Shown here piece by piece: positions 1 through 64,000 of a DNA stretch of 64,000 nucleotides (position 1 is its first letter; every line of letters starts with the position of its first letter). Source of the DNA: a bacterium (GTDB taxonomy: Bacteria > Zixibacteria > MSB-5A5 > GN15 > FEB-12); the NCBI GenBank assembly GCA_043811375.1, contig JBDRNJ010000004.1:64001-128000 (forward strand), written 5' to 3'. The translations under genes were made by a program, and so were the position numbers. The notes below the pieces were generated by a model. It did no database searches and was not told the DNA's origin. It saw nothing but the letters and a program-made list of their open reading frames with translations.

Positions 1-131
1 GTATCCGGTTGCTTCAGCAGCGTGAATTTCTCATAGTAAACATCGCTGTGGCGCCCGGAACTGAGTTTGAAATGGCCATCCAGCAGGGCGCCGGAATCCT
101 TAAACATCCTGATTAGTTCGCCCTGGTTCAT
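1..131 (-). CDS. pyrE: Orotate phosphoribosyltransferase, 5' part (runs off window)
   Basis: Manual translation MNQGELIRMFKDSGALLDGHFKLSSGRHSDVYYEK; GHFKLSSGRHS is the PyrE N-terminal motif; ATG overlaps the acpS TGA (ATGA). Confidence 0.9.
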   Translation of the reverse strand, partial: MNQGELIRMFKDSGALLDGHFKLSSGRHSDVYYEKFTLLKQPD

Positions 132-502
132 TCTCCCTCCGTAAAAATGGCAACCGCCACGGCATAGTTTTTTTCATGAGACAACGACAGGAGACAGGTC
201 ACCGGTCCAAGCTGCTGTTGAATACTCAACGGCAGACAAAGCTCAGGGACGCCGGTGGAACCTCCGACAATCTCAATGGCCCGAAACGGTGGACGGGTCT
301 CAAGAAACGGAGCCAGTCCCTTGATTACCGCTTCCTTGGCAGCCAGTCGCCCGGCCAGAAACGCCTCCTTATCCCGGCGCCGGTCGAACAGGGATTGCTC
401 CTGCGCTCCGAGGAGGCGGTGGACAAAGCGATCACCGAAACGGGTAATATCCCGTTCGATTCTCGAAATATCGACGATATCCAGTCCAACCGAACGAATC
501 AA
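128..502 (-). CDS. acpS: Holo-[acyl-carrier-protein] synthase
   Basis: GLDIVDISRI, AGRLAAKEAVIK and SLSHEKNYAVA motifs; TTG start at 502 after GGGGAG. Confidence 0.93.
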   Translation of the reverse strand: MIRSVGLDIVDISRIERDITRFGDRFVHRLLGAQEQSLFDRRRDKEAFLAGRLAAKEAVIKGLAPFLETRPPFRAIEIVGGSTGVPELCLPLSIQQQLGPVTCLLSLSHEKNYAVAVAIFTEGE

Positions 503-626
503 AGGTGTCTCCCCTTCGTAAGAATGTATACGGGCATATGATAACAAACGCTGCCTGATGCAGCAACAGAATGTAAATAATTGTTGCGTAATTATTGATT
601 TGGTATATCTTTATAACAAGAAATAC

Positions 627-806
627 GGAGAGAGGTGGTCATTTGAAATTCTCTTACACCTGACTAATGAAGGTTGTCTCTTCACCGTTGAGTAAACGCC
701 GTGATCCGTCATGGAGATGGTAGCGAATACGAAATGCGGGAGGTGGCTGTAAAAACCCTTTACCGTACTTAAGAGGTGAGCTCTTTCAAATTACACGTCT
801 CTCTCC
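627..806 (+). ncRNA. ssrS: Candidate 6S RNA (SsrS-like)
   Basis: 180 nt; ends pair (GGAGAGAG/CTCTCTCC, ATTTGAAA/TTTCAAAT, CTCTTA/TAAGAG), followed by an unpaired central bubble and AAGGTT/AACCCTT; AT-rich promoter-like region upstream; + strand terminator downstream with no + strand CDS to explain it. Confidence 0.65.
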
Positions 807-818
807 TAAAATGACCAG

Positions 819-849
819 GAGCCTGTCCATCGGGACAGGCTCTTTTTTT
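819..849 (+). terminator. Intrinsic terminator
   Basis: GAGCCTGTCC-atcg-GGACAGGCTC 10-bp perfect stem followed by a T run. Confidence 0.9.
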
Positions 850-875
850 CAGCCTTGAAATGCCCTCGGAATCGA

Positions 876-1556
876 TCAGGAACCGGCATTCTCTGGTAAA
901 TCAGACCTCTGCCCCGTTCTGGAATCGAAGAACGGATCCGGTTCAATCAGCAGGTGCTTGAGTATCTTTTCGTAATCGGTACTCTCCCCGGTCGGAGCAA
1001 AAGAAACGAAACAGCAATCTTTGCCTGTCGAGACAAAATATAGTCGGCCGGTTTCTATTTCGCAGACTCCCTCCTGCCGGGTATCTGTCTGCCCGGGTGT
1101 AATGGGAAATATGTCGACAATATCCGACAGGTTGGCGTAGACGGTACCAAACTCCCGTTTGAACTGCTCGGTGGTGTTGGTGCCGGCAAAGATACCCTCG
1201 ACAGTCAGGCGATAAACATGCTTGAATCCCGGGATCGATGCCAGCTTGTCATAGACTGACTGATCCTGATGTTGACGATCCGGCACCGTCTCGGCAGTGG
1301 ACACAGCCTGTATCAGGTTCAGGGTTTCCTGATGCTGCCGGGCAATTGCGGCCTCCACCTCCTGCTGGGCCGTCAACGAAGTCACCACCTGCTTGAGCTT
1401 ACGATCAATCTTGTGAACCACCTGGCCGTTATTGAGGACTGTAGTCGTCAGACGTGGATATGGTCGTGACGCATATTCGGTTTGCACCTGCATAGCGACA
1501 GTCCCCTTCTTGACCAGGGAGGTCCGACCAACTGGTATGAACGTATCGTCTGTCAT
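876..1556 (-). CDS. Hypothetical protein
   Basis: 226-aa ORF with normal composition; N-terminal QVQTE...P.LTTTV...G.VVHK resembles an uncharacterised bacterial family; no function assignable. Confidence 0.7.
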   Translation of the reverse strand: MTDDTFIPVGRTSLVKKGTVAMQVQTEYASRPYPRLTTTVLNNGQVVHKIDRKLKQVVTSLTAQQEVEAAIARQHQETLNLIQAVSTAETVPDRQHQDQSVYDKLASIPGFKHVYRLTVEGIFAGTNTTEQFKREFGTVYANLSDIVDIFPITPGQTDTRQEGVCEIETGRLYFVSTGKDCCFVSFAPTGESTDYEKILKHLLIEPDPFFDSRTGQRSDLPENAGS

Positions 1557-1703
1557 ATTTCTACATCATCTGTTCTGCCGGTCGCCGTAGTCTCGCCGGA
1601 TCAACAGATTGCGTGACGGCAGCGATCGGAATGAAGATAACCGATAGGCTCCGGATATCCTCATCGGGCATAAATTGTCTTCATTACCAATATATCGGAC
1701 AGA

Positions 1704-3947
1704 TCAGCAGTTTGAATAACCACAGGCAGGGCAGGTGAAACAGCCACTATCAAAGATCATAGCTCCGGAACATTCAGGACAGATTTCACCGGCATTCACT
1801 GCCGGGGATTCTTCTTCCCCGGGTAACCCGAAATGTCGGTGCAGCACCTGGACTATGGCGTCAGGAATTGAAAACACCCTGGCCCCGCCGGAAAACACCT
1901 GGCTGGAGCCGCCAATCCCGCGCAACTGGCGAATAATATCGGTGACCGGCACTCCCGCCCGCAAGGCCAGTGATATTAATCGGCAGATAGCCTCGGTATC
2001 GGCCATAGTGGTATAACCGGACTTACCGATCTGGGCAAACACCTCAAACGGTTGCCCGCCCTGGGAATTGACGGTGACATACAGGTTTCCATACCCGGTA
2101 CGGACTTTCTCGGTAAAGCCGTTTAGCCGATCGGGCCGTCGCTTGATGTGAGTCGCCCGGTCTCCGGCAGTTGAGCGATACCCCGCCGAAAGAACCTGAG
2201 TCGGCCGTGAGTTGTCTCGGTAGACAGTAACTCCTTTGCAGCCCAGCCGGTAAGCTAACTCAAACGCCCGGCTGATCTCCTTCCGGTCAGCCGATTCCGG
2301 GAAGTTTACCGTTTTGGAAACGGAAGCATCGCAGTGTTTTTGAAAAGCCGCCTGCATACGGATATGATCTTCCGGAGAAATATCGACGGCCGTACGAAAC
2401 AGCTCCCTAACCGACTCGGGGATTCCCTCTATTTCGCGAAGTGATCGCTTACCGGCCAACTGCTCTGTCAGCTTCTCACTGAAAAATCCTTCACGCCGGG
2501 CAATCTGTTCAAACAATGGGTTCAACTCAACCAGCCTGGTGCCATCAAGCACGTTACGCTCAAACATGACGGCAAAATACGGTTCAATACCACAACTGCA
2601 GCCGGCAATGATCGATATCGACCCGGTGGGTGCAATAGTCGTCAGGGCAGCGTTATGCATAACGATATTTTGTTGCCGGTAGACGGAGCCTTCCCAATTG
2701 GGGAATCTTCCGCGACTTTTTGCCAATTCCGAGGAATGCTTGTGGGCTTCATTCTCGATAAAAGCCATAACCCTGTCAGCCAGCCCCAGTGCCTCCTCGC
2801 AGTTATAGGGCAGACCCAGCTTCACCAGCATATCCGCCCAGCCCATGACACCCAGACCGATACGACGATTTCTCCTGGTCTGAGTCTCGATGGCTTTGAT
2901 GGGATAGTGGTTACAGTCGATGACATTGTCCAGGAAATGTACCGCCCGGCGCACCACTGTCCCCAGGCGTTCCCAGTCAACACCACGCTCGGCGTCGGTG
3001 ATAATGTAGTCCGCCGGTAAAGGGTCGAGAACCATCTTACACAGGTTGATCGAGCCGAGATTGCATGAGTCATAGGCCGGCAGCGGCTGCTCGCCGCAGG
3101 GATTGGTAGACTCGATATTCTCCGACGGGCTGGTTGGATTAAGCCGATTCATACGGTCGATGAAAACCACTCCCGGTTCACCACTGCGCCAGGCATGTTC
3201 AACAATGGCGTCAAACACTTCCCCGGCGTCAAGACAGACATCCCGCCCATCCACCTGATGTGTGCGACCGGTATGCGGGTTATGCAGCGGATAGGAAGCA
3301 CCTTTCTCGACAGCCGTCATAAAGTTGTCGGTCACGGCCACCGAAATGTTGAAGTTCGTGATCTCACCGGGTTCGTCCTTGCAGGCGATGAACTCCATGA
3401 TGTCAGGGTGATCCACTCTCAGCACGGCCATGTTGGCTCCCCGCCGGGTACCGCCCTGCCTGACCGCTTCGGTAGCGGCATTAAAAACCTTCATAAATGA
3501 GATCGGTCCCGAGGCGATGCCCTGAGTGGAGGCCACTATGGAATTGCGCGGTCGCAATCTGGAAAAAGAAAATCCTGTCCCGCCCCCGGACTTGTGAATC
3601 AACGCGGCATATTTGTTGGCCTGGAAGATTTCCTCCATGGAATCGCCCACCGGAAGAACAAAACAGGCCGACAACTGCCCCAGGGGACGTCCGGCATTCA
3701 TCAGGGTCGGTGAGTTGGGGAGAAACTCCAGACCGGCCATGATGTCAAAGAATCGCTCACCGGTAGCCGTCACTTCCTCATCGCCGGCGCCATAGTTGCG
3801 ATCGGCCTCGGCGACGAAGTGAGCCACCCGCAGAAACATCTGGTCAGGGTTTTCGACAACGTGTCCCGCCTCATCCCTGGCCAGGTAGCGCCGCCGCAAT
3901 ACCACCAGCGCGTTGTCGGAGATTTTGACTTCCTTGCGAATACTCAT
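1704..3947 (-). CDS. nrdJ: Vitamin B12-dependent (class II) ribonucleotide reductase with C-terminal TSCPD and Zn-ribbon domains
   Basis: PNSPTLMNAG, LSACFV, QGGTRRGANM, catalytic NPCGEQPL, TIAPTG, KGVTVYRD; C-terminal CPEC..CPAC..C; start MSIRKEV chosen. Confidence 0.93.
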   Translation of the reverse strand: MSIRKEVKISDNALVVLRRRYLARDEAGHVVENPDQMFLRVAHFVAEADRNYGAGDEEVTATGERFFDIMAGLEFLPNSPTLMNAGRPLGQLSACFVLPVGDSMEEIFQANKYAALIHKSGGGTGFSFSRLRPRNSIVASTQGIASGPISFMKVFNAATEAVRQGGTRRGANMAVLRVDHPDIMEFIACKDEPGEITNFNISVAVTDNFMTAVEKGASYPLHNPHTGRTHQVDGRDVCLDAGEVFDAIVEHAWRSGEPGVVFIDRMNRLNPTSPSENIESTNPCGEQPLPAYDSCNLGSINLCKMVLDPLPADYIITDAERGVDWERLGTVVRRAVHFLDNVIDCNHYPIKAIETQTRRNRRIGLGVMGWADMLVKLGLPYNCEEALGLADRVMAFIENEAHKHSSELAKSRGRFPNWEGSVYRQQNIVMHNAALTTIAPTGSISIIAGCSCGIEPYFAVMFERNVLDGTRLVELNPLFEQIARREGFFSEKLTEQLAGKRSLREIEGIPESVRELFRTAVDISPEDHIRMQAAFQKHCDASVSKTVNFPESADRKEISRAFELAYRLGCKGVTVYRDNSRPTQVLSAGYRSTAGDRATHIKRRPDRLNGFTEKVRTGYGNLYVTVNSQGGQPFEVFAQIGKSGYTTMADTEAICRLISLALRAGVPVTDIIRQLRGIGGSSQVFSGGARVFSIPDAIVQVLHRHFGLPGEEESPAVNAGEICPECSGAMIFDSGCFTCPACGYSNC

Positions 3948-4049
3948 CGGATACACTTCTTCGGTACCGAGCCGCCGGAGCGGCCCCAATAACCTCTCTT
4001 ATTATTATAACGTCATATTCACCAAAAGCGATCACATATTCATGATGGC

Positions 4050-4197
4050 AAAATCCGGTAGGTCGAAGACCCTACCTGCCCTGGGCTTGACGAAGGGTGG
4101 TTTCGAGTGGCAAGCCACCTTTAATCGTGTAACGGCAGGGCTTGTCTCTGCCGGGGGCAGGTCGGGTGGGGTACAAGCTGCTTTCAAGCCCCGTTGC
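4050..4197. repeat. REP-like palindrome cluster 1
   Basis: 4091-4163 matches 36143-36215 at 63/73 nt; contains GTA(A/G)CGGCAGGGcttgTCTCTGCCG hairpin. Confidence 0.8.
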
Positions 4198-5841
4198 TCA
4201 TTTGAGTAGCAGCATCTTCTTGCTGGTGGTGAAGTTGTCGGCTTTGAGTCTATAGAGGTATACTCCGCTTGAGACCGGGTGGCCGTGCTCGTCAGTACCA
4301 TTCCAGGTGGCGGTGTGAGTTCCTGCCTGTCTTGGCTCATTCACAAGCGTTCTGACTGTCTGTCCCAGCAGGTTGTGGACCACCAGTTTGACATGCGAGC
4401 GGATCGGCAGGCTATACTCGATCTGAGTAACCGGGTTGAACGGGTTGGGATAGTTCTGGTGCAACTCGAAATCCTGCGGAAGTTCGGAGTCGGCATCATC
4501 GTTTGCCGCCAGATAGAAGTTTTTGAACGCGTATAGTTTGCCCTCATGAGTGGAAACGTAGAGCTGGCCGTTGCCGACAGTGACAAAACCTGATATGGGG
4601 TAACTCCAGTCCGATTTCTGTGTAGCCATATTTACAGCATAGACTCTCTCAGAAGAACTGATATAGAAGTGCTCATTTGACACTACCGGAGGATAGTCTA
4701 CTGTGAACCGGCAATTCCCATCAAACCGCCACAACTCTTCACCGGTCAGGGCGTCCAGCACCTGTACACAAAACGGTCTGTAGCGGGCTAGCAGCTTGCC
4801 GTCATAGAGAGCCGGTGTTACGCGGTAGTAGCTGTTTCGGCGAGACCAGATCATTTCGCGCGTTTTTATATCAACCGCGTATATGGCGGCGTCCTGAGTG
4901 AGGTACAGTATTCCAGTAGTTGTGTCCAGAACAGGGGCATTGCCCTGGTCGCCAAAATGCTTACCGCCGGTGACTGTATCATCCTCCGGGCGGTATGACC
5001 AAAGCATCTCGCCCGTCGACACATCACGAAAGAACAAATACCCACCGAAGTACATGTATACAACATCCTGGTAAACGGCAGGTGTCCATTCGTATTTCAT
5101 GGCACCTCCGCATTTCCACAGAAACTCACCCGTAATCCCGTCAAATGTATGTGCGCCGCCATAGTAATTGCCGCAGATAAAGGCTCTCCCTTGGTATACC
5201 GTCGGTGCCAATGCCTCAATACCCTGAACACGGTATTCGGAAGCCCAAACCGCCTCACCCGTCTCGAGATCCAGCGCCCAAAGCAGGTCTGGAGAGGGAT
5301 CACCGACCAGCTGAACATACACCAAGCTGTTGGCATAGCTGCACGGTGACATCCCTGAAACCTCAGGGAAAAAACCATACCAAAGAACGCTCCCGCTTGC
5401 AGATTCGAGACACCATATTTCGGCCTGAATGCCGTAATAGCCGACTTTCCATGCTGCCGCCATAACTCGTCCTCCCACAATGGTGACCTGATACAGTGGT
5501 CCGTCGCACAACTGTTGTGACCAGCTGTAGATCAGCGGCGGCGCTAGCCAGTCTTTCTCATTATAACCGATATGCTGAGCATTGCATTGAAACATCGGCC
5601 AGTCAGCCAAGCCCTCGCTGGCAGAGACTCTGCTTGCGGTCTGTGGTGAGACCCATCGGATGTACGTCCCCCCATTGAGAACAGTAGTGTCGCAAATCCA
5701 GTCCTGTGATTCGAACACGAAGGATGGGAGCCTTGTGTCCTCTAGTGGGGCAGAAACCCGGATCGAGTCTATCGGCTGGTCATCAGCCCACAAGGCCGGT
5801 GCCAATAGTATCAGCAGAACTGTAATAACTAACTGTCGCAC
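4198..5841 (-). CDS. Secreted PQQ-binding-like beta-propeller protein with C-terminal FlgD-Ig/T9SS-type sorting domain
   Basis: GTG start after GGAGG; signal peptide; WPMFQ and repeated ALDxxTGExxW motifs; C-terminal LHQNYPNPFNP...SGVYLYRL...KKMLLLK. Confidence 0.85.
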   Translation of the reverse strand: MRQLVITVLLILLAPALWADDQPIDSIRVSAPLEDTRLPSFVFESQDWICDTTVLNGGTYIRWVSPQTASRVSASEGLADWPMFQCNAQHIGYNEKDWLAPPLIYSWSQQLCDGPLYQVTIVGGRVMAAAWKVGYYGIQAEIWCLESASGSVLWYGFFPEVSGMSPCSYANSLVYVQLVGDPSPDLLWALDLETGEAVWASEYRVQGIEALAPTVYQGRAFICGNYYGGAHTFDGITGEFLWKCGGAMKYEWTPAVYQDVVYMYFGGYLFFRDVSTGEMLWSYRPEDDTVTGGKHFGDQGNAPVLDTTTGILYLTQDAAIYAVDIKTREMIWSRRNSYYRVTPALYDGKLLARYRPFCVQVLDALTGEELWRFDGNCRFTVDYPPVVSNEHFYISSSERVYAVNMATQKSDWSYPISGFVTVGNGQLYVSTHEGKLYAFKNFYLAANDDADSELPQDFELHQNYPNPFNPVTQIEYSLPIRSHVKLVVHNLLGQTVRTLVNEPRQAGTHTATWNGTDEHGHPVSSGVYLYRLKADNFTTSKKMLLLK

Positions 5842-5923
5842 AAATGGTGCCTCCGACAGTGCCCCGACATCCTCGTAACTGACAATTCCTGGCCAATGAT
5901 GGTGCCAAAGCTCCAATCAGGTA

Positions 5924-5986
5924 GCCAGGGATTGTCGCTCCCCTGTAATATAAGCACTATGCGTAGTTTTCCAAGCGGTATCTTGA
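5924..5986. repeat. Direct repeat copy 1 (promoter/leader duplication)
   Basis: 61/63 identical to 7982-8044; degenerate similarity extends about 22-25 nt each side; minus strand carries TTGGAA-16-TATATT. Confidence 0.92.
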
Positions 5987-6066
5987 CTCGGTACCAGTGT
6001 ACTCAGCCAAGAAGATGTCCACAACACTGCTGTACACCTCACATGTGCACCAAACCTGTCTTGTCT

Positions 6067-6615
6067 TTAGTCAGCGAAAATCCAGTACCTGTCGTGATAT
6101 CGTTTCAGCACGAAGATGAATTCCTGTCGTTGCAATGCAGTACCAGTAATTCTATCATGGAGAACCACAACAAAGCTTACGCCTATGTCTTCATCCTCAC
6201 GGTAGATTCTAACATCGTTTTCGGTCCCGAAGTGTGGACCATGCCACTTACCACCATAGTACGACAATCGATCTGCCCGAGAACCCAGTCCGAAGGCAGG
6301 ACAAGTTGTCCGGGCAGAGTTGTATAACTGTATACAGAAAGAATCGATCGAGATCAGTGGGATGGAGTCCAACATCAGTGTATCCGGGACCGGTTGCTGG
6401 TAGAAAGTGTCAAACCCGACCGTAACCTTATACAGTAGCTTGGGGCCTGTCGCCCGGTCCCAGTTGTAATCTCTCATCTCCAACTCAATCCTGTATCCTC
6501 CGAACTCCACACTTGGGTTTGACTTGTCTGGCAGCCAGTAGTTCCACGTATGGCGCGGTGCAAAACAAGCTAGCAGAGCCAGAGGAAAAACCACAATCGT
6601 CAGAACAGGGATCAC
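6067..6615 (-). CDS. Hypothetical exported/lipoprotein; putative immunity protein for the adjacent RHS toxin
   Basis: Directly downstream of the RHS gene; hydrophobic N-terminus ending LALLAC (lipobox-like); start uncertain (GTG 6615, ORF open to 6690). Confidence 0.55.
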   Translation of the reverse strand: MIPVLTIVVFPLALLACFAPRHTWNYWLPDKSNPSVEFGGYRIELEMRDYNWDRATGPKLLYKVTVGFDTFYQQPVPDTLMLDSIPLISIDSFCIQLYNSARTTCPAFGLGSRADRLSYYGGKWHGPHFGTENDVRIYREDEDIGVSFVVVLHDRITGTALQRQEFIFVLKRYHDRYWIFAD

Positions 6616-6637
6616 AACCTTGGAGCGGATAAGTATG

Positions 6638-7978
6638 TTAGTATGTGTATGGTGAATAATAGCTCCTTCCCATGGCATACAGCGGGTCACGTAATCCCGG
6701 GAAGAGCACCTCCCAGGCGTTGTGGCTCAGACAGTTCAAGGGTCCATAAACAGAGTCGTAGAGGTCATAGTGATACCAACCTGTGAGCTTACCGATTTTC
6801 TCTCCTCCCCAGTGCAGGCCGCCGTAGTATCTGAACTGTTGTCGTCCATGCGTGCGAGCATTAAACCACCGATCCAAAAGAGTCAAAGGTCCATGCCAGA
6901 GTATGTCAGCTGGATTTGTGTGCTTCCACCACTGGCGCTTCAGTGTATGCTCATACATCGCGTGCACAGTTGGCGCACCGGGCTTGGCTCCCTCCAGTTG
7001 TTCCATAATCTCGTCATAGGTCGGACCTCCTTCCATCATCGGTTCTGGGTCACCCCACACAAATCTGTCAACAGGGGCCATAACTTTGGAATAGTCCTCC
7101 GAAAAGGCCATCCAGCCGGTAACGGTATTGATATCCTCCAATGTGTTCCCGCTGAAATCAGCCATGTCCAAGCTACTATTATCAACATTCCACTGTGCAA
7201 ATCCAAGGTTGATAGTGAAATCGCTTTTGCCCATTGTCATCATCTTCCAGCCCCACGAATTTGCATACGACCCGGCCGCCAGACCTGCCACCGCAGAACC
7301 CGTGCCGGCTACTGCACCAAAATATCCGCTGAAACCGCCGATCATGGCGCCGCCAAGCATGCACAGAAAAACATTGTTCCCGGTTTCTTGGGCATACAGG
7401 ATTCCGGCAGCAGCACCCATATAGGCTCCGATGATGATAGGAATCCAGAAGAAGTTCCCATCCGGATCAACGCCGATGATGGGGTTATTCCAGCCGTAAT
7501 TGTAGCCGCTGGGGAATTGGGCGGCTTTGTCGATCGACGTGAAGGTGCCGATCCGGGGATCGAAGTACCGTGCACCAAAGTAGTAGTATTCAAAGGTGGA
7601 GTGGTCATCGTATTCCTTGGCAGTGAATCGCCGGGTACCCTGCTTGTAATGTCCCCACAACGTTCGAAAATCGATAATTTTTTCTGGGTGCTCTGCCAGT
7701 AACTTGGGAATCTTGAACTTCTTCACATCACTATACTCAGAAGCCTTACCCCACAAGCTCCACGCATCACCGTCTTCAGGTAACGATTTCACCTTAATAT
7801 ACGGAACGCCACCCTCATCGACGTAAACGTCTGGATTGTTCGGGTCGTTAACTTGGTCAAGGTCCTGTTCTCCTCGTCCTTTCCCGCTGTTCCAGCCTCG
7901 CTGCACTCTGAATGCGTCATCCATTACTGTTACCCAATTCATGACTGAAGCAAAGGCGGGTGGCAAAGCCCAAATCAT
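6638..7978 (-). CDS. Orphan RHS repeat-associated core protein with unknown C-terminal toxin domain
   Basis: RFTAKEYD...YYYFGARYFDPRIGTFTSID...YNYGWNNPIIGVDPDG is the RHS core with DPDG cleavage site; no YD-repeat shell upstream. Confidence 0.85.
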   Translation of the reverse strand: MIWALPPAFASVMNWVTVMDDAFRVQRGWNSGKGRGEQDLDQVNDPNNPDVYVDEGGVPYIKVKSLPEDGDAWSLWGKASEYSDVKKFKIPKLLAEHPEKIIDFRTLWGHYKQGTRRFTAKEYDDHSTFEYYYFGARYFDPRIGTFTSIDKAAQFPSGYNYGWNNPIIGVDPDGNFFWIPIIIGAYMGAAAGILYAQETGNNVFLCMLGGAMIGGFSGYFGAVAGTGSAVAGLAAGSYANSWGWKMMTMGKSDFTINLGFAQWNVDNSSLDMADFSGNTLEDINTVTGWMAFSEDYSKVMAPVDRFVWGDPEPMMEGGPTYDEIMEQLEGAKPGAPTVHAMYEHTLKRQWWKHTNPADILWHGPLTLLDRWFNARTHGRQQFRYYGGLHWGGEKIGKLTGWYHYDLYDSVYGPLNCLSHNAWEVLFPGLRDPLYAMGRSYYSPYTY

Positions 7979-7981
7979 GCG

Positions 7982-8044
7982 GCCAGGGATTGTCGCTCCC
8001 CTGTAATATAAGCACTATGCTTAGTTTTCCAAGTGGTATCTTGA
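7982..8044. repeat. Direct repeat copy 2 (promoter/leader duplication)
   Basis: 61/63 identical to 5924-5986. Confidence 0.92.
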
Positions 8045-8265
8045 ATCGTCACCCACGCGCTCAGCTAAGATGGCGGGTGGCTCACCGCTTGCGGTGAGTT
8101 TCTATTCCTTCTTATACACTGGTTGAAGAGGAACTGTAAACGCACCTCAAGAGGTGCGCCACCCAGCCTATAGTTGTGGCGATGCCTGTTGTTGTGGTGA
8201 AGCCACCAAGTCCTTTTACTCCTTGCCTTTTGGGTCGCCAATCATCATTATGTAATGAGGTTCCG

Positions 8266-9147
8266 ATGACAGAACAAACAATCACCAGGCCGGATGAGAT
8301 CAAGCGAGTGATTAAGCTGATGGGTTCGCGTCAACTACCGCTGTCACGGCCACTTATAATGGGCGTGCTTAATGTGACGCCCGATTCTTTTTCCGATGGC
8401 GGCCGTTTTCTTTCCGTATCCGATGCCGTGAATCGAGGTCTGCAAATGGCCGCCGAGGGTGCGGATATCATTGATATCGGCGGTGAATCCAGCCGACCGG
8501 GCGCCCAACCGGTCACTGCCAAAGAAGAACAGCGGCGCGTTTTGCCGGTAATCGAGAACCTGCGCCGGGAAACCGACCTGCCGATATCCATTGATACCTA
8601 CCACGCTGCGACAGCCGAGGCGGCTCTTGATACCGGGGCTGATATCGTCAACGACATCTCGGCGCTGCGTTTTGACACACAAATGGCCCCCCTGGTGGCC
8701 GAGCGAAAAGTACCCCTGGTGCTGATGCACATGTTAGGCACACCGCGTGATATGCAGAACGATCCCCATTACGACAACTGTGTTGACGAGATTGTCCAAT
8801 TCTTTGAGGAACGCATCAGCTTTTGTCGTCAGAACGGTATCGATAAGTCGAAACTGATTCTGGATCCGGGCATCGGCTTCGGCAAGCGACTGGGCGACAA
8901 CCTCCTGATCCTGTCGAGTTTGGGCGAATTCAAGCGGTTTTCTCTGCCCCTGCTGGTGGGCACGTCGCGCAAGTCATTCATTGGCATGATTAACGCCATC
9001 GACAGCCCCGCCGACCAACGGCTGGGCGGTTCGCTGGCGGCGGCGGTGGTTGCGGTAATCAACGGAGCTAATATCGTCCGGGTACATGACCTGGCTGAGA
9101 CGGTCGAGGCCATTAAAGTGATCCAGGCTATCAGGAAAACGGTATGA
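8266..9147 (+). CDS. folP: Dihydropteroate synthase
   Basis: MGVLNVTPDSFSDGG, DIGGESSRPG, LDPGIGFGK, GTSRKSF, VRVHD; ATG 8266 after GAGG. Confidence 0.96.
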   Translation: MTEQTITRPDEIKRVIKLMGSRQLPLSRPLIMGVLNVTPDSFSDGGRFLSVSDAVNRGLQMAAEGADIIDIGGESSRPGAQPVTAKEEQRRVLPVIENLRRETDLPISIDTYHAATAEAALDTGADIVNDISALRFDTQMAPLVAERKVPLVLMHMLGTPRDMQNDPHYDNCVDEIVQFFEERISFCRQNGIDKSKLILDPGIGFGKRLGDNLLILSSLGEFKRFSLPLLVGTSRKSFIGMINAIDSPADQRLGGSLAAAVVAVINGANIVRVHDLAETVEAIKVIQAIRKTV

Positions 9148-9905
9148 CTCTTTTTCAGTACGATTTTATCCACTTCGGGCTAAAGGATCTGCTCGATGTA
9201 CTGCTGGTTTCATTTATCATCTACCAGGTACTCAAACTGATGAAAGGCACCCGATCGGCGCAGATTATTATCGGCCTGTTTCTCATATTCGGCGTCGCGT
9301 TTATTGCCTACTGGTTTCAACTGGAAGGCCTGACCTGGCTGTTTTCCAACCTGGCTACTTTCGGGTTGATTGTCCTGGTAGTGGTTTTCCAGCCGGAACT
9401 TCGGGGGGTTCTGGCTCAACTTGGCCAGAGCCGGCTGTTGAGACGGTTCGTCAGGCTGGAACACCGCAAGTCGCTGGAGGAGGTTTCCCGGGCTACAATA
9501 CGGCTGGCGGAGTTGAGTTATGGAGGTCTGATCGTAATTGAGGGCCGTACCGGACTGCGTAATTTCACTGAGTCCGGCAAGGAAATGAACTCCGAACTTT
9601 CCTGGGAAGTACTCGTCACCCTTTTTACACCCTACACACCGCTCCATGATGGCGCCGCCATTATTTCCGGAGACTTTATCACCGCCGCAGCGGCGTCGTT
9701 ACCGCTGACGACCAATCTGCGTTACCGCAAGCTCTACGGTATGCGCCACAAAGCGGCCATAGGCGTTTCGGAGGTATCCGACGCGGTAGTGGTGGTGATT
9801 TCTGAAGAAACCGGCAAAATTTCAATCGCCTATGAAGGTGTTCTTGATTCGGATATCCCCCCATCGGAGTTCAAGGAGAAGCTGGCCAGGTACCTGGCGA
9901 AGTGA
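9144..9905 (+). CDS. cdaA: Diadenylate cyclase CdaA/DacA
   Basis: Three N-terminal TM helices, VFQPELR, PLHDGA, GMRHKAA, VISEETG; overlaps folP stop. Confidence 0.93.
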   Translation: MTLFQYDFIHFGLKDLLDVLLVSFIIYQVLKLMKGTRSAQIIIGLFLIFGVAFIAYWFQLEGLTWLFSNLATFGLIVLVVVFQPELRGVLAQLGQSRLLRRFVRLEHRKSLEEVSRATIRLAELSYGGLIVIEGRTGLRNFTESGKEMNSELSWEVLVTLFTPYTPLHDGAAIISGDFITAAAASLPLTTNLRYRKLYGMRHKAAIGVSEVSDAVVVVISEETGKISIAYEGVLDSDIPPSEFKEKLARYLAK

Positions 9906-10096
9906 CCTCGTAATCTGAAATCCGTTCTGCCCCCCCCCGCAGAAAAGACTTGTAAATGGTATCAAATCATCCTATTTTTATTAGCAGGATGTGTAAAATA
10001 CAACGTAATCAAGCAGGCAATAGCCGTCGGGGCACCCCTCAACTCAGACGGCATCTCCGATTTTCACTGTAACCTCAGACAACCAGATTGAGTAAC

Positions 10097-12034
10097 ATGA
10101 CAGACAAATCATCAAATGTAGTTCTTTTATTGATTTTGGCCGGGATCATAGTCGGCGTAGCGTTAGGGTACTTTCTACCTGGTGTGATGTTAGCTACAGC
10201 CTTTATTGGTGGGCTCTTTTTGAGCGCTCTGCAATTAGTCGCTATTCCTCTGGCGGCGGCAGCCATCATCGCCGCTATCGGCTCGATGAGCCAGGTCCGT
10301 CAGGTAGGTCGTCCTCTGGCAGCGGCATTCATATACTTTCTGGGTACTTCAGTCATTGCGGCCGGTATCGGAATAGTGCTGTCGCTCGTATTACAGCCCG
10401 GCTGGGGGGCCAACGCCGCCAACGCCGTGACACCCAGGGCGGTCTTCGACATGACGGGCGTAGGTATCTCGGATTTTCTGATGCCACTGGTGCCGACCAG
10501 CTTCCCAGGAGCTTTTGTCGAGGGACATTACCTGGGCATTATCATTTTTTCATTCTTATTCGGGGGCATTCTGGCCACTCTGGGCAGGCAGGGAAAAGTA
10601 GTACAGGACATTGTCATCGTTGTCAGAGATATTCTCATCCGGTTGGTCTATTTGCTGCTTTATGCCGCGCCGATCGGACTCCTGTCGGTGGTGGGTGTCG
10701 CCATAGCGCTGAACCCGCAATCTCTGCCCCGACTTTCAGGCGACCTGGCCTACTACGTTCTGGCTGTGGGCGGTGGCATGCTGTTACTCCTGGTGATCGT
10801 GTTGCCGTTGGTGTTGTGGCTGGTAACCAAACGATCACCGCTGACGTACTTTGTCAACCTGGTGCCGGCGCTCGGTACCGCCCTGGCTACCGGTTCTTCG
10901 GTGGCGGCTTTCCCGGCGACCTACACCGGAGTAGTTGAAAAAAACAAGGTTGACAGCCGGGCCGGTGCGATAGCCCTGCCGCTGGGCATGGTACTCAACC
11001 TCAACGGCATGGCTCTGGGACTTGTAGTGGGCGCCTTTTTTGTGGCTCAGGTCTTTGGGATGAGCCTGTCAGCCGTCCAGATATTGATTGTCGCCGCTAC
11101 GGCGGTTTTGGTTTCGTTCGGTTCGGCCTCGATTCCACACGCCGGTATTTTGTTATTGGTAGTAGTGCTGCGTGCCGCCGGTTTTCCGCCGGAGGCGTAC
11201 ACCGCAATCGGACTGATAGTGCTTGTCGACTGGCTGTTGAGCCGGTTTCGCGCCGTTATCAACGTCTGGGGTGACGCCGTCGGAGCCGCCGTGACGGCAT
11301 CAATCATGGCACCACCGAAAGCCGTCCGGAAAAGCCCGGTGCGTTCACCATCACGCAAAGCTCCGGCTGCTCGCTCCGATACCAGGAGAACTCAACCGAC
11401 ACCGCAGAGAAGTCACTCCGGATCATTCGACAGAAGGGACCGCCCTCCGCGCGGGCGCAGTTCGGATACCAGGGATAGTGAAAGGTCTCGGCATCAAAGA
11501 CCATCAGACCGCGGCGAACAGCGCCGGCCGGGTGGATCGCGGCCACAGTCTCCCGCTAAAAGAGAACAGAGGCCATCGGCTCCTGTCCGAAACGGCGCGG
11601 CTGCAGGAAGTACGTCGGACAGAGACAAAAAGACATCGCCGACACCAATTGCCGGCAATCATCAGCCGAGTCCGGCCGTCGCCGAACAACCTCCACGGTT
11701 CTCTTCGTCGGAGGTAACCGGATTGCCGGCCGATATCAGCCCCAACAACCACTCGGACACCCGGGACCGCAACTCGAAGGTTGACGACCACGCCCCGGAT
11801 ACAACAGCCACTCAGGAACCGGTCGCGATGTCTGTCGATAAGGAGGCTGATAGTCCTGCAGAATCGCCAACTCCGAAGTTCGGGCGTCTCAAAGCGCGCC
11901 GTGGCCGGGCGGTTAAGAATTCCTCCGACCCCACGACCACTTCTGAGGACAGCAGCTCTGACAATGGAGTCCGGGAAGAATTTTCTTCTGAAGACATAAC
12001 ATTCGGACGCCAGAAGAAAAAGCGGACACGGTAG
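10097..12034 (+). CDS. Dicarboxylate/amino acid:cation symporter (DAACS) with long disordered C-terminal tail
   Basis: ATGSSVAAFP (HP1), LPLGMVLNLNG (TM7), DWLLSRFRAVINVWGD (TM8), then about 240 aa rich in R/S/P/D. Confidence 0.85.
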   Translation: MTDKSSNVVLLLILAGIIVGVALGYFLPGVMLATAFIGGLFLSALQLVAIPLAAAAIIAAIGSMSQVRQVGRPLAAAFIYFLGTSVIAAGIGIVLSLVLQPGWGANAANAVTPRAVFDMTGVGISDFLMPLVPTSFPGAFVEGHYLGIIIFSFLFGGILATLGRQGKVVQDIVIVVRDILIRLVYLLLYAAPIGLLSVVGVAIALNPQSLPRLSGDLAYYVLAVGGGMLLLLVIVLPLVLWLVTKRSPLTYFVNLVPALGTALATGSSVAAFPATYTGVVEKNKVDSRAGAIALPLGMVLNLNGMALGLVVGAFFVAQVFGMSLSAVQILIVAATAVLVSFGSASIPHAGILLLVVVLRAAGFPPEAYTAIGLIVLVDWLLSRFRAVINVWGDAVGAAVTASIMAPPKAVRKSPVRSPSRKAPAARSDTRRTQPTPQRSHSGSFDRRDRPPRGRSSDTRDSERSRHQRPSDRGEQRRPGGSRPQSPAKREQRPSAPVRNGAAAGSTSDRDKKTSPTPIAGNHQPSPAVAEQPPRFSSSEVTGLPADISPNNHSDTRDRNSKVDDHAPDTTATQEPVAMSVDKEADSPAESPTPKFGRLKARRGRAVKNSSDPTTTSEDSSSDNGVREEFSSEDITFGRQKKKRTR

Positions 12035-12286
12035 GCCAATCAGGCATATCGTTTTGTAACCGGCCCCCACCTACTCATCCGGTCGCATGGGGCACCGGAC
12101 AACTTCCATGAGGGAACTTTCCATCGGGCGTTACGATATACACTATATATGCAGACAAAAACTGTTGACCGATCAACGGACCGCGCCTTAACTTTCCTGT
12201 GCTTAGGCTGAGCGGGAAATGTTGCTTCACCTGACAGCTGGACGCACCGTCAGCAACTGAATGATAGTATTGAGGCGGATGAAAGA

Positions 12287-13153
12287 ATGAACAGTTTCAA
12301 AGTTTTCGGTCTGATGCTGGCCCTGATGCTTGTTTTCGCCTGGGTCGGCTATGCTTTTGCCGGGCAAAACGGCATGGTGACGGCCCTGGTGCTGGCCTGC
12401 GTGATGAATTTCTTCTCCTACTGGTTTTCGGACAGATTAGTACTGAAGATGTATCGCGCCCGTAAAATTAGCGAGAGCGATCATCCCCGGCTGTACCGGG
12501 TTGTAAGTCGGATTACCTCACAGGCAATGATCCCCATGCCCGGTGTGTATATCGTACCGAATAAAGCCCCCAACGCTTTTGCCACCGGTCGCAATGTGGA
12601 ACATGCCGCGGTGGCCGTCACCGAAGGACTTCTGGAGATACTTACCGAGGAAGAACTGGAGGGCGTTATCGGACATGAAATAGCCCACATCCTGAACAAG
12701 GACATGTTGATCGGCACAGTGGCGGCGACCCTCGCCGGAGCCATCGGAATCCTGGCCGCCATCGCCCGCTGGGGCGCGCTCCTGGGCGGATACGGTCGCG
12801 ATAACAGCCGCGGCGGTGGGATCGGGTTGTTGGTGGCGGCTATAGTCGCACCATTGGTGGCAATTGTCATCCAGACGGCTATATCCCGACAACGTGAGTA
12901 CAAAGCTGACGCCGAAGGAGGGCGTTTGACTGGCAAATATCACCAACTGGCATCGGCACTGACAAAACTTCACCGATCCCCGGTTCGTCTCAACCTTGAC
13001 AGAAAACCGGCCACGGCCCACTTGATGATAGCCAATCCGCTGTCGGGTAGAGGCTTGTCATCGCTGTTTTCAACCCACCCACCGGTGGAAAAACGGATCA
13101 AGAATCTGCACCGACTGGCCCAACAATCCATCTATGGCGATTATGATCAATAA
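12287..13153 (+). CDS. htpX: Zinc metalloprotease HtpX
   Basis: PNAFATGR, GVIGHEIAH (HExxH), SRQREYKAD, LFSTHPP. Confidence 0.95.
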   Translation: MNSFKVFGLMLALMLVFAWVGYAFAGQNGMVTALVLACVMNFFSYWFSDRLVLKMYRARKISESDHPRLYRVVSRITSQAMIPMPGVYIVPNKAPNAFATGRNVEHAAVAVTEGLLEILTEEELEGVIGHEIAHILNKDMLIGTVAATLAGAIGILAAIARWGALLGGYGRDNSRGGGIGLLVAAIVAPLVAIVIQTAISRQREYKADAEGGRLTGKYHQLASALTKLHRSPVRLNLDRKPATAHLMIANPLSGRGLSSLFSTHPPVEKRIKNLHRLAQQSIYGDYDQ

Positions 13154-13207
13154 CAGTCTCGACCGACGATCGATCTCACCATGATGCCGTCAGAGATGCC
13201 ATAGTAT

Positions 13208-14527
13208 ATGGACTCGCGACTACTGCTGGAACTGCTGGCGATTCTGTTGCTGATTATCGCCAATGGATTTTTCGCTCTGAGTGAATTCTCTGTTATTGCC
13301 AGCCGCAAGAGCCGCCTGCGACAGAAGGTGTCTCAGGGAAAACTGGGCGCGGCCCGAGCCGCAAAGTTGCATGATCAACCAGACAAGTTTCTGGCCACGA
13401 TCCAGGTAGGAATCACCCTGTTCGGTACCGTGGCGGGAGTACTGGGCGGCGCTACAATTGTCGACCGGCTGACGCCGATTATTGAGCGGGTCCCTCTTGA
13501 ATTTATGTCCCGCGTAGCCTCGCTGTTGGCCGTCGCGCTGGTAGCCGTGGTGATCACTATAGTCGCGGTAATTATCGGTGAACTGGTTCCAAAATACCTG
13601 GCCTTGTCGAACCCGGAGAAATTTGCCCGGCTAACAGCCGTGCCCATCACAGTCTTCATCCGGCTGACATCTTCGATCACCTGGTTGCTCAGTGGTGCCG
13701 CACGTCTGGTGCTGAGGTTCTTCGGTGTCGCTCGTTCTTCCGCCCAATCACTGATCACGGAAGAAGAGATCAACCTGATGATCGATGACGGCCGCAAGAA
13801 AGGGGTTTTTGATGATATCGAGGAGAAACTGATCAAATCCGTCTTTGACTTTGCCGACTCCACGGTGCGTCGCGCCATGACTCCTCGAACAGACATTATC
13901 GGTATCCGTATGGATACGCCCCCGGATAAAATCATCGACATTATCATCGAGCACGGCCATGGCCGGTACCCGGTATATACCGAGAGTATCGACTACGTCA
14001 GTGGCGTGCTGTTCACCAAGGACCTTATCATCCACCAGAAGTTGAATCCACAACAGATTATTCTGAAGGATATTCTGCGGCCGGCGGTGTTCGTACCGGA
14101 CTCGATGCCGCTGGCCCGACTGTTGCGTGATTTCCAGCGCAAGAAAAACCAGTTGGCGATAGTACTCGACGAATTCGGCGGCACGGAAGGTATCGTGACT
14201 CTGGAGGATATACTGGAGGAACTGGTGGGAGAAATCCAGGATGAAGACGAAGCCGGGTTGACTCCACTGGTGAAACACTCCGAAACGATTGCCTTTGCCG
14301 ACGGCACCGTGTGGCCGGGAGCGGTAAACGAACTGATGGACAGCCAACTGCCGGAAAACAGGGCCGAAACTCTGGCGGGTCTGGTAATTGACCAACTCGG
14401 CCGTCTACCGGAAAAGAATGAAACGGTGGTCATAGCCGATATGCAGATAAGAATACTGGAACGCCAACACCACCGGATAACGCGACTGAAGCTTGAGAAA
14501 ATCACTCGCGAGGACCATCAGCATTGA
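13208..14527 (+). CDS. Hemolysin-family CNNM/CBS/CorC transporter-associated protein
   Basis: NGFFALSEF, FLATIQVGIT, GELVPK, MTPRTDI, LDEFGGTEGIVTLEDILEELVGEI. Confidence 0.92.
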   Translation: MDSRLLLELLAILLLIIANGFFALSEFSVIASRKSRLRQKVSQGKLGAARAAKLHDQPDKFLATIQVGITLFGTVAGVLGGATIVDRLTPIIERVPLEFMSRVASLLAVALVAVVITIVAVIIGELVPKYLALSNPEKFARLTAVPITVFIRLTSSITWLLSGAARLVLRFFGVARSSAQSLITEEEINLMIDDGRKKGVFDDIEEKLIKSVFDFADSTVRRAMTPRTDIIGIRMDTPPDKIIDIIIEHGHGRYPVYTESIDYVSGVLFTKDLIIHQKLNPQQIILKDILRPAVFVPDSMPLARLLRDFQRKKNQLAIVLDEFGGTEGIVTLEDILEELVGEIQDEDEAGLTPLVKHSETIAFADGTVWPGAVNELMDSQLPENRAETLAGLVIDQLGRLPEKNETVVIADMQIRILERQHHRITRLKLEKITREDHQH

Positions 14528-14564
14528 CCGGTCTTGCCGACGTTTCAGGATAAAGGACAAGGTT

Positions 14565-15245
14565 TTGCAGATACTGTCATTCATCCGGCAGGTAGTCGAG
14601 ACACCCCTGGGCTGGACCCGTCAACTTTACGACTGGGTACTCAAATGGGGAGAATCGCGCCACGGTGCCACGGCTTTGTTTTTTCTCTCAATGGCTGAAG
14701 CATCCTTTTTCCCGGTGCCGCCGGACGCGCTGTTGATCGCTCTTTGTATGGGTGCCTGGCGGAAGTGGTTCCGCTTCGCCCTGGTCTGTTCGCTGGGATC
14801 GATTGTGGGCGGTGTACTGGGTTACCTGATCGGTCACTGGGCTTTCGACCTGGTCGGCGAGAAAATCCTCTCCCTGATTGCTTCACTATCCGGCAGTGAT
14901 CCCCAGCAACTGCTGGCCCAGGCCGAGTACTGGTTCAACGACAAGCAGGTGTGGGGAATGAAGATCGGCGCCTGGGCGGTCGGTATCGCCGGCTTCACAC
15001 CAATTCCGTACAAGGTATTTACAATCGCGGCCGGTTTTTTCCATATGAGTTTTGCCGTCTTCCTGGCAGCCTCTGCCATAAGCCGTTCACTTCGTTTTTT
15101 CCTGGTGGCCGGGCTGATCGGTTTGCTCTACAAGCGGTTCGGAGACAGGATACAGGAAACCATCGACCGCTATTTCAACATTCTTGCCGTAGCCTTTGTG
15201 ATCCTGCTGCTGGCCGGATTCTGGACAATCGGTCAAATCAAGTGA
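14565..15245 (+). CDS. DedA/YqaA family membrane protein
   Basis: AEASFFPVPPD, GFTPIPYKVFTIAAG, SRSLRF; TTG start at 14565 after AAGGA inferred. Confidence 0.88.
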   Translation: MQILSFIRQVVETPLGWTRQLYDWVLKWGESRHGATALFFLSMAEASFFPVPPDALLIALCMGAWRKWFRFALVCSLGSIVGGVLGYLIGHWAFDLVGEKILSLIASLSGSDPQQLLAQAEYWFNDKQVWGMKIGAWAVGIAGFTPIPYKVFTIAAGFFHMSFAVFLAASAISRSLRFFLVAGLIGLLYKRFGDRIQETIDRYFNILAVAFVILLLAGFWTIGQIK

Positions 15246-15363
15246 CACTGAGGACAAACTTGACCCTGCAAATGCAGAAGATTACCGTACAGTTGACGAA
15301 TCTTTGTTCCGAGAATCACTGTTATGTAGATATGCGCGGAAACAGAATTTGGTGTTAACAACT

Positions 15364-16281
15364 ATGGCTGATGCTCACAAATACAACAGAGTTTCCGGTC
15401 GTCGCCTGTTCTGGGTGATCCTGTTCAACCTCGGAATCACTGCGGCCGAGGTGATCGGCGGCCTGCTTTCCGGATACCTGGCCCTGCTGGCCGACGCGAT
15501 TCACAATTTAGCCGATGTAGCCGCTTTAGGGCTAGCCTGGCTGGGAGTAAAGGGTTCCGAGAAACCGGCCACCAAGAAATCCACCTACGGCTTCAAACGG
15601 GTCGAAGTGATGACGGCCCTAATATCAGCCGTAGCCCTGGTTGTGATAGCTATTTTTATCCTCATTGAAGCCTACCATCGGTTGCGGAATCCCGTTCCCA
15701 TCACCGCGCCGGTCCTGTTTTTGTCGGTGGCCGTAATCGGTCTGTTGGGCAACATCCTGTCAATCGTGTTCCTGTACTCCGAGAAAGGTAAGTCGCTTAA
15801 CATGAAGACGGCTTTCCTCCACATGGCCTATGATGCCACCTCCTCGGTAATAGTCATCCTGGGCGGGCTGGTCATTCTTTTCACCGGCTGGTACACTATA
15901 GACGTCATTCTGTCGGCTGCCATCGCCCTGATGATTTTCTGGTCCTCCTATCTGGTGATTAAGGAAGCGGTGATGATCTTCCTGGAGGCGGTACCACGGG
16001 GTGTTGATTTCGATGCCGTCCTGGGAGCCATCATGGAAGTGCCGAAGGTGCACGACGTGCATGACCTGCATATCTGGTCGCTGTCATCTAATGAGATAGC
16101 ACTATCCTGTCACGTTGCTATCGAACAGAAAGATTTTGACACGGGACCCGCCATTATCGTAGCTATTAACCAAATGTTGAAGGAGCGGTTTCATATCGGG
16201 CATCCCACGATACAGATCGAGCACCATGACTGCAATCGACCGGACCTGCTGTGTCGATACAAGGATCATCGATGGGAGTGA
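15364..16281 (+). CDS. Cation diffusion facilitator (CzcD/ZitB-like)
   Basis: LALLADAIHNLAD, TYGFKRVE, AFLHMAYD, VHDLHIWSL, HPTIQIE. Confidence 0.93.
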   Translation: MADAHKYNRVSGRRLFWVILFNLGITAAEVIGGLLSGYLALLADAIHNLADVAALGLAWLGVKGSEKPATKKSTYGFKRVEVMTALISAVALVVIAIFILIEAYHRLRNPVPITAPVLFLSVAVIGLLGNILSIVFLYSEKGKSLNMKTAFLHMAYDATSSVIVILGGLVILFTGWYTIDVILSAAIALMIFWSSYLVIKEAVMIFLEAVPRGVDFDAVLGAIMEVPKVHDVHDLHIWSLSSNEIALSCHVAIEQKDFDTGPAIIVAINQMLKERFHIGHPTIQIEHHDCNRPDLLCRYKDHRWE

Positions 16282-17639
16282 GTGTGGACGGCAAACTGAT
16301 CGAACTGGAGATTGTCGATCTGGCTTTTGACGGCAAAGCGGTCGCCCACCTGGACGGGAAAGTTGTCTTTTTGCGAGGCGGCCTGCCCGGTGAAACGGTG
16401 CTGGCTGAAATCACCCGCTCCCGTTCCCGTTACAGTGACGGCATCGTGCGACAGATTCTCAAACCTTCGCCATGCCGGGTTGAGGCAGTGTGTTCACATT
16501 TCCGGCAGTGCGGCGGCTGCACCTGGCAGGACCTGGCCTATCCGGATCAACTGGGGTTCAAGAAAAAGCAGGTAGTCGACTGCCTGAAGCGTATCGGTAA
16601 ACTGGAAGACGTCACGGTTCATGACGTGGTCGGCTCGGTGGAGTTGTTTTATTACCGCAACAAGATGGAGTTTTCGTTCCACACCGTCGACCCCGATCAT
16701 TTTCACCTGGGTCTGCATTCGCGCGGCCGCTATGACGACATCTTTGATCTGAAACAATGTTACCTGCAGTCACCGGAATGTAATGAGATAGTACGATGGC
16801 TACGGGAATTTGTCGCATGCAAAAAGATATCAGTATATGACGTCAGGCAGCACACCGGTTACATGCGGTTTCTGATGATCCGTCAGGCCAAAAGACAACC
16901 GCATCTGCTGGTCAATATCGTCACCAACTATGGTGAGATACCGGCTCGCGATGAACTGGTGCGGGGTCTGACAGCAGCCTGTCCTGAGGTTACTACCATT
17001 GTCCACAACCAGAACGGAAAGCGGGCGAATATCGCCACCGGGGAAATCGAATCCGTTCTGCTGGGAAGCGGTTACATTGAGGAAAAGATGTTCAGCAGCA
17101 TATTTCGCATCCGGGCCAATTCCTTTTTTCAAACCAACTCCATCCAAACCGAAACTCTGTATCGTACCGCGTTTGACGTTCTCAACCCTGACCCCAGGGA
17201 CCGCGTACTGGACCTCTATTGCGGCACCGGCTCTATCGGTATTCTTATCGCACCGTATGTCCAGCAGGTGGTGGGAGTCGAACTGGTGGGCGAAGCGGTT
17301 GAGACGGCCCGCGAAAACGCCGCCCTGAACAAGATAACCAACATCACTTTCGAACAGAGTACCGTCAGGGATTTCCTGAAGAACCTGCCGGCCGGACCCG
17401 ATAGCTTTGACATCGTCATTGTCGATCCACCGCGAGCCGGCCTGCACCCCAAGGCGCTGCCACGTATTCTGAAATTGAAACCGAAAAAGATACTGTACAT
17501 TTCCTGCAATCCGGCAACTTTCGCCCGCGACGCGCGGTCGCTTGTCAACCAGGGCTATCGGTTACCGGACGTAAGACCGATTGACATGTTTCCACACACC
17601 ATGCACATCGAACTGGTGGGGGTTTTTTATGCTGATTAG
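16278..17639 (+). CDS. rlmD: 23S rRNA (uracil-1939-C5)-methyltransferase
   Basis: TRAM domain, C..F..CGGC Fe-S motif, YRNKMEF, SFFQTN, DLYCGTG, DPPRAG, YISCNP, DMFPHT; GTGA overlap with CDF stop. Confidence 0.93.
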   Translation: MSVDGKLIELEIVDLAFDGKAVAHLDGKVVFLRGGLPGETVLAEITRSRSRYSDGIVRQILKPSPCRVEAVCSHFRQCGGCTWQDLAYPDQLGFKKKQVVDCLKRIGKLEDVTVHDVVGSVELFYYRNKMEFSFHTVDPDHFHLGLHSRGRYDDIFDLKQCYLQSPECNEIVRWLREFVACKKISVYDVRQHTGYMRFLMIRQAKRQPHLLVNIVTNYGEIPARDELVRGLTAACPEVTTIVHNQNGKRANIATGEIESVLLGSGYIEEKMFSSIFRIRANSFFQTNSIQTETLYRTAFDVLNPDPRDRVLDLYCGTGSIGILIAPYVQQVVGVELVGEAVETARENAALNKITNITFEQSTVRDFLKNLPAGPDSFDIVIVDPPRAGLHPKALPRILKLKPKKILYISCNPATFARDARSLVNQGYRLPDVRPIDMFPHTMHIELVGVFYAD

Positions 17640-17700
17640 CGGGCCGGTTACCGCCCTCAGGCGAAAAACCAACTACCGGATGACCCGGGGAGGAATAACA

Positions 17701-19425
17701 ATGATTCGCAAACGACTAACAGGCCTCCTTATCCTGTTACTGGCAGTGCTGACCGCCGCCAGCGTTTCGGCTGCCAAAAAGAAAAACTTTGGCGATCTCA
17801 GTCTTCAGATTCTGGAAGATATTCAGTCCTTCTATCCCGTCCGATCAACCGAAATGGGTATTCACGCCTATGATCATCGGCTGGCAGACTACTCATCGGC
17901 ATCCGTGAAGAAAATGATCAAGAAGATGCAGGACCACGAAAAACAGCTTCACCGCTATAAATCGTCCGACCTGTCAGACTATAACCGCATCAACTATCGG
18001 CTCATCAAGTCCAATACCGATATTGCTCTTCTGGATCTCAAAGGCATTGCCTGGCACCGGAAATCGCCCCAGTTGTACGTGCGTGAAGCGGTCGACGGAA
18101 TCTACTTCCTGATGCTTTCCCGGCACGCACCTTTGTCGGAGAAGGTGGTGCCGCTTGTCGCTCGAATGCGAGCAGTCCCCCAACTGTTTGAGACTGCCCG
18201 GCAAAACCTTAAGGAACCACCACCCATCTACATCGAGGCGGCGCTTGAGTCACTGGAATCAGGTATGCAGTTTTACCAACAGGTGGCCGGCGAACTGATG
18301 AATCAGCTTCCCGATCGTGCCGATGAGATTCTGGCGGTGTCCACTCAGGCCAGGGAAGCAATGAATGACTTCGCGACCTGGCTGTCGCAGTTACCAACCG
18401 GACCGCAGGCCGCTTTTGCCATCGGCAAAAACAATTTCGACTACAAACTGTCCCACGAGTACTTCCTGACAATAGATGCCGACTCTCTGCTGAGAATCGG
18501 TGAGGCGCTGCTGGCTGAAGCTCAACGAGCGTATCACGATTACGAGACCTATATTGAAACCAGCCACCAGAACGGTCGCGACTCTGTTTTTGTCCCCGCC
18601 GCCTTTACCAAAAACGACATCATCGACTACTACAACTGGGAAACCGGGCAGGTGAAGATATTTCTTCAGGAGAATGATATCCTGACGGTTCCTGAAGATA
18701 TGGCGCCGGTGACGGTAATAGAGACACCCTCCTTCCTGAGCGGTATGGTCAGTGGTATAGCCTATCAACCGGCCGGGCCGTTCGACAGCCTGCAGCAGGG
18801 CTATTTCTATGTCCGGCCCATTCCGGATGACCTTGAACGCAGGCAACTGGAAGCCCGCTACCGTTATATTCACCGACGGGGTTTCCGGGGCTCGGTAGTC
18901 CATGAGGCTTACCCGGGGCACCACCTGCAGTTTCAGATCGCCGGTATGAACGATGATCCGGTGCGCAAGTGGCAACTCAACAACATGATGATCGAAGGCT
19001 GGGCCTTGTACTGCGAAGAGATGATGTACCACGTCGGCCTGTACGGTGATGAAAACCCACCGCAGTGGCTGGCGATACTCGGAGGCATTCGTTTCCGGGC
19101 GGCCCGTATCGTGGCCGACGTCAAGCTGCACACCGGACAGTTTACATACGATGAGTGCGTCGCCTGGATGAACGACGTGCTGGAAATCTCCAGTGAATCG
19201 GGTCGGGAATATATCCGTAAGGAAGTACGCCGCTACACTATCAGCCCCACTTACCAGATGTCCTACCTGATGGGCAAGAGTGAGATCATGGCGCTGCGCC
19301 TGGCGGCGGAAAAACGTGACGGCGACCGGTTCTTTCCCAAAGCCTTCCATGACGCGTTATTGGCCGAAGGCACGATACCACCGATCCTGATGTGGGAGAT
19401 TTTAGGACTGAGTAACCAGCAGTAA
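17701..19425 (+). CDS. DUF885 family secreted protein (metallopeptidase-like)
   Basis: GGAGG RBS, signal peptide, HEAYPGHHLQ, EGWALYCE, RIVADVKLH, SYLMG, FHDALL. Confidence 0.9.
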   Translation: MIRKRLTGLLILLLAVLTAASVSAAKKKNFGDLSLQILEDIQSFYPVRSTEMGIHAYDHRLADYSSASVKKMIKKMQDHEKQLHRYKSSDLSDYNRINYRLIKSNTDIALLDLKGIAWHRKSPQLYVREAVDGIYFLMLSRHAPLSEKVVPLVARMRAVPQLFETARQNLKEPPPIYIEAALESLESGMQFYQQVAGELMNQLPDRADEILAVSTQAREAMNDFATWLSQLPTGPQAAFAIGKNNFDYKLSHEYFLTIDADSLLRIGEALLAEAQRAYHDYETYIETSHQNGRDSVFVPAAFTKNDIIDYYNWETGQVKIFLQENDILTVPEDMAPVTVIETPSFLSGMVSGIAYQPAGPFDSLQQGYFYVRPIPDDLERRQLEARYRYIHRRGFRGSVVHEAYPGHHLQFQIAGMNDDPVRKWQLNNMMIEGWALYCEEMMYHVGLYGDENPPQWLAILGGIRFRAARIVADVKLHTGQFTYDECVAWMNDVLEISSESGREYIRKEVRRYTISPTYQMSYLMGKSEIMALRLAAEKRDGDRFFPKAFHDALLAEGTIPPILMWEILGLSNQQ

Positions 19426-19449
19426 CGGTAGTACCAGCACCGACCACGG

Positions 19450-21060
19450 TCACACCCGTTCAGGCAAAGCGATCATTCGCTCCAGTTCCTGCGGAACCTC
19501 GTCCTGTCCGAGTTGTCGTACTGAGATAGTCGTTTCATCGCCCCGGGTAGTAGTCTTCTCGGCTACATAGTGATTATCGGCCAGACGTGCGATCTGGTGC
19601 AGGTGAGTGATAACCAGCACCTGGCAATCGCGAGAGAGCTTCTTGAGTTTGCGGGCAACCCGGGTAGCTGTCTTTCCACCGATACCGGCATCGACTTCGT
19701 CGAAAACCAGAAGCGACTGAGACAATCGTTGGTGTTGTCGCTCGGCTGACTTCAGCGCCAGCAGGACACGAGAAATTTCCCCACCCGATGCGGTTTTCAC
19801 CAGCGATTTCAGAGGTGCCCCGGGATTGGCCGAAAACAGGAAGCAGCCGTTTTCCAGACCGTGCGGAAACGGTTTGACCGACCGCCCCTCGAAGGTAACC
19901 CCGTCAGTCTCACCATCTTCGTAGATAAACTCGATTTCAAAACCACAATTGTCGATGGCCAGTTCCCCCAGCTCCCCGACGACCAACCGCTGCAACTGCC
20001 GGGCGGCTTTCCGACGAGCCTGCGACAGCTCCGCCGCTTGCTCACAATAGGACCGGTACAAGGTCTCGTGTTCCTGTTCGAGACTGCCAATCACACTATC
20101 AATGTCCGGTCGATCCCGGAGTCTTTCGTTTATCTGATCGAGCGTTGTCAATATGGCTTCTTCGGATCCGCCGTACTTCTTTTTCAGGTTGTATATCTCG
20201 TCCAGGCGCAGGTTGATTTCCTCCAGACGATGGGGATCGTCCTCAAGCGATGAACCATACTGCTGCATGAAACGCCGCATCTCCTCTATCTGGAATTCGA
20301 CCTCAGTAAAAGTGTTAAGCTGTTCCTGCAACGAGGTATCGATCGTTGACATACTCTCAAGTTCGCGGCGAACCTGTCCCAGTAGCTGGGTAACCGAATT
20401 GTCGTCGTCGTCAAGAGTCTGCCCGATGGCCGCCGCCGATGCCATCAGGTTGCGGGCCGAGTCGAGTATTTTCCGCTCCCTGATGAGCTGCTCTTCTTCA
20501 CCCGGTCGGAGTTGCGCCTTTTCAATCTCATCCTTCTGAAAGAGCAGCAATTCACGGTCGCGCTTCAGCTTTTCTCGCTGATTGCGGGTTTGACGCAACT
20601 CCCCGGCAATGCATTGCCAGCGTGTGTATGTCTGAGTCAACTCGTCGCGCAACGTCAACAAAGAAGCGAAGCGGTCCAGAAACAGCAGGTGGTTGTCCTC
20701 ATTCATCAACATCTGATTGGCGTGCTGTCCGACGATCTCGGCCAGCTCCGAGGTAGCCTGCCGCAATTGCGTCAGCGTTGCCGTGCGACCGTTGATTCTT
20801 GCCCGGGAAGCTCCGGTCGATGAAATTTCCCGGCAGATTTCCATCATCTCCGGCTCGAAACCGGCCGTCACCGTTGCGCGGTCAGCGCCGTGGCGAACGA
20901 ACTCCCGATCACCGCGCTCGCCCAGCGACAGCGCCAGCGCCGTCACTATAACCGATTTCCCGGCGCCCGTCTCCCCCGTCAGGACCGACAGGCCGGGTTT
21001 CAACGTCAGTTCCGTTCGCCTGACCAGGGCGATATTTTCAATGACCAGTCTGGTCAACAT
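19450..21060 (-). CDS. recN: DNA repair protein RecN
   Basis: GETGAGKS Walker A, ASGGEISR signature, VFDEVDAGIGG, ITHLHQIA. Confidence 0.94.
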   Translation of the reverse strand: MLTRLVIENIALVRRTELTLKPGLSVLTGETGAGKSVIVTALALSLGERGDREFVRHGADRATVTAGFEPEMMEICREISSTGASRARINGRTATLTQLRQATSELAEIVGQHANQMLMNEDNHLLFLDRFASLLTLRDELTQTYTRWQCIAGELRQTRNQREKLKRDRELLLFQKDEIEKAQLRPGEEEQLIRERKILDSARNLMASAAAIGQTLDDDDNSVTQLLGQVRRELESMSTIDTSLQEQLNTFTEVEFQIEEMRRFMQQYGSSLEDDPHRLEEINLRLDEIYNLKKKYGGSEEAILTTLDQINERLRDRPDIDSVIGSLEQEHETLYRSYCEQAAELSQARRKAARQLQRLVVGELGELAIDNCGFEIEFIYEDGETDGVTFEGRSVKPFPHGLENGCFLFSANPGAPLKSLVKTASGGEISRVLLALKSAERQHQRLSQSLLVFDEVDAGIGGKTATRVARKLKKLSRDCQVLVITHLHQIARLADNHYVAEKTTTRGDETTISVRQLGQDEVPQELERMIALPERV

Positions 21061-22789
21061 CGAGACCGTGTTCTTTCATCTGCCGGATAATCTCGTCGGC
21101 TCGCTGGTGGTCGCTATCAGCTTCCGCATGAGCCAGCTCCTGCATCAGACGAGCGATAATCCGTTTCTGTTTTTGTTCGATCAACATATGGGCTAATTTG
21201 CGGGTTTCGCCGTTAATTTGCGAGGAATCCCATTCAACCGAGGCAATCTCTGTCACCAATGAGACAAACTCAGTGTCCTGGGCGTTGTCAATCAGGGCTT
21301 TGGCATCTATCATGCTCCGGGATCGGTACTGTTCGATCATGGCTGCGTACAGCCGCGATAACTCGCCGGACTCAAAATCTTCCACCGTAATACTGTCGAA
21401 GACAGCGTCGATAGAACCGGGATTATTGAACAAAAGCGAAAGTAACTGGACCTCGACGGCGTTGTGTTTCTTCCTGGCGCTTTGATCAGACGGCGGTGTC
21501 TCCCGATCGGGTGAGGGAATTTTCTGGAGAAGTTGAACGTCGATTCCGAGCTTTTCGGCCGCTTCGGCTAAAAACAAATTGCGTCGGGTAGGGTCACTTA
21601 TCCGGTTGCCCAGAGCACCCATCTCCTTGACCAGCAGTTCCTTGCCGATTATGCCGGTCTGAGCGATGTCAAGGTCACGGGTACGAAAGGGGATGTATCC
21701 GATGGCATCCTGTTTGAGTTGTTCGATAGCTTCCGCTCCCTCCCGGGCGGCAATTGAATCCGGATCCTCACCTGACGGCGGCACCATCACCTTAACTTCC
21801 AGGCCAGCTTCGAACAACGAATCCACCGAGCGCAGGGCAGCTTTCTGGCCGGCACTGTCGGCATCGAAGAACAGGTAGACCTCCTGGGCAAAACGGGCCA
21901 GCAGCCGCGCCTGTTGCAGCGTGAAGGCGGTACCGGAGGAGGCCACGACGTTTTTGATCCCGGCTTGCCAGAGTGATATAACGTCGAAATATCCCTCCAC
22001 CACCAGCACCGAGGCAGGCGAGGCCTGCCTGATATGATCCCGCGAGAGGTTGAGTCCGTACAGAACGTTACCCTTCACATAAAGTGCCGTTTCGGGAGAA
22101 TTGACATATTTGGCCACCTCACCTTTCTTGAGTGTGCGGCCCCCGAATGCGATCGGCTTTTGACTGAGGTTGAAAATCGGTATCATCAGCCGGTGTCGGA
22201 AGCGGTCGAAGTAATTGCCCCTCTTTTCAGAGCGCAGCGCCAAACCGGCTTTCTCCAAATCCTGCGGACTGAGTCCTTTGCCGGCGGCATATCCTGTCAG
22301 GCCATCCCACTGCTCCCCGGCCAGACCGAGCTGGAAGTGAGTGATCGTTTCTTCCTCTATCTGCCGTTTGCCTTTGAGGTAACTCTGGAGCACCTCCCGG
22401 TACTTGGGTTGATAGAGCAGGTCGTGGAAATAGTCCAGCGCCACCTGGTTGCAGTAGGCTATCTTTTCACGCCACTCACGTCGAGCTTCGGAACCCTTGT
22501 CTTCGCGGATAACGATATTGGCTCGCTGGGCCAGGTGCTTCACCGCCTCGACAAAAGACATCTTCTCATGTTCTATCAGGAACGTAAAAACCGTACCTCC
22601 CTTGCCGCAGCCGAAGCAATAGAACAATTGCTTGTCGGGAGATACCGAAAACGACGGTGTCTTCTCGGTGTGAAAAGGACAGACCGCCAGGAAACGCCTC
22701 CCTCTCTTCTTCAACCGGACAAACTCACCGATGACCTGGACAATATCGGTGGCCTGCCGTACCTGCTCGATAACATCGGGAGCTATCAT
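21038..22789 (-). CDS. dnaG: DNA primase
   Basis: CPFHTEKTPSF...CFGC zinc finger, FGGR, KYVNSPET, VEGYFD, FDADSAG. Confidence 0.97.
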   Translation of the reverse strand: MIAPDVIEQVRQATDIVQVIGEFVRLKKRGRRFLAVCPFHTEKTPSFSVSPDKQLFYCFGCGKGGTVFTFLIEHEKMSFVEAVKHLAQRANIVIREDKGSEARREWREKIAYCNQVALDYFHDLLYQPKYREVLQSYLKGKRQIEEETITHFQLGLAGEQWDGLTGYAAGKGLSPQDLEKAGLALRSEKRGNYFDRFRHRLMIPIFNLSQKPIAFGGRTLKKGEVAKYVNSPETALYVKGNVLYGLNLSRDHIRQASPASVLVVEGYFDVISLWQAGIKNVVASSGTAFTLQQARLLARFAQEVYLFFDADSAGQKAALRSVDSLFEAGLEVKVMVPPSGEDPDSIAAREGAEAIEQLKQDAIGYIPFRTRDLDIAQTGIIGKELLVKEMGALGNRISDPTRRNLFLAEAAEKLGIDVQLLQKIPSPDRETPPSDQSARKKHNAVEVQLLSLLFNNPGSIDAVFDSITVEDFESGELSRLYAAMIEQYRSRSMIDAKALIDNAQDTEFVSLVTEIASVEWDSSQINGETRKLAHMLIEQKQKRIIARLMQELAHAEADSDHQRADEIIRQMKEHGLDVDQTGH

Positions 22790-22790
22790 C

Positions 22791-25148
22791 TCATTCCTTC
22801 AGCCTGGCGATAGTCACTCCGGCGCCACCCTCGTTCCAGTCTCCCAACCGCAGAGACGCTACCTCCGGGTGGTTCTTCAGATAGTCGGTGACTGTCCGTC
22901 GCAGAGCTCCCGTCCCCTTTCCATGCACAATATAGACCTGTGACAACCCCGCCATCACGGCGTTATCGAGAAACTTATCGAGACTCTCCAGCGCCTCATC
23001 ACCGGTCATGCCACGCAGGTGGATTTCCGGCCGGACCGGTTCGGTAACTGAGAAACTTCCGGCATTCCGGGCACCGGGTTTTGGGGAAGAAACCGATATC
23101 TTGCGCAGGTTGCGCAATTCCACCACCATCAGGACACTACCGACCCTGACACGAACCCGATCACTGCCGAGCAGTTCTTCGATCTCTCCCCGCTGACTCA
23201 GGCTGAGGATCTCGACTGAGTCGCCGGGATTAAACGCGGCTTGATCGGCTGCCTGTCGGTCCATTGAGGCCTGCCTGTGCTTCGTCTGGTTGTGCCGCTG
23301 CTGTAGATGACGATGGAAATCTTTGACCGACTTCTGTGTGGCCTGTGATTTCCGAATATCGGCTACCAGTTTCTCCATTTCCCGTCGAGTCTGATCGAGA
23401 AATTCCCGCGTCTCGGCCAGGGCAGATTTCTTTTCCTGGTTGATCTCTTTGTCCAATTGTTCCGACCTGAGGCGGTAGTCGGTTTCCAGTCGTCGGGTCT
23501 CGGCCAGCCGGTCGGATAATTCCGTACGGTCTTCTTTGAGTTTAGCCAGCTCCGTTTCCAGCGAGGCAATCAACTGCTCCAGCTCTTTCTCACCACTGCC
23601 GACCAGGGACGACGCCCGTTTACAGATTTCCGACGGCAACCCCAGACGACTGGCGACCTCAACAGCATACGAGGAACCGGGGATGCCCAGGTGAAGGCGG
23701 TAAGTGGGAGCCAGGGTTTGTCGGTCAAACTCCAGGGATGCATTCTCGATCTCGGCATGTTCGGTGGCCAGCGTCTTCAGTTGTGAGTAGTGGGTTGTAG
23801 CCAGCAGCCGGGCTCCCTGCTCGACACCGTAGAGAATGATCGACTCGGCCAGAGCGGCACCCTCTTTGGGGTCGGTACCGGCGCCGATCTCATCGAAGAG
23901 TAACAGCGATCTCTCGGAGGCTCCCTTGAGGCCCCGAACTATGTTTCCCATGTGCGAAGAGAATGTCGACAAAGACAGTTCAATCGATTGTTCATCGCCA
24001 ATATCGGCAAACAGGTTGTTGAAAATACCCACGGTTGACTTGTCACTGGCGGCGATATGCAGGCCGGATTGCGCCATCAGGACTGATAAACCGACCGTCT
24101 TGAGAGTGATCGTTTTACCCCCGGTGTTGGGGCCGGTCACCAGTACTGCCCGCTGCTCGTCACTCAGACCGATACTGGTGGGAACTACTTTCTCAACACT
24201 CCCAAACTGAATCACCAGCAGGGGGTGGTAAGCATCGACCAAATCGAAAGCCGGCTGATCGATAATAGCCGGCTGTTGCCCGCCGACCTGGTTGGAGAAG
24301 GCGGCACAGGCATAGATAGCGTCAAGACAACCGATCAGGCGGGTGTTTTCCAGCAGGGCTTGACGGCAATCGGCGATCTCAGCAGTTAATGCTCGCAGGA
24401 TACGGTCCAACTCCAGCCGCTGCTCCTGCATCAGCAGGTTGACCCGGTTGTTAAGCTCGACCGTCTGTTCCGGTTCGACATAGAGGGTTGCCCCGGACTG
24501 GCTGCGATCGTGCAAAATGCCGCTGCCGCTGCGGTACTGGCTGGTCGGGATGGGTATTACATAACGACCGTTGCGCATGGTGATAACGTCGTCCTGCCAA
24601 CCGGCCTGTTTGTTTTGATCGGCCATGATTCGCTCCAGGCGGGCGGTTATCTTGCGTCGGCTTTCGGCCAATTCCAGCCTGATGCTCCTCAGTTTGGAGG
24701 AAGCGCTGTCTTTGATCTCACCTTCCTCGTCGATAATCCGGCGGATCTCTTTTTTCAACTCCGGATACGCCCGCACCTGCGTCAGGTATTCTGTAATAGT
24801 GGGGAACTTCTCCCGCCCCTCACGATCGTAGCCGCTGAGGTCGATAGAAACCTCAACCAGTTCCAGGATTAAAAGAATCTCGGTGGGCTCCAGGAATATC
24901 CCGGCCACCTGTGTCTTTTCAAGCAACTCCCGGCAATCCTCAAGGCGACACAAGGGAAAGGCCAATCCGAATTTGATGATATCTTTCATCTGGGAGATTT
25001 CAGTCAGCCGCCTTTCGATCTCAGCTCGATCAAAGAGGGGCTGGATTCGGTCGACCTCAGCGTGCCCATAAGGAGTACGGCACTTCCCGTCGATTAGTGA
25101 CATGATCTTGGGGAATTCCAATGTCTTGATAGTGTGTTTATCAATCAT
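22791..25148 (-). CDS. mutS2: Endonuclease MutS2
   Basis: TGPNTGGKT, DIGDEQSIELSLSTFSSH, DEIGAGTDP, C-terminal Smr domain (HGKGTGALR). Confidence 0.96.
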   Translation of the reverse strand: MIDKHTIKTLEFPKIMSLIDGKCRTPYGHAEVDRIQPLFDRAEIERRLTEISQMKDIIKFGLAFPLCRLEDCRELLEKTQVAGIFLEPTEILLILELVEVSIDLSGYDREGREKFPTITEYLTQVRAYPELKKEIRRIIDEEGEIKDSASSKLRSIRLELAESRRKITARLERIMADQNKQAGWQDDVITMRNGRYVIPIPTSQYRSGSGILHDRSQSGATLYVEPEQTVELNNRVNLLMQEQRLELDRILRALTAEIADCRQALLENTRLIGCLDAIYACAAFSNQVGGQQPAIIDQPAFDLVDAYHPLLVIQFGSVEKVVPTSIGLSDEQRAVLVTGPNTGGKTITLKTVGLSVLMAQSGLHIAASDKSTVGIFNNLFADIGDEQSIELSLSTFSSHMGNIVRGLKGASERSLLLFDEIGAGTDPKEGAALAESIILYGVEQGARLLATTHYSQLKTLATEHAEIENASLEFDRQTLAPTYRLHLGIPGSSYAVEVASRLGLPSEICKRASSLVGSGEKELEQLIASLETELAKLKEDRTELSDRLAETRRLETDYRLRSEQLDKEINQEKKSALAETREFLDQTRREMEKLVADIRKSQATQKSVKDFHRHLQQRHNQTKHRQASMDRQAADQAAFNPGDSVEILSLSQRGEIEELLGSDRVRVRVGSVLMVVELRNLRKISVSSPKPGARNAGSFSVTEPVRPEIHLRGMTGDEALESLDKFLDNAVMAGLSQVYIVHGKGTGALRRTVTDYLKNHPEVASLRLGDWNEGGAGVTIARLKE

Positions 25149-25177
25149 GGCAGTGTCAGGCTTGCTGGTTCGGCATT

Positions 25178-25200
25178 AAAAAAGCCGACCGAAGTCGGCT
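25178..25200 (-). terminator. Intrinsic terminator after the CvpA gene
   Basis: Minus strand AGCCGAC-TTCG-GTCGGCT followed by a T run. Confidence 0.75.
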
Positions 25201-25236
25201 CAAATATACACATAACGAGCCTTATTCAAAACGAAT

Positions 25237-25863
25237 TTAGTCGCCCAGCCCGGTGTTAAAGAACTGTCGCATCTGCTGCAGCACCTGGTAAACCTCGATA
25301 CGGTCCTCATCGGCGACACCACCGGAACTGCCCTGAGCTACCAACAGGGCACGTTCGATCTTGTTCATGAAATCGGGACTCTTGGGATGGACGGTGGCGG
25401 TTCCCTCAAACATCAGCGGCACTGTCTTGGCCACCGCCGGGCCAAAGAATGACGACTCGAAAGAAACATAAAACTGGTTGGGTAACGGCAGGAGAAATAC
25501 CAAAAACGCCAGGAAGCCGATTGCCATCCAGCCTCGCAGAAAACCGATCAGCGCTCCTCCCAACTGGTCCTTTCGGCCGGTACGTTTCAGATCCGCCACC
25601 TTGTAGAAGAGTAAGCCGATCAGTTTGAACCCGGCATAACTGATGGCCAGCAAAATCACAAAGGACAGAAAAGCCGAAACCAGCGGCGAGCCGCCCAGCT
25701 GCTCATGGACCCAGACGGCAAAATTATCTATGTAGGTAACAGAGAAGATTATGGCTACAAAGAAAACCACAAACGCCATCAGTTCCCGGATCAGTCCCTT
25801 CTTCGATCCGACAATCACCGAGGCGAGGAGCAGTACCAGCAAAACACCATCAATCCAATTCAT
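25237..25863 (-). CDS. CvpA (colicin V production) family membrane protein
   Basis: MNWIDGVLL...G.KKGLIRE, DQLGGALIGFLRG; typical position upstream of mutS2. Confidence 0.88.
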   Translation of the reverse strand: MNWIDGVLLVLLLASVIVGSKKGLIRELMAFVVFFVAIIFSVTYIDNFAVWVHEQLGGSPLVSAFLSFVILLAISYAGFKLIGLLFYKVADLKRTGRKDQLGGALIGFLRGWMAIGFLAFLVFLLPLPNQFYVSFESSFFGPAVAKTVPLMFEGTATVHPKSPDFMNKIERALLVAQGSSGGVADEDRIEVYQVLQQMRQFFNTGLGD

Positions 25864-25914
25864 ACCATCTTACTCCCGTTCGGTAGTGGTTTAACTGGTG
25901 AAATATAGAAAGTT

Positions 25915-26199
25915 TCAAACTTCTTTGGCAAGTATTTCCATGGCCAGTTTATTAACCGGTTTGCCGTCGGCCTGACCCTTGATTTTGGGCATTACGGCCT
26001 TCATCACCATACCGATCTTCCGAGGCGAATCGGCCCCGGTCTCGCTGATAGCATCCTCAACAGTCAACTCCACCCCCTTGTCAATCTGCTTGTATTTCAG
26101 ATCAGACTAAAGGCCCCGAAGCACGGAGGTTTTCACTTTCTCTCCGGCCTTCAGGGCCTTTATCATATCCTGATTGATCTTCTCAAAGAGCGATATCAA
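25915..26199 (-). pseudogene. yqeY: GatB/YqeY-domain pseudogene
   Basis: SLFEKINQDMIKALKAGEKVKTSVLRGL*SDLKYKQIDKGVELT|VEDAISETGADSPRKIGMVMKAVMPKIKGQADGK; in-frame TAG, central region missing, no ATG; canonical position after rpsU. Confidence 0.85.
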
Positions 26200-26396
26200 T
26201 CATCACCGAATTTGTCCTTCAAGCGCCGTTCTTTCCGTCGGGCGGCGGCCAGTTTGCGTTTGCGAGAGTCGGACGGTTTTTCAAAATGCTGATGCTTCTT
26301 GATATCCGTCAGGATCCCCGTCTTTTCGCAAAACTTATTAAAACGGCGCAGGGCTTTTTCAAACGATTCATCGTCACGTACTCTTACCCCTGTCAA
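26196..26396 (-). CDS. rpsU: 30S ribosomal protein S21
   Basis: ESFEKALRRF...HQHFEKPS..RKRK; TTG start. Confidence 0.96.
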   Translation of the reverse strand: MTGVRVRDDESFEKALRRFNKFCEKTGILTDIKKHQHFEKPSDSRKRKLAAARRKERRLKDKFGDD

Positions 26397-26455
26397 CCTG
26401 TCACACCCCCCTTCAACGCCTGATCTGTTTTGGACACACTACTCATATTACTCCA

Positions 26456-26484
26456 ATTATACCCATTAATCGGCCGCTTGTCAA
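26456..26484 (-). promoter_or_regulatory. Sigma-70 promoter of rpsU
   Basis: Perfect TTGACA-17-TATAAT on the minus strand. Confidence 0.85.
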
Positions 26485-26532
26485 TAGATATCGGTAGCTG
26501 TAAACCGCTCACTAAGAAAAACGTGAGAATTA

Positions 26533-26561
26533 TTGACAAACCGAGGAGATTCTTGCATAAT
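26533..26561 (+). promoter_or_regulatory. Sigma-70 promoter of the divergent lipoprotein gene
   Basis: TTGACA-17-CATAAT. Confidence 0.7.
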
Positions 26562-26669
26562 CAAAATACTGAAAGGGATAAACCGTGTTTTTGAACCTTC
26601 ATAGGGGAAATCTCGGTTAAATCTACGTACTCATTCCCACGATAAGCCAAAAGATATTGAGGTATCAGT

Positions 26670-27431
26670 ATGCAGAACACAATTCAACCAATAACGAGGT
26701 TCTTTCTGCTGGTCTCGGTGGTTTGTCTTTGCAATTGTGGCGGCCCAAGAGTTGAAGGTCTTTTCAGAGAGCCGGAGTTCACTGCAGACGCTATCAGAAA
26801 CAGGTCGATAATCATTGGTGGCGTTACCTCTGCTCTTGGCAACGAAGAAATCGATACCTTGTGTAATGTATGGGCCAACCTGCTCAGGGAGCAACTTGTT
26901 GAGAAGCTCGAGGGTGTCAACGTTGTTCCACTCAATTATACCAAGTCAACTCTCCGCGAGGATCAATATGGGGAAATGCTGGTGTCATTTAACAACATCG
27001 GTGACCTAAACAGCGAAGTTCTGGAAAAGCTGGGGGGTGCGTTTGAAGAGCCACGACCATATCTTGTCATGTGCCGTCTGGAAACAGACGCTCGTGACAC
27101 GAGCAAGGGGAAGAACAAAGACAGCACTGGGGCCGTCATCAACGTTTATTACCTCGCACATCGGAAGGTCTGTGCCAGCTTCAAAGTCTGGGATGTGGCA
27201 GCGCGCAAATTGGTTTGGAGCGGCCGAATAACCGGCAAAGCAACGGCAACCAACAGCTACGATCAGGCTCCCGTTACGGATGACGATGGCGGCAGTCTAT
27301 TAACGGATTTGCTTGATGTGTTCCTTAGTGACGGCGAACCTGAAAAATATGAGTACCCCGAAACCCCAAGCTTCACCTGGGTTGCACGAACCGTTTTTGG
27401 TGATTTCGCCAAAGCCCTCACCCACGACTGA
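26670..27431 (+). CDS. Hypothetical lipoprotein
   Basis: GAGG RBS; hydrophobic N-terminus ending CLCNCGG; VWD....LVWSG resembles DUF4136/CsgG-like lipoprotein folds. Confidence 0.7.
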   Translation: MQNTIQPITRFFLLVSVVCLCNCGGPRVEGLFREPEFTADAIRNRSIIIGGVTSALGNEEIDTLCNVWANLLREQLVEKLEGVNVVPLNYTKSTLREDQYGEMLVSFNNIGDLNSEVLEKLGGAFEEPRPYLVMCRLETDARDTSKGKNKDSTGAVINVYYLAHRKVCASFKVWDVAARKLVWSGRITGKATATNSYDQAPVTDDDGGSLLTDLLDVFLSDGEPEKYEYPETPSFTWVARTVFGDFAKALTHD

Positions 27432-27495
27432 AAATCAAGAACGGTCCGCCCCGCGCCGGGTGGCCCCTTCAAACTTGTTTGGCAGCAAGCCGCTC

Positions 27496-27828
27496 TTATT
27501 CCTTGATATACCGCAGCCTGTCCGCACCCCGATCCGAGAGAAAATGATAATGAAGATGGTCGATCTCCTGGCAATAGCCATTATTGATAATGACCCGAAA
27601 ATGATCGGTGATCCCCAGTTTCTCGGCAATCAATCTGACATAACGGTCCAGCATCGCCAGCGTCTCCGGCGGTGTCTCGTAATAGTTTCTGGTGACCACC
27701 TTGGGGATTATCAGCAAATGCACCTGAGCGCGGGGATAGTGGTCGGCAATGACTATGACATTGTCATCCTCGAAGAATATCTTAGCCGGCAACTCCCGGC
27801 TGATTATGCGCTCAAAAATGGTCGGCAT
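27496..27828 (-). CDS. HIT family nucleotide-binding protein
   Basis: TIFERII, HLLIIPK, histidine triad HLHYHFL. Confidence 0.92.
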   Translation of the reverse strand: MPTIFERIISRELPAKIFFEDDNVIVIADHYPRAQVHLLIIPKVVTRNYYETPPETLAMLDRYVRLIAEKLGITDHFRVIINNGYCQEIDHLHYHFLSDRGADRLRYIKE

Positions 27829-27834
27829 GGAGAG

Positions 27835-27863
27835 AGTATAACAAACTCCGGAAGGCCGGACAA
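27835..27863 (-). promoter_or_regulatory. Promoter of the HIT gene (probably leaderless transcript)
   Basis: TTGTCC-17-TATACT with extended TGn; only 6 nt between -10 and ATG; no SD. Confidence 0.6.
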
Positions 27864-27973
27864 ATTGATTTCGCTCTCCCGTCCCCCTTGCCAATCCGTC
27901 CCGTTTTTCTTAGCTTAAGGGACGGAGTTGGTTGAACAATAATATCTATTAGAAAATAGAGGAGACTTGCCTC

Positions 27974-28723
27974 ATGTCGGGTCATTCAAAATGGGCGACA
28001 ATCAAGAGGAAGAAGGGTAAGGCCGATGCCGAGCGCGGTCGGCAGTTTACCCGGCATATCAAGGAAATAACGATAGCCGCCCGTGAGGGCGGCGGCGACC
28101 CGGACGGCAACCCGCGTCTGCGGACCGCTGTCGCGGCGGCCAAAGCGGCCAATATGCCGGCCGACAACATCAAGCGGGCGATCCAGAAAGGGACCGGGGA
28201 CCTGCCGGGTGTTACCTACGAGTCAGTGGTCTACGAGGGCTATGGCCCGGCCGGGGTGGCGCTGTATATGGAAGTGCTGACCGACAACAGGAATCGTATC
28301 GTGGCCACAATACGCCATATCCTCACCAAGTACGGCGGCAACCTGGGGTCCAACGGCTGTGTCGCCTGGATGTTTGACAAGAAGGGGGTAATCACTATTG
28401 AACTCGACGCCGTAGACGAAGACACCCTGATGGAAGTCGCCACCGAGGCGGGCGCGGAGGATATTACCACCGAGGCAGGTTCCTACGAGGTTATCACGCT
28501 GCCGGAAGACATCGACACGGTGCGCATGGCTATCGAAGGCAAGGGGATTTCGATGGTTTCCGCCGAGGTAACTATGCAACCCCAGAACTCGGTCAAGCTG
28601 GAGAAGGAATCGCAGGCCAACTCAATGCTGAAAATGTACGAGTTGCTGGAAGAGTGCGACGACGTCCAGAAAATCTACGCCAATTTCGATATCGACGAGG
28701 CCCTGCTGGAAAAACTGGCGTAG
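27974..28723 (+). CDS. yebC: YebC/PmpR family protein
   Basis: [43 protein letters not shown]. Confidence 0.96.
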
Positions 28724-28739
28724 TCTGACAGGTCGGAAT

Positions 28740-28807
28740 TGACCTTGCCCCAATAAAGTGGACACTTAACGAAGGTCGTATGAGATTGACCTGAGGAGGT
28801 GTTTTTG
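28740..28807 (+). mobile_element. Remnant IS3-family-like left end (IRL plus leader)
   Basis: TGACCTTGCCCCAATAAAGTGGACACTT...GAGGAGGTG..ATG follows the IS3 IRL pattern as I recall it (TGAtCTTaCCC...AGTGGACAC...GAGGTG..ATG); no transposase or right IR seen. Confidence 0.6.
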
Positions 28808-30457
28808 ATGTCATGGCGCACTTTCAGTGAGGCTCGTGTCTTTGCGAGAGGATTAGGTCTCCGGAGAACCAGGGACTGGCATAAATACTGCAATGGAGGT
28901 TTTCCCGATCTGCCACCGCTTCCTGCTGATATACCTCTGCACCCGTACCATGCCTATAGAAAAAGTGATTGGCAGGGAATGCGAGACTGGCTTGGGGGGG
29001 CATGGCGACCATATGAGAAAGCAAGGACATTTGTACATGCTTTGAACTTAAGACATTGGCAGGATTGGAAAGACTATGTTGATGGTAAGCGTCATGATCT
29101 CCCGCATCTGCCATCCGATATACCTAAGACTCCCCGAAGCGCCTACAAAGATGATGGCTGGCTGGGAACGCGAGATTGGCTGGGTTCCTCATGGCGTCCA
29201 TATGAGAAAGCAAGGACATTTGTACATGCTTTGAACTTGAGGCATTGGCAGGATTGGAAAGACTATGTTGATGGTAAGCGTCAAGATCTCCCGCATCTGC
29301 CATCTGATATACCTAAGACTCCCCGAAGCGTCTACGAAGATGATGGCTGGCTGGGACCGCGAGATTGGTTGGGAGCTAAATGGAAAGAATACTCCGAGGC
29401 CAGAGAATTTGTGAGAAGTTTGGGACTCAAGAGGCAAGAGGATTGGCTGGACTACACTCTTGATAAGCGACCTGGTTTATTGCCTCGTCCAGAAAGTATT
29501 CCAAGGTCGCCTGACACCGTTTATGAAGGTAAGGGTTGGAAGGGCTGGGCCGATTGGCTTGGCACTGACATTAGAGGACTAAAGAAACGCGTCAAGCGTG
29601 CAGGAAAAGCTTGGAAACGTAAATCAGAGTATCTCCCATTCGATGAGGCGCGTAATTATGTAAGAAGCTTGGGTCTTAAATCAAGCCATGAGTGGAATCT
29701 GTTCTGCGGGGGGCAAAGACCACATTTGGGTCACCTCCCTGAGAACATTCCTTCAAGCCCACATCGTACATACCGGATGGACGACTGGATTGGCTATCGT
29801 GATTGGCTGGGTTTATCAGGTTCTGAGCAGCGTTGGAGGCAATGGCGTTCTTTTGACAAAGCCCGCGAGTTTGCACGCTCTTTGGGTTTGAAAACTTGGC
29901 GTGATTGGAGGGAATACTGCAGGGGCGATCATCCGAGTTTGCCAGAACTTCCTGAGGACGTCCCAAAGGCCCCTAGTGTTGTTTATAGGAAGTCCGGCTG
30001 GATCGGAATTTCAGATTGGCTAGGGCACGTTAGATGGAGGGAATACGAAGAGGCCAGAGTGTTCTCCAGAGAGTTGAAACTAGGTTCAGTAGATGACTGG
30101 CGATCTTTCTGCAAGGGCGAGCTACCAGAAGTACCTTCAAAACCACACGATATTCCGACAAGCCCAGCTCAGGTTTACAGAGGGAAAGGTTGGAAGGGAT
30201 GGTCTGATTGGTTGGGAAATCAGGTTCGTGGCAGACCCTGGTCAGGCTGGCGAGACTTCACTAATGCACGCGAGTTTGCACGACTGCTCGGTCTCCGATC
30301 ATACAAAGAATGGGCTAAGTATTGTCAAGGCAAGATCCCAAGTCTGCCATTGCTTCCCGAAGACATCCCTGTTCAAGCCTCGAGAGTATACAGGAATGAT
30401 GGGTGGATTTCATGGCCTAACTGGCTTGGATACACAAGAAGGAAACGGTGTACGTAG
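28808..30457 (+). CDS. Stand-alone tandem-repeat protein with 8 Trp-rich ~63-aa repeats (phage-integrase-repeat-like)
   Basis: Eight copies of W..(F/Y)..AR.F...L.L....W..Y.......P..IP..P...Y...GW.G..DWLG; GGAGG RBS. Confidence 0.85.
   Translation: MSWRTFSEARVFARGLGLRRTRDWHKYCNGGFPDLPPLPADIPLHPYHAYRKSDWQGMRDWLGGAWRPYEKARTFVHALNLRHWQDWKDYVDGKRHDLPHLPSDIPKTPRSAYKDDGWLGTRDWLGSSWRPYEKARTFVHALNLRHWQDWKDYVDGKRQDLPHLPSDIPKTPRSVYEDDGWLGPRDWLGAKWKEYSEAREFVRSLGLKRQEDWLDYTLDKRPGLLPRPESIPRSPDTVYEGKGWKGWADWLGTDIRGLKKRVKRAGKAWKRKSEYLPFDEARNYVRSLGLKSSHEWNLFCGGQRPHLGHLPENIPSSPHRTYRMDDWIGYRDWLGLSGSEQRWRQWRSFDKAREFARSLGLKTWRDWREYCRGDHPSLPELPEDVPKAPSVVYRKSGWIGISDWLGHVRWREYEEARVFSRELKLGSVDDWRSFCKGELPEVPSKPHDIPTSPAQVYRGKGWKGWSDWLGNQVRGRPWSGWRDFTNAREFARLLGLRSYKEWAKYCQGKIPSLPLLPEDIPVQASRVYRNDGWISWPNWLGYTRRKRCT
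29003..29370 (+). repeat. Recent 189-bp tandem duplication (protein repeats 2 and 3)
   Basis: 29003 onward and 29192 onward are near-identical with period 189 nt (about 10 substitutions by eye). Confidence 0.92.
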
Positions 30458-30461
30458 TCTT

Positions 30462-30492
30462 GTCGGAACCGCAGGGTTTCCGACCTACTTTG
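30462..30492. repeat. REP-like palindrome overlapping the nth stop codon
   Basis: GTCGGAACC-gcagg-GTTTCCGAC-CTAC; 29/31 identical to 36418-36448. Confidence 0.8.
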
Positions 30493-31129
30493 GATAAACC
30501 TCCGCCGACGGGCATAACTTCGCCAAAAAACATCTGCCGCATTGCGGCCGGCGGGCGGTGCAGATAGCTCGTCCGTGACAAATCAGCAGGTGTGACCAGG
30601 CTATCCAGTCATCTTTCGGGATTAGCTGTATCAACTCCCGTTCGATCTTGACCGGGTCGTTCTCTTTCGTGAGTTCCAACCGCCGACTGATACGGCCGAC
30701 ATGAGTATCAACCACGATCCCCTCGGCAATATCAAATCCGGCGCCCAGAATCACGGACGCCGTCTTGCGCCCGACTCCCGGCAGCTTCACCAGTTCGTCC
30801 AACCGTCGAGGGATGCGACCACCATAATCGTCACGCAACTGTCGAGCGGAGTTTTTGATAGCTTTCGCTTTATTGTTGTGAAAACCGGTGGCGAAAATGT
30901 CGCGGCCGAGCTCTTTCAGATTGGCATCGGCAAAGGCCCGTAACGAACGGTACTTCCTGAAGAGTGATTTCGTCACCCGGTTAACGCGCTCATCGGTGCA
31001 CTGCGCCGACAGGATTGTAGCCACCATAAGCTGGTGTACGGTTCGGAAATCAAGAGTACATTTGGCGTCAGGATAATGCCGTTTCAACAGACGGATAGCT
31101 CTCCTGGCTCGCGCTGCCGGCGATGGCAT
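30485..31129 (-). CDS. nth: Endonuclease III
   Basis: LSAQCTD, LPGVGRKTA HhH, VVDTHV, C-terminal C..R.P.C..C.L...C Fe-S motif. Confidence 0.96.
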   Translation of the reverse strand: MPSPAARARRAIRLLKRHYPDAKCTLDFRTVHQLMVATILSAQCTDERVNRVTKSLFRKYRSLRAFADANLKELGRDIFATGFHNNKAKAIKNSARQLRDDYGGRIPRRLDELVKLPGVGRKTASVILGAGFDIAEGIVVDTHVGRISRRLELTKENDPVKIERELIQLIPKDDWIAWSHLLICHGRAICTARRPQCGRCFLAKLCPSAEVYPK

Positions 31130-31133
31130 TGCC

Positions 31134-32009
31134 TCAGTCACGTCCGTTACAGCCCAGGGCAACTACCCGGTCGATATCATTGAGGTCTCTGAGAATGACG
31201 ATTGACCGGTAACGATCATCCGTCTCAGTCAGCTTCACAACTCGGTCGGCCTGCCGGTAGCCGATCTCGAACATGATAAGTCCATCTTCAGCCAGATAAT
31301 CGGGAGCGTCGCGCAGGATTACGCGAATGGCGTCCAGTCCGTCTTCCCCGGCCAATAGAGCTGTTTTCGGGTCAGCCAGCACTTCCGGCGGCAGGGATTC
31401 GTATTCGCTGTCGGAGATGTACGGGGGATTGGACAGTATCAGGTTGAACTTTTCGTCGGGGTGGATTTCTGCGAAGAAATCAGACTGGCGAAACTCGATC
31501 TTATCCCCTACGCCCAGTTCCTCGGCGTTGTGATGGGTGATATCGATAGCATCCGGCGAACAGTCGATTGCCAGCACCTCACACTCATCCAGTTCCGCCG
31601 CCACCGTAACGGCAATCACTCCCGAGCCAACACCGACATCCAGCACCCGCGGTTGGGGCAGCCCTTTCTCGTGGACGAAACCAATGGCAGTTTCACACAG
31701 AAGTTCTGTTTCGGGGGTGGGGACCATTACCGCCGGGCTCACGTGAAATTTCCGGCCGTAGAACCATGATTCGCCCAGGATGTATTGCAGGGGGTATCGT
31801 TCGGCCCGTCGTTTGATAATTCCCTGGAGTTGTCCGAGGATGTCCTCGGTCAGCGCTGCCTCGCCGCGTAAATACAGGTCGAGTCGATCAACACCGAGAA
31901 TGTGGCACAGAATGAGTTCAACTTCACTTTTTGCCCGGTCGATCCCGGCGTCAACCAGGACCGCAGCGGCGCGTGAGATGACGGCGGCAAGTCGGTCGGC
32001 CACTTTCAC
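31134..32009 (-). CDS. prmC: Release factor glutamine methyltransferase
   Basis: PLQYILG, PETELL, DVGVGSG, SNPPYI. Confidence 0.95.
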   Translation of the reverse strand: MKVADRLAAVISRAAAVLVDAGIDRAKSEVELILCHILGVDRLDLYLRGEAALTEDILGQLQGIIKRRAERYPLQYILGESWFYGRKFHVSPAVMVPTPETELLCETAIGFVHEKGLPQPRVLDVGVGSGVIAVTVAAELDECEVLAIDCSPDAIDITHHNAEELGVGDKIEFRQSDFFAEIHPDEKFNLILSNPPYISDSEYESLPPEVLADPKTALLAGEDGLDAIRVILRDAPDYLAEDGLIMFEIGYRQADRVVKLTETDDRYRSIVILRDLNDIDRVVALGCNGRD

Positions 32010-33001
32010 TGCGTGCGTGGTGAACGCACCCCGGATCTGCGGACCGTCAACTGCTGCCGCACCAGACCGACAGCATACAGTAAGGCCAGCAGTCCAATGA
32101 AGCTGTAGCAGACTGCGTAAGTTAATGCCGGTGAGAACTGAATCGAATGCGGAATCAGGTATATAAACAGCACCAGCGGCAGCGCACCCACTCCCAACCA
32201 GCCCAGCACACGCTCGGAATAGATATTACGTTCCAGCTTGTTCCCGGTCAGCGAGCCAATTCCGACCAGCACCAGGTACAACAGATAGGCAAACAGGAGC
32301 TGCGTCTTGTTGTCGGTGGCATCGGTACCGAAAGGCACTCCTTCCCAGGTAGTGCCAAAGGCATAGTAGTTCATAGCCATCCCTAAAGGGTAACATCCAA
32401 GGAAAGCGCACAGGGTCGCCAGGGAAAAATAGACAGCCATCGGCCGAGTATCGGTATTTTTCCTCACCACCGTGACGGCATACAGGAAACCCATCATCAG
32501 GAAGACAACCGTCAGTAACATCATGGCAACGTGACCAGCGATGATCGATCCCGGCACGTGTCCGATGTACTTCAGTACAAACGGACTGCCGTCGGGTTGC
32601 CTGAATCCGGCTCGGAGACCGCCGGTATTGTCACGGATTTCAAAGTAGTAATACATGCGACCGCCCCGAGCACCGGCATTAGCGACAGCATAGTAGTGTC
32701 CGGCCGCGGAATCTTCAAGCACCATCGGTACCTGGCTGTAATGCCTCAGTTCCGTATCAGCGTCCTGAGTGGATTTTGAGGGTCTGAAATACAGACGCAG
32801 ATCGGGCTGCATATCGCCTTTAACAGTGATCGTTATCCTGGCTGTACTGTCTTCGAGAGCTTTGGGCACGGTGGTCATCTCAAACGTAAAACCGTTCTCG
32901 CTGTGAGAGACAAACCGGGGACGGCCCTCGGAACTAATACTGGCCAGGTACAACAAACCGACGGCCAGAACCAGGGCAGTGATAACGCGTATGATTTTCA
33001 T
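32006..33001 (-). CDS. Hypothetical membrane protein (N-terminal exported domain plus about 5 TM helices)
   Basis: 331-aa ORF overlapping prfA stop and prmC start; W.G.PFG.D.TDNKT motif. Confidence 0.75.
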
Positions 33002-34083
33002 GGCTGTGACTCCACCTCTTCCTGGAGTTTCAATTGCTTTTCCTGTTCGTGCGCCTGCAGGGCATCGACCAGCAGATCAAGATTTCCGTTGAGTATTACA
33101 TCCAGTTTGTACAGAGTGAGTCCGATGCGATGATCGGTCACCCGGGACTGGGGATAGTTGTAGGTGCGAATCTTGGCGGAACGATCACCGGTGGAGATCA
33201 TCGAGCGCCGTTCAGCGGCAATTTTGGCCTGTTGTTCGGCTCTCTTCATATCGTAAAGACGCGCTCGCAACACTCGCAGGGCTTTGTTCTTGTTCTTTAG
33301 CTGAGACTTTTCGTCCTGACAGGTAACCACGATTCCAGTCGGCAGATGGGTAATCCGCACCGCCGAGTCAGTGGTATTGACCGACTGCCCACCCGGGCCG
33401 GAAGATCGGTAGACATCGACTTTCACTTCGTTCTCGCTGATGTTGACATCGACCTCTTCGACTTCGGGCAGAACCGCCACGGACACAGCGGAAGTGTGGA
33501 TTCGTCCCTGGGTTTCGGTGGTCGGAACCCTCTGCACGCGGTGCACACCCGATTCGAACTTCATGGTACCGAAGGCCTGATCTCCCTGAAGTGAGAATAT
33601 GATCTCCTTGAAACCGCCGATCTCCGAGGGATGCGAATTGAGCACCTCCAGTTTCCAGTTTCTGAAGTCGGCGTAGCGTTCATACATGCGGTAGATATCG
33701 GCTGCAAACAGGCCGGCTTCGTCGCCGCCGGTGCCGGCACGAATCTCGATAATGGCGGCCTTGTCATCCTCGGGGTCGCGCGGCAACAGCTTCAGCTTCA
33801 GTTCCGTTTCCACAGTCTCGATCTCGTCCTCGTACAACGCCAGTTCTTCCCGAGCCATAGCGACCAGTTCCTCATCCTGGCTGCTTTTGATCACATCCCG
33901 GGCTTCATCTATGCCGAGTCGCATCCGGCGATACTCGCGACCCACCTGGAGAACGTCCTCAATATGGCGACGCTCGCGACTGATTTCGATCATCGCTTTC
34001 CGGTCGGAGAGAACGGCCGGATCGGTCATCCGGCGGTCGATCTCAGTCAGTTTTTGTTCAAGTTTGTCAACGATACCCAGCAT
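32998..34083 (-). CDS. prfA: Peptide chain release factor 1
   Basis: [20 protein letters not shown] (PxT), [15 protein letters not shown]. Confidence 0.97.
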
Positions 34084-34162
34084 GGCAGAGTTCCTTACAT
34101 TCAAGACTCCATGGTAAACGAAACAGGAGTGATCGGCAAGCAGATATGAGCAACCGAGACAG

Positions 34163-35131
34163 CTAAGAAGCAGCCGCCCGCTCCACGGTCAGTTTCGATT
34201 CCGTCAGATCCAGAGCTGACTCCAGGGCGACAATTGCTACTTCCAACTGCTGAGGAGACGGCTCCCGGGTAGTAATTCTCTGCAACCACAGACCGGGTTG
34301 AATAAGAAAGCGAGTGATACGGCTGTCGCGGGTGCGTCCCGACAGTTTCAGCAATTCGTAAGAGCCTCCGGCCACCAGGGGCAGCAGTGAGAAATGAATC
34401 CCGAAACGGGTCAGCAGAGTCGGCGGGTGGCCCGTTTTAAGCGCATAGATCGTATCTGAGATAGCGTACGTCAATATCGCGAACAGGGCTACGATTAGAA
34501 TAAAAGATGTCCCACACCGAGGGTGAAAGCGGGTGTGATTGGAGGCAGCTTGCGGGGTCAGATCGTCGTTCATTTCATAAGCGTATATGGACTTGTGTTC
34601 GGCTCCATGATACTCAAAAATCCGCCTGAATTCTCCAAACAGTGAGATCAGGTAAACGTACAGGACGAACATGGTCAGTCTGATAGCACCGGCCAGCAGA
34701 TTAAAACCAACGGCGGTCTTTTCAACATTGATCAGATTTGAAATGGCCAGCGGCAGAAAAAAGAAAATAAATACTCCCAGACCAATAGCAGCGACCGCCG
34801 TCAGGGCCAGCCATAACGTATTGGAACGAGTAGCAGAAGTTTTCTCGTCTCGGCCTTCTTTGACCGCTTCCTGCTTTTCAATCTCTTTCATGGCGACATC
34901 GGCAGAGAAATTGAGAGTCCGGATGCCGATTATCAGCATCTCCACAAAGACAATGGCGCCACGTAATATCGGCAGACGCAATATACGGTTGCGAGTCGTC
35001 AGGGATCGGTATTCCTCGGTTTTGACCACTATCCGACCGTCGGGGACACGCACTGCGGTAGCGATCCTGTCCTTACCGCGCATCATGACGCCCTCGATAA
35101 CGGCCTGGCCGCCTATGTTCATGTCCGGCAT
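34163..35131 (-). CDS. DUF1385 domain membrane protein
   Basis: [39 protein letters not shown]; usual rpmE-DUF1385-prfA context. Confidence 0.92.
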
Positions 35132-35248
35132 TATATTATCCGCATGTAATGAACTGCTGACCGGAAAATTTTCTGGTGGCGATCGGTCCGGTTTTGACCG
35201 AGACCGGTCCAAAATCAAAGCCTGTCGGCAGTGAAATGATGCCCCTGA

Positions 35249-35467
35249 TTACGACTCGTCCTTGGGCTTATCTATCTTGTACTTGCGGCGGAATCGGTCA
35301 ACGCGACCGGCCGTATCGATCAGCTTCTGTTTGCCGGTAAAGAACGGATGGCAGGCAGAGCATATTTCAACACTGATCGATTTCCTGGTTGATCGCGTCG
35401 GGTAGGTCGCGCCACAGGCGCACTTGACCACTATCTCTTGGTACTTGGGGTGAATATCAGCCTTCAC
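35249..35467 (-). CDS. rpmE: 50S ribosomal protein L31 (Zn-binding type)
   Basis: [29 protein letters not shown]. Confidence 0.97.
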
Positions 35468-35654
35468 GTCGGTAACCTCAACTAATGAGTATCTTTTTCA
35501 ACAGTTCCAAAACAAACCGGGTTCCCCCGATTCTTATCGGAAACCCGAAGCAAATAATATAACCACCTGCTCTTTTCAGGCAAGAAGTATCTTACACCCG
35601 CTGAGGCCGACCAGATAGGAGTGGTCGCTTACTCCAAAGGAACTACCGGCTGCT

Positions 35655-36023
35655 TCAGGCCGGGGGTTGGTTGCTGTCGGTGGGGTCCGTGTCTTCACCA
35701 GGGGTATCCTCGGCCGCTTCTTCTTCGGAGATTGGCCGGGAATCCACATATTTCCTCAGCGGCGTAAACAAAAACAGCGCCAGCAACAGGCCGGGCAGGA
35801 ATATCGGCAAGTAGCGCGCCAGGATCGGGACATTGACGCTCGGTACGTCCGGCGGTGGTCCCTCCGGATTGCCGTGTTTGACCCACCCTTCGTTGCCGTC
35901 GGGCACCCAGCAATCCTCTCCCTGCAGAAAGCCATAGGAAGGGCCGTAAACGGCATGGAGCATTAGTGACGTCGCCAGGTACAGCAGAATGATGCCTATC
36001 AATAGTAGCAGGGCGTTGCGCAT
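35655..36023 (-). CDS. Small hypothetical membrane protein
   Basis: Two TM segments around a GEDCW...WVKHGNP motif. Confidence 0.65.
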   Translation of the reverse strand: MRNALLLLIGIILLYLATSLMLHAVYGPSYGFLQGEDCWVPDGNEGWVKHGNPEGPPPDVPSVNVPILARYLPIFLPGLLLALFLFTPLRKYVDSRPISEEEAAEDTPGEDTDPTDSNQPPA

Positions 36024-36119
36024 ACCTGAATATATAGTTGCGATTTTCCTCCGAGTCAACCTTAAGCTACAAATCTGGCGATACTACAGACAGCCTCGTT
36101 TAGGACTCTGGTAAGTTCG

Positions 36120-36495
36120 CCCCCTGCCTCTCCTTAGCAAGTCGAAGGGTGGTTCCAAGCAGCAAGCCGCCATTAATCGCGTAGCGGCAGGGCTTGTCTC
36201 TGCCGGAGGCAAGTCAGAAACAGTGGGTCGGGTTCCGAAGGGAGACTGCCGCAGGCGGACGGAATGAGAAATCCGATAATAGTTCGGCAGGTCAAGCCTA
36301 CTTGGGGCTTGACGTTCATTTTGTCACGCCGCGAGTCGGCGTGACCTACAATAAGTCCCTGGACTGCCAATGGTCGGCGGACGCAAGGCCCGCCTCTACG
36401 CGGAGTTAAGAAATAAAGTCGGAACCACAGGGGTTCCGACCTACTTTGACCAGGTTACAAACGACGCGGCGCACGAGGACGTACGCCGCGCTCAA
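36120..36495. repeat. REP-like palindrome cluster 2 (at least 6 different hairpins)
   Basis: GTAG/CTAC-footed hairpins at 36181, 36323, 36376 and 36418, plus hairpins at 36291 and 36465; modules shared with the 4.1, 30.5 and 45.3 kb clusters. Confidence 0.85.
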
Positions 36496-36519
36496 ACCTG
36501 ATTCCCGCCAACAGCACGC

Positions 36520-38313
36520 TCAACTTACCTCTTCCTCCAAGCGGTAGCGTTTGTAGATACGGGCGTAGTGGCCACCGGCAGCCATCAGTTCGAAATGCGT
36601 GCCCGACTCGATGATGCGACCCTTGTCCAGAACATAGATGGCGTCGGCCCGTTCCAGAGCATCGGGACGGTGCGTGATCAGGATGGCCGTCATGTCCGGC
36701 ACCACCTCCTGCAATCGCGCCCAGAGAGCCACCTCGGTACGAGAATCGAGCGCCGAGGTGCAGTCATCGAGAATAAGAATCCTTGGCTTTTTCACCAGCG
36801 CCCGGGCCAGCGCCAACCGCTGTTTCTGGCCGCCGGAGATAGTCATACCGCGGGTGCCGATCGGCGTATCGATGCCCTGGGGAAAATCGGCAATCTCGTC
36901 TTTGAGTTGCGAGACATCAATCGCCCACTCCAGAACGTCATCGCTGATATCCTCCCGTCCAAAGACAATGTTGTTGCGCACTGTGTCGCTGAACAATGTC
37001 GGTTCCTGCGGCACGAAACCGATGTTGCGCCGCAGATCGGCCAGAGAGTACCAGCGCAGATCGTGTCCATCGAGACTGATAGTGCCGTCGGTGGGGTCAA
37101 CCAGACGGGGAATCATGTTCACCAGCCAGGTTTTGCCGGAGCCGACTTTGCCCACCAGGGCCACCGTCTGACCGGCTTCAACAGTGAACGAGACACCATC
37201 GATGATCTTGCGGTCCGAATCGGGAAAGCTGAAGTCGACCTGTTCAAATTTGAGGTTGACCCCGGTTTGACCACTACCGTTACTGCCGTTACCACCGGCC
37301 ACCATCGGGGGCACTTCTTCCAGCTCAACCAGACGATCAATTGAGACCGCCGACTGACGCGACTTCACCAGGAACTGACCGATGTCGAACATCGGAAAGA
37401 CCAGGTAGACGACATAGAAGATGAAAGCCACCAGCTTGCCCATCGACAGGTTGGCGTTGATGGCCATGTAGCCACCGGCCACCAGCACGATGATGACGCC
37501 GACCTGCCAGATGTACATGTACATCGAGTCGACCACGGTATGGATCTTGATGGCCGATATCTCGGCGTCGCGGCGATCATTGACGGCCTTCATGAACTTG
37601 CCTTTCTGGGCCTTTTCTTTCACGTACGCCTTGACAACCCGAATACCCGAGAAGCAGGCTTCCATAACGTCGTTAAACGCAGAAATGCGTTTTTGCAGGT
37701 GGTCAAAACGCTTGTCCAACAGAGAAGAACTCTTAAAGAACACCAGGATCAGAACCGGCAGTGACCCGGCCGTCCACAGGGTCAGCATCGGATTAATCAT
37801 GGCCATCATGATGATCGTAAAAGTCACCATCACCAGCGCTTCGTACAGGCGAAAGATGCCCGAACATGCGAACCAGGACAATTTTTCGGCCACGTCGTCG
37901 GTCATGCGCGTTACCAGGTCGCCGGTATGGAAACGGTTGAAGAAATCCGGTCCCTTAAGCGTGATGCCGTCGAAAGCATCCTGCCGAAACAACCACTCCA
38001 GGCGCAGGTTCATCCAGGCCCGGTGCGACTGCACCACGGCATACAGGATCGCGGCCGCCAGGCCGACCGCAAATAGGGCCATCATCAGCGTAGCCGGGCT
38101 GGAAAGCCCCATAGTCCACCCCAGCAGATCCAGCCAGCGAGCCACGGCGTTGTCCGCCACCTGACCCGACTCGACATAGTCCACGGCAAACTGGATGAGC
38201 CGCGGCACCGATACCTGGAACAACGTCTGCACCGGCGTTAACATTAAAAGCAAGGCCAGGACGTACGGGTAACGGCGATAGTATCTCCATATCCATTTTA
38301 TTTTCTTACGCAT
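36520..38313 (-). CDS. ABC exporter, fused permease-ATPase (heterodimer subunit with degenerate Walker B)
   Basis: GKVGSGKT, ISGGQKQR, ILDDCTSALD. Confidence 0.93.
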   Translation of the reverse strand: MRKKIKWIWRYYRRYPYVLALLLMLTPVQTLFQVSVPRLIQFAVDYVESGQVADNAVARWLDLLGWTMGLSSPATLMMALFAVGLAAAILYAVVQSHRAWMNLRLEWLFRQDAFDGITLKGPDFFNRFHTGDLVTRMTDDVAEKLSWFACSGIFRLYEALVMVTFTIIMMAMINPMLTLWTAGSLPVLILVFFKSSSLLDKRFDHLQKRISAFNDVMEACFSGIRVVKAYVKEKAQKGKFMKAVNDRRDAEISAIKIHTVVDSMYMYIWQVGVIIVLVAGGYMAINANLSMGKLVAFIFYVVYLVFPMFDIGQFLVKSRQSAVSIDRLVELEEVPPMVAGGNGSNGSGQTGVNLKFEQVDFSFPDSDRKIIDGVSFTVEAGQTVALVGKVGSGKTWLVNMIPRLVDPTDGTISLDGHDLRWYSLADLRRNIGFVPQEPTLFSDTVRNNIVFGREDISDDVLEWAIDVSQLKDEIADFPQGIDTPIGTRGMTISGGQKQRLALARALVKKPRILILDDCTSALDSRTEVALWARLQEVVPDMTAILITHRPDALERADAIYVLDKGRIIESGTHFELMAAGGHYARIYKRYRLEEEVS

Positions 38314-40114
38314 GGGTTGTTACTCCCGATTCTGTCTTGAACTGCAGATGGAACAGCTTTGAATAGTAACCGTCCTTCAAGATCAGTTCCGTGTGAGTGC
38401 CGCGCTCAATTATCTCACCGTTGCGGATGACCAGGATATGGTCGACATCGAGAATCGTCGACAGACGATGCGCGATAATCAACGACGTCCGTTTGGCCAT
38501 CAATCGTTTCAGTGAGGCCTGAATGGTTCGTTCCGTTTCGGGATCGACCGAACTGGTGGCTTCATCCAGAATGAGCATATCCGGATCGATCACCAGCGCC
38601 CGGGCAAACGACAATAGCTGCCGTTCACCACGACTGAAGTTGGCACCTTTCTCCGAAACTTCAGTGGCATATCCCTTCGGCAGATTCCGAATAAACCTGT
38701 CGGCCTCGACGACTTTCGCGGCGGCAACAATCTTTTCCTCGGTGGCTGTCTCGGCCTCCAGGCCGAGGTTGGCCTGTACGTCTCCGGGAAACAGCAGGAT
38801 ATCCTGCAGGACCAGGGCAAAGCGGCGGCGCAGGTCGGCTTTGCGAAGATCGCGAATATCTATACCATCCACCGTAATGCGTCCCCGCTGGGGGTCGTAC
38901 AACCGCAACATCAGTGAAATAACTGTTGACTTGCCGCCACCGGTCACTCCGGCCAGGGCCACCCGTCGACCGACCGGAATCTCAAAGTTGGCATCCTTCA
39001 GCGCCCAGTTGCCGTCCCCGGTATAAGAGAACCAGACATCTTCAAAACGAATCCCCCGGCGCAGCTTGTTCCATGTCACCGGCCGAACCGGATCGGGCAG
39101 CTTCTGCTCTTCGGCCAGGAGTGCGAAAATCCTTTTGGCGCCGGCAATCGCCTTCTGGATAGTCGACAACTGCTCCGAGACTCGCCAGATCGGTTCAAAC
39201 GACCGCCAGATCAGGATGACAAACAGACTGATCGTCCCGACCGTGAGAGCGCCCGTTTGCACCCAGTACATGCCGAAAAACAGCACCAAACCGATAAGGA
39301 CCGGCTGGAAGAAGAAAACCATGTTGAAAAAGAGTACCACGCCGATATTGACGTAGCGATCATCGACGAATTTCAACCGGTTGGCTTCATCGACCCGCCG
39401 ACGGACCCAGGCACCGCGGTGGAAGATTTGAACGATCACCATGCCGTGCAGAAATTCCGTCACGTTGGCCGTAATCTCAGCCATCTTCTTGCGAACGTCC
39501 AGAAAGCGGGAGGTCGTCTTGCGCTCAAAGATATAAACCAGCAACGCTATGCATGGCACCGCCAGCAGCAGTATCAGCGTCAGCCGCCAACTGTAGTAGA
39601 ACATAACGGCATAAATGCCGACCATCAGCAGCATATCTCCCACCAGCAGGACCACTGTGTTGGTAAACAGCATCCGCAACGCCTCGGTATCCGATTCGAT
39701 GCGAGCCATCAATCGCCCGACCGGGTTACGATCAAAAAAGGAGATGTCCAGCGACAGAATATGGTCAAACAGCCGGCGTTTGAGATCGACCATGACATCC
39801 TGTCCGATCGTCTCCAGCTTCACCCGCTGTACATACTGCAGCACCAGCGTAATCGCCTGCAGCAGGCCGATTGCCAGCGCCGTCCATAACAATCCCCGGA
39901 AATCGCCGGCCCTGATATCTATATCCAGTGCCCGCTTGAGCAGAATCGGCCACCATAGTGACAGGAGCGTGGCCACCGCCAGCAGCAGCAGGCAAACCAG
40001 TAACGGTCCCCGATGCGGCTTCAGCAATGGCATCAGTCTGGCAAATGCCGTTCGGCTCCTGATGGTCTTTTCCTGCTCTGTAGTCTGTTCGTTTTCGTAT
40101 AATTCGCCTGTCAT
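38306..40114 (-). CDS. ABC exporter, fused permease-ATPase (heterodimer subunit with degenerate signature)
   Basis: GVTGGGKS, FSRGERQ, LDEATSSVD, AHRLST. Confidence 0.93.
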   Translation of the reverse strand: MTGELYENEQTTEQEKTIRSRTAFARLMPLLKPHRGPLLVCLLLLAVATLLSLWWPILLKRALDIDIRAGDFRGLLWTALAIGLLQAITLVLQYVQRVKLETIGQDVMVDLKRRLFDHILSLDISFFDRNPVGRLMARIESDTEALRMLFTNTVVLLVGDMLLMVGIYAVMFYYSWRLTLILLLAVPCIALLVYIFERKTTSRFLDVRKKMAEITANVTEFLHGMVIVQIFHRGAWVRRRVDEANRLKFVDDRYVNIGVVLFFNMVFFFQPVLIGLVLFFGMYWVQTGALTVGTISLFVILIWRSFEPIWRVSEQLSTIQKAIAGAKRIFALLAEEQKLPDPVRPVTWNKLRRGIRFEDVWFSYTGDGNWALKDANFEIPVGRRVALAGVTGGGKSTVISLMLRLYDPQRGRITVDGIDIRDLRKADLRRRFALVLQDILLFPGDVQANLGLEAETATEEKIVAAAKVVEADRFIRNLPKGYATEVSEKGANFSRGERQLLSFARALVIDPDMLILDEATSSVDPETERTIQASLKRLMAKRTSLIIAHRLSTILDVDHILVIRNGEIIERGTHTELILKDGYYSKLFHLQFKTESGVTTHA

Positions 40115-40173
40115 CGTACCGCTCTTTAGTCAATTTGTTAACGTATCATTTCGCTTGCGGTTCGAACGGCAAT

Positions 40174-40208
40174 AAAAAAAACCGCCGAACCGAACTGGTC
40201 GCGGCGGG
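40174..40208 (-). terminator. Attenuator terminator in the ABC operon leader
   Basis: Minus strand CCGCCG-14 nt-CGGCGG-TTTTTTTT, about 60 nt upstream of the ABC start. Confidence 0.82.
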
Positions 40209-40230
40209 TAATAACTTTTCTCTCTTAGGC

Positions 40231-40311
40231 CTACTGAGAACCAGCTACACCTCTCCCGCCGCGGATGCCATTAGGCAGCATCACAAACTTGGCTACTCGA
40301 ATCCTGATCAT
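40231..40311 (-). CDS. Putative leader peptide MIRIRVAKFVMLPNGIRGGRGVAGSQ
   Basis: GGAGG 10 nt upstream of ATG; contains CGCGGCGGG, complementary to the terminator 5' arm. Confidence 0.65.
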   Translation of the reverse strand: MIRIRVAKFVMLPNGIRGGRGVAGSQ

Positions 40312-40385
40312 ACTTATCAAGCCTCCGCTGCGAATGAGATTTAGATCAACATTTCTTACACACTTATTCTGCTTTAATATCAGAC

Positions 40386-40413
40386 AATATATCCTTTATC
40401 TATCGGATGTCAA
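40386..40413 (-). promoter_or_regulatory. Sigma-70 promoter of the leader/ABC operon
   Basis: TTGACA-16-TATATT. Confidence 0.65.
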
Positions 40414-40819
40414 ACAAAAAAGTTGCATGGGGACTAAAAGTTTTTTTTCGGTTCTACCGGCAGCCCTCATTAACAGTGAGTGATTATTGGCTGTGTCGTG
40501 AGTGGCATCGCCACATTTATTGGCATCGCCAGTGACAAGTCACCTCTATTTCCACTCGCGGTCAGGAATTCTGAGGTTATCCCATAAGGTAGTTCCGGCA
40601 GGTCTTGCCGACGACGAAGTCGGAGGTGTGACCTGGCGGTAACTCTGGAAGTGCTGAATAGACAATAAAATCGCTAAACTGTCAGTTCACACGTTTGGCA
40701 AACCAAACGCAAGAACTGACAGAACAATGAACTTTTGGGACAACCTCTTCTTTCCTGACCATACCAAATGTAGCCGTCACGAAAGGATTCGTGACGGCGC
40801 AAGAAAAACCACACCTGCC

Positions 40820-40885
40820 ACCCTTCGACTCCGCTCAGGGTGACGATTACGCTGTTCGGTTGGGTCCTGGCTCGCCTCCGGGCGA
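40820..40885. repeat. REP-like cluster 3
   Basis: 40820-40846 = 45360-45386 (27/27); 40852-40885 = 45477-45510 (33/34). Confidence 0.85.
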
Positions 40886-40947
40886 TGAGCCACCCTTCGC
40901 TGTTCCGGCTTGTGCCGTAAGCTCTCATCATGTTACTTGCTCTCAAG

Positions 40948-41871
40948 ATGACTCGCAATACTCCCAATATCCCTGACGGTTTCCGCCGCCGCTACCAGCC
41001 ACTGGTTGACGACCCGGAAGCTTTTCTGGCGGCTATGCAACGGCCATTGACGAACTCGTTTCGTATCAACAGGCTCAAGGCTACCAGCGCTGAGGTGTTG
41101 CCGCGTTTTGAAGAATATGGGATTATGACTCAGGCGGTTAGCTGGTATGATGAAGCCTTCACGACCACTTCCGAGGTCGTCAGCGTCACACTGGAAAGAT
41201 TCCTGGGGAAAGTCTGTCTGCAGGAGTTGGCCTCGATGCTGCCACCGCTGGTGATAGCCGACAAGTTAGGGACAGCCAAACGAGTGCTCGACGGTTGCGC
41301 TGCGCCCGGTTCCAAGACGACCCAGATGGCGGCACTGATGAACAACCGGGGTTTATTGGTGGCCAACGACAGCAACTACGACCGGATCAGGGCGCTGAAG
41401 TTCAATCTCAACCGGGCGGGAGTTCTCAACTCCGTCATCACGGAAGAAGACCTGCGAACTTTTCCCCAGAGCGAATTCGATGTCGTCCTGCTGGACGCTC
41501 CCTGCTCCTCGGAGGGAATGATGCGCAAGAATCCGCTGCTGTGGAAGCGCTGGTCCGAGCACCGCATCCGCACCTGGTCCGGGCTGCAAAAACAACTCAT
41601 ACTGAAAGCTTTCGACTTGCTGGCGTCCGGGGGAACCCTGTTGTATTCCACCTGCACGATAGCGCCGGAAGAAAATGAGACGGTCATTGACTGGCTGCTG
41701 CAAAACCGACCGGCAAAGACCGAGCCGATTGAGATGAACGGGTTCACCTTCTCACCGGCGCTGCCGGAGTGGCTGGGCACGACATTTGACAACAGGTGTG
41801 CCGCTGCGGTCAGGGTGTGGCCGCATCACAACGACACCGGGGCGTTCTTTCTTGCCAGGGTGAGCAAGTGA
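40948..41871 (+). CDS. RsmB/RsmF/NOP2-family RNA m5C methyltransferase (catalytic domain only)
   Basis: QELASM, LDGCAAPGSKT, LLDAPCSSEG, YSTCT, EENE. Confidence 0.92.
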   Translation: MTRNTPNIPDGFRRRYQPLVDDPEAFLAAMQRPLTNSFRINRLKATSAEVLPRFEEYGIMTQAVSWYDEAFTTTSEVVSVTLERFLGKVCLQELASMLPPLVIADKLGTAKRVLDGCAAPGSKTTQMAALMNNRGLLVANDSNYDRIRALKFNLNRAGVLNSVITEEDLRTFPQSEFDVVLLDAPCSSEGMMRKNPLLWKRWSEHRIRTWSGLQKQLILKAFDLLASGGTLLYSTCTIAPEENETVIDWLLQNRPAKTEPIEMNGFTFSPALPEWLGTTFDNRCAAAVRVWPHHNDTGAFFLARVSK

Positions 41872-42326
41872 TCACTGTTTGTAATACTCAAATTCAGGAC
41901 CAGGTGCTGACTTATCTGATGAAGCGTTTCGGGATTGAGCCGTCCGTCTTTGACGGCTTTGCTTTCTATGAGGGAACCAATGGCCGGGTATACCTGGGAC
42001 CACCGACAGCGTCTGATCTGTCGTTGGCTAAATCGATCGGAATACTCATCGCCCGGGTTCAGAAAGGTATCAAACCGACCAGTCATCTGTTCCAGGTGTT
42101 CGGTCGGTCGGTGAGTCGCAACACTGTCAGCCTTATACGCCAGCAGGCGGTGGCCTATATGAAAGGCAACCAGGTCATGTTGTTAAGCGAGCAGTTTGAC
42201 CAGGCACAACCCGGCTGGGTGATGCTCAGCTTCCGTGGCGAACCACTGGGATGCGGTCTGCTGAAAGACAAGGCAGTACAGAGCGTTCTGCCCAAGGGGG
42301 ATCGTCTGTCCGTGAAACATCTCTGA
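41868..42326 (+). CDS. RsmF C-terminal/NIP7-like PUA-type RNA-binding protein
   Basis: GTGA coupling to the methyltransferase; A..YMKG...GWVML..G.PLG.G...LPK resembles the RsmF C-terminus. Confidence 0.65.
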   Translation: MITVCNTQIQDQVLTYLMKRFGIEPSVFDGFAFYEGTNGRVYLGPPTASDLSLAKSIGILIARVQKGIKPTSHLFQVFGRSVSRNTVSLIRQQAVAYMKGNQVMLLSEQFDQAQPGWVMLSFRGEPLGCGLLKDKAVQSVLPKGDRLSVKHL

Positions 42327-42331
42327 GGCTG

Positions 42332-42937
42332 TCACTTCGATTCTCGTCGGTACCAGAGGTAGAAGATCGGCCGCCCTTCCGAGCGCCATTTCATCTCGAA
42401 GAAAGTCGGTTCGTAATCGGCCAGGTCACAACCGTCCACGAACGGCCGACCCAGGTTCTGCAGAATCGGCATACCGGCGGCGTTTTCCACCACCCACTCA
42501 GCATAGGCAGTAACATCGGTGGCCATAAACAGATCACCGCCCGGTCGGAGAAATTGCGCCAGCAGGGTTAGAAATTGAGCGTTCAGCAGTCGTTTCGGGG
42601 CGTGGCGTATCTTGGGCCAGGGATCGGGAAAAAGGACGTATATCTTTTCAAACGCTGATTTCTTGAAATACTTCGGCAACACAATGCGGGCGTCGCCCTG
42701 GATCAGGAGAATATTATCCAGTTGTTTTTTCTCGATTCGGGAGGGCAGTTTGTAGTAGCGTTTCTTGCCCAGTTCTATGGCTACAAATCGCTTCTCAGGG
42801 AACAATGTCGCCAGCGACAACAACAAATCGCCCCGTCCGGGACCAACTTCGAGAATATCGCCAACACAGGTGTCCGGTTCCTCCGGGTAGAAAAGAACCT
42901 TCTTGGCAGCTTCGAACTTGATGGGGAAAGTCTTCAT
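42332..42937 (-). CDS. trmB: tRNA (guanine-N7)-methyltransferase
   Basis: LEVGPGRG, FPDPWPKIRH, MATD, TFFE. Confidence 0.88.
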   Translation of the reverse strand: MKTFPIKFEAAKKVLFYPEEPDTCVGDILEVGPGRGDLLLSLATLFPEKRFVAIELGKKRYYKLPSRIEKKQLDNILLIQGDARIVLPKYFKKSAFEKIYVLFPDPWPKIRHAPKRLLNAQFLTLLAQFLRPGGDLFMATDVTAYAEWVVENAAGMPILQNLGRPFVDGCDLADYEPTFFEMKWRSEGRPIFYLWYRRESK

Positions 42938-43836
42938 GTCCGTTTCAGTTCGTGTCGCAGGATTATCTCCAGATGCGGCCGGCGGAATCGGAAACCGGAT
43001 TCGACCAGACGGGTTGGCTTCACCCGGGTGCTTGTCAACAGCATTTCACGGGCCATCTCACCGAAGAGAAACCGCAAAACCCCGGCCGGAACAGTCATCA
43101 TTGTAGGTCGGCAGAGTACCTTCCCCAGGGCCTGAGTGAACTCCCGGTTTGTCACCGCATTCGGCGATACCAGGTTGACGGCGCCCCTGAGTGACCCGGT
43201 ATTCAGACAATGATATATAGCAGCTACTATATCTTCGAGAGATATCCAACTCATGTACTGCCGTCCGCTGCCCAACCGTCCCCCCAGACCGAATCGAAAC
43301 GACGGCAGCATCTTTGCCAGAGCGCCACCGTCAGCGCTGAGTATGACTCCGAACCGAAGATGTACTACCCGAATCCCAGCCTCGGTAGCCGGCTTGGTGG
43401 CCGCCTCCCATTCGCGGCAGAGATCAGCCAGGAAACCGTTGCCGGGTCCGTCGTTTTCATCAACTTCATCGTCACCACGATCGCCGTAAAATCCGCAGGC
43501 CGAAGCCGACAGCAACACCGCCGGGGGTGGCTTTAATCTCGCCAGTGCTTCGGACAACAGGCGGGTTCCGATGATGCGGCTGTCTCGGATGCGTGCTTTT
43601 TTCGATGTCGTCCATCTGCCGGAAGCGATGTTCTCTCCAGCCAGGTGCACCACGGCGTCTATGCCTTTCAGACCATCTCTGTTAATCATCCCCCCATCCG
43701 GATCCCATCGGACCTGTTTGCCGGTCGGTGAGTCTCCGCTGCGAACGAGCGGGATTACATCGTGGCCCTGCGAGGACAAATCTGCAACTATGGCTCGACC
43801 GATCAATCCGGTAGAACCGCTAACGACGATTTTCAT
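42934..43836 (-). CDS. TIGR01777/YfcH-family NAD-dependent epimerase-like protein
   Basis: SGSTGLIG, HLAGENI..RWT, SASACGFYG, GSGRQYMSWI. Confidence 0.92.
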   Translation of the reverse strand: MKIVVSGSTGLIGRAIVADLSSQGHDVIPLVRSGDSPTGKQVRWDPDGGMINRDGLKGIDAVVHLAGENIASGRWTTSKKARIRDSRIIGTRLLSEALARLKPPPAVLLSASACGFYGDRGDDEVDENDGPGNGFLADLCREWEAATKPATEAGIRVVHLRFGVILSADGGALAKMLPSFRFGLGGRLGSGRQYMSWISLEDIVAAIYHCLNTGSLRGAVNLVSPNAVTNREFTQALGKVLCRPTMMTVPAGVLRFLFGEMAREMLLTSTRVKPTRLVESGFRFRRPHLEIILRHELKRT

Positions 43837-43875
43837 CGTATGCTCCGCATACCGCAGCCGACGAGAGGCGGAGGT

Positions 43876-45243
43876 TCAGACCACCAGCTTCTGCATCAAC
43901 TCCCGGACCGACATCTTCTCGCAGGCAAAGATCACCTCTTTGGTCTCCTGTCGGCGATCATCCGAGAGCAAGCCCGATGCCAGGGCGTTGAACTTGGCCG
44001 TGAGGTCATCCATCGTCATCGGCTCGCGCGGGTCGCCTTTGGGGTACTCAAGATATTCGGAAAAACTCTGACCGTCTTTGGTTTTTACGACGACTTTCGA
44101 CGGTTGCTTGGCCGGGAACATCTTCTCGAACTCCTGCGAGGCCTCGCCCTTGATCTTGTCGATCACTTCCCAGATGCGTTTGTCCTTGAGTTTTTCATCA
44201 GAGAATGACTGGGTGGTCACCTGATGATCGACCAGGGCGGCGGCCACACAATAAGGCAACGAGTGATCGGCCGTTTCGCGTGACTCCGGGCGGTACTTGT
44301 GCGAATCGAAAAGAATATCACAGGCGCGGGCGATAGTGGTGATCGTCACCTGCTCGATCCGGTCATACGTTATATCGTTGTCGCGAACGACCTTCAACGT
44401 GGTCGACAGGTGGGTGTGGGTCAAGGCTTCGGTGGGGAAGGCCTTCATGCTGCACTCGAGTATCTTGAACTTGCCGCCCAGGTTGCCGATCAGTTTGTCA
44501 TTGTCCCACTCGGGACCGAACACGTCCATCAGACCTTCCTTGCCTTCAAACACCGCCTCGGTGCCGGTGTAACCCTTTTGCGCCATCAGGGCGGCCAGGA
44601 CACCGCTTTGCACCGCCATCGGATCGACGGTGTTTTTCATCATCGTCAGCTTACCGGCGGTGGGGCAACCGATAGTGTGGTTGTGGGAGCCGCTGATGCC
44701 GATGGCATGAACCATCTGGTCAACCGTCAAACCCAGCAGCTTGCCGGCCACGATCGGTGAAACGAACTGCGTCAGGGTGGCGTGGTGCCACTTGCGTTCG
44801 CGCACGCCGGGCACGGCGAATTCGCACAGGCGCTGTTCAAACTCGTAGGCCAGTACGATAGCTACGATCACCTCTCTCATCGAAGCGTCAACCAGTTCAC
44901 CTGTCGCCAGCGCCGCTGGAATCAGGTCGGACGGATGCGAGGGGTCTTCCTTCCAGTAGATGTCGTTGAAATCAAGAGCGCGTACCATCAGGGAATTGAC
45001 GAGAGTGGCGTTGACGGCGGGCATCTTGTCACCGAAAGCTATCAGTGTCGCTTCACCCCGGCCGCCCATGCCGGCGTAGATGTCGCGCAGGATATTGACA
45101 TCTTTGGTGTGGTAGCCGCCGTAAGCACAGCCGATGGAGTCGTACAGGTAGCGTTTGACTTCGTTGACGACATCGTCGGGCAGGTCGTCGTATTTGAGAT
45201 TGACGGCAAATTCAGCTATCCGGCGTGAGATTGATTTCTGCAT
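43876..45243 (-). CDS. MmgE/PrpD family protein
   Basis: RALDFND, HPSD, KAFPTE, ADHSLPY, PKGDPREP. Confidence 0.9.
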   Translation of the reverse strand: MQKSISRRIAEFAVNLKYDDLPDDVVNEVKRYLYDSIGCAYGGYHTKDVNILRDIYAGMGGRGEATLIAFGDKMPAVNATLVNSLMVRALDFNDIYWKEDPSHPSDLIPAALATGELVDASMREVIVAIVLAYEFEQRLCEFAVPGVRERKWHHATLTQFVSPIVAGKLLGLTVDQMVHAIGISGSHNHTIGCPTAGKLTMMKNTVDPMAVQSGVLAALMAQKGYTGTEAVFEGKEGLMDVFGPEWDNDKLIGNLGGKFKILECSMKAFPTEALTHTHLSTTLKVVRDNDITYDRIEQVTITTIARACDILFDSHKYRPESRETADHSLPYCVAAALVDHQVTTQSFSDEKLKDKRIWEVIDKIKGEASQEFEKMFPAKQPSKVVVKTKDGQSFSEYLEYPKGDPREPMTMDDLTAKFNALASGLLSDDRRQETKEVIFACEKMSVRELMQKLVV

Positions 45244-45282
45244 GTTAGTATTTTATCCTTTGTTAAACTAATGTTTCCTGTT

Positions 45283-45510
45283 TCAACCCCAAACAAGTTT
45301 GTGGTTGCCACCCAGCCGCGTAGAGGCGGGCCTTGTGTCCGCCGATGGCGTTGCCACTAACCCTTCGACTCCGCTCAGGGTGACGACATTCACTGTCTTC
45401 CACTATAGTGCGCGGCGTATGTCCACATGCGCCGCGATCTACCGGCAGATGTGGACATCTGCCGGTCACAAATCCACTGTTCGGTTGGGTCTTGGCTCGC
45501 CTCCGGGCGA
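45283..45510. repeat. REP-like palindrome cluster 4
   Basis: Modules shared with 57515-57545 (31/31, inverted), 36374-36403 (29/30, inverted), 36465-36491 (24/27, inverted), 40820-40846 and 40852-40885. Confidence 0.88.
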
Positions 45511-45639
45511 GGTGTGATCCGACCGAAACTAACTTATGAGACAATCCCCCTCGCTTTGGGTTCAGACGATTCCCCGCATTTGAAACGAACCCACCTCAAA
45601 GGATGAAGCACCTGCAATGACGATGGGCATTGCCGCATA

Positions 45640-47226
45640 CTACTCCTTCTCCTCCTTGAGTATCTCCGAGAGTATCTGTGAGACCGGTACGCTTCCCTCG
45701 CGCATCTCCTTCATCTGGGGGAAGAAAATAACGTCGCGGATCGAGTGCTGGTTGGTCAACAGCATGACCAGGCGGTCAACGCCGAAGCCGAGTCCGCCGG
45801 TGGGCGGCATACCGTAGGCCAGGGCGGTAACAAAATCGTCATCCAGCGGCTGGGCTTCTTCGTCTCCCGCTTTCAGTGCTTTGCCCTGTTGCAGGAAACG
45901 CTGGAGCTGATCCATCGGATCGTTTAACTCGCTGAAAGCGTTGCCCATCTCCAAGCCCGCTACAAAAAGTTCGAAACGCTCGGTAAGGCGGTCGTTGTCG
46001 CGGTGTTTCTTGGCCAGGGGCGAGATGTCGGCCGGGAAGTCAGCCACGAACGTAGGCTGGATCAATGTCGGTTCCACTTTGGATGCCCATACCGCCTCGA
46101 CCACTTTACCCCAGTTAATCAGTTTGTCCGTATCCTCGACGCCGAGTTGCACTGCTGCTGTCCGGGCGTCATCGAAGGACATATCGGAAAAATCGATACC
46201 GGTTTCGTCCTTGACGGAACCGAGCATCGTCACCCACCGGAAGCGCGGCTCGAAATCGATCTGGTGTTCCTCGTAAGTGATCTTATAGCTGTCGTGCAGG
46301 CTACAGACAACGTAGCGCAACAGTTCCTCAAACAGGGCGGCGATATCACGGTAGTCGGCATACGCCCAGTACAACTCGACCATGCTGAACTCCGGGTTGT
46401 GCAGGCGATCCAGGCCTTCGTTGCGGAAATCCTTGCACAACTCCCAGACCCTGGCGAAACCACCCACGATAAGCCGCTTGAGGTACAGTTCATCGGCGAT
46501 ACGCAGATACATCGGCCTGTCCAGCTTGTCGTGATGAGTCTTAAATGGACGGGCATTGCCGCCACCATACAGAGGTTGCAGAATCGGTGTTTCCACTTCC
46601 AGAAAATCATGGTTGTTGAGAAACTCGCGGATCGACCGGATGATGTTCGTGCGCTGGATAAAGGTCTCCTTCACTTCCGGGTTGACGATCAAGTCAACGT
46701 AGCGCCGCCGGTAGCGGGTCTCTTTGTCGGTCAGGCCGGAGTGTTTATCCGGAAGCGGATGCAGCGCCTTGCACAGCATCTCGAAAATGGTCACGCTGAG
46801 AGTTCGCTCGCCCTTCTTTGTGACAAACAAAGTCCCCTCGCAGCCGATGATATCGCCCAGGTCAACCATGTTAAACAGTTCAAACTGCTCTTTACCGACG
46901 TTGTCCAGACGGACGTAAATTTGAATGCGTCCGGAGAAGTCGCGGATGTCGGCAAAGTACACTTTGCCCATTTTGCGCTTGAGAATGACACGTCCGGCCA
47001 GCCGCACCTCCGTCTCAGCAGTTACCAGTTGGTCAAAGTTATCCAGTACATTACGTACCAGGCAGGTCCGCTCGTAGCGGTAAGGGTAGGGGTTGACGCC
47101 GTTGCCGCTTAAATCCTTCGCCTTCTGGTGACGAATCCTGATCAGTTCCGCCAGCGGAATCTGGGTGCCGGTTTCGCCGGATTCGTTCGGGTGAGATTCT
47201 GTCTTGCCCTGGTTCTTCTTACTCAT
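45640..47226 (-). CDS. lysS: Lysine--tRNA ligase (class II)
   Basis: RYRRRYVDL, EVETPIL, FRNEG..HNPEF, YGMPPTGGLGFGVDRL. Confidence 0.97.
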   Translation of the reverse strand: MSKKNQGKTESHPNESGETGTQIPLAELIRIRHQKAKDLSGNGVNPYPYRYERTCLVRNVLDNFDQLVTAETEVRLAGRVILKRKMGKVYFADIRDFSGRIQIYVRLDNVGKEQFELFNMVDLGDIIGCEGTLFVTKKGERTLSVTIFEMLCKALHPLPDKHSGLTDKETRYRRRYVDLIVNPEVKETFIQRTNIIRSIREFLNNHDFLEVETPILQPLYGGGNARPFKTHHDKLDRPMYLRIADELYLKRLIVGGFARVWELCKDFRNEGLDRLHNPEFSMVELYWAYADYRDIAALFEELLRYVVCSLHDSYKITYEEHQIDFEPRFRWVTMLGSVKDETGIDFSDMSFDDARTAAVQLGVEDTDKLINWGKVVEAVWASKVEPTLIQPTFVADFPADISPLAKKHRDNDRLTERFELFVAGLEMGNAFSELNDPMDQLQRFLQQGKALKAGDEEAQPLDDDFVTALAYGMPPTGGLGFGVDRLVMLLTNQHSIRDVIFFPQMKEMREGSVPVSQILSEILKEEKE

Positions 47227-47283
47227 ATTCATCCTGTTTTAGCAGTGACTACTTCAGTCGCTGCGGTGTCATCTTTTGTCAAG

Positions 47284-47811
47284 TCAGTCCGCGGCCTGAT
47301 CGTCGGATTGCGACAACTTCTCTTTAAGAGCCACTCCTACCGCCGCCGGCACCAGTCCGGACACATCCCCTCCGTGCCGCGCCACATCCTTGACAATCGT
47401 CGAAGATAGATAAACCCACGACAGAGAAGGCATCAAAAAGACCGTTTCAACGCTTCGGGCCAGTTTGCGATTCATCAGAGCCATCTGGAATTCGAACTCG
47501 AAATCAGAGACGGCCCGCAAACCCCGAACGATGGCGTTGGCCTGCTGCTCAATCGCCAGGTCCGCCAGCAGTCCGTCAAAAGCAATAACACTAATCCCGT
47601 CGGCAAAAGCCCTGTCCTTAATCGACTCTTCGATCAGCCGGATGCGCTCATCGCAATCAAAGAAGGGATTCTTGTCGGTGTTGACGGCAACGGCCACAAC
47701 CAGTTTTCCAAAGAGGTGGCAGGCCCTTTCTATCAACGACAGATGTCCGTTAGTTATCGGATCGAAAGTACCCGGGTAGATGGCCCGAGTGATGTGGTGT
47801 TTTTTCGTCAC
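47284..47811 (-). CDS. coaD: Pantetheine-phosphate adenylyltransferase
   Basis: YPGTFDPITNGH, RGLRAVSDFEFE, LSSTIVK. Confidence 0.97.
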   Translation of the reverse strand: MTKKHHITRAIYPGTFDPITNGHLSLIERACHLFGKLVVAVAVNTDKNPFFDCDERIRLIEESIKDRAFADGISVIAFDGLLADLAIEQQANAIVRGLRAVSDFEFEFQMALMNRKLARSVETVFLMPSLSWVYLSSTIVKDVARHGGDVSGLVPAAVGVALKEKLSQSDDQAAD

Positions 47812-47891
47812 AACCGGTCCTCACCATTTCTGATTACATACGGTCCGTGTGGCTGAAAAATACACTGCCGGTTAGCGTCTGGCAAGATCAA

Positions 47892-48749
47892 TTAGCTGAC
47901 GGCAAGACCCATAGCAATCAGAAAATCGGCAGCCCCCCCTTCCGGTAAGGATGTCTCCTTCAGGAAGGCGGGATTGATCTGCGGTCGGCGGACTGCCTTT
48001 GAAAAATGATCCTCCAATATCGACACTACCGGCGAATCCGTCGCCACACCGGTGATCAATAGAGATGACAGGAGCGGGCTTCGGTCGTTATCCTGAAGTG
48101 TTGCCAGCCGGAAATTGACGACCGTTTTGAACTCAGCCGCCATTTTCCGGAGCTCCCGGTCGCCGTCACAATGTGACGGGCCGGCCCGAATACCGGTCAC
48201 ATCTATGATATCCTCACCCCTGAGGAAACAGAGAGAGACGGTCTCGCGGCCGAAATCAGCCAGACCGACCAGTTCTCCCGGTGTCACCCGGCAGAAGCAG
48301 CGGTAGGCTCGGGCCAGAGCAACCGCCCGCATCTCAAATCTCAGAGAGTCCACATGGGAATCGGACAGAAACGGGAAAAGGTCGGCCAGTTGCTGTAGCT
48401 GCCGGCAACGAACGGCCAGGCCCAGATGTCGTCCGTTTCCGGCCGGTTGACCGACCAGAGAGAACTCATTGTCATCATCAAGCAGCGACCGCGAGAGTTC
48501 AAACCTGGTCAGCAGGTCGGAATCCCATCGGCTGGTCCGGTCCAGACGAAAACTCCTGACCAGCACCTGCTCATCAGGAACCGACAGGACGACAACTTCA
48601 ATTCCATGACCGAGGTGTGCTTCTAACTCTGATTCTTTGCACTTATCAAGGGAAACCACTGAGTACCCGTTTCCATCGTGTTGGACCCGGGCCAGGTAAC
48701 AGCCATCCCGCCTTAAGTCGACACCAACACTGAGGCGCGGGTCGGTCAT
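47892..48749 (-). CDS. Hypothetical protein, possibly a degenerate PilM-like actin-fold protein
   Basis: VGVDL, GLADFG, LLITG and C-terminal IAMGLA echo PilM motifs; coupled to the ComEA-like gene. Confidence 0.5.
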   Translation of the reverse strand: MTDPRLSVGVDLRRDGCYLARVQHDGNGYSVVSLDKCKESELEAHLGHGIEVVVLSVPDEQVLVRSFRLDRTSRWDSDLLTRFELSRSLLDDDNEFSLVGQPAGNGRHLGLAVRCRQLQQLADLFPFLSDSHVDSLRFEMRAVALARAYRCFCRVTPGELVGLADFGRETVSLCFLRGEDIIDVTGIRAGPSHCDGDRELRKMAAEFKTVVNFRLATLQDNDRSPLLSSLLITGVATDSPVVSILEDHFSKAVRRPQINPAFLKETSLPEGGAADFLIAMGLAVS

Positions 48750-49117
48750 GGCTGCTTCACCCTCAGGTACGGCCTCAGCCGTTCGTATAGTTTGGGTCCG
48801 ATACCCTTAACCTCGGTGATATCAATCTCTCGGCTGAAGCTCTGCTGCCGGCGGTAGGCCACGATGCGGTTGGCCAGGACCGGACCGATACCGGGCAGCA
48901 ACTCCAGCGAGTCAGCCGGTGCGGTATTGGGGTCGAGGACAAAAACTCCCGTAAAAACCTGTTCGTCCTCGCCGACGAACACTTGCAATGGCGGTAGGCT
49001 GTCGGCAGTGTCGGCGCGCGAACGGATAAAGAGATAACCCGCCATCACCACGGCTCCGGCCGTCAAAACAGCCAGGAATCTTAGTTGTCCGGAACTGAAG
49101 TCAAAGAAGCGATTCAT
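48746..49117 (-). CDS. comEA: ComEA-like helix-hairpin-helix DNA-binding protein
   Basis: N-terminal TM; DPNTA...LPGIGPVLA.RIV.YR...VKGIGPK. Confidence 0.85.
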   Translation of the reverse strand: MNRFFDFSSGQLRFLAVLTAGAVVMAGYLFIRSRADTADSLPPLQVFVGEDEQVFTGVFVLDPNTAPADSLELLPGIGPVLANRIVAYRRQQSFSREIDITEVKGIGPKLYERLRPYLRVKQP

Positions 49118-49194
49118 AGGTTTCCACCGTGTTCTTACGATCAGGGTCAAGGTATCATCAGAACGACCAAAAATCAACCGACAGCCGAGCCTGA

Positions 49195-50334
49195 TCAGGA
49201 GGTTGTGTAGTTGGCCAGGAAATCGCGGCGAAACTGCGAAAGCCGCTGCTGCTGGATAGCCTGCCGGATATTGCGCATCATCTGCTGGTAAAAATATGTC
49301 GAGTGAAAGGTAGCCAGTACCATGCCGGTGATTTCCGACTGGTTGTACAGGTGCCGCAGGTAGGCTCGGCTGTAGCGTCGGCACACCAGGCAGTCACAGT
49401 TGGGATCGAGCGGATGCTCATCGTCGGCGCAGTCGGCATTGCGGTAAGTCAACTGCCCCTGTGATGTAAACACGTTGCCGGTGCGGGCGTTACGGGTCGG
49501 CAGCACACAGTCAAACATGTCGACTCCGTAACCGACAGCCATCAGGATATCCTCCGGATAACCGACCCCCATCAGGTAACGGGGTTTATCGGACGGCAAA
49601 AACTCGACCGTATGGGCCAGGGTATCCTCCATCTCCTGCTTGCTCTCACCCACGGACAGACCGCCGATAGCATAGCCGTCAAAATCCATTGCCACGATTT
49701 CCTCGGCCGACTGTGTCCGCAATTGTTGATAGACCGATCCCTGGACAATCCCGAACAAGCGTATACCGGATGAGTCCTGCCGAGATCGAGCCGCATGAAC
49801 CGACCGGCAGCGTCGCGCCCAGTCCGATGTTCTCCTGACCGCCACTGCCGCCGCCGGTTCCTCCACCGGGTAGGGGACACACTGGTCGAGAGGCATGATT
49901 ATGTCGGCGCCGAGGTCGTGTTCAATCTCGATCACCTTCTCCGGCGTAAAGAAGTGGCTCGACCCGTCCAGGTGTGATCGAAATTCCACACCTTCATCAG
50001 ATACCTTCGATATATCCCGCATGGAGAATATCTGGTAACCGCCGCTGTCGGTCAGAGTTGGTCGGTTCCAGCCGCTGAACCGGGCCAGTCCGCCAAGAGA
50101 ACGGACGATGTTTTGTCCGGGTCGAAGGTAGAGATGATAGGTGTTACCCAGAATTATCTCGGCGCTACACTGCTCCAGATGCTCTGCTGTCAGCCCTTTC
50201 ACGGCACCCGATGTTCCCACCGGCATGAAAGCCGGGGTCTGAAAAGTCCCGTGCAAGGTCGACACTTCACCACGTCGGGCCGGACCGTCCGTTTGTATGA
50301 GATGGAAAAACCGGGTCGCGTCGCCGTCGTTCAT
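49195..50334 (-). CDS. tgt: tRNA-guanine transglycosylase
   Basis: TPAFMPVGT, NTYHL, TDSGGYQ, DMFDCVLPTR, CDCLVC...H. Confidence 0.97.
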   Translation of the reverse strand: MNDGDATRFFHLIQTDGPARRGEVSTLHGTFQTPAFMPVGTSGAVKGLTAEHLEQCSAEIILGNTYHLYLRPGQNIVRSLGGLARFSGWNRPTLTDSGGYQIFSMRDISKVSDEGVEFRSHLDGSSHFFTPEKVIEIEHDLGADIIMPLDQCVPYPVEEPAAAVAVRRTSDWARRCRSVHAARSRQDSSGIRLFGIVQGSVYQQLRTQSAEEIVAMDFDGYAIGGLSVGESKQEMEDTLAHTVEFLPSDKPRYLMGVGYPEDILMAVGYGVDMFDCVLPTRNARTGNVFTSQGQLTYRNADCADDEHPLDPNCDCLVCRRYSRAYLRHLYNQSEITGMVLATFHSTYFYQQMMRNIRQAIQQQRLSQFRRDFLANYTTS

Positions 50335-51698
50335 GCCAGCACCAGTTCCAGCGCTGACTGGATGTCCGTGACCGGCGTCAACTCAATCGGTCTTTCGCCG
50401 ATCTGAGACAGGTTGGCCTGCGGCAGAACCATGGTCTCAAACCCCATTTTGACGGCTTCCTTGAGGCGTTGGTCGATCATGGTAACGCCGCGCACCTCGC
50501 CGGACAGACCGACCTCACCAACCACAATAGTGCGGAAATCGACTGCCCGGTTCAACAGCGATGAAGCAATCGCCATCATTACCGGCAGGTCCAGCGACGG
50601 TTCCGAGAGCCTCAGTCCTCCCGCCACCGAGACAAAAACGTCGTGAGTCGACATCGAATGACCGCAACGCTTTTCCAATATGGCCAGCAGCAGCGACAGG
50701 CGGCGGTGGTCGATACCCCCGGCCACCCGCTGGGGGTTGCCGCCGTAGCCGGCCGGCGCTACCAACGCCTGCGTTTCCACTAAAATGGTGCGGCTGCCTT
50801 CGCTGATAGCAGTCACCACCGATCCGGTTCGCGGCTGATTCTGATGGTCCGCCAGAAAAAAGGACGAGGCATTGGCCACTTCCGAAAGTCCCCCGGGAAG
50901 CATCTCAAACAGGCCGACTTCACTGACTGAGCCAAATCGATTCTTGGCCGCCCGCAACACCCGATACAGGTGGGTGCTGTCACCTTCAAAGTATATGACC
51001 GTGTCGACCATGTGTTCCAGCAGTTTGGGACCGGCCACCATACCGTCTTTGGTGACGTGACCGACCAGGCACAGAGCCACATTCTGCGAGTGGGCCAGGC
51101 TCGTCAATCGGGCGGCAGCCTGACGGACCTGGGCTACCGTCCCCGGCGGTGAGTCCAACTGGTCGGAGGCCATCGTCTGGATGGAGTCTATGAAAACAAT
51201 CTCCGGCCTGTCGGAGCCAAGCATCGCCGTCACTTCCTCCAGCGAACTGGAGTTAACGATCATGATCTCCCCGCCGTCAATATCCAGGCGTTCAGCCCGC
51301 AGTTTAATCTGCTGCAACGACTCCTCACCGCTGATATAGGCCACCGAGATACCCTGCTCGGAATATGCCGCAGCCACCTGCAGCAATAACGTTGATTTGC
51401 CGATCCCCGGTTCGCCTCCCAACAGGACGGTCATTCCGGGAAGAAACCGACCACCCAGCACACGGTCGAACTCGGCTATTCCGCAGGTGTAACCCGATGT
51501 CTGCTCCAGGCTGATCTGCGCTAATTTCATTTTTTCGACTGGTGCAACTCCGGCAGAACTTTTACCGGCCGCAGGTACTTTTTCTTCCACCAGACAGTTC
51601 CACTGGGCGCAACCGCGACACTGCCCCTGCCACTTGGCGTGCTGAGTCCCGCAGTGGGAACAGAAGAAAGCCGTTTTGGTTTTTTTGCCGGTAATCAT
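50331..51698 (-). CDS. radA: DNA repair protein RadA/Sms
   Basis: C..CG...W.G.C..C, GEPGIGKST, KNRFG, GEVGLSGEVR. Confidence 0.97.
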   Translation of the reverse strand: MITGKKTKTAFFCSHCGTQHAKWQGQCRGCAQWNCLVEEKVPAAGKSSAGVAPVEKMKLAQISLEQTSGYTCGIAEFDRVLGGRFLPGMTVLLGGEPGIGKSTLLLQVAAAYSEQGISVAYISGEESLQQIKLRAERLDIDGGEIMIVNSSSLEEVTAMLGSDRPEIVFIDSIQTMASDQLDSPPGTVAQVRQAAARLTSLAHSQNVALCLVGHVTKDGMVAGPKLLEHMVDTVIYFEGDSTHLYRVLRAAKNRFGSVSEVGLFEMLPGGLSEVANASSFFLADHQNQPRTGSVVTAISEGSRTILVETQALVAPAGYGGNPQRVAGGIDHRRLSLLLAILEKRCGHSMSTHDVFVSVAGGLRLSEPSLDLPVMMAIASSLLNRAVDFRTIVVGEVGLSGEVRGVTMIDQRLKEAVKMGFETMVLPQANLSQIGERPIELTPVTDIQSALELVLA

Positions 51699-52459
51699 CT
51701 GACCTGGATAGGGCCGATAGAACTGCCGCTGATGAACTGCCGGACAACTTCGTTGTCGCTGTCCCTGATTTCCTCGGGGCTGCCGTCAAACTCCACTCGC
51801 CCCCGGTAGAGCACGATGATACGGGATGCTATTCGGTAAGCCGATTTCATATCGTGGGTAACGGCTATTGAGGTCACGTTGAGCTGTTGATTGAGGTCAA
51901 CTATCAGGCCATTGATCATGTCGGCGGTTACCGGATCCAGACCGGTGGTTGGTTCGTCATAAAGGAGCATTTCCGGATCATCAGCTATGGCGCGGGCCAG
52001 GCCGACTCGTTTGCGCATCCCGCCGGAAAGCTCAGCCGGATTCTTGTCCGCGGCGTCGGTCAGAGCAACCATCTTGAGTTTCTCGCGCACGATTTCAGCT
52101 ACCTGGTCATTGGAGTAGAGTCGGGACTCGGTCAGCCCCAGACCGACATTCTCAGCAACAGTGAGAGAGTCAAACAACGCCGCCGATTGAAACAGCATAC
52201 CCACCCGTCTTCGGACCGCCGTAATGTCTCTGGTATTGAGCCGGGAGAGGTCCTGCCCATCAAAAAGAACGCGCCCGCTGTCCGGTTGCAGTAAGCGAAT
52301 AACGTGTTTCAGCAGCACCGACTTGCCGCACCCGGACTGCCCGATTACCACGATTGACTCACCACGGTCGACAGTCACTGAAACCCCCCGCAGGACTTCC
52401 AGAGACTGAAAGCTCTTGTGCAAATCCTCGGTTTTTACCAGCGGCAATTCCACGATCAT
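51695..52459 (-). CDS. mlaF: MlaF/Mkl-type ABC ATPase
   Basis: GQSGCGKS, FQSAALFDSL, LSGGMRKRVGLARA, DEPTTGLDP. Confidence 0.9.
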   Translation of the reverse strand: MIVELPLVKTEDLHKSFQSLEVLRGVSVTVDRGESIVVIGQSGCGKSVLLKHVIRLLQPDSGRVLFDGQDLSRLNTRDITAVRRRVGMLFQSAALFDSLTVAENVGLGLTESRLYSNDQVAEIVREKLKMVALTDAADKNPAELSGGMRKRVGLARAIADDPEMLLYDEPTTGLDPVTADMINGLIVDLNQQLNVTSIAVTHDMKSAYRIASRIIVLYRGRVEFDGSPEEIRDSDNEVVRQFISGSSIGPIQVR

Positions 52460-53235
52460 ATCCTGAACAGCAAGACGGCAAAGATGAAATTGAACACCAG
52501 GATCAGTACCGATGAGATAACCACCGATGTGGTGGTCGCCTGTCCCACTCCCTGGGCTCCCCCACGGGCATTAAATCCCTCGTAGCAACCCACGACACCG
52601 ATAGTGAGTCCGAAAACAGCCGCTTTGATTAAACCATCGACAAAATCACCAAGCTTGAAGGAGTCGCGAAAGCCGTTGAGGAAAGTTTCCGATGATACGT
52701 CGACACCTATAATAGATACCACCAACGCCCCCATGATAGCCACGAAATTGGCAAATATGACCAGGAAAGGCACCATGATAAGACAGGCCAGCACCCGCGG
52801 CATGACCAGGTAACGGATGGGGTTGATACCCATCGATTCCAGGGCGTCAATCTGTTCGGTAACGCGCATCGTCCCCAGCTCGGCCGCCACCCCGGCACCG
52901 ACCCGCCCGGCAAACACAATCGCCGACAGCACCGGCGCCAGTTCGATGACCACCGCTTTGCCCACCGCCTGGCCGAGGTAGCGCAGCGGCGCCCCGATAA
53001 ACTTGAACTGATAAGCCGCCTGCCAGGCCGAAACGGCTCCCACAAAGATGGAGATGATGATTATCAGGGGTAGTGATCGAACACCCAGAGCGTAAAGTTG
53101 CTCAAAGATCAGACGCCATGATCGGGGAACATCCCTGAGTGATACCAGGAACCTGCCCAGCATAATAGAAAGGCCGCCCAGTCGGGTGACAAACCCAACA
53201 CCACGGCGACCGATGACCTGTAGTCCGTAATCCAT
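52456..53235 (-). CDS. mlaE: MlaE-family ABC permease
   Basis: ELAPVL...AGRVG...AELGTMRVTEQIDALE, GAQGVGQATT. Confidence 0.92.
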   Translation of the reverse strand: MDYGLQVIGRRGVGFVTRLGGLSIMLGRFLVSLRDVPRSWRLIFEQLYALGVRSLPLIIIISIFVGAVSAWQAAYQFKFIGAPLRYLGQAVGKAVVIELAPVLSAIVFAGRVGAGVAAELGTMRVTEQIDALESMGINPIRYLVMPRVLACLIMVPFLVIFANFVAIMGALVVSIIGVDVSSETFLNGFRDSFKLGDFVDGLIKAAVFGLTIGVVGCYEGFNARGGAQGVGQATTTSVVISSVLILVFNFIFAVLLFRI

Positions 53236-53243
53236 GCTCTTAC

Positions 53244-54680
53244 CTAAAAGGGCATATCCCCGCCCTCGACCGGCTCCACTCCCGCCGGTATCTCCCTGTA
53301 TCCTGACGGAGCCATGTTCTCAAACCGCGCAAACTCCCTTAGGAAAGTGAGAATGACCATTCCGGTGGGACCGTTGCGCTGTTTGGCCATGATGATCTCT
53401 GCTTTTCTCTCGACCTCCTTAAACTTCGGGTCGTTTCTCTCTAAATGCAACATATAGTGTTCCGGCCGGTAGATAAACATGACCACGTCGGCATCCTGCT
53501 CAATAGCGCCTGATTCCCGCAAGTCAGACAACTGGGGACGTTTTTCACCGCCACGCTGCTCCACCTGGCGCGAAAGCTGCGAGCATCCGATGACCGGTAT
53601 TTCCAGTTCTTTGGCCAGCGCCTTGAGATTACGCGAGATGCCGGCCATCTCCTGCTGTCGGTTTTCATACCGCCCGGAAGCGCTGACCATCTGGATATAG
53701 TCCACAATTATGAGATCAAGACCGTGTTGTGCTTTCAGTCTTCTGGCCTTGGCTCTTATCTCCAGCGACGTCAGAATGGCCGAATCATCAATGAATATGG
53801 GCGCTTCAGACAATGGCCCCCCGGCGATAGTAAGCTTCTGCCATTCTTCGTCTCGGAGCTTTCGAGCTCGCAACCGCTGTTGTGAAATCCGGGCGCGTCC
53901 GCACAACATCCGCAGCGCCAACTGCTCCATCGACATCTCTAAAGAAAAAATGCCGACCACTTTCTTCCCTATCACTCCAACATGTTCCGCAATGTTGACC
54001 GCCAGGGCTGATTTTCCCATTGACGGTCGACCGGCGATAATGACGAAATCACCCTTGTGAAGGCCATTTGTCATCTCATCCAGTTTCTCAAAACCGGTCT
54101 TGACACCCAGCAGAGAGCTATCCTCTGACTGCAGGTCTTCGATCTCTTCAAAAGTTGATGGGATCAGTTCCTTTATAGATGTGAATCCCTTGTGGAGACG
54201 TTGCTCGGAGATTGAGAATATGTGCTGCTCGGCATGGTCGAGAAGGCTCTCCACTGTCTCGTCGGTAGAGTAGCAACTTCTGACAATCTCGTTGGAAGTC
54301 TGGATCAAACGCCTCAGCAGGTATTTCTCCTTAACAATCTCTGCATGTCTCGGAGTATTCGCGGTAGAGGCAACGTTCTCAACCAACTCGACCAGATGCA
54401 CACGGCCGCCGGCCTGCTCAAGGTTGCCCGAATCCAACAAAGCATTGGTAACTGTCGTTATATCGCATGGTTCCGATCGTTGGTAGAGCTTCAGTATCGC
54501 CCCATAGATCAGCCTGTGCTTAGGGTGGTAGAACGCCGCTTCATCATCGAGAACCTCTATTGTCTGGTGAAGCGCCTCGGCGTCCTTGAGGATTGATCCG
54601 ATGACATCACGTTCAACATCTATAGACTGCGGTTCTCTACTGTGTTCGTCCGTTCGTTCTCTTGTTGTCTTGTAGGTCAT
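53244..54680 (-). CDS. dnaB: Replicative DNA helicase
   Basis: GRPSMGKS, FSLEM, VDYIQ, SQLSR, DLRESGAIEQDAD, KQRNGPTG; no intein. Confidence 0.97.
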   Translation of the reverse strand: MTYKTTRERTDEHSREPQSIDVERDVIGSILKDAEALHQTIEVLDDEAAFYHPKHRLIYGAILKLYQRSEPCDITTVTNALLDSGNLEQAGGRVHLVELVENVASTANTPRHAEIVKEKYLLRRLIQTSNEIVRSCYSTDETVESLLDHAEQHIFSISEQRLHKGFTSIKELIPSTFEEIEDLQSEDSSLLGVKTGFEKLDEMTNGLHKGDFVIIAGRPSMGKSALAVNIAEHVGVIGKKVVGIFSLEMSMEQLALRMLCGRARISQQRLRARKLRDEEWQKLTIAGGPLSEAPIFIDDSAILTSLEIRAKARRLKAQHGLDLIIVDYIQMVSASGRYENRQQEMAGISRNLKALAKELEIPVIGCSQLSRQVEQRGGEKRPQLSDLRESGAIEQDADVVMFIYRPEHYMLHLERNDPKFKEVERKAEIIMAKQRNGPTGMVILTFLREFARFENMAPSGYREIPAGVEPVEGGDMPF

Positions 54681-54702
54681 AGTGCTTCCGTTAATTACCG
54701 GG

Positions 54703-55473
54703 TCAAGGCGAAGCGACAAACTTGTCGTATCGCTTTTTCAGCTTCTGCATGTCGGCCCAGGTGTCTTTCTTGTAGGCCGGGAAGCGCAGCAGCGCCGCCG
54801 GGTGATAAGTAACCATCATCGGCACGCCTTCAAACTCATGCCATTGCCCGCGCATTTTACCCAACGGTGAACTGGTCTGAAGCAATATCTGGGCGGCGAT
54901 CCGTCCCAGGGCACAGATAAGCTTTGGTTTTATCAGCGCTATCTGTTCCAGCAGGTGAGGCAGGCAGTTGGCGGCTTCATCAGGCTGGGGATCGCGGTTA
55001 TTGGGCGGGCGGCATTTGAGGATGTTGGCGATATAGATTTCCTGTCGCGACAGCTTGATCGCCTCCAGGATACGGTCCAGCAGCTTCCCGGCCCGGCCGA
55101 CAAACGGTTCGCCCTGGAGGTCCTCATCACGTCCCGGCGCTTCGCCGATAAACATCAGGTCGGCGGCGGTATTACCCACTCCGTAAACGAAATTGGTGCG
55201 CGTCTCCGCCAGCGAACAGAGCCGGCAGTCGCGGATAGCCTGAAAATGGGCATCGACAGAATCGTACTGGGCCATTCGCTGCACGTTCTCATCGGTCTCG
55301 AACAGGTCCGCTGTTGACGTTGTTTTTCTCACACAAGTCTCCATCTCGTCAGCCAACGTTACCTCTGAAGGCGGCCGGTCACCATCAACAATCATCTCCC
55401 CCATGCCCAATTCAACCTGGGCGGTAAGAGCCCGACGCAGCATTTCATGTAGACTGACAGGTATCTCTTCCAT
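54703..55473 (-). CDS. Family-4 uracil-DNA glycosylase
   Basis: [29 protein letters not shown]; start uncertain. Confidence 0.92.
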
Positions 55474-55501
55474 GACATCCAACCCGGCCTGAAGCTCCAA
55501 G

Positions 55502-56704
55502 CTACAGCATAGGGGCGATCTTTTCAAGCAGTTTGACCGCAATTCTGTTCTTGCTCATCAGCGGCCAGGCATCGGGGCTTTTCCCGGGTATCAGGACAGT
55601 CACCCGGTTGGTTGGTGATTCAAAGCCGGTGACTTTGCCGGGGCGGTTCAGGACCAGCAGGTCCAGTTGTTTATCTTTGAGCTTCCGGCGGGCATTAGCC
55701 AGAGCATTCTCGGTTTCAAGGGCAAACCCGACGACGACTTGAGATGACTGCCTGCCGGAGGCAACTTCCTGCAAAATATCAACGGTCGGCCGCATTGACA
55801 GTCGGCCATCCCAGTTGGATTTCTTGCGCTTTTGCGGAGCCACCTTGGTGGGAGCAAAGTCGGCCGGAACCGCCGCCATGAGAAGGCAGTCGGCCTGCTT
55901 GAAAGCCCGCTTGACGGCGGTCCGCAACTGGGCGGCAGACTCAATGCCTATATAACCGACACCGGCCGGCGGTTGAAGACTGGATGGGCCTGCAATCAGC
56001 GTTGTTTCAGCGCCAAGCAGCACCGCCGCCTGGGCCAGGGCAAAACCCATTCGACCGGAAGAGAAATTGGACAGATAACGCACCGGGTCCAGCCGTTCGC
56101 GGGTCGGACCGGCCGTAACCAGTATCTTCTTGCCGGCCAGAAACCGTTCACCCGCGACGCCACCGAGAAGGCCATCGATACCGTCGAATATCTGCTGGGG
56201 TTCGGCCATCCGACCGACTCCCGACTGCTCACAAGCCATCTCGCCCTCGCCCGGCCCGACAAAGAAAAAACCATGTTTCTGCAGAGTAGCGCAATTCCTC
56301 TGTGTGATCCTGTTCCCCCACATGCGCGGGTTCATAGCCGGAGCCACCAGTACCGTCGACGGGCCGGCCAGAATGATTGCGGTCAGCAGATCATCGGCAA
56401 TACCGGCGGCCGCTTTGCCGAGAAAATTGGCCGTGGCCGGAGCGACCACCATCAGGTCGGCCCACTCGGCCAAATCAATGTGTTGGGGTCCCACGTATTG
56501 ATTGTCAGGAAACATTTCTACTGCAACCGGATTACCGGAGATCGTTTCCAATGTGAGCGGTGTTACAAACCTGCCGGCAGCGCGGGTCATCACAACCCTG
56601 GTATCAGCCCGCTCTCTGCGCAGCAACCTGATAAGGCTGACGACCTTATAGCAGGCGATGCCGCCGGTAAGGCCGATCAGTATCTTCTTGCCTTGGAGGG
56701 ACAT
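55502..56704 (-). CDS. coaBC: Bifunctional phosphopantothenoylcysteine decarboxylase/ligase
   Basis: TGGIACYK, APATAN, PAMN, TAGPTRE.LDPVR..SN.SSG.MG, GFALET. Confidence 0.96.
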   Translation of the reverse strand: MSLQGKKILIGLTGGIACYKVVSLIRLLRRERADTRVVMTRAAGRFVTPLTLETISGNPVAVEMFPDNQYVGPQHIDLAEWADLMVVAPATANFLGKAAAGIADDLLTAIILAGPSTVLVAPAMNPRMWGNRITQRNCATLQKHGFFFVGPGEGEMACEQSGVGRMAEPQQIFDGIDGLLGGVAGERFLAGKKILVTAGPTRERLDPVRYLSNFSSGRMGFALAQAAVLLGAETTLIAGPSSLQPPAGVGYIGIESAAQLRTAVKRAFKQADCLLMAAVPADFAPTKVAPQKRKKSNWDGRLSMRPTVDILQEVASGRQSSQVVVGFALETENALANARRKLKDKQLDLLVLNRPGKVTGFESPTNRVTVLIPGKSPDAWPLMSKNRIAVKLLEKIAPML

Positions 56705-56710
56705 GCTGTA

Positions 56711-57184
56711 TCAGTTTACAGAGACGGCGCCGTCCTCGCCCGGCTCCAGCAGCATCTGGGCTTCAAGCTCATCCACATCGGAAAAAACCACCGATGAAGC
56801 CAGCGAACTGACCTCCTCGAGAACTGCCGGTCTGCTGTCCGCAGAGGAGAGACGGTCCATAATGATCTCAAACTGCTCATGGCTGAGCACTCGGGCATTG
56901 ATCAATTTGAGGAGGAACCCGTGAGACTCGATAGTCAGCCGATTGCGTTCGGACTGGGTCAGAATGCGGTGAGAAACGTCGGTGGCAGGGAATTCTGAAA
57001 AGAAGCGCTGGGGAGTATTCTCAAACCGTCGCATTAACCAGGAATAAGCCGACGATATCTCATCATCGGAATAACCGCGGGCTTCCAGTGTCGCCCAGAG
57101 GTCATCCGTCTCTGAGAGTCGGGAGGCATCTCCCTGAATGTGCTCAATTAGAAAAACAACTATCTCAAGAACTCGATTGCGCAT
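56711..57184 (-). CDS. DUF494 (Smg-like) protein
   Basis: LEARGYSDDEISSAYSWL, RILT..E, GFL..L, QFE.I. Confidence 0.8.
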   Translation of the reverse strand: MRNRVLEIVVFLIEHIQGDASRLSETDDLWATLEARGYSDDEISSAYSWLMRRFENTPQRFFSEFPATDVSHRILTQSERNRLTIESHGFLLKLINARVLSHEQFEIIMDRLSSADSRPAVLEEVSSLASSVVFSDVDELEAQMLLEPGEDGAVSVN

Positions 57185-57363
57185 TATCCCAACCATTCAA
57201 ACAGCTTATTTAGCAAGATATACACTGCCGCCGTTTAAGGCAAGGACAATCAGGGCGCAGGCCAAAAAAACCGGACCTGCGGCCAGTACTTCCGACCGGC
57301 GGGGCCTTACCGGTAATTGTTATCAAGACACTAATAAGCCAAAGCTGGTCCCCCCTTTTCTAT

Positions 57364-57548
57364 GTGGCGTCAGGTGACCCTGCCTGACGCATTTTTCATA
57401 TGGGGACTGCACATAGCGAATTAAAGCTGTCGGGCAGAGTCACCCGACAGCACTGTAGACCGAAAACCCCCTGCCTGTCCTGAGCTTGTCGAAGGGTGCG
57501 CCGCGTAAATCGACGGGTGGCAACCACAAACTTGTTTGGGGTTGAGAC
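57364..57548. repeat. REP-like palindrome cluster 5
   Basis: Hairpins GCGTCAGG..CCTGACGC and GCTGTCGGG..CCCGACAGC; GTCCTGAGCTTGTCGAAGGG; module 57515-57545 is the reverse complement of 45283-45313. Confidence 0.8.
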
Positions 57549-57560
57549 TTGCCAAATCTA

Positions 57561-57589
57561 TTGACTCCCAGGCCCGTTTTCGGTATATT
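57561..57589 (+). promoter_or_regulatory. Sigma-70 promoter of the secreted-protein cluster
   Basis: TTGACT-17-TATATT. Confidence 0.65.
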
Positions 57590-57626
57590 GAGATGGTAGG
57601 GTATATGAAATGAAATGGCTGGTTTC

Positions 57627-57779
57627 ATGAGAGTTTTGGTTTTTAGCTGTGCTTGTATTCTTAGCGTTGTCACGGTAAATGCCGCCACAATTCACGTCCC
57701 TGCCGATCAACCGACGATTCAGGCGGGTATTGATGTGGGGGGAAACCCTGGAAAGCGAAACAAAATGTGTAGAGTCTGA
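57627..57779 (+). pseudogene. 5' remnant of a beta-helix secreted protein gene
   Basis: MRVLVFSCACILSVVTVNAATIHVPADQPTIQAGID, then unrelated sequence and a stop; matches AAIIHVPADLPTIQAGID of the gene at 60549. Confidence 0.8.
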
Positions 57780-60085
57780 TGAAAATACTGAGCAAAAGAT
57801 TCCTCTCAGTGCTTTTCTATATTGTTCTTTATGTCCTCTGCGGCTCAGCCTGCGCTGCCCAGGAGATCGTCTGGACGAATTCGTTTGGGCGTGCGGGACA
57901 GGAGATAATATGGTGGGACAGGACTGTTCGACAAACAACTGACCACGGCCTTGTCATAGGTGCACTTACCGAAGAATTGCCCTCTGGTCCAAATGACATT
58001 TGGTTGGTGAAAACTGACTCCCTCGGAGACACGCTCTGGACTCGTTGCTTTGGCGTCAGCGGCGAGGAGGATGCTGCATATGGCATTGCTACCACCTATG
58101 ATGGCGGATTTGTCATCACTGGTCGGAGCGCGTTATTTGGAAGCCCTTATCTTCTAAAAACAGACTCGCTGGGCAACACGGAGTGGAGTAGCTCTTTCTC
58201 CGGGTACGTGAGCTGGTCGGTGCAGCAGACGTCCGATAGTGGGTACATACTGACGGGATGCACTTCAAGCTCGGGTCAGGGTAATGTTTTCCTCACCAAG
58301 ACTGATTCTGGCGGTAATCTGCAATGGTCAAGGACTTATGGTGGACAAGACCATGATGCCGGATATGCTGTAGAGGGAACATCTGACCGTGGCTACATAG
58401 TTGTGGGCTTAACTCAATCATTTGGCAATCACATTTGGATTATCAAGACCGATTCATTGGGAGACAGTGTTTGGACCACTACTATCGGAGTTGGGAGTGG
58501 TGGTGGGTTCTCAGTATGTGAGGTTGCTGGGCGACCGGGTTACTACGTTACCGGGGAGACCGGTGGTCAGGGAATTGTGGCACGACTCGACTATGACGGC
58601 AATGTAGAATGGACATGGACATTCGGGGGAGCATTTAGCGGTCAAGGAAACTCAATACTTTCCACGCTCGACGGTGGTGCAATCTTGACTGGTATCCACC
58701 GGTTGCACGCGGACACATTTGATGTGTATGTAGCCCGTTTACGCAGTACTGGCGACACCGTATGGTCAGCACGTATTAATGAGGAGGCTTACCAACTTGC
58801 CTACTCCATAGAAAGAACATCACCCACTGAGTGCGTTGTTGCTGGCGTTGTCGACCCATTGTCTGGCAACAGGCAAGACGTCCTTTTGGTCAAAGTGAGG
58901 GACAGGTGCCCAATTGTTGACCGCATTGCATTTGACAGTGACATGTCCTACTACAATCTGACTAATCACAATCCAGTAATCTCGTGGCACTTTCTCGACA
59001 TAGACCTGTATCCACAAGACAGCTTTGAGATTGACGTGGGAACGGACACGAATTGGACGGTCAGTGAGACGTGGGACCCCTCACCTTTTGCTGTCTCAGA
59101 CACTTCAGTAGTCTATTCCGGACTTCCGCTACTCGACGGAGAAACATACTATCTGAGGTTGAGGGTACGGAATGGGTTTTTCTGGTCTGAGTGGTACGAG
59201 ACATCCTTCCGCATGAACTCCATCCCCTCCGTCCCTGCCCCACTGAACCCCATCGATGACGTCATCGTCGGCACAACACCCACCCTCTGGGCCGAGAACT
59301 CCGCCGATGCCGAGGGTGACGCTTTGATATACGACTTCCTTGTGGATGTAGATACGCTGTATGGAGAACCTGATCCGGTCTTGGGCTATGGTATCCCGGA
59401 AGGTGAAGATTCGACCGGATGGCAGGTAACAGAGACGCTGGACGAAAACAAGCGTTACGTGTGGATTGTGCGCGCATTCGACAGCTACGAGTACTCCGAC
59501 TGGACAGGAGGCTATGAGTACACCTTCTTCGTCAACGGCACCCCGGAACCACCGACCGCTCCACAAGCCCAATTCCCACCGGACACTGGCGGAACACCGG
59601 TCTGGGACATGCTGACATATTTCTACTGGGCGCCGTCTACCGATCCCGACCCGCTGGACACGGTCAGGTACAAGCTGGAGATAGCGGTTGATTCGACATT
59701 TATATTTGTCAACACCATCGACTCAATCGAATCCGTGCCCTTCACACTCGACGATTCGCTTTCGTTCGGCACTCGTTACTGGTGGCGCGTGACGGCCTTC
59801 GATAAAACCGGCCTATCCACGCTATCACCGAACACACCTGACTTCTGGACCTGGACGCTCGGTGACGTGGACCATTCGCATGACGTTTCAGTTGGCGACC
59901 TGACATACCTGGTAGCGTTCCTGTTCCAGGGTGGACAAGCGATCTACCCGCTTTTCATCGGCGATGTCGACGGTAGCTGCACGGTTGATGTGGGTGATCT
60001 CACCTACCTGGTGGCGTACCTGTTCCAATCCGGCCCGGCGCCGAAGGTGGGGTGTGTGCCGGGTAGGTCTGACAGTAATATATAA
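57779..60085 (+). CDS. Secreted protein: beta-propeller repeats, Ig/Fn3-like modules and C-terminal dockerin-like domain
   Basis: Signal peptide; repeated L.KTDS.G...W; Y.W.V.A.D Fn3-like motifs; two GDVD..DVGDLTYLV repeats. Confidence 0.85.
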   Translation: MKILSKRFLSVLFYIVLYVLCGSACAAQEIVWTNSFGRAGQEIIWWDRTVRQTTDHGLVIGALTEELPSGPNDIWLVKTDSLGDTLWTRCFGVSGEEDAAYGIATTYDGGFVITGRSALFGSPYLLKTDSLGNTEWSSSFSGYVSWSVQQTSDSGYILTGCTSSSGQGNVFLTKTDSGGNLQWSRTYGGQDHDAGYAVEGTSDRGYIVVGLTQSFGNHIWIIKTDSLGDSVWTTTIGVGSGGGFSVCEVAGRPGYYVTGETGGQGIVARLDYDGNVEWTWTFGGAFSGQGNSILSTLDGGAILTGIHRLHADTFDVYVARLRSTGDTVWSARINEEAYQLAYSIERTSPTECVVAGVVDPLSGNRQDVLLVKVRDRCPIVDRIAFDSDMSYYNLTNHNPVISWHFLDIDLYPQDSFEIDVGTDTNWTVSETWDPSPFAVSDTSVVYSGLPLLDGETYYLRLRVRNGFFWSEWYETSFRMNSIPSVPAPLNPIDDVIVGTTPTLWAENSADAEGDALIYDFLVDVDTLYGEPDPVLGYGIPEGEDSTGWQVTETLDENKRYVWIVRAFDSYEYSDWTGGYEYTFFVNGTPEPPTAPQAQFPPDTGGTPVWDMLTYFYWAPSTDPDPLDTVRYKLEIAVDSTFIFVNTIDSIESVPFTLDDSLSFGTRYWWRVTAFDKTGLSTLSPNTPDFWTWTLGDVDHSHDVSVGDLTYLVAFLFQGGQAIYPLFIGDVDGSCTVDVGDLTYLVAYLFQSGPAPKVGCVPGRSDSNI
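60033..60058 (+). repeat. 26-bp direct repeat, copy 1
   Basis: GCCCGGCGCCGAAGGTGGGGTGTGTG; 25/26 identical to 60488-60513. Confidence 0.8.
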
Positions 60086-60127
60086 TAGGGTAATGGGTAT
60101 TGGGCTTAATGTGGAGGGAACGTCGGA

Positions 60128-60478
60128 ATGAAGTTCAAGGATACCGTTGAAGGCGACCTGGTTATTGTTAACCTGTACGGCAAGATTCTCGGTGGAGAGG
60201 AGACTGCCGTATGCCATAGCCGAGTACACGAGCATCTCAATTCAGGCAGGAAGCACTTCGTGATGGATATGGGGAACGTAGAGTGGACAAACTCGCAAGG
60301 TCTCGGTATGTTGATAGGGTGCTACGTTTCTGTCAAGAAGGCAGGAGGTCGAGTGGTTCTGGCAAGGATGGACAATGTTAAGAAGTTGCTGACCATGACG
60401 CGCCTTATACAAGTATTTGACTGCTACGACAGCGTGGAGGAGGCCAAACAGGCGCTGATCGATGAGTCAGCCAATTGA
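60128..60478 (+). CDS. STAS-domain anti-sigma-factor antagonist
   Basis: VMDMGNVEWTNSQGLGML, LTMTRL, SVEEA. Confidence 0.9.
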   Translation: MKFKDTVEGDLVIVNLYGKILGGEETAVCHSRVHEHLNSGRKHFVMDMGNVEWTNSQGLGMLIGCYVSVKKAGGRVVLARMDNVKKLLTMTRLIQVFDCYDSVEEAKQALIDESAN

Positions 60479-60487
60479 GCGAGGACT

Positions 60488-60513
60488 GCCCGGCCCCGAA
60501 GGTGGGGTGTGTG
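60488..60513 (+). repeat. 26-bp direct repeat, copy 2
   Basis: GCCCGGCCCCGAAGGTGGGGTGTGTG. Confidence 0.8.
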
Positions 60514-60548
60514 AGTGACAGTCAGTGAAACACATAGACAAAGGTAGT

Positions 60549-63302
60549 ATGATGAAACGGTTTGGCTTTTTTCTTGCCTGCATGCTAATGGTATCGAGTA
60601 TAGGTGCCGCCATCATCCACGTCCCCGCCGACCTGCCGACCATCCAGGCCGGGATAGACTCCGCCGTAGAGCACTTTGATACCGTCCTCGTTGCGGACGG
60701 CGTATATACCGGCGAGGGTAACCGCGACATCGATTTCGGCGGCAGGGCCGTCGTGCTTAAGTCCCAGAACGGTCCGGAGTCGACCATTATTGATTGCGAG
60801 GGCGACTCCACGAATCCGCACCGTGGGTTTATCTTCGATACCGGTGAGGATTTCATGACGGTGGTCCAGGGCTTTACGATTCGCGACGGGCACATGTACT
60901 TCGACGACACCACCATCACCTATGGCGGTGGCATACGCTGCGACTCGACCTCCCCCACCATCGTCGACTGTATCATCGAAGACTGCTGGGCTATGATGGG
61001 CGGCGGCATCTCCTGTAACGGCGCCTCACCAAGGCTGGTTGACTGCATCATCAGGGCCAACTATTGCTACCTGTGGGGCGGTGGCATGCAATGTAGTCAA
61101 TCATCGCCGGTTCTGTCGGGCTGTCTTTTTCAGAATGACACCTCCCGACACTCCGGCGGTGCTATTTACATGCAGGACAACTCTTCCCCAGCCATAACCG
61201 ATTGCCGTTTCGAGACCAACTTCAGTTGGGGCGGTACCGGGGGCATCTACTGCCTGGTGGACTGCTCTCCGACATTTGATGACTGTCTCTTCATCAGCAA
61301 CACCGGTCATAACAGTCACGGCCTGTCGCTGTATCGCTCATGCTCATCTGTTCTGACCAACTGCACTTTTTTCGGAGGAGGTATCTACTGCGGACGCGCT
61401 TCCTCACCCACTCTGGATAATTGCATCATCGCCTTCAGCCCGGGGCAAGCCGTCAAGTGCTTATATTACTCCGGCGAGCCATGCTACCCGACACTCACTT
61501 GCTGTAACGTCTATGGCAACGCCGGCGGCGACTGGATTGATTGCATCGCCGGTCAAGACAACGGCAACGACAATATCTGGGCTGATCCTCTCTTCTGCGA
61601 TACCGCCGTCGGGGACTATCATATTGACGAGATTTCACCGTGCTCTCCTGCCCTCAGCGGCTGCGGCACGCTGATCGGCGCCATGGAGGTGGGCTGTGGA
61701 GCACCCGCACGGGTGTGGTTGGTGAATGCCGGTGGCACCGGCGATGCGCCCACCATCCAGGCCGCGATTGACTCCTGCTCAACTCTTGATACGGTTCTGC
61801 TGGGACCGGGCACCTACTCCGGGACCGGCAATCGTGATATGGAGCTGCGCGGCAAGAGCATCATCCTGACTTCTGTCGCCGGCCCCGAACAGACCGTCAT
61901 CGATTGTGGGGGCAGTGCCTCTGAGGAACACCGGGGGTTTTATCTGCACCAGGGGGAGGACTCGACCTCCCTCATAGAAGGCTTAAGCGTAGTCAACGGA
62001 TATTCCGACTCCCAAAACGGCGGTGCGATCTTGTGCGTCGGCTCCTCCCCCAGCATACGCAACTGTGTTTTTAGAGGCAACCACGCCTACTCGGGCGGCG
62101 CCGTTGCCTGCGACGAGCTGCTTTCGCTTCTGCGATTCGAAACTTGTACGCTCGACAGCAACTCGGCCGGCAACAACGGCGGAGCCATCTTCACCAGCTC
62201 GTCCATTGCTCTTGCCAACTGCGTTGTGTCACGCAATAGCGCCACGGCTAACGGCGGCGCCATACATTTCTACAGCAACGACACCACTATGTACAGCTCT
62301 GACACATCCTACCTGACCTTCTGCATCTTCGATGACAACCACGCCGGCAGCAACGGCGGGGCGCTGTATATGGCAAATGCCTCTCCCTATGCCAGGAACT
62401 GCACCTTTTACGGCCACAGCAACAGCTACGGCGGCACCGTTACCATCGCCTCCTACTGCTCACCGTTTTTTGACCGGTGCCTCATCGCCTTTAACGAAGG
62501 ACCCGCAGCGGTGGCATGCCTCTCCGCTTATGCCAACCCTTACTTTTGGTTGTCTGATATATACGGCAACTCGGGTGGTGACTGGGCCGACTGCATTGCG
62601 GATCAGTATGGCGCCAACTGCAACTTCTCGGCTGACCCCTGGTTCTGCGACACTGCCGCCGGTGACTTCCGACTCTTCGAGAACTCCCCCTGCGCGCCGG
62701 AGTACAACGTCTGTGATTCCCTGGTCGGTGCCTTTGGCGTCGGTTGTTCCGGCGAGATGTCCACTATTGAACCGGACTTGATGCAACTCCCTCTTCAGGG
62801 TTTGCGGTTCACGGAGATGGCAACCGTGCGTCTGGGTAATCTCCAGGACGGATACGTCGCCGGTGATATCGATCCCTCGTCGGTGCTGGTCAACACGACC
62901 ATCGTGCCTACTGACTGGGAGGTGTTGCCGTCACACCCGGATTTCGGTGGTGAGGTCTTCCAGGTCACTTTCCCCGTTGAAGATTTCCTTATCACTTATG
63001 GGTTGCAGATGGATACAACCGTCCATATACACAACGTGTCCGGCGAATACAACGACCAGAGCAGCTTCTCCGTCGACGGGACCGTTACCATCGTCGGCCA
63101 CATTACCGGCGATATGGACGATAACGGTTCCATAGACGTTGGCGACCTGACATATCTGGTAGCCTTCCTGTTCCAGAGCGGTCCTCCACCGCCGGTGCCG
63201 GCGGCCGGCGACATTGACGGATCGGGCAGCATTGACGTCGGTGACCTGACCTATCTTGTTGCCTATTTGTTTCAGGGCGGACCGGCACTGCTGCGCCCCT
63301 AG
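60549..63302 (+). CDS. Secreted protein with two right-handed parallel beta-helix modules and a C-terminal dockerin-like domain
   Basis: Two PTIQA.ID...G.Y.G.GNRD modules, GGAI/N.. repeats, two ADP.FCD ends, GDMDDNGSIDVGDLTYLV tail. Confidence 0.87.
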   Translation: MMKRFGFFLACMLMVSSIGAAIIHVPADLPTIQAGIDSAVEHFDTVLVADGVYTGEGNRDIDFGGRAVVLKSQNGPESTIIDCEGDSTNPHRGFIFDTGEDFMTVVQGFTIRDGHMYFDDTTITYGGGIRCDSTSPTIVDCIIEDCWAMMGGGISCNGASPRLVDCIIRANYCYLWGGGMQCSQSSPVLSGCLFQNDTSRHSGGAIYMQDNSSPAITDCRFETNFSWGGTGGIYCLVDCSPTFDDCLFISNTGHNSHGLSLYRSCSSVLTNCTFFGGGIYCGRASSPTLDNCIIAFSPGQAVKCLYYSGEPCYPTLTCCNVYGNAGGDWIDCIAGQDNGNDNIWADPLFCDTAVGDYHIDEISPCSPALSGCGTLIGAMEVGCGAPARVWLVNAGGTGDAPTIQAAIDSCSTLDTVLLGPGTYSGTGNRDMELRGKSIILTSVAGPEQTVIDCGGSASEEHRGFYLHQGEDSTSLIEGLSVVNGYSDSQNGGAILCVGSSPSIRNCVFRGNHAYSGGAVACDELLSLLRFETCTLDSNSAGNNGGAIFTSSSIALANCVVSRNSATANGGAIHFYSNDTTMYSSDTSYLTFCIFDDNHAGSNGGALYMANASPYARNCTFYGHSNSYGGTVTIASYCSPFFDRCLIAFNEGPAAVACLSAYANPYFWLSDIYGNSGGDWADCIADQYGANCNFSADPWFCDTAAGDFRLFENSPCAPEYNVCDSLVGAFGVGCSGEMSTIEPDLMQLPLQGLRFTEMATVRLGNLQDGYVAGDIDPSSVLVNTTIVPTDWEVLPSHPDFGGEVFQVTFPVEDFLITYGLQMDTTVHIHNVSGEYNDQSSFSVDGTVTIVGHITGDMDDNGSIDVGDLTYLVAFLFQSGPPPPVPAAGDIDGSGSIDVGDLTYLVAYLFQGGPALLRP

Positions 63303-63337
63303 AACGATATTGAACTCATGGAGATCGGAGGAATATC

Positions 63338-64000
63338 ATGCGGCTTGTAACTGTACTAACGATGTCACTGGTTGTGTTCGCAACCACGGCAAAGGCTGAA
63401 AACGCCATATCTCTGTCTGAAGTCGTCTCTTCGGGCGGCAGCCATATCACTATCGGCAGTCCGGCAGAGTTTCGTCTGCGAGTGCAGATTGACACCAGCC
63501 ATACCGGTGGTCTGTTTGCCTACAACAATGCTTTCCGTCTCTACTCACCTGACGGCGCCTACTGGGATACAACCTACGGACAGTATCTTCCGGGATGGCT
63601 GCCTTTCGGGGACCGGTCGATCTCTCACTCGGGAACGGACGGAATCGGCGCTGACACAGTATCTTTCTATGGTGAAGACTCGGCGGGAGGATTCTGGATT
63701 GTCTACGATCATGTAGCCTGGAGCATCACGATTGAAATACCGGATGACCATTCTGTTCTGGGCAAAACGATCTGTCTGGATTCGGTGGCGGATACGATGG
63801 TGCACTGGCCCTGGTCGACCTGGGCGTGGACCACCCTGACTGAACGCTATGCTCCGACCTGGGATGGTCCTCATTGTTTCACTATCGGTGGCTGCTGTGA
63901 TTTGAGAGGCGATGTCGACAACAACGGTACCCTGGACATCGGCGATATAACGTACAAAGTCGCCTGGCTGTTTCAGGGAGGACCTCCGCCGCCGTGCATT
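63338..64000 (+). CDS. Secreted dockerin-tailed protein (runs off window)
   Basis: GGAGG RBS; manual translation MRLVTVLTMSLVVFATTAKA...GPHCFTIGGCCDLRGDVDNNGTLDIGDITYKVAWLFQGGPPPPC, open to the end of the window. Confidence 0.85.
   Translation, partial: MRLVTVLTMSLVVFATTAKAENAISLSEVVSSGGSHITIGSPAEFRLRVQIDTSHTGGLFAYNNAFRLYSPDGAYWDTTYGQYLPGWLPFGDRSISHSGTDGIGADTVSFYGEDSAGGFWIVYDHVAWSITIEIPDDHSVLGKTICLDSVADTMVHWPWSTWAWTTLTERYAPTWDGPHCFTIGGCCDLRGDVDNNGTLDIGDITYKVAWLFQGGPPPPCI

Follow-up and report, generated by a model that had tools for sequence, protein, structure and literature searches.

A free-standing repeat array between yebC and nth

The window, by which we mean the whole 64,000-nucleotide stretch of DNA analysed here, contains an open reading frame on the forward strand (28808..30457) that is free of internal stops and encodes a 549-aa protein (P0001) made of eight Trp-rich units of the PF14882 type and nothing else. 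The host gene yebC (27974..28723; Pfam PF01709/PF20772) lies 84 bp upstream on the same strand, and the convergent host gene nth, for endonuclease III (30485..31162, reverse strand; Pfam HhH-GPD and EndIII_4Fe-2S), lies downstream. Between yebC and the array are half of a REP palindrome (28730..28739, forward strand; the other half is missing), which is the insertion site of an IS element, and the left end of this IS3-family element (28740..28811, forward strand). A complete REP palindrome (30461..30488, reverse strand; hairpin z -2.95) overlaps the nth stop codon and forms the right border of the foreign DNA. No sigma-70-type promoter was found for the array gene on the forward strand, and transcription reading through from yebC is a possible candidate route. 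Elsewhere in the window, positions 26670-27431 hold a 253-aa lipoprotein-like ORF with no Pfam family and a GC3 of 0.55, below that of its neighbours.

The eight tandem units of about 63 aa reported by a first-pass annotation of the letters were borne out. They fill residues 3-543, with starts at residues 3, 66, 129, 192, 275, 346, 410 and 481, and show 39-55% pairwise identity, except for units 2 and 3 (90%). All eight of the short variable windows quoted there (PYHAY, PRSAY, PRSVY, PDTVY, PHRTY, PSVVY, PAQVY and ASRVY) are present, and the near-invariant scaffold holds in general, although units 1, 5 and 8 depart from the GW.G..DWLG motif. Unit 1 (28814..29002; all units are on the forward strand) resembles the first units of helicase-fused arrays. 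Units 2 and 3 (29003..29380) represent a recent 189-bp duplication or conversion (TRF: 189-bp period, 2 copies, 95%), differing at 12 codons, 6 of them silently, and being identical at the fast-evolving sites described below. Unit 4 (29381..29569) is followed by a strongly basic 20-aa linker (29570..29629) with low pLDDT and of the same length in the helicase-fused homologue P0146; of the basic linkers described earlier, only this one is strongly so, and units 1-4 abut without a linker. The array is completed by units 5 (29630..29818), 6 (29843..30031), 7 (30035..30223) and 8 (30248..30436).

The protein is rich in Trp (n = 40) and basic (K+R 99 vs D+E 71; pI 9.7), with no hydrophobic stretch (Kyte-Doolittle, 19-residue window, maximum mean 0.33). 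Only two residues precede the array and six trail it, hence there is no space for a signal peptide or catalytic domain, as had been claimed. Pfam and PADLOC detected no Mrr nuclease, SF2 ATPase, adenine methyltransferase or TRD domain, and the PADLOC and NCBIfam defence models returned 0 families in both cases. The deviating codon style was also confirmed (GC3 0.45 vs 0.55-0.76 in 10 neighbouring genes). The proposed likeness to PF14882 was recovered at 28.1 bits against a gathering cut-off of 26.5 (E 2.4e-6), a marginal, partial match spanning 26 residues of one unit only, the gene's units being a longer-loop 63-aa subtype. Pfam matches of the repeats to ExoI_C, Fis1_TPR_C and GIDA_C were discounted as short and partial. 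The ORF retains 128 of 128 core residues (family mean 96.5%).

Elsewhere in the genome the repeat unit was not found, and the repeat is carried by 2 of 108 genomes of the same family, including the present one. The sole other genome has a six-unit array-only gene (L037:1288-2568 on G020:C6, also L226:5567-6847) that lies 4 bp behind a PD-(D/E)XK nuclease gene and is 44% identical to residues 183-543; genes near this array are presumably portal- and terminase-like.

An IS3-family left end starts the gene

Bases 28739-28811 are identical at 68 of 73 positions to three IS left ends located at the ends of contigs C20, C30 and C84 of the same genome. The match takes in the terminal inverted repeat (28740-28765, forward strand), the RBS (28793-28799, forward strand) and the ATG, and ends one base after the ATG. 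Intact copies of the IS run on past the ATG into orfA, the start codon of which is the array gene's ATG. Both the RBS and the start codon of the array gene are supplied by this left end (28740-28811), a feature absent from the first-pass annotation. Right ends with the complementary repeat occur at the ends of contigs C1, C14 and C52, with the C-terminus of an rve-type integrase (rve_2/rve_3) on C14, and the element was assigned to the IS3 family on this basis, the pairing of left with right ends being inferred from the inverted-repeat match. TG...CA inverted repeats, an orfA start near the left end and an rve-type OrfB were all observed; the 24-aa orfA stub had no Pfam match.

Most ends of the element lie within REP halves. 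The left ends on C30 and C20 follow the same half-REP as here, and on C84 and C52 the ends are bordered by REP halves. This 28-bp REP family has 51 strand-wise matches in the genome (≤6 mismatches in 28). At least three near-identical copies of the REP-targeting IS3-family element are present in the genome, and a further REP lies at about 36417-36444 of the window. Contigs from two other sequencing runs match 28739-28811 behind a REP half and then continue into orfA. No RNA run was listed. Three DNA runs, each contributing a small share, reached the flanks and the IS end but not the array, and are evidence neither way. Known REP-targeting IS3-family elements, as named in the available text of PMC1525189, include IS1397, ISKpn1 and ISPsy8. 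These likewise have IS3-family ends inserted in a REP palindrome; here, however, the 72-bp left end alone remains, serving the translation start of a foreign gene.

Transport by the IS, or as a composite transposon, was ruled out as no IS right end was found on contig C4, which carries the array. Among relatives, ruvC lies within 1.5 kb after yebC in 13 of 21, and yebC was near nth in 0 of 24; in the present genome ruvC sits on another contig. With the gene order of relatives broken in this way, the locus is a rearrangement junction, in the order yebC, half REP, IS left end, array, REP, nth. No empty site was found, the closest genomes being other genera with a different gene order. At G000:C60:52100-53987 (L145), ruvC is apart from yebC; ahead of it, near the contig end, lie two unannotated ORFs and a short transposase-like remnant, which we take to be IS30-like.

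Relatives fused to a nuclease-helicase

The unit profile matched 7,086 clusters at 50% identity, hence the array is one of many. In the nearest ESM Atlas clusters 29-62% of members have PF14882, and a search of the ESM Atlas with one unit, excluding PF14882/PF26016, gave no match. Architectures were counted in the best 78 genome loci of 421 stretches. Here, 56 arrays were fused C-terminal to an Mrr/SF2 front half, eight were complete array-only genes and six array-only but contig-cut, whilst five had the array ahead of other domains and three had the helicase as a separate ORF. Among the matches listed, 117 of 120 longer homologues were helicase-fused. The usual attachment to integrases or helicases noted in the first pass therefore describes the relatives, whereas the present copy is detached. 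Arrays contained 6-29 units, in agreement with the predicted expandability. Other fusion partners were LAGLIDADG, GntR, SAP and an SNF2-type helicase with Methyltransf_8; the partners are nucleic-acid enzymes or binders, which supports the nucleic-acid link suggested in the first pass.

The front half of the fused proteins (N-terminal 620 aa) fits PADLOC single-chain RM models over the nuclease-motor part only. Complete fused proteins (n = 46) possessed the nuclease motif (n = 45), Walker A (n = 43) and DEAH (n = 45), and an NPPY-type motif in one case. For 20 of the 56 fused loci the 120 neighbouring genes were checked, and no DNA methyltransferase was detected (54 neighbours without a Pfam match); neighbours with a Pfam match were mostly housekeeping genes. 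Around nine array-only loci, no conserved neighbour was seen (33 proteins). The parent class has the same Mrr nuclease and SF2 ATPase front half as Type ISP RM enzymes (LlaGI, LlaBIII; domain order from the available text of PMC4666363), with the repeat array in place of the methyltransferase and target-recognition domain; the array protein of the window has no enzyme part whatsoever. The modification-dependent nuclease-translocase SauUSI likewise combines a nuclease, an SF2 motor and a C-terminal reader, but with one reader domain for methylated DNA as opposed to a diversifying repeat array. Its nuclease type differs from that of the Mrr-bearing parent class.

The Pfam family itself (PF14882 INT_rpt, Integrase repeat unit, formerly PHINT_rpt) shares with the array gene an over-cut-off match and small tandem units on nucleic-acid enzymes, from which the gene differs in having no integrase and in its longer-loop 63-aa subtype. 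In the literature searched (mostly open-access main texts) we found no functional study of PF14882 repeats and no binding data for any family member. The family occupies one table row in PMC8078820, and the repeats are not discussed in the available part of the GMT preprint.

Several further architectures were observed. Loci L089, L090, L102 and L116 have 8-12 units N-terminal to an SNF2-type helicase and Methyltransf_8, L096:669-4859 has DUF4238 after the Mrr-SF2-array protein, and P0037 and P0025 have a C-terminal GntR HTH and an N-terminal SAP domain (below cut-off), respectively. One Lentisphaerae assembly (L060, L051, L064) carries one fused enzyme and two array-only genes, and one Planctomycetota assembly (L053, L063) carries arrays of 29 and 15 units; such multi-array genomes could act as unit reservoirs for recombination. 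Large viral contigs (L117/L118:5440-12374) encode six repeat genes in a row, some of them combined with DUF723/treble-clef zinc modules and ending in a common 50-60-aa tail, and on another viral contig (L122:6028-7143) a LAGLIDADG domain has one repeat unit on either side. PHROGs contained one weak family only, with no function assigned there, and BFVD gave one match at E≤0.001 (unnamed) and weak matches to giant-virus helicases.

Probable descent of the array from a nuclease-helicase tail

The best-aligned homologue of the array protein, P0146, consists of Helicase_C and nine units and is cut at its N-terminus, therefore its Mrr domain is assumed from relatives. The two proteins are 48% identical over 555 columns, in register from residue 1, and the unit spacing 63, 63, 63, 83 is found in these 2 of 339 proteins only. 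Ser-Trp stands at the start of the first unit in 114 of 198 helicase-fused proteins and likewise in the array gene, directly after Met. By sequence comparison, the array gene is likely the detached tail of an Mrr nuclease-SF2 translocase, with its start at the boundary between helicase and array. Over the first six codons it agrees with the orfA start at 11 of 18 bases, hence the exact join of IS and array is blurred. A split gene within the genome was rejected, as neither tblastn nor profile searches found a nuclease-helicase part in this genome (95% complete). The first-pass annotation had set its free-standing array against a fragment of a larger helicase gene, and the locus has something of both: a putative detached nuclease-helicase tail, but intact and with an acquired start.

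When neutral substitution was simulated at 2% divergence, 13% of runs left the ORF open; at 5-6.8% it was stop-free in 0.7-0.2%, where 6.8% is the divergence of the IS end. This end is possibly a diverged variant rather than a decayed one, in which case the age argument for selection on the ORF fails. The conservation of the array that matches P0146 could also predate detachment, from the fused state.

Predicted structure of the units

AlphaFold2 predicted the 549-aa array with a mean pLDDT of 88.9 and pTM of 0.40, with four short helices per unit, whilst unit 6 folded alone, also as four short helices, reached a pLDDT of 93 and pTM of 0.80. The difference in pTM between the chain and one unit suggests independent beads, not a solenoid, and the models are consistent with units that are independently folding four-helix modules. 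The invariant aromatic residues probably belong to the hydrophobic core of this 63-aa fold. No solved relatives of the unit were found by sequence (Pfam, PDB) or fold, the best structural match having Z 2.6, rmsd 3.5 and 59 aligned residues, although the lack of a solved match does not prove a new fold.

Variable positions diversify between sister units and are conserved between orthologues

Sister units within genes were paired by one half of the codons outside the candidate sites, all remaining codons being used for scoring, with a main set of 54 pairs from 25 genes of cellular genomes. This held-out selection replaced a first dN/dS estimate, in which pairs were picked by low synonymous distance and the result was biased upward. 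Positions 23, 43, 45 and 46 showed an omega of 1.7-2.0 between sister units (bootstrap intervals >1), which a codon model put at 2-2.5 (2dLL 12.6-26 relative to omega 1), within the limits of pairwise methods, non-independent pairs within a gene and many multi-base differences. In the same set omega was near or slightly above 1 at positions 19, 20, 42 and 56. At sites 23/43/45/46, codon positions 1+2 differed at 0.43, compared to 0.24 for four-fold sites and 0.23 for adjacent four-fold sites, and fused and unfused genes behaved similarly.

As the candidate sites had been chosen after looking at the data, the test was replicated on 80 metagenome loci with 87 repeat ORFs, which after removal of 19 near-duplicates gave 9 genes and 15 pairs. 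In this small set the difference was 0.54 vs 0.26 (ratio 2.05, CI 1.28-3.19), with omega ≥2 at positions 19, 23, 43, 45 and 46, weakest at 45. Patchy gene conversion behind the fast sites was unsupported, since adjacent silent sites were not raised in either set. The selection signal was obtained from other genes; in the present array, units 2 and 3 are unchanged at these sites.

Orthologous units gave the opposite pattern. In an array-only eight-unit group (11 proteins, one near-duplicate) the candidate positions were kept at 0.64 vs 0.30 for other variable positions, and both position classes were kept at 0.17 in non-matching units. When 30 variable columns were ranked in ten proteins, positions 46, 19, 56 and 45 were the top four and 23 was seventh; position 43, too conserved overall, was left out of this ranking. 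Candidate positions were also better kept in seven collinear fused pairs (0.64 vs 0.41) and between the array protein and P0146 (12/40 vs 11/72). Members of the orthologous group, of about 560 aa with a conserved unit-by-unit fingerprint, include L103:257-1924, which lies upstream of pgk and a fumarase-type gene, and P0015, P0021, P0034, P0046, P0055, P0071, P0076, P0088, P0095 and P0114; they are good candidates for finding a fixed target.

Covariation was seen between positions 19-56 (z 8.5), 43-45 (7.6), 19-23 (7.3) and 45-56 (4.0), and the variable positions are rich in Asn, Arg, Lys, Gln and Ser and poor in Glu. The variable windows picked out in the first pass hold positions that diversify between sister units and are conserved between orthologous units, an apparent zinc-finger-like specificity signature at the sequence level. 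Of its analogies to TALE and zinc-finger arrays, the latter is closer than a two-residue TALE code, given >1,000 residue combinations at 43/45/46 and variation across about half the unit. C2H2 zinc-finger arrays such as PRDM9, in which fast change occurs at recognition codons (PMC3890296, available text), and TALE arrays share with these repeats expandable beads, a fixed scaffold and a few fast non-synonymous positions. Conservation between orthologous units is a further likeness of PF14882-type arrays to zinc-finger arrays, and their units too are predicted to be beads. The PF14882-type units differ, however, in having no sequence or fold relation found to either, no metal-ligand pattern and 63-71 aa per unit. 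They are also far more diverged from one another than TALE repeats. The selection and orthologue conservation suggest that the patch recognises something, which need not be a DNA sequence, as protein sensors yield the same pattern.

A putative modular DNA reader and its alternatives

The best explanation, which we favour at a little under an even chance, is an intact, IS-started array, the detached tail of an Mrr-SF2 protein, that would bind DNA through a small variable patch without cutting it. Each unit likely reads part of a target, and judging by the relatives that target is probably DNA: the identified partners all act on nucleic acids, and both the basic character of the protein and its residue types fit. 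Asn, Arg, Lys, Gln and Ser-type residues are common at base contacts. Positions 19, 23, 43, 45, 46 and 56 would form one recognition patch on each independent four-helix module, and a string of 6-14 units would read a long, rare site. Such a site may let the parent nuclease-motor attack foreign DNA without a protecting methyltransferase, and its composite length would explain an intact nuclease that needs none. The orphan array may occupy such a site as a blocker or repressor, without cutting. A wider proposal, which we regard as doubtful but well short of far-fetched, is that PF14882-type units read DNA sequence in modular fashion, through a fold not yet solved and a residue code of their own, as a bacterial counterpart of zinc-finger arrays. 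The Mrr-translocase fusions would then be methyltransferase-free, long-site restriction enzymes retargeted by unit duplication and swapping, and detached arrays would be cut-free binders.

The gene may instead be a non-functional remnant, in which a recent deletion or recombination joined an IS3 start to a foreign nuclease-helicase tail and the ORF has yet to decay. We consider this rather unlikely, though the locus is a rearrangement junction (yebC-ruvC in 13/21 relatives, yebC near nth in 0/24), the IS body, right end and enzyme part are absent nearby, the repeat occurs in 2/108 genomes of the same family and 13% of simulated neutral copies were still open at 2% divergence. The orfA-like first six codons (11/18 bases) would also allow the join to be an accident of recombination, but that join is in frame and falls simultaneously at the IS start codon and at a domain boundary. 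Also against a remnant, only 0.7-0.2% of neutral copies remain stop-free at 5-6.8% divergence, complete array-only genes recur (8/78 loci), and in one orthologous group of ten the eight units and their fingerprint are retained at 49-79% identity.

The remaining alternatives concern what the patch would bind. The units may respond to the modification or structure of DNA, such as modified bases, ends or single strands, or bind it non-specifically, with a Trp/Tyr pocket and a Type IV-like parent resembling SauUSI. To our knowledge SauUSI has no methyltransferase. A nuclease, SF2 motor and reader make up the SauUSI plan (PMC7913695, available text), and the units are aromatic-rich and basic, but a fixed chemical target leaves the unit- and enzyme-specific fingerprints (>1,000 combinations at three positions) unexplained and the invariant aromatics look more like the core of the fold, making this account improbable. 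It is more improbable still that the patch binds proteins, such as those of phages, as a sensor triggering the parent nuclease-motor and as a decoy or trap when alone. Arms-race selection would fit this equally well, a triggered nuclease needs no methyltransferase, and in Avs systems that bear Mrr, phage proteins are sensed by C-terminal domains of tandem repeats (PMC12236752, available text). However, the units are predicted to be independent beads and not a solenoid, each identified catalytic or binding partner acts on nucleic acids, fused genes are mostly alone among housekeeping genes, and the array protein had no PADLOC match.

The PF14882 repeat was already catalogued; what is new is the capture of an IS start at the boundary of domains, together with evidence for specificity positions that is two-sided and was replicated. 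The variable patch, with its six named positions, behaves like specificity residues in three separate tests. If these positions read bases, the repeats would extend the range of programmable scaffolds for DNA binding and offer a way of restriction that needs no self-methylation. The locus adds a natural version of the array that is free of the enzyme. It is also a clear case of an IS end starting a truncated foreign gene at a domain boundary.
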